From assembly GCA_030167865.1 (NCBI GenBank), contig JALAGF010002695.1, positions 56,774 through 76,773 on the forward strand: a DNA stretch of 20,000 nucleotides, written 5' to 3'. The notes under the pieces are model-generated. The model made no database searches. It was given only the letters and a program-made list of their open reading frames with translations, and was not told where the DNA came from. The DNA comes from Craspedostauros australis. Lineage: Eukaryota. The stretch's first letter is position 1, and every line of letters starts with the position of its first letter. The translations under genes were made by a program, and so were the position numbers. This document shows positions 1 to 20,000 of the stretch, in pieces.

Positions 1-128
1 TCAAGGCAGCAATCAAGGCAGCAAGCGGCCCATCATCCACTCCTTCTTCATTTTCTTGAGCTTCGCTGACCAGGCATCGCACAAGGCAAAAGGGCATCGC
101 TGCGACTTTGCAACCGAGAACCATCATC

Positions 129-1317
129 ATGAGGGCCGTCGCAGTTTCACTGCTGCTCTTGGCGATGATCGTCATCGCAGAGGCAACGCTCTTTGGGACA
201 CGGCATTTGCAGCAGAGATATCGGTTGCCCTCGTCAGATTTGCGGCAGCATCCCTACAGACGAGGTCACACTCGTACATCGGAATGTTCGGAGCTGTCAA
301 TTTCGTCATGCTGCACATCAGCTACTGCTACCAGTCTAGCGATTCCGCGAGGTGGCCAACAAGCCGATGGACGCAACGATCCTGATGATTATTACTACGA
401 TTACAACAGTCCTCAGCAGGACGATTATGGAGGAAGCAGTTACAACAGCAACAACAGCGGCAGCTATGATGATCGATATGCCGAAGATGACTACTACGAT
501 GATCGTGGATACGGCAACGATCGGCGCAGAAACAGTTCCCGACAGGAATCATCGGTGCGTTCTTTGTGCGTGATTGCACTTGAGGAGAGTGCTCTCCACA
601 TCCGCGTATTGTCCGATTCTTCTACTCCATGATATAGTGTTTTGCATCGCAATGTAACTTTTGTGTGTGTCTTTCTGATATGACGCGTATTTGATCGCAT
701 TGGCACCACCGTGCAAGTCTCACAATCGCATTGCGCTCACACCCCACAACGATTCACTCTCGCAGCCCCTCGCCTCCATCCAAGACAAATTGCAAAACGG
801 CGACCGCCGCATCGGATTGTTCCTGCTGGGTTCCGGCATGGTCATCACGTTGCTCGGCATCAGTCTCTTCTTCAACAAAATGCTGATGCGCCTCGGCAAC
901 CTCCTCTGCATCGCCGGCGTTCCCATGACGATCGGCCCGGGACGCACGGTGGGATACTTCTTGCAACCCCAGAAGGTGCGATCGACGGCGTGTCTCATCT
1001 GCGGCATTCTTCTGGTCTTTGTGGGATGGCCGATTCTGGGCATCGCGCTCGAGATCTTCGGCGTGCTCAATCTATTCGGTAACATGTTTCCTCTTCTCTT
1101 CATGTTTCTCAAGCAGATGCCCATCATCGGGCCGTTGTTGAATCGGGACAAGGACAGCGTCGGTGGTAGTGGCGGTCGATCACGACGGCGGTACGATGAT
1201 TATGATGACGGCGATGGATATGGCGGCAGCGGATACGATGACCGGTACGATGACAGATATTACGAGGACGGAAACGACGGTGGGCGGTACGACGACGACT
1301 ACAACAGGAACTATTAG
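129..1317 (+). CDS. GOT1: Got1/GOLT1-family vesicle transport membrane protein with N-terminal signal-peptide-like and Asp/Tyr-rich extensions; exons 129-554 and 766-1317 (325 aa)
   Basis: Exon 2 translation (RRIGLFLLGSGMVITLLGISLFFNKMLMRLGNLLCIAGVPMTIGPGRTVGYFLQPQK...LVFVGWPILGIALEIFGVLNLFGNMFP...MPIIGPLL) follows the Got1/GOLT1 pattern as recalled from memory. Phase-0 intron 555-765 (GTGCGT...CGCAG) joins the two ORFs in frame. The ATG at 129 begins the hydrophobic MRAVAVSLLLLAMIVIAEA. Confidence 0.88.
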
Positions 1318-1710
1318 ATCAGCGTATCCAGTGTATTCGTACAAGTACAGGTAGCATCGTGGGGTTCAAGAGAATTGACCCCCACAAGGGCAGCAACGGC
1401 GGTGCCAGGAGCTGCAAGTGGATGCGGTCCTCCACGACGCAAGGGGCGGACACATCCTGGAAGGCTGCTCGAATTGGCATCGACCACACCTTTGCGTAGT
1501 GACATTCCCGCACTTACTCGTACTACTCATCTCAGAGTCATCTGCTCTTCTCTTCTCTACTCGAGTCGGATATGATGTTGATTTAATTTGATTGCGAGGA
1601 ACTAATGCAAGAATCCTGTTGAGGTTCTTTTTTACTCGTGCTACTGATACTCAACCCCATGGATGAGATGCCAACGTACGGGAATGCAGGAGGCTACCAT
1701 CGCCGTGCGA

Positions 1711-4700
1711 TTAGTCGCCCAATGCGATGAACACATCCTCCAGTGACGACTGCGACAGAAGGAACTGGTTGATGCAACCCTCTGTCGCGCTCTCGGGACT
1801 GTAGAGCGCTCTGAAAACTCGCGTCAGATCCAAATCGCGCGGGAGATTCACGTGCAGCGTCTTTGCCTGCTTCGTTGCCAGATCCGCACCTTCGTGCAAA
1901 TGCTTGCGAACGAACGCCATCGCGCTCTCCTGGGTCTCGGGGCTGCTCTTGATCAGATTCAACTGGAGCAGGTACCCGGAGCCGTACTGGTCCTTCAGAT
2001 GCTGCTGAGATTCAATCACCTTCAGCTTCCCATTCGCGATGATGGCGATTCTGTTGCACAGAGTGTCAGCCTCGATCATCATGTGCGTCGTGATGATGGT
2101 GCTTCGTTCTTGCGAGTTGAACGAGTTGATCAATGCCCAGATGTTGTTTCGGGTCGATGGGTCAAGGCCACTGAAGGATGGTGCGTATGCATTAGTACGG
2201 AGCACGCGTAAAATATGATAGGCAGGTGGGCGTGTCATGTCGTGGCATGATTGGATGGAGAAGGGAGAAGTGCGAGGAAGAAACGATGGTGTGAGTGATC
2301 CTGAACATGCTGCGTACTACACATTGTAAGCTCCGCAGCGTGCGCGGACAATGCACATCAACGCGGCTCACAGGTAAGGATTTTCTGCAATCATCGTATC
2401 ATACTCACGTCGTTGGTTCATCCAAGATGAGAACTGATGGCGATCCGATCAGAGACATGGCGATGGATAGCCGGCGTCTCATACCACCAGACAGTGCACC
2501 GGCATCCCTGCCATAAACCTCCGCAGACCCAAGCCCGACGGCTTCTGCAATAGCACGTGACACATTCTGAACCTGCTTGCCTGGCAAGCCCTTGAGGCGT
2601 GCAAAGAACTCAAGGTGAGCTCCAACGCTTTGGTTCCGCCAGACCACGTCAAACTGAGGACAGTTGCCGAGACGTTCGAACACAGGAATGCGCTCTAACG
2701 CAGAATCGTACCCGCCGACCAAGCCAAAGCCAGATGAGGGATCGTGGCCACCGGCAAGGATCTTCAAGGCCGTCGTCTTGCCAGCGCCCTGCGATTTGTA
2801 CAAGCACACGAAGGAGGTTGTTTGGAGAAGGTGAGTGATGTAAGGCATTGTATTACGCAAGATGACAGTGTCATGCGGGTGTGAGCGAAGTGCCACACTT
2901 GCATGGTGAAGCACACTATTCCGTCATTCACCAATTGAATAATAGTGGTTGGTGTTCGGGTGATCCGCACGACATCATCAATCACTGCACACATAAGGAC
3001 AGGCACCCGAACCACACCAGCAACAACGCCAGCAACAACAGACACTCACGTTCTTGCCCAGGAATCCCAAGCATTGTCCCTTGGGGACGTGAAGATCCAG
3101 ATCTTCAAGCGCTCGCTTCGGAGGACGGCCACCCAATGCGGGGTACGTCTTGGAAAGCTTGTGGGTGATCACAGGGTCCACGGCATCGCGAGGGATGCTG
3201 TTGTGATCGAGCTGAAGCGTCTCCGCCACAGTTCCTTCTTCCACTTCACCTGCGACGCCGACCACAGTCGTGAATGATTTGATTGCCTCGTGGACGATTC
3301 GGCTCTCTTCCCTGACTTCCGGGAAGACCTTGTTCGCTCCCTCTTCTGCTGCTGACGAGCTCCCTGCGCTTGAGCCTGAGCTTTTGCATCGCAACTTTTC
3401 GAAGAAGTGGACGATGTACATTCGAACTCTCAGCACAGCTGTGTTTGGGAAGCCCAAAGTCATGGTTGCAAAGACACCGATCACTGTCAAGCAGAGTGAA
3501 CCAAGGCACATGATCCAGACGCTCTGCCAGTACAGTCTGGACGCGTACGGAAAGTTGCAGGTAGTGCCAGAGCAGCTGACTCCTGAAATGTTGGGGATCA
3601 GCACATCCCTTGCGTATTCAGGTGGGTCGGACACGAATGTGATCTTGTTGGAGTACACCATGGAGAGACCCTGGAACAGGCCGACTTGTGGCAGCAATGA
3701 TGCTGATGGCTCGATGCAGAACTGGTATATGCTGTTGATGTCCAGGCCCACGCAGTTGACGAAGTACTCATCGAGGTTGTCCTGGTTGTAGCTGTCATTG
3801 CAGAACCCTGAGCTGTCTTCAATCGTTATCTTCGGCTTGTCGGAGTACTCCTGGAAATCGTTGGTGCAGCTGACTTCTTGTCGCAAGCTGTTGACCCAAG
3901 CCAGGGCGAACAAGATCAACGGGACCAGGCTTGCCATCACGCAAATGAAGGAGATGGCGACCAGCGGGATCTTGTAGCCTGGCAGGAAGGAGCTTGAGAG
4001 GACGGATCCTGGGATAGAGAGCGTGAAGCAAAGGATGAGGAGGAACACAAGTCCGTATCCTCCGCGCTCGCGGTAAGCTCGGATCTCAACTTGCTCATTT
4101 CCAACCGTATCTTGGTAATCCACAAATGTCATGGATGACCACGAAATTTGTGGCTTCTGTGCGAAGTCGGCGTCGCAGTAATCAGTCGAGGTCTCCGTAC
4201 AAACCTGTTGCTTGGCGAACATCGGAGTGAAGTAGAGCACGGTGAGAGTCAAGAACGTGAATAGGAACTGGACGAGGAAGGCGTACGACGTGGTCCCCAG
4301 CAGGAAGGACTTTGGCAGTAGCCCTTGCGTCCGCATCAAGTAGAAAAGATTCTCAGCACGGTCCGAGTATATCGTTCCGATGATTCCGACGAGCATGAGT
4401 GAGACGAAAAGGATCGGGAGCACCAGATAGCCGCGTCCGTCTCCAAAGTTGGTGCCAAGACCCACGAGGACGCTGATCCCGAACATGATGGAGTAGATGA
4501 TGTAATTGGACATTGAACTGCGTCCGACCCAGTTTCGGTGGATGTAGAACCCAATCAGCGCACGGACTTGGTTGAACACGGTGAGCGACGGCTTGAACCG
4601 CGCAATCTCGTTGAGACGCTCTGGGTTTGATTGGCCAGCGGCTGCTGCTTCCAGTCGATCGACAGCGGGGTCAGCGGTGTTGTTGGTGGTGGTGCCACCG

Positions 4701-7700
4701 CCGCCACCGTTGGCATCCACGGAAACATCGTTGGACAAAGCCGCCTCTCCGGTCACCTTCAGGAACACCTCCTCCAAGCTGCTGTTGGAGAAGCCATATT
4801 CCTGAACCTTGGAACTATCGGCGCTGAGCCATTCCATGAAGGTCGACAGTTGCTCCACAGTGACTCCTGTGTCGCTGACCTCGATGCCTTGGTCAATGTC
4901 TTCGTGAGCATTATCACTTCTGTCGACCTTCACCTTCTGGATATTGACGATGATATTTCCAGTGGAAGGTGCATCAATCTTCACATGCTCCCTTGTGCCT
5001 GCGAAGAAATCATTCAAGAATCGCTGAGTACTCGGCACATCTTCTCTCTCCACGAGCAAAGTGAATTGCAGTGCACTTCCATACTGCGTCTTCAGTTCTA
5101 GCGGACTTCCGAAGGCAGCAAGATCTCCTCGACGCATGATGGCAACTTCTTCCGCGAGCAGATCGGCCTCCTCCATGGCGTGAGTAGTGAGAATGACGAC
5201 TCTGTTTTCCTTGATCTCGTCGATGTGTCTCCAAACGAAGCGTCTGCTCACTGGGTCCATTCCCTATTGATCGGAGGGATCGCACGGTGGCGATGTGCAG
5301 CAAGGAGGGTTTTGCAAGATTCAAATTGAACATGCGACAGGCGTGGATTCAATAAAAAGGAGAACGTGTGGTGTGTGAGTGATTGAGTTAGCAAGTGCAT
5401 GGAAGCCCAGTGGAGTATGGGTGTGAAAATGCGGTTGCCACGCAATCGCCAATTCGCACGCCTCGCGCCTCGTCTTCTCCACGAGAAGTTATGTGCGCGT
5501 GTGCAACACAACACCATGAGGCAAGGCAAGACAGTAGCAAATACTTACTGTGGTCGGTTCATCGAGGATGATCAATGGGCGTTCTCCGATGGTCGCCAAT
5601 GCAACAGAAAGGCGTCTCTTCATGCCACCGCTGAAGCTGGAGCTGTATTGCAACTGCACATCTGCAAGGTCCACGCTCTCCAACCACTTCTGCACCGTGG
5701 CGCCCATGTCGTCGTCGGAGACTCCACGAAGACCTGCAAACAGCTCCAAATGCTCTCGAGCCGTCAGATTGGCCCAGAGGTAGTCATCTGCAAAAATCGA
5801 TGCGGCGAAAGGGGTAGAGCCAAAGTAAGGCAACATGGAGAGAGTGTCAGAGTGGTGAGGGCGAGAAAGGTGGCGATGCGTCGAGTTGAGCTCGGCCGGG
5901 GCAAAGTATGCATCCATGTAACACAGTTACGATGGATTGCTGACCCTTGTGTATGACAATCCAAGTCACCAATTCATGGATCGTCTCGCGAGCGTCGTGA
6001 GCAATGTACCACAACCAGTCTTACCTTGCTTGCAAAGGCCCACCATGCAGCGGATCGAGTAAGGGTCATTGTTGACGGAGACTCCAAACACATTCACGTC
6101 TCCCTGTGTTGCTGCTGTGTCGCAGCTGATGATATGTGACAATGTGGTTTCTGATGAAACAGAACGTAGAGCAGTGGTGTAGACGAGAGAGAACATAGAA
6201 GAGCAGAGCAGAGAAGGACATGCGCATATGATGGCAACGATGTTTGCAATCGCCATGCAAGGAGGCAAACAAGAAAAGGAGGGTAGGTGCAAAAGATGCG
6301 AGTTGTGAGATGCGCTGATGTGATTGTCGTGCACACAGGGTGATGGCGGTCATGATCGTAGAGCTGAGGACGGACTAACTTACTTCCAGCACCGTTGTGG
6401 CCTGCTCATGTTCACATGGCATGATTTGTGTGAGTTTGGTGCGAGTTGATGTGGATGGAATACAGATAGAAGAGACAAACGAAGAAGATGGATACAACAT
6501 CGTGGTAAGTAAGCTGATGCGGTCGCCATGCTTCCTCTTGTACGCCATACGAATACGCTAACACACACACGCATACACACACGCGCATTTGGAAGAGCAG
6601 AGACTGCTGGAATGTGCAATCCCAATTGATCCCAACTTACCGAGGAACGCTGTGACTTCGCCACGCTTCATGGTCATGGAGATACCCTTGAGTGCTTCGA
6701 ACGCGCCGTACGTCTTTCGGACATCGTTCACGACGATGGTGTTTCTGCCGACTTGACTGTTCGTTTGCGCTTCTCCGTCATCGGATTCGATGGGTTCGAC
6801 TTCAGCCTTGTTGCCAAGCCAGTAGCTTGGAAGAAGGAAGAAGTATGGCTTTTGAGGTTTTCCGTTCATGCCGGGGAAGACCTGTGCCCAATAACAGGCA
6901 AGCATCATGTAGATGAAGGCATTGATGATGAGGTAGATCATGTAGGTTGCCGCGGATGGTGAATCTTTCGATGATTCGATGACGTGGTGGCAAGTTCCCA
7001 AGTAACCGCAGAAATCTGCGCCTTGGCGGTCTGGCATAGGACAGTTGCTCAGGCTCTGGCAGTTGCCTGAAAATATACAGTCAGGATCATAGGGCTCCGT
7101 CGCATATCCGATCAAGAAGGTGCTGCCCTGTGGTGCCAGGCTGGAGGTGAGTGCATTGTCTGGGTTGGGTGGTGCGGGCAAAGAAGCCACGGCAAGTTCC
7201 TCCGATGATTTTGCGAAATGCTCGGCCTTGAACTGGTTGCCTGGCATGGAGGTGTAGCCCACGTAGTTGGTCCACATGCCCATGAAGTGGAAGTATGGGA
7301 ACATGAATTGTGTGGCAAGGAGGATACCTTCCCGCGCATCCTGAGGATTCCACGCCTTCGTGTGCCAGGACGGTGCGAAGAAGCAGCCGACGAAGAATTC
7401 ATCGTCCGTCATTGCGGCACGTTGCTCATCAGTCTTGAAGAAATCTCCCTGTGATTCGGACACGAGGGGTGTATTGCAACCCTCACCCGATTGCCAAGGA
7501 AGGCTCATCGTCATTTGATTCAACCAGAAGAACCCCCCTGGTCTCTCTGTGACCTCGTTTGCGCTGTACGCCCACCATGGCCATGAGCTCTGAATGGAGA
7601 CCAAGATTGGCGTCACCCAAATGGCCACCAGAATCAAGAGCACTATCCAGGTGACTCCTCGCTTCATATGTCTCATAAAAGCGGCGAAGAAGAACGAAGT

Positions 7701-8768
7701 CGGGACGAGCGCGAAATGCAGAAAGAGGAATGAAGCGAAGATTCCTCCTGCGTAGATGTTTTCGAATGAATGCAATGGCTGCGAGTCCGCGTGCACGTGA
7801 ATGCGTGTGCATTGTGTTGATCGAATGAGGATGAAGAAAGCGAGAGAAGAGCATGGTGGATGGTAAGTTCACTGTGTTCCATTGCACGAGTCCGCACGGA
7901 GCACCCTCAAGCAATCCGCTGGAGATCTTACCAATGACTTGACAGTGATCGTGCCAAGCGCAGCGTTGATCACGTTGACCATCATGATGGCCGCATACCA
8001 CGATGACCAGAAACTGTTGGACCATAAAGTTGTCATATGTGAAGGGATGGTGAGCACGCGCAGATATGTGGGCATTTCGACGAAAAGAAGCGAAGGTGCG
8101 ATTACAGGGACGTGGGATAGCATGCATGGGGACCAAAGTTGGAGAAGGAGCAAAAGTTGGAGGAGAGAGAAACGAATCATCAGGTCTGTGTGAGCATGAA
8201 GTGGCACAATACATCTATCATAACATTGTGCAATCTGCAATGCAAGAATGCAAGAGAGGAAGGAAAAGGCGGCCATTCGAAGGCATCATACGGTGACGTA
8301 CGCGCTGTCTCTGAGTCCCAATCCACGCAACACTCCGATGAGCTGATTGGCGAATTCATCGTGGACGAGGAGGAAGGCGCAGATCGCGTTGAGCATGGGA
8401 CCCAATGCCATGAGGGCAACCACGAATCCGCTGCGGAAGCGATCGTTCCTCGTGATTTGTTGATCGTCGTCTTCGAATCCGTCGCTATCTCTCTCCAACG
8501 ACGTGATGATGCCGCATTGGTCGACGGGTCCGTAAATGGCATTCTTGGATGGACGTCCCAGCAACCAACCAAAGACGACGGAGACGATGCTGCTGAACAG
8601 CATCATGGCCATGAGGATGGGGCGACGCGACATCAGCAGCATGGACTTGCGTTGCATGAACTTGAACTGGCGGATCCATGAGACGTGCTTCAGCTCCAAC
8701 GGAGCATCCTGCTCGTCGACGAACCGGTTGCCTTCGGCTGCTGGCGACATGGTAGGTAAAGCAGACAT
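1711..8768 (-). CDS. Full-size ABC transporter, subfamily A (TMD-NBD-TMD-NBD), about 1707 aa, 9 exons: 8768-8302, 8013-7932, 7778-6641, 6401-6384, 6150-6025, 5787-5549, 5263-3050, 2788-2409, 2170-1711
   Basis: All 8 introns are GT...AG with consistent phases, and the exons sum to 5124 nt. The spliced protein has NBD1 GHNGAGKTT, FSGGMKRRLS, ILDEPTTGMDP, TTHAMEEAD and NBD2 GKNGAGKTT, LSGGMRRRLS, ILDEPTTGLDP, TTHMMIEAD. ABCA-typical SLEEVF/SLEDVF motifs follow each NBD, and GLRDSAFWSSW lies in TMD1. Confidence 0.93.
6384..6401 (-). other. 18-nt micro-exon of the ABCA gene encoding the core of Walker A (G-HNGAG-K)
   Basis: The minus strand reads cag|GC CAC AAC GGT GCT GGA A|gtaagt. It completes phase-1 junctions with the flanking exons (TAFL-G and K-TTLSH). 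Confidence 0.9.
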
Positions 8769-9902
8769 CGTTGGTGCTTCTGCTTCCGCTTGTTGTGCTG
8801 ACTTTGGTATCTACGATGGTCTTTTCTATTGTGCGAGTGCGAGTGCGAGTATATGGTGGTATTATACGAGCGTTTGAGTATGTTGGCAGATCAAAAGAAA
8901 TGATCTTTGTTTTTTATGACCAGATGAGGTTGCTTTGCGTTTGTTCCGCTGTTCGTCCTGTTCGCCTCTTTGCTGTGCCTCTTGGTTGTCGAGGTCCTTG
9001 ATGTCTGGTGTCGATGCCGGCAATGGTTGGCAGAAAGGTCGGAACGGATGGTGTTTGGTCTTGCTTGTTCCTTTCTTCTGTTTTATGTTGTCTTGGCCTT
9101 CGACAGATGGAGTTCCACGAATCAATGGATCGATTTGATGATCGTGTCAAACATGCAGGAACAACGGTGAAGGAATTATGGTTGCGCAAGTGCGCGGGGA
9201 ACTTTGTCATTGGGCTGTTGCATTCATCGCGTTGGAGGTAGCGATTTTTCGTCAGTTGAGGTGAGAGGAATTGATTCGTGTTTCTGCTCGGCTCCCACAA
9301 AAATGTCTCACAAACTCTGCTCAGAGAGGTGTTCTGTGGGCTACGTGTGATGCAGCACGCAATGGAGTGGAGCCAACCAGCGTCAAGCAAATGTACACGT
9401 GTGGCCCAAGAGCATCGCGGAGCCTTGTGTCTCGGAAGTGGTGGCGAAGCTCATTGGATCGACACCATTCCTTGGACCAGCCTACGTGCTACTATATGTA
9501 CTACACTATTCTATGTATCGATGTCACAGGTACCACACACACTTCACTTGCAGCTTCTTCTGTGCCATGTCAGGTCTCTCTGGCATGTTCCAAACTGCAA
9601 CAAGCTGTACTCTATTCTGCTCCACTCTCACAAACATTGGCATTACTATTGCTGGCGACGAGGCTTCTGCTCATCGCAAGTCTGTGAAGGTGAAGCCTGG
9701 ATCTCCAGTTCGTGGCAACTGCTGGATCGTGATCGCCCCAGCCTGTGCCGTCCGCGCATGGATCCTGCATGCTCGGAAGCGTTCCCCACGATCCAACTCC
9801 GCCATGTTTTGCGTGATGTGATCGTGCGATGCGTTGGATATCAATTTTCTCGTCTCCTCTTCTCTGCATGTCGGCACCCACATCCTCTATCTGAAAAGTT
9901 GA

Positions 9903-10703
9903 TCATTGCGCTGGCGTGTCGATTGCGGACCACCTGGCATGTATCGAAGACGACGATGGTGTACTTCCCAAAGGCATCGTTGGCGTGTTTGCATTCGTAT
10001 TCGCACGATGGCCTGCTGCTCTGTCGCTGCGATTCCCATCATCCTCCATCGACACAGAAGCATACTGATGCTGAACCAAGGCACGACACGAAGGCGTTGC
10101 AGGTCGCAAGAGGAGTATCCGTGATGGACCTGAATCGTGCGCGGCTGCAGCGGTCGTCGATGCATGGTTGTTGTCACCATTGCCCTGTGTGGAAGCCACA
10201 GAATCTGCCAGTATGATGCCAACTCCAATGCCAAATCCAAAAATGGCGACGGCTGCATTCATGGCCATCTCGACGAAGAGGAGTTTGCAGAGTCGATAGC
10301 AAAAGTATCCCAGGAATGCCAGGGACTGTGGGATTTGTTGCAGGTCGGCGTCGGCTATTGCCTGCGGCGGTTGACTTCGCGGTTGTTGGGCAGATCTCGG
10401 AAATGCCGATGGTAGCGAAATGCTTTCTGGCTGCCGAGCTGATCGCGAATCCGAACCTGTGGTGGAGTCTGCGCTTTCCGTCTTTTCTTGCCGTTGCCGT
10501 TGCCGTTGTCGTTGTCGTGGCTGGTGTTGCTGATGATGATGATGATGACGACGATGATAAGCTATAGTTGGGTTGTTCTGGCTGTCGTTTGGTCTCAGCG
10601 ATGATGCAACCGATGATGTAACTGATGATGGGGGTGGAGTGGTCGTGCGATTCCCTTCGTACGATGGTTGAGGGATACGGTAACTTGCGGAATGATGCTC
10701 CAT
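9903..10703 (-). CDS. Hypothetical low-complexity protein with a hydrophobic (possible transmembrane) segment, about 266 aa
   Basis: Open frame from ATG 10703 (MEHHSASY...) with His/Gln/Arg-Gln runs and the hydrophobic stretch LAFLGYFCYRLCKLLFVEMAMNAAVAIFGFGIGVGIILA. No family recognised. It lies divergent to the peptidase gene. Confidence 0.3.
   Translation of the reverse strand: MEHHSASYRIPQPSYEGNRTTTPPPSSVTSSVASSLRPNDSQNNPTIAYHRRHHHHHQQHQPRQRQRQRQRQEKTESADSTTGSDSRSARQPESISLPSAFPRSAQQPRSQPPQAIADADLQQIPQSLAFLGYFCYRLCKLLFVEMAMNAAVAIFGFGIGVGIILADSVASTQGNGDNNHASTTAAAAHDSGPSRILLLRPATPSCRALVQHQYASVSMEDDGNRSDRAAGHRANTNANTPTMPLGSTPSSSSIHARWSAIDTPAQ
10490..10557. repeat. Simple repeats (GCCGTT)n and (GAT/GAC)n
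   Basis: Visible gccgttgccgttgccgtt and gatgatgatgatgatgacgacgat tracts. They encode RQRQ and His runs in the minus-strand ORF. Confidence 0.7.
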
Positions 10704-11344
10704 CTGATTCCTGCGACGGTGTGCTTGATGATGGACACGGAGAGTTCGAATCAAAACGGAAGAGTGATAGTGTGCGAAAGGTGCCTTGGTTGATCCGCAC
10801 AACTCGTCAGATGAATGAAGAGAGTGAATACTATTTTGGACGTCACCAACATGTCAGGTTGTTCTTGATCGATGGACAATCAAAGACTTCTTGCGATCGT
10901 TCATGGTTTCATGCACGTAAGTGCATCCACCAATCCATCGCCGCAGGTGTCAAAGGAGGTGTGACGATGGCGCGAAGTGATGAACGGAACGAAAAAGTGG
11001 AAGCAAAAGCAGAGTTTGACACCAAAGATGTCAAGGAAACGTTGCACGCCATCGTTTTGCACGAACTTGATTGGCTGACAAGCTGGACGGTGTTGAACAG
11101 TGACCTTTTTGGACCCATCCGACCACATCTATATCATTCACGAGTGTGCAAACCAATCACGAACCCATCGAAAGAACACGATCGAGAAACGTGAAGGAAG
11201 ATTGATGACATCAAAGATCCGGAGTGGGAAACGCAAGAGAGGGGAAGAGGTGAAGAGGTGAAGAAGTGCTACATCCATCATAGATCCGCAGGCCCCACAA
11301 CAAGTCCAAGAGTTCCAGCAGCAGCAGCACCAGCAGTATCAAAG

Positions 11345-13819
11345 ATGGGATCGATCACCTCCATGAACGATGGCGCAACGAAGCGGGGATCGCAGGCCAA
11401 CTTTGCGCCCGAGACCGAGTTCCCCACGAACATCACGTTCGAGGACATCGCCAAGTATCCTGGACGTGCCTGCATAGGCCGCATGGGCGCACCCACAAAG
11501 CCCAGCTTCGTGCCGTCGTCTCCCAACCATGTCGTGTACCTGCAGGCGGGCGGCGCGGCAGGGACGACGCAGACATTGTGGAAGTTGAATTTGAAGGATG
11601 GCAAGGTCTCGGAACTGGCGCGTCCGCCAACGGGCGTGGGCGAAGAAGACACCTTGAGCGAAGAAGAGAAGCTGCGCAGAGAGCGAACGCGGCAGTTGCA
11701 CACGGGCATCACCAACTACCAATGGGCGGGAGGCAGCAAGGATGTCGCGGCGTCGCCATCGTCGTCAGCAGCAGCAGCAGCAACTGCAGGGCCTTCGTCC
11801 TTGATTTGCCAAGTGGGCAACGATCTCATGAGGGTTGTGGTGGCGGGTGCAGAAGAGGCGGATCCTGCTGTGCCTGCTGTGATGGAGAAGCTGGTCGACG
11901 GATCGGCTCTGCCAGGACCCATTCTCGATCCACGCATTTCGAAGGACGGTTCCACGATCGTCTTTTGCTGTGAACGGGAGCTGTACTACGCCGTCCTTCC
12001 ATCGGCAGATGCTGCTGCAACCACAACCACCACCACCACCGAACTGCCACAGGTCCATCAGCTCACGACAGGAGCGCGCGATACACCCGGCGTCACGAAT
12101 GGCCAAGCCGACTTCACCGCCATGGAGGAGATGGACCGATACGAGGGATACTGGATCTCGCCCGATGCGCAGTTCGTCGTTTACGAACAGGCCGATGAAA
12201 GTCACATTCCTCCATTCCGCATTTCGCATTCTGGCAAATCTGCCACCGCCACGCACCCGTCGCATGCGCACGAAGATCATCATTATCCATTTGCTGGCGA
12301 TGCCAACCCCAGGGTCACTCTGCACGTCACGCAGCTCGGTGGTGGCGAGCCCATGGAATTGGACATCACGACTCCCATGGGGAGCACCGACGACATATAC
12401 CTCGCGCGTGTCCAATGGATGACCAACACCAAGCTCTTCGTCCAGCTTCTCAGCAGGACGCAGACGGAGCTCGTCTTGCTGGAGTATGATACCTCGTCGG
12501 CATCCGCGCAGCCCATTCAAGGACGGGTGCTGCTGACGGAGAAGCAGCCCGATGCGTGGGTCAATCTGCACAATATCCTTGTTCCCATTCCCAACAGTGC
12601 AGTTACAGACGACGGCAGTGCAAGCGAGGATTTCGATTTCGTGTGGGCCAGTGAGCGCACGGGATATCAGCACTTGTATCGTTACAATCGCAATGGCAAA
12701 CTGGTCGCAACCTTGACGAGTGGTGAATGGGTCGTTGAAAGCACGTCCGTCAGCATGATCGATCGCCAGCAAGGCTTCATCTATTTTACCGGAACCAAGG
12801 ATGGTTGCACGGAGCGTCACTTGTACCGCACATCGTTGGATGGCAATGGGGATGTTGTCAAGATCACTGCCCAAGATTCCGGCATGCACACCATCGTCGC
12901 CATGAGCGTAACCCACGGCTGCTACATCGATTCCTGGTCGTCGATGACGCAGCCATTTCGTGTGGCTGTGCGTTCCTTGACGGATAGCTCCATCATCCAC
13001 GAGCTGTACAATGGCGCCACGGAAGAGAAACTGAAGCAGCTCGAGTTGGTCCCTCCCGAACTGTTCCAAATCACGGCCAACGACAATGCAACAACATTGC
13101 ACGGTGCACTCTACAAGCCAGATCCAACGGTGCATGGCAGCGGGCCGTATCCCACCATCGTCGCGGTGTACGGCGGTCCGCATGTTCAGTACGTTGCCAA
13201 TATCTGGACATTGACGGCGGATCTGCGTGCCCAGCGTCTGCGATCGCAGGGATACGCAATCCTCAAGGTGGACAACCGCGGTTCGGCACGCCGAGGATTG
13301 GCGTTCGAACGATTCCTTCACAACGACATGGGCAACATCGAAGTCCAAGACCAGGCCGCCGCAGTGCAGCACTGGATCGATGAAGGCGTCGTCAACAAGG
13401 CCGCGGTGGGCATCTACGGCTGGAGCTACGGTGGCTACATGAGCGCCATGTGCTTGGCCAAACGACCCGACATGTTCCATGCCGCGGTGGCCGGTGCGCT
13501 CGTATCGTCGTGGGACAGCTACGACACATGCTACACCGAACGGTACATGGGAACGCCGCAATCCAATCCCGACGGCTACGCGCGTTCCGCCATCATGCCA
13601 TACGTTCGCAACATCCAAGGCAGCCTCCTGATCGTGCACGGGCTCATCGATGAGAATGTGCACTTTCGTCATTCGGCCTGTCTCATCAATTCTCTGATCC
13701 ACGCGCAGAAGCATTACGAGCTTCTGCTCTTTCCTGATGAACGCCACGTTCCGCGCGGTGTCGCCGACAAGGTGTTCATGGAACAGCGCATCGCCTCCTT
13801 CCTTCATCGCAGTCTGTGA
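11345..13819 (+). CDS. Dipeptidyl peptidase IV / DPP8-9-like serine peptidase (family S9B), intronless, about 824 aa, probably cytosolic
   Basis: GWSYGG nucleophile motif, HGLIDENVHF (catalytic Asp), ERH (catalytic His), EEMDRYEGYW double-Glu motif, YPFAGDANP, VYGGPHVQ, DNRGS, YDTCYTERYMG. The first ATG of the ORF is at 11345, and no signal peptide is visible. Confidence 0.95.
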   Translation: MGSITSMNDGATKRGSQANFAPETEFPTNITFEDIAKYPGRACIGRMGAPTKPSFVPSSPNHVVYLQAGGAAGTTQTLWKLNLKDGKVSELARPPTGVGEEDTLSEEEKLRRERTRQLHTGITNYQWAGGSKDVAASPSSSAAAAATAGPSSLICQVGNDLMRVVVAGAEEADPAVPAVMEKLVDGSALPGPILDPRISKDGSTIVFCCERELYYAVLPSADAAATTTTTTTELPQVHQLTTGARDTPGVTNGQADFTAMEEMDRYEGYWISPDAQFVVYEQADESHIPPFRISHSGKSATATHPSHAHEDHHYPFAGDANPRVTLHVTQLGGGEPMELDITTPMGSTDDIYLARVQWMTNTKLFVQLLSRTQTELVLLEYDTSSASAQPIQGRVLLTEKQPDAWVNLHNILVPIPNSAVTDDGSASEDFDFVWASERTGYQHLYRYNRNGKLVATLTSGEWVVESTSVSMIDRQQGFIYFTGTKDGCTERHLYRTSLDGNGDVVKITAQDSGMHTIVAMSVTHGCYIDSWSSMTQPFRVAVRSLTDSSIIHELYNGATEEKLKQLELVPPELFQITANDNATTLHGALYKPDPTVHGSGPYPTIVAVYGGPHVQYVANIWTLTADLRAQRLRSQGYAILKVDNRGSARRGLAFERFLHNDMGNIEVQDQAAAVQHWIDEGVVNKAAVGIYGWSYGGYMSAMCLAKRPDMFHAAVAGALVSSWDSYDTCYTERYMGTPQSNPDGYARSAIMPYVRNIQGSLLIVHGLIDENVHFRHSACLINSLIHAQKHYELLLFPDERHVPRGVADKVFMEQRIASFLHRSL

Positions 13820-13867
13820 TGGCGGTTGGCTGCCATAGTTCGTAGTATGGTGTTCACGCAGTTGAGG

Positions 13868-13883
13868 GAGAGAGAGAGAGAGA
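13868..13883. repeat. (GA)n microsatellite in the 3' region of the peptidase gene
   Basis: gagagagagagagaga seen directly. Confidence 0.8.
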
Positions 13884-14264
13884 AAGAGGGAATTGTGGTC
13901 GTCACTGTGGCTGATGTTCTTGCAGAGGCATTCCCACGTATCATACATAATACCATACTACTCGTCGTCTGTTGACTTCAAACACCAAGCACAACCAAGG
14001 AGAATAGTACAGGTAACTATTAATATAAATTGTATTCTAATAAAATGAAGCAGCATGTAATGGAACAAGTATTACGCTCATATCCAAGCTCATCATCACA
14101 ACTGGAGTAATCTGCGCCATACCTACTCTGTCATAATGCTCGGATATGTGAAAGTATGTATGGTAGTGTACAATAACTTAGTATGCCCCTCTCTGTCTCG
14201 TAAAGAGGGGGAGAGTCATCAGGATTTGGACGCATGCTGGATCTTGTTGTTGCCTTGGACTACT

Positions 14265-17123
14265 CTAGTTTGGATATTCTTCACTCAGACCAAGCTCTTC
14301 GTTGACACAGTCCACGAACTCGTATTCAAAGTCAGACGTCCGGACTGGCACATCGTCGGAACTTCCCGCCTCGCAAAAGCAATACTCGTAATCGTATTCG
14401 TATTCGTAGCCGTATTCGTATTCGTAGCCGTATTCATCGCCGTAGCCGTATTCATCAAGGTCAACGTCAGCGTCCCCGTCGTACTCATCAAGGTCAACGT
14501 CAGCATCCTCGTCGGCATCGAGTTCCCGGTCATGGTCTCGAATCATCGGCGTTGAGGATAATGACGACGACGACCACGATGGTACTGGCTTTGCCAGTTC
14601 TGCCACATACGCAGATTCCAGCCTTTCGTCTTGTTCTTGGCGGATCCTCTCGCGAGCCAACGCGCGTCGGCGGCGATTCGTCCCCACTAGATCATCCTTA
14701 GCGAATGCCCCCACCGACGGATTCCTGAACTCGTTGCTGTTCACGTTCCGCGTCAGCCAATCCGGTTGGTCCACGTCAACCGTCACAGCGCGGTTGCGAC
14801 GACGACGACGGCTGTCATCGGTGAAGAGCTTCACCTTGGATACGTTGCATCCTCGACATTGGGCCTTCACGTCGTACTTGATCGCCGGCGTCGCATTCGA
14901 AGCGAATGTCATCGTCACACCCGTGATCGACACGAAGTTCGAATCGCACACTTCAAATGATGCGACTTCGTATGCCACGATGGCGCATATCTCGAACGCA
15001 TCTCGCTCTGTGTCTGACAGCTCGTCCACGGACGCGCCGTTGAAGTATGATGCGAAGGAGCTTCCGATGGACACCGTGGCGTTGAACAGCGTGGCCTTGG
15101 TGCTGCAGTTCGTCTCCTGGACCTCGTGGATATCTTGGAAGGTGTTGACTCCGTTCTCTTCCAGCAGCGCGAGGGCTTCCGATGGCAGAGGAGCACGGTT
15201 CGCCAGCTTGTTCGAGACAGGACAGTAGCATAGCTTGGACGACACACCAGATACTGATTCCCCTGGTGGCGGTAGCGACGACGATGGCGGCGGTGGTAGC
15301 GGCAAGCCAGTGTTGAGTGATCTTTGGACAGCACTCGTCTGCCATTGGACATCGTCTTCGTCGAAGCTGTCCCAATCGATCTTGTACCGTGGGTCGCTTT
15401 CGAGATGTCGGGCATATTGGAAGGTGATGTCATTGGAGAAGCTGAATGAGTTGGCGCAGCTGATACAAATCCCACCCAATGCGTACAAACCCGCACTGTA
15501 GCTGGGGGTTGCGTCGTAAGTGTAGGTTCGCAGATGGCGTGGTTGTTCGCGTTCCTCGAGTTGCTGCAACATGCGCCTTCGCTTGTTGGAGGCTCTGGTG
15601 GTGTTGCGCCGTTCAATGGCTGTGAGCTGGCGATGGGTTTTGTCGCAGGTATCTTGAGAGAAGTAGTTGAGCTCGTTGTAAGCGGCGAGAATGTCTTGTT
15701 GCAGGTCGGCCATATCATCGGGGTCGGATACATTGACTTGATTTGTGTTGATCAAGATGGCGACGGTGCTGGTGAATGTTTCGAACAGATCCGTAGTGTT
15801 GGTGCAAGCAGGATCTTCCTGGACTTGGATGATGCTCCCGATTTCGAAAGTGGTTGGTTGTGGTTCAGGTCCTGGTCCTGGTCCCGGTCCTGGAGGTGGT
15901 GGCGGCTCCGAAAGACCGCGCAAGGCCCTCGTCTTCTCGAGTCCGGTTGCCGTGTTGGCGTCACGTTGCAATGCCCGGGATCGCCTAACTTCTGCCATCT
16001 TCTGTGCCACCACGGAGATGAGCTCCTCCAGAAAGTCGCCCCGACGGGGACCACGGCAAGCCTTGCATTTGGGCTCGTCCGTGTCTGGGCTGTCAGTGTA
16101 GGTATCGTCCACTGTCTTGCTCATTGCGCTTAGGCTGGGCCAAGCAAGTGTAGTCGGAGTGGTTTGTGCCGTTGTTGTTCCTTCTATCGGTGCTCCATGC
16201 TTGGCTGTTTTCACGGGGGCCAGATCCAAGACGGTCTGCTTGAGTAAACGGTGCGTTCCAACAGACCCAGCGTCTATGGTTCTCGTGCGTCGTAGAACCT
16301 TGGTCGCGGAGGTTTGCCACTGTTGGGGGCCTTGTCCTGGATCGGTGGTGGACGATTTGGTCATACCAGCAGCAGTAGTAGCAGTAGCAGCATCATCCGA
16401 GGTGTCAGACTGCAGGGCCTCACGCTCCTCCGCTGCCTCCAGAATCTCAGACAGGTCGAACGTGGTGTCTCCACCATCGTCGTTGCCATCGTTTTCAGCC
16501 TCGTCAGCTTCGGTCGCTTCCAACAGCCGTCGACGACCGTCGGTATCGTTGTTGGTTTTGTTGCCTCCGGAGAAGAGATGGATGAGCTCATCGTCGTCGT
16601 CGAAAGTCTTGCAGCTGTTGCATTCCACGATCATCTCCAGCACCATCGTCATCTTGCGCGACCTCCTAGCGTCCTTCTTGCGGTCGCCAATCGTTCCCGC
16701 GAAGCCTTTGACTTCCGTGGACACATCCCCGACTGTGCAGTTCTTGACCAACCTCACGGACCCCGCCTGCGGACACGCGATCAAGTTGTTGTAGGCCGTC
16801 TCGAAGGACTCCGCCAGCATCTCCATTTCGGAGTCGGTGAATTGCTGCGACACCGCATTGAGGCGAACGAAAGCGGCCACTTCGTATTCGACAGGCGTCA
16901 CGTTGCAGACGTTCGTGGTGTTGTCGCTGTCGTCGAGCAAGTTCCATGTGTTGGTGATGGGTTCCTCGAAGGGGCTTTCAATCAAATCCAGGGAGTTGTC
17001 GTCGAGGAAGGCGGAGACGAAAGCGGCGCTGCCTTTGCCATTGTCTGGCATCCATTGGCACAGGAGGAGCAGGGCTGAGACGACGGTGGTGACGACGACT
17101 CTCTGTTGCGATGTCGCCCTCAT
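14265..17123 (-). CDS. Secreted/extracellular protein of unknown function (952 aa) with three Cys-patterned modules, many RxL/polybasic sites, Pro-rich linkers and an acidic Tyr-rich tail
   Basis: Single 952-aa ORF with a hydrophobic N-terminus (VVVTTVVSALLLLCQW). It has a repeated AY..C..CxxC pattern (CNSC, CISC, CRGC) and many N-x-S/T sequons. Coding status is supported by a frame-conserved paralog at 19152-20000. Confidence 0.88.
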   Translation of the reverse strand: MRATSQQRVVVTTVVSALLLLCQWMPDNGKGSAAFVSAFLDDNSLDLIESPFEEPITNTWNLLDDSDNTTNVCNVTPVEYEVAAFVRLNAVSQQFTDSEMEMLAESFETAYNNLIACPQAGSVRLVKNCTVGDVSTEVKGFAGTIGDRKKDARRSRKMTMVLEMIVECNSCKTFDDDDELIHLFSGGNKTNNDTDGRRRLLEATEADEAENDGNDDGGDTTFDLSEILEAAEEREALQSDTSDDAATATTAAGMTKSSTTDPGQGPQQWQTSATKVLRRTRTIDAGSVGTHRLLKQTVLDLAPVKTAKHGAPIEGTTTAQTTPTTLAWPSLSAMSKTVDDTYTDSPDTDEPKCKACRGPRRGDFLEELISVVAQKMAEVRRSRALQRDANTATGLEKTRALRGLSEPPPPPGPGPGPGPEPQPTTFEIGSIIQVQEDPACTNTTDLFETFTSTVAILINTNQVNVSDPDDMADLQQDILAAYNELNYFSQDTCDKTHRQLTAIERRNTTRASNKRRRMLQQLEEREQPRHLRTYTYDATPSYSAGLYALGGICISCANSFSFSNDITFQYARHLESDPRYKIDWDSFDEDDVQWQTSAVQRSLNTGLPLPPPPSSSLPPPGESVSGVSSKLCYCPVSNKLANRAPLPSEALALLEENGVNTFQDIHEVQETNCSTKATLFNATVSIGSSFASYFNGASVDELSDTERDAFEICAIVAYEVASFEVCDSNFVSITGVTMTFASNATPAIKYDVKAQCRGCNVSKVKLFTDDSRRRRRNRAVTVDVDQPDWLTRNVNSNEFRNPSVGAFAKDDLVGTNRRRRALARERIRQEQDERLESAYVAELAKPVPSWSSSSLSSTPMIRDHDRELDADEDADVDLDEYDGDADVDLDEYGYGDEYGYEYEYGYEYEYDYEYCFCEAGSSDDVPVRTSDFEYEFVDCVNEELGLSEEYPN
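14382..14520 (-). repeat. Coding tandem repeats: (DADVDLDEY)x2 and YG/YE dipeptide repeats
   Basis: tcatcaaggtcaacgtcagc occurs twice, and tattcgtattcgtagccg occurs twice in tandem. Confidence 0.85.
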
Positions 17124-18449
17124 GGTGGTTACCAGCAGCGATGTCTCGAAGTACTATACAATGATGTTATATACCAATACTACTAGCAATGGTAGAATGG
17201 GTATTGGTACTCGTGCGATTATGTGATGTATTGTGATGTGATCTGTTTCATGATGTGTTACCTATGAGTGGTGCGAGCTGCGGATGGTGCTTCAGAGTCC
17301 ACACACACACACGAGAGTCAGAAGCTCGCATCGCCACAACACCATGCAGAAGACACCACGAACAATTACACAGGCAGAGAATCGTTGTCGGCGCCCTTCA
17401 CTGGAACGGTTGATTGTGTGAAGGAAGTGCGCAAGCACAGAGCGGAAACGTATTTTGTGCTGTTCCAGCCAAACCGTTGTCATGGGCATGTTTCGGAGTC
17501 ATGCCGGACACACGAACAGTCACAACTCTGACCAGTACCGATGGTGGCGCCAACGCCCTTGGTCATGTGTCCGCAGACGCAAAGAACATCACCGAATCTT
17601 CCCCCTTCTTCATGCGAAGCAGCGTCTGCAAATGTCACAACAACAGCGCCACCTACGGACAATCCACTTTATCATTCCAGCCCCAAACCGAAACTAATGC
17701 ACATTTCAGCGAACGTTGTGTACAGTTGCGAAAAGTGCTCTGTGCACTCTAGACTCCATCCTTTGCAATCGTGGGTCATCCAAGCAGCAAGGGAAAAGAT
17801 AGAACACACCGGCCAACAACAACCATGAGCTGTACCAATGCGCATACTACTAGTCGTGGTCGTTGGACAACACAGCGAGAAAGGCCCAAACGCCGTCGGG
17901 TTTCGTTGAAGCCTTAAATAGAGCAACAAGAACGCATAAATCATGCGACTAAGCAAAACCGAAGCGAGCAGTTGTTCCTGTCATAGTAGCTTTTCATTGG
18001 TAAGAACACTCGTCCCCAACCTCCATCACGCAACGAACAGTCATTCTAGTTGGATCTTCACAGGTTATTTAGTGGTCGCCAAGGCACATATCACCAAACT
18101 TTCGTTTGCTGTTTCTTTACTACGGATAATTTTTCTCTACCGTAGCTTTTGAGGTTGATTGCACACACTCTAGACCAACAAGTGTTCGTTACATCTATCG
18201 CGACAAAGGTCTAACGGGCATTCATGAGTCCTGGTCGAACACAGAAGAGAGGGAGATCTCGAGAGAGCAGTATGTGTGCCATCAGTGTAGACAAACAGAT
18301 TTCCGACGGTTAGCTCATCCGGGCGCGTCAATCATTGCGCTGCCATCAGGTACACAGCGGTAAACAAAGACTCCCAAGAGAGCCGAGACCTGGTCTTTCC
18401 CTTCTCCTGCAAATGCACAGTAAAAACACTTATCGATCGTGCAACACAC

Positions 18450-18631
18450 TGTGAGATTATAGGAGATTAGATGATATGCTTGGTACTCACACTACTTAAG
18501 TAGGCAATTACTCCGTTTCATCAACGGAGTGGGCTAGGGCTACCGGTTTCGGGTGCAATCCCCGGGCATTCCAGATTTCGTCGTCTGGGGTTCGATTCCT
18601 TTCTCTTTGCCATTTTCTGTTTATCCTAACA
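18450..18631 (+). repeat. 5' LTR (182 bp)
   Basis: TGTGAGATTA...TATCCTAACA, identical by eye to 18862-19043 (offset 412). Confidence 0.95.
18526..18573 (+). ncRNA. Putative tRNA-like mini-module within the LTR (second copy 18938-18985); not a canonical tRNA
   Basis: GGAGTG pairs with CATTCC, followed by an A discriminator. TCGGG-TGCAATC-CCCGG forms a 5-bp stem with a 7-nt loop (T-arm geometry) directly before the acceptor strand. D and anticodon arms are replaced by about 16 nt. Confidence 0.45.
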
Positions 18632-18645
18632 TGGTGGAATGCCCG
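18632..18645 (+). promoter_or_regulatory. Primer binding site TGGTGGAATGCCCG
   Basis: It abuts the 5' LTR. The reverse complement CGGGCATTCCA-CCA has the form of a mature tRNA 3' end (UCCA-CCA, tentatively Ala-like). Confidence 0.85.
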
Positions 18646-18852
18646 TGCGGTCGCACCGCATGGTTGCAGCTCATCCCTGCGACATGCAAATTCAGCTAAC
18701 AACTGGTTTGTAGGCCAAACCACACCACTTCACGCCGCGTTCGCGACTCTTGGTTGGTAGCAATACGGTACACAAGGGCGAGCTGGTCACTCGTCGCAGG
18801 CGCAAACCACGCCTGCACTACCAAACTCGAAACCGAGATTAGCGTTCGTACC

Positions 18853-18861
18853 AGGAGTGGG
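18853..18861 (+). promoter_or_regulatory. Polypurine tract AGGAGTGGG
   Basis: 8 of 9 bases are purines, immediately upstream of the 3' LTR TG. Confidence 0.75.
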
Positions 18862-19043
18862 TGTGAGATTATAGGAGATTAGATGATATGCTTGGTACTC
18901 ACACTACTTAAGTAGGCAATTACTCCGTTTCATCAACGGAGTGGGCTAGGGCTACCGGTTTCGGGTGCAATCCCCGGGCATTCCAGATTTCGTCGTCTGG
19001 GGTTCGATTCCTTTCTCTTTGCCATTTTCTGTTTATCCTAACA
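18862..19043 (+). repeat. 3' LTR (182 bp)
   Basis: TGTGAGATTA...TATCCTAACA, identical by eye to 18450-18631. Confidence 0.95.
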
Positions 19044-19151
19044 CACACATCTCCAGGTGTGCAACTGGAATTGAAGGAGGCAAGTCTATTCCAGAGTGCC
19101 GAGAGGATCGTATTGGCTTTGCGATGGAATGTATTACAATGCAATGTGAAT

Positions 19152-20000
19152 TTATGGATATGATTCATCGAGACCAAGCTGTTCGTTGACACACTTCACG
19201 ATCTCGTGCTCGAAAGCCGATAGGCTTGCCGGGAGGTCATCCGTACTGCTGACGTCGCAGTAGCAGTTTTCGCTTTCGTCATCGTCGGCGGCAGCGTTGT
19301 CGCCATCGTTGTCGGCGTCCAGATTCCGGCCGCGACCTCGGACCATCGACGGCGACGTTGACGATGGCTTCGCCGGCTCTGCCATGGATGCAGATTCCAG
19401 CCTTTCGCTTCGTTCTTGGCGGATGCTCTCGCGAGCCAACGCGCGTCGTTGGCGTTGATTCTCAGCTGAATCATCCATGGCGAATGTACCCACGGACGGA
19501 TTCCTGAACTTGGTATTGCTTAGGTCTTGTGTCCACCGATCCTTCTGACCCATTGCAGCCACCAGAGCGCGGTTGCGGCTCCGATTGCGACGACGATCAC
19601 CCCCATCCAAAGTGTCGAAGAGCTGCACCGTGGATATGTTGCATCCTCGGCACTGGGCCTTCACGTCGTACGTGATCGTCGGCGTCGTATCCGAAGCAGA
19701 CGTCAACGTAGCCTCCATGATCGACACGAAATTCGAATCGCACACTTCGAGCGATGCGACTTCGTATGCCACGATGGCGCATTCCTCGAACGCCTCTCGC
19801 TCTTCGTCTGACAGCACGTCCACCGACCTTCCGTTGAGGAAAGAGGCGAAGACATTGTCAAGGGAGATCGTGGCATTGAATGGTGTGGGCTTGCTGGGGC
19901 AGCTCGTCTCCTGGACCTCCTGGATGATTTCGAAGGTGTTACTTGCATCTTCATCCAGCAGTGCGAGGGCTTCCGATGGCAGAGGAGCACGGTTCGCCAG
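19152..20000 (-). CDS. 3' part of a tandem paralog of the 952-aa secreted protein (5' end lies outside the window)
   Basis: The frame is open from the window edge: LANRAPLPSEALALLDEDASNTFEIIQEVQETSC...AFEECAIVAYEVASLEVCDSNFVSI...YDVKAQCRGCN...CVNEQLGLDESYP*. It is colinear with the C-terminal third of 14265-17123. Confidence 0.9.
   Translation of the reverse strand: MANRAPLPSEALALLDEDASNTFEIIQEVQETSCPSKPTPFNATISLDNVFASFLNGRSVDVLSDEEREAFEECAIVAYEVASLEVCDSNFVSIMEATLTSASDTTPTITYDVKAQCRGCNISTVQLFDTLDGGDRRRNRSRNRALVAAMGQKDRWTQDLSNTKFRNPSVGTFAMDDSAENQRQRRALARESIRQERSERLESASMAEPAKPSSTSPSMVRGRGRNLDADNDGDNAAADDDESENCYCDVSSTDDLPASLSAFEHEIVKCVNEQLGLDESYP

Follow-up and report, generated by a model that had tools for sequence, protein, structure and literature searches.

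A young miniature LTR retrotransposon with a tRNA-like LTR module complementary to its own primer binding site

It is not understood by what route LTR retroelements change their primer, or how priming by tRNA gave rise to self-priming. To our knowledge, the primers of self-priming elements bear no trace of a tRNA ancestry; if an element can internalise its primer tRNA, the intermediate to be expected is an LTR carrying the 3′ half of the tRNA that matches the primer binding site (PBS). The locus described here carries a small element whose LTRs contain a tRNA-like module ending in the exact complement of the element's own PBS, and it raises the question of whether such an element is primed by a host tRNA or from its own LTR.

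The element occupies positions 18450-19043 of the window, by which we mean the whole stretch of 20,000 nucleotides that was analysed. It is a young, non-autonomous LTR retrotransposon of the TRIM type, 594 bp long and bounded by two identical LTRs of 182 bp. TRIMs are defined by a total length below 1000 bp and by terminal direct repeats of roughly 100-250 bp (PMC6934838). The element has this length and these repeats, its internal domain is bounded by a PBS at the 5′ end and a polypurine tract at the 3′ end, it is non-coding (no ORF of at least 120 aa overlaps it), and its target-site duplication lies within the 4-6 bp range. Because the two LTRs are identical, the insertion is recent. A preliminary description of the locus had already identified it as a TRIM, and the coordinates and sequences given there proved to be correct. 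The features referred to below are as follows, in window positions.

18445-18449, no strand: left copy of the target-site duplication, CACAC, repeated at 19044-19048 just outside the LTRs
18450-18631, plus strand: 5′ LTR, 182 nt, TG...CA, a direct repeat with 100% identity to 18862-19043
18496-18502, plus strand: TATA-like word TTAAGTA, about 30 nt upstream of the module, read from the sequence
18510-18530, plus strand: hairpin ACTCCGTT/AACGGAGT, 8 bp with a 5-nt loop, in the minimum-energy fold of the window RNA
18526-18573, plus strand: tRNA-like module, 48 nt, made up of an acceptor-like 5′ strand, an unstructured linker, a T-arm-like hairpin, an acceptor-like 3′ strand and A
18549-18565, plus strand: T-arm-like hairpin TCGGG/TGCAATC/CCCGG, followed by GCATTCC and A in exact tRNA register
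18563-18573, plus strand: anti-PBS 11-mer CGGGCATTCCA, the exact reverse complement of 18635-18645
18589-18599, plus strand: second box-B-like word GGTTCGATTCC, matched within the window only in the two LTR copies
18613-18616, plus strand: T-run TTTT in U5, between module and PBS, a candidate pol III stop or U5 signal
18632-18645, plus strand: PBS TGGTGGAATGCCCG, adjoining the terminal CA of the 5′ LTR
18632-18861, plus strand: internal domain, 230 nt, non-coding, with no overlapping ORF of at least 120 aa
18854-18861, plus strand: 3′ end of the polypurine tract, GGAGTGGG, a purine run adjoining the 3′ LTR
18862-19043, plus strand: 3′ LTR, a direct repeat of the 5′ LTR, with the second module copy at 18938-18985
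19044-19048, no strand: right copy of the target-site duplication, CACAC, 5 bp

The complementarity between LTR and PBS, on which the preliminary description was centred, was confirmed base for base. Within the window, CGGGCATTCCA has exact sites at 18563-18573 and, in the 3′ LTR copy, at 18975-18985 on the plus strand, and at 18635-18645 on the minus strand; a fourth site, with one mismatch, lies at 15967 (minus strand), and four matches were reached in none of 200 window shuffles. The complementarity itself was compared with dinucleotide-preserving shuffles of the LTR, in which the complement had to start 0-5 nt after the LTR. Of the 20,000 shuffles, 5 gave an exact complement of at least 11 nt and 24 gave one of at least 10 nt; that of the window measures 11 nt and begins 3 nt past the LTR. 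The trinucleotide TGG directly follows the LTR in the window and in both copies, A and B, of a related element that stand in tandem on a metagenome contig (L045), the sole relative among the matches listed. The module is followed by G, not CCA, and it opens, at 18526-18533, with the same polypurine 8-mer GGAGTGGG that adjoins the 3′ LTR, a word present in 88 of 20,000 LTR shuffles.

The LTR segment that ends in the 11-mer has the non-random geometry of a tRNA 3′ half. When both strands of the window were scanned for a 5-bp stem (G-U allowed) with a 7-nt loop of the pattern T.CRA, four T-arm-like hairpins were found in 39,966 positions, two of them being the LTR copies, which bears out the T-arm geometry reported earlier. 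The tRNA mimic proposed at the same time stood in part. GGAGTG (18526-31) and CATTCC (18567-72) can form a stem of 6 bp, one of them G-U, but the isolated window module prefers another fold, its minimum-energy structure lying at -16.3 kcal/mol versus -10.2 for the acceptor/T-arm fold, and neither ARAGORN at default settings nor Rfam called a tRNA. Over the three copies, the acceptor/T-arm fold reached -10.2, -11.8 and -5.2 kcal/mol versus minimum energies of -16.3, -15.8 and -19.1 kcal/mol, and the T-arm was part of the minimum-energy fold of the isolated module in copy A alone.

ARAGORN found no tRNA gene in the window at default settings and none in the three LTRs at default or with -ps. Calls made at an 80% threshold (Leu-CAA at 18522-18611 of the window, Met-CAT in B, none in A) were poor and inconsistent and were rejected; the mitochondrial modes produced one stray call among the three LTRs, in copy A. 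No Rfam tRNA match attained the gathering score, the best being tRNA-Sec with 11.8 bits and an E value of 8.2 (gathering 47). The T-arm part of Tymo_tRNA-like was weakly matched, with 10.8 bits in the window and 12.9 bits in L045 (gathering 40), and the UGCAA core of the loop TGCAATC recurs in the T-arm analogue of the Rfam tymovirus tRNA-like consensus. Neither 5S rRNA nor a hammerhead ribozyme gave an Rfam match at E values up to 10. tRNAs carry an invariant U55, and the module loop has G at that place. No exact TRGCY box A occurs in the module, which reads TGGGCTAGGG in the window and TGAGCTAGAG in L045, and the D-loop part seems to be absent. As regards box B, the T-arm-like loop has GGTGC, and GGTTC occurs 26 nt downstream of the T-arm-like hairpin, at 18589-93. 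We infer a tRNA origin of the module; because no tRNA-finding tool recognises it, the term tRNA-derived is used here for its geometry, and the module is unlikely to be a working tRNA.

Pattern TKCRANYNNCGGGCATTCCA occurred at no fewer than 119 loci in metagenome contigs, including one relative, L045, and one tRNA ending in the 11-mer, L061; its 17 loci in viral contigs included no tRNA and nothing TRIM-like. Pattern GGGTGCAATCNNNGGGCATTCCA had no locus in viral contigs, and its one match in a bacterial genome, which lacked TRIM context, was set aside as chance. Between the window and L045, no other part of the LTR is as well conserved as the module, while the U3 or 5′ part of the LTR and the internal domains can no longer be aligned. 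Across the window and copies A and B, 37 of the 48 module columns are invariant. In the 3′ part of the module the count between the lineages is 21 of 23, and the three copies agree throughout the anti-PBS strand. This invariance suggests a constraint on the anti-PBS strand itself.

Two comparisons among family members had been proposed in the preliminary description. That of the stems had a divided outcome: all 33 stem cells are paired over the three copies, with five one-sided changes, but none of the 11 pairs shows a compensatory double change. The proposed covariation between the 11-mer and the PBS did not hold in L045, where the PBS does not track the unchanged module. Both L045 copies have TGGTGGAATT, in which a T at position 10 ends the match to the module after 6 nt. 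All that this PBS keeps is TGGTGGAAT, which follows the LTR in the three copies; the 11-nt match between LTR and PBS is therefore not conserved. With a CCA-tailed module, the L045 PBS would pair over 9 nt.

Several of the remaining LTR features have counterparts in L045. TATA-like words (TATATAT in A, TTATAGG in B) lie 31-32 nt upstream of the module, and the positions of these words would place a pol II transcript start near 18526 in the window. The hairpin at 18510-18530, which takes up the first five module bases in the fold of the window RNA, has a possible equivalent in ACTCC/GGAGT (B) and CCCC/GGGG (A). The words aligned to GGTTCGATTCC are GGTTTGACTCC (A) and GGTTCAACTCC (B), with GGTTC kept in the window and B and GGTTT found in A; two matches to GGTTCGATTCC were likewise obtained in 13 of 200 window shuffles. 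The T-run position reads TTTTT in both A and B.

The 5′ RNA of each of the three copies has a predicted minimum-energy structure in which the module is base-paired to PBS and leader instead of forming a mini-tRNA. Among 1000 leader shuffles, energies as low as those of the corresponding module-leader duplexes (-50.6, -40.5 and -37.3 kcal/mol) were obtained 1, 9 and 5 times, respectively. Pairing beyond the exact core is at the level of shuffled sequence in the window (103/1000 by duplex energy, 302/1000 by alignment score) and modest in L045 (20/1000 for A, 11/1000 for B). The idea that the leader is a decayed inverse copy of the whole module was rejected, the window showing nothing significant beyond the core. 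Masking of the PBS by the module was likewise without specific support: in the thermodynamic model, opening 18632-45 costs 12.4-12.7 kcal/mol with the whole module and 12.1 without it, that is, about 12 kcal/mol either way. Compared within L045, either module binds its own leader slightly more strongly than the leader of the other copy, by 3.1 and 5.4 kcal/mol, but both pair better still with the window leader, and own-partner preference was therefore rejected as evidence of covariation.

As to which tRNA the PBS might match, L061 is a tRNA gene that ends in the same 11-mer, is called Ile-GAU by ARAGORN and belongs to a prokaryote- or phage-like tRNA array. Its 3′ end plus CCA would match 16 nt of the window (18632-18647). 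L061 is not a host tRNA, but it shows the PBS to be a credible tRNA complement. By the identity rule, an end in ...TTCCA would presumably be that of an alanine tRNA; we claim no isotype, the same end being called Ile in L061. An oomycete-type initiator covering the 11-mer was considered and dropped, as protein matches pointed to diatoms. Among the papers listed in a literature search for the PBS string there was nothing but primer lists.

TRIMs with tRNA-like LTRs have been described under the name Helenus (Kojima 2024, PMC10886601). The element resembles fungal and plant Helenus in being a TRIM of less than 1 kb with a PBS, a polypurine tract and a 5-bp target-site duplication, and it also shares with Helenus, as judged by geometry, a tRNA-like sequence in both LTRs that is unlikely to be a working tRNA. 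It differs in that the module is a degenerate 'top half', whereas many Helenus modules are predicted as tRNA genes; in its box A, which is not intact, whereas Helenus is described with TRGCY...YGG; and in its diatom-like host, the Helenus hosts being fungi, animals and Selaginella. The main text of PMC10886601 makes no mention of diatoms, stramenopiles, oomycetes or protists. The chief difference is that the 3′ end of the module is complementary to the element's own PBS. Kojima looked for LTR-PBS complementarity in the Helenus families and, according to the main text, found none; because no family had it, the tRNA-like LTR sequence of Helenus was concluded not to be the primer (PMC10886601).

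Complementarity of this kind is known from self-priming elements. An LTR-PBS complement of at least 10 nt is a published predictor of self-priming, by which 12% of plant elements were predicted with blastn (PMC6317226). In Tf1/Tf2/Tj1, the Tf1/sushi group and the plant Tcn1 and TAR elements, the complement of the LTR likewise lies just after the 5′ LTR, and that of Tf1 is likewise 11 nt long. These self-primers are, however, described without a tRNA-type PBS or TGG, whereas the present element has TGG and a tRNA-like complement; it is also non-autonomous, and its anti-PBS strand is embedded in tRNA-like geometry. The Tf1 primer consists of the first 11 nt of the mRNA, whereas here, given the predicted start, about 37 nt of RNA would precede the 11-mer.

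More distant parallels are found in other retroelements. [quoted passage not shown] The module here is tRNA-like, unlike the 5S part of Cassandra, for which no link to the PBS was found in PMC10886601. The RNA of HIV-1 also mimics its own primer tRNA near the PBS, but the HIV-1 element mimics the anticodon domain and binds lysyl-tRNA synthetase (PMC5113203, PMC5689005), whereas the mimicry here concerns the acceptor/T-arm half and is complementary to the PBS itself. Retrozymes are, like this element, small non-autonomous LTR elements with a structured RNA module in the LTR that possibly processes the transcript (PMC4918200, PMC5680766); their LTRs contain hammerheads, for which there was no Rfam match here. 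The preliminary description knew of no case of this exact arrangement. The combination was indeed not found in Helenus as presented in PMC10886601, but both single features had already been described, and the novelty of the element thus lies in their combination, in a diatom-like host.

We tentatively favour, with a confidence somewhat short of an even balance, priming by a host tRNA together with an LTR insert derived from the same tRNA species. The LTR piece would be the acceptor/T-arm 'top half' of a tRNA, making this an element of the Helenus kind, and its source would be the very tRNA species to which the PBS corresponds. The final 11 bases of the module would then be the 3′ end of that tRNA without CCA, and hence complementary to the PBS. 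The primer would most likely be a host tRNA ending in ...CGGGCATTCCA-CCA that pairs with all 14 nt of TGGTGGAATGCCCG; the module would have been kept as an insert of tRNA or SINE origin, which a packaged primer tRNA may have supplied, and the ability of the 5′ RNA to fold with the module on the PBS would be a side effect.

Several observations support a host tRNA. The TGG after the terminal CA of the LTR is the signature expected of pairing with the CCA of a tRNA; self-priming elements are described as being without it (PMC5006619), and the PBS of Tf1 is given as beginning with ATAAC (PMC11042837). The mismatching T that the two L045 copies share in the PBS implies that the PBS there would have evolved independently of the module, as expected under a host tRNA. 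Occlusion of the PBS, unchanged by the module in the thermodynamic model, fits as well. Host-tRNA-primed TRIMs with tRNA-like LTRs are, moreover, an established kind, for which the insertion of a SINE into an LTR has been proposed as the origin (PMC10886601). Against host-tRNA priming with a tRNA-derived insert stand the apparent constraint on the anti-PBS strand, the complement that published work takes as a mark of self-primers, the predicted pairing of module and PBS, and the failure of tRNA-finding tools to recognise the module. Since the Helenus families show no LTR-PBS complementarity in that source, the match in species between module and primer needs a special explanation.

That the element supplies its own primer from the LTR module, in cis or in trans, is in our judgement rather unlikely, most of what weight it has going to a fold-back of the Tf1 type, which by itself we regard as unlikely. 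The RNA would start near 18526 and fold back so that 18563-73 pairs with 18635-45, the RNase H of a partner element would cut after A18573, and the freed 3′ end would prime the minus strand; the resemblance to a tRNA would go back to a tRNA-primed ancestor. The LTR complement of the published predictor, at least 10 nt and 0-5 nt after the LTR, is present (PMC6317226), and Tf1 likewise uses 11 nt (PMC7175516). The perfect match is found in the sole demonstrably recent copy, the one with identical LTRs, and the anti-PBS strand is the same in all three copies; the folds predicted for all three pair the module with PBS and leader at low shuffle counts, and the TATA-like words 30-32 nt upstream would put the module at the 5′ end of the RNA. 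A fold-back, however, leaves the TGG conserved in three of three copies without a partner, puts the anti-PBS strand at about +38 to +48 of the RNA versus +1 to +11 in Tf1, and does not require a T-arm in exact tRNA register. The L045 copies, with an exact match of 6 nt and a common mismatching T, also speak against it, as do the complementarity beyond the core (not significant in the window at 103/1000, modest in A and B) and the lack of a consistent own-partner preference, the L045 modules favouring the window leader. The trans form is considerably harder to credit. A transcript, for example one of about 90 nt ending at the T-run, would undergo cleavage by RNase P just ahead of G18526 and by RNase Z just behind A18573, followed by CCA addition, and this mini-tRNA would pair with all 14 nt of the PBS. 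RNase P, RNase Z and the CCA-adding enzyme all accept acceptor/T-arm minihelices as substrates, and this is the sole model to join the TGG, the discriminator-like A, the T-arm register, the 6-bp acceptor pairing kept in three of three copies and the T-run, which is conserved about 40 nt downstream of the module. The UGCAA core of the loop, as in the tymovirus consensus, and the weak matches in both lineages also agree with it. Yet the isolated module does not prefer the acceptor/T-arm fold, the upstream 8-bp hairpin occupies its first five bases in the window fold, and the stem pairs lack any compensatory double change (0/11). Nor is box A intact, with no TRGCY...YGG as in Helenus; the loop has G at the invariant U55 site, no tRNA model matches, and the L045 PBS would pair over 9 nt only with the CCA-tailed module.

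Two further readings are also improbable. The module might mainly be an internal pol III promoter, as proposed for the TRIMp3 group of Helenus, Ajax and Cassandra, its match to the PBS being a coincidence of tRNA species; we give this a small share of belief, little above that of the trans form. Kojima proposes such a function from the conservation of box A and box B, and 594 bp falls in the Helenus size range of 311-1263 bp (PMC10886601). Two box-B-like words are conserved, GGGTGCAATCC at 18552-62 and GGTTCGATTCC at 18589-99, the latter with its GGTTC in the window and copy B, but box A is degenerate, the TATA-like words at about -30 would suggest pol II, and a promoter role leaves the invariance of the acceptor-like 3′ strand unexplained. 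The conserved T-run would tend to stop a pol III transcript before the PBS and argues against a full-length pol III template. Least probable of all, and by our estimate very much so, is that this is an ordinary TRIM in which an 11-mer happens to lie beside a GC-rich hairpin, without tRNA relation or function. The module goes unrecognised by tRNA-finding tools, and the finding was picked from a very large scan, which inflates coincidences. Against chance stand the rarity of a complement of at least 11 nt (5/20,000 shuffles), a background of about two T-arm-like hairpins in 39,964 other positions, set against one in exact tRNA register here, and the retention of the module in an independent lineage in which the 5′ part of the LTR and the internal domain are not alignable.

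The very young window copy, with its identical LTRs, means that the family may still be active. Should the element supply its own primer, it would be a TRIM with an internalised primer tRNA, bridging tRNA-primed and self-primed reverse transcription. If, as in the reading we favour, a host tRNA primes, a Helenus-like TRIM would be recorded here for the first time from a diatom-like stramenopile, and the LTR insert and the primer would come from the same tRNA, hinting at the capture of a packaged primer.

Nucleotides 18450-19043 of the window make up a terminal-repeat retrotransposon in miniature (TRIM) that is complete and has the following features:

18445-18449 and 19044-19048: target duplication CACAC, the same 5 nt outside both LTRs
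18450-18631: 5′ LTR, 182 nt, TG...CA, 100% identical to the 3′ LTR
18549-18565: T-arm-like hairpin TCGGG/TGCAATC/CCCGG, followed by exactly 8 nt up to the last base of the LTR 11-mer
18632-18645: primer binding site (PBS) TGGTGGAATGCCCG, at the start of the internal domain
Between the LTRs, from PBS to polypurine tract: internal domain, 230 nt
18854-18861: 3′ end of the polypurine tract (PPT), GGAGTGGG, a purine run closing the internal domain
18862-19043: 3′ LTR, 182 nt, TG...CA, 100% identical to the 5′ LTR

Because the LTRs are identical and the target duplication is intact, the insertion is recent. No ORF of at least 120 aa overlapping the TRIM was found. The element lies in the spacer between two paralogous minus-strand ORFs, 14265-17123 (-) and 19152-20000 (-), which are identical at 165 of 317 aligned positions (52%, E 7e-92) and have no Pfam match. 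An intron-free ORF at 11258-13819 (+) encodes a dipeptidyl-peptidase IV/S9 peptidase (DPPIV_N, E 4e-66; Peptidase_S9, E 3e-50). Its best database relatives come from diatom transcriptomes (47-59% identity), and even the closest proteins are only 56-59% identical, indicative of a host without a close relative in that protein collection. The label diatom-like stramenopile, as used here for the host, is based solely on these matches.

As the preliminary description had claimed, the LTR 11-mer CGGGCATTCCA (18563-18573, and 18975-18985 in the 3′ LTR) has its exact reverse complement in the PBS, at 18635-18645. An exact complement starting 0-5 nt after the LTR reached at least 11 nt in 5 of 20,000 LTR shuffles and at least 10 nt in 24 of 20,000. 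The observation is real, statistically solid, and not due to chance. [quoted passage not shown]

The 11-mer closes a 48-nt LTR segment (18526-18573, the module) that had been likened to a tRNA. The 8 nt between hairpin and 11-mer end equal the distance from the T-arm to the discriminator base in tRNA, and, with the T-loop consensus as reference for the loop, a scan of 39,966 window positions found T-arm-type hairpins (5-bp stem, G-U allowed; 7-nt loop reading T.CRA) at only four, including both LTR copies. The proposed 6-bp acceptor pairing of GGAGTG (18526-18531) with CATTCC (18567-18572) is likewise possible. The tRNA-like reading finds partial support: the geometry and the PBS complementarity held, but tRNA finders and Rfam models recognized the module neither in the window element nor in the LTRs of L045, a related metagenome contig carrying element copies A and B. 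In Rfam, both lineages weakly matched the tymovirus tRNA-like element (RF00233) over its 3′ part, and the T-arm analogue of that model shares the UGCAA loop core of the module; the scores (10.8 bits, E 4.1, window 18549-18588; 12.9 bits, E 9.2, L045 989-1024 (-); gathering score 40) lie far below what a claim of relationship would need.

When the isolated 46-48-nt module was folded, the acceptor/T-arm structure reached -10.2, -11.8, and -5.2 kcal/mol (window, A, and B), compared with minimum-energy folds of -16.3, -15.8, and -19.1 kcal/mol; among these three copies, the T-arm was present in the minimum-energy fold of copy A only. In predicted 5′ RNA folds of all three copies, the pairing partner of the module is the PBS together with the leader that follows it. 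The duplex energies are -50.6, -40.5, and -37.3 kcal/mol; values as low arose in 1, 9, and 5 of 1000 leader shuffles. The exact core supplies most of this signal; beyond it, the window duplex is not significant (103/1000) and the signal in A and B is modest (20/1000 and 11/1000). Two further hairpins reach into the module, ACTCCGTT/AACGGAGT (8 bp, 18510-18530) occupying its first five bases and CCAGA/TCTGG (5 bp, 18571-18588) its last three, where the L045 copies carry CCAG/CTGG.

The related contig came from a scan of metagenome contigs with a degenerate pattern over the T-loop and 11-mer, which matched at least 119 loci; among the matches listed, it alone was related to the window TRIM. Its minus strand carries an LTR, an internal domain, an LTR, an internal domain, and 6 nt from the start of a third LTR, that is, a tandem array of two copies whose alignable parts are 81-83% identical. 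The analyzed locus covers 1128 nt of the 1244-nt contig, and unrelated sequence follows the 6 nt of the third LTR. Such single-LTR-separated arrays have been reported for Tf1/Tf2, Cassandra, and one Helenus family (PMC10886601 for Helenus). The window element aligns with A and B only from module start to PBS (18526-18640; 121 and 127 columns, 68% identical); neither the internal domain nor the LTR in its 5′ part is alignable between them.

Across these three copies from two lineages, 37 of 48 module columns are invariant, as are 21 of the last 23, and the anti-PBS strand is unchanged despite the strong divergence elsewhere. All 33 cells of the acceptor/T-arm model pair (slid controls, 26-64%), a score favored by the derivation of the structure from one of the three sequences; the stem changes, five in number, are one-sided and each makes or removes a G-U pair, and none is a compensatory double change. 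Also kept between the lineages are a second box-B-like word (GGTTCGATTCC, GGTTTGACTCC, and GGTTCAACTCC in window, A, and B), TATA-like words lying 30-32 nt before the module, a T-run in U5, and TGG directly after the LTR. Under the usual TATA-to-start spacing, the TATA-like words would place the start of the transcript near 18526 and may be pol II promoter elements; the T-run may be a pol III stop or a U5 signal.

The last 8 nt of the PPT equal the first 8 nt of the module (18854-18861; 18526-18533 and 18938-18945), and this 8-mer was contained in 88 of 20,000 LTR shuffles. On the L045 minus strand, PPT and copy-A module (524-531 and 83-90) both read GGGGTGAG (83/20,000 shuffles), from which the copy-B module start differs at one position. 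The lineages differ at two positions of the 8-mer, yet PPT equals module within each.

Copy A of L045 has the PBS TGGTGGAATTGCGG..., copy B TGGTGGAATTCCAC.... Position 10 is T in both copies, which limits the exact match with their own module, itself unchanged, to 6 nt. Since both carry it, this T was present in their common ancestor, so that the PBS of this lineage kept TGGTGGAAT while the remainder drifted from the module. Such divergence would be expected of a PBS that follows a host tRNA, with the module retained for some other reason. On another metagenome contig, L061, nine tRNA genes lie within about 1.3 kb, an array that looks prokaryotic or phage-like and is unrelated to the host. One of them, tRNA Ile-GAU (309-384 (+), ARAGORN; acceptor GGAATGC/GCATTCC), has the same 11-mer at its 3′ end and would match 16 nt of window 18632-18647 once CCA is added. 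It shows that the window PBS is a plausible tRNA complement and says nothing about the host.

Our tentative preference, held with somewhat less than even confidence, is a host-tRNA primer together with an LTR module derived from the same tRNA species. A host tRNA ending in ...CGGGCATTCCA-CCA would pair with all 14 PBS nucleotides and prime the element, and the module would be a tRNA-derived insert; capture of the packaged primer tRNA by template switching during reverse transcription would make the two the same species. Cis self-priming, for which Tf1 offers an experimentally established precedent (11 nt, with cleavage by RNase H; PMC7175516), is rather unlikely: the module-leader pairing in all three copies, its rarity among leader shuffles, the invariant anti-PBS strand, and the length and position of the LTR complement (PMC6317226) argue for it, but the 6-nt match in L045 argues against a strict link between module and primer.

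The same L045 PBS disfavors the headline proposal of the preliminary description, a mini-tRNA processed from the module and CCA-tailed to serve as primer. Minihelices are recognized by RNase P, RNase Z, and the CCA-adding enzyme, and this is the only model that jointly explains the TGG, the discriminator A, the T-arm register, and the T-run; with unfavorable fold energies and a degenerate box A, however, we consider it decidedly improbable. That the module is a pol III promoter and its PBS match coincidental is improbable as well, as pol III terminates at T-runs and a conserved one lies between module and PBS. Pure chance, given the shuffles, is very improbable indeed. Taken overall, present evidence leans against a priming function of the module.

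No described case of this arrangement had been known to the preliminary description, but two parts of it have been reported. Helenus (TRIMp3 class) comprises TRIMs of fungi, animals, and Selaginella with tRNA-like LTR sequences, a PBS, a PPT, and 4-5-bp target duplications; a tRNA-derived SINE inserted in the LTR was proposed as their origin and a pol III promoter as the function of the tRNA-like sequence (Kojima 2024, PMC10886601). A later sugar-beet paper, where it mentions the family, merely cites it. LTR-PBS complementarity, in turn, is the hallmark of self-priming elements (PMC6317226), which are described as lacking a TGG or tRNA-type PBS (PMC5006619). The window element joins both features. 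Like Helenus, it has a PBS, a PPT, a 5-bp target duplication, and an LTR module of tRNA-like geometry; like Tf1, it has an 11-nt LTR-PBS complement, but its PBS opens with TGG whereas that of Tf1 begins with ATAAC (PMC11042837). It differs from Helenus in its LTR-PBS complementarity, which according to the main text of that paper was sought and found in no family, and in its diatom-like stramenopile host; the same main text contains none of the terms diatom, stramenopile, oomycete, or protist (PMC10886601). The window thus holds a Helenus-like TRIM in what, by that main text, would be a new host group, with the very complementarity that was sought there and not found.
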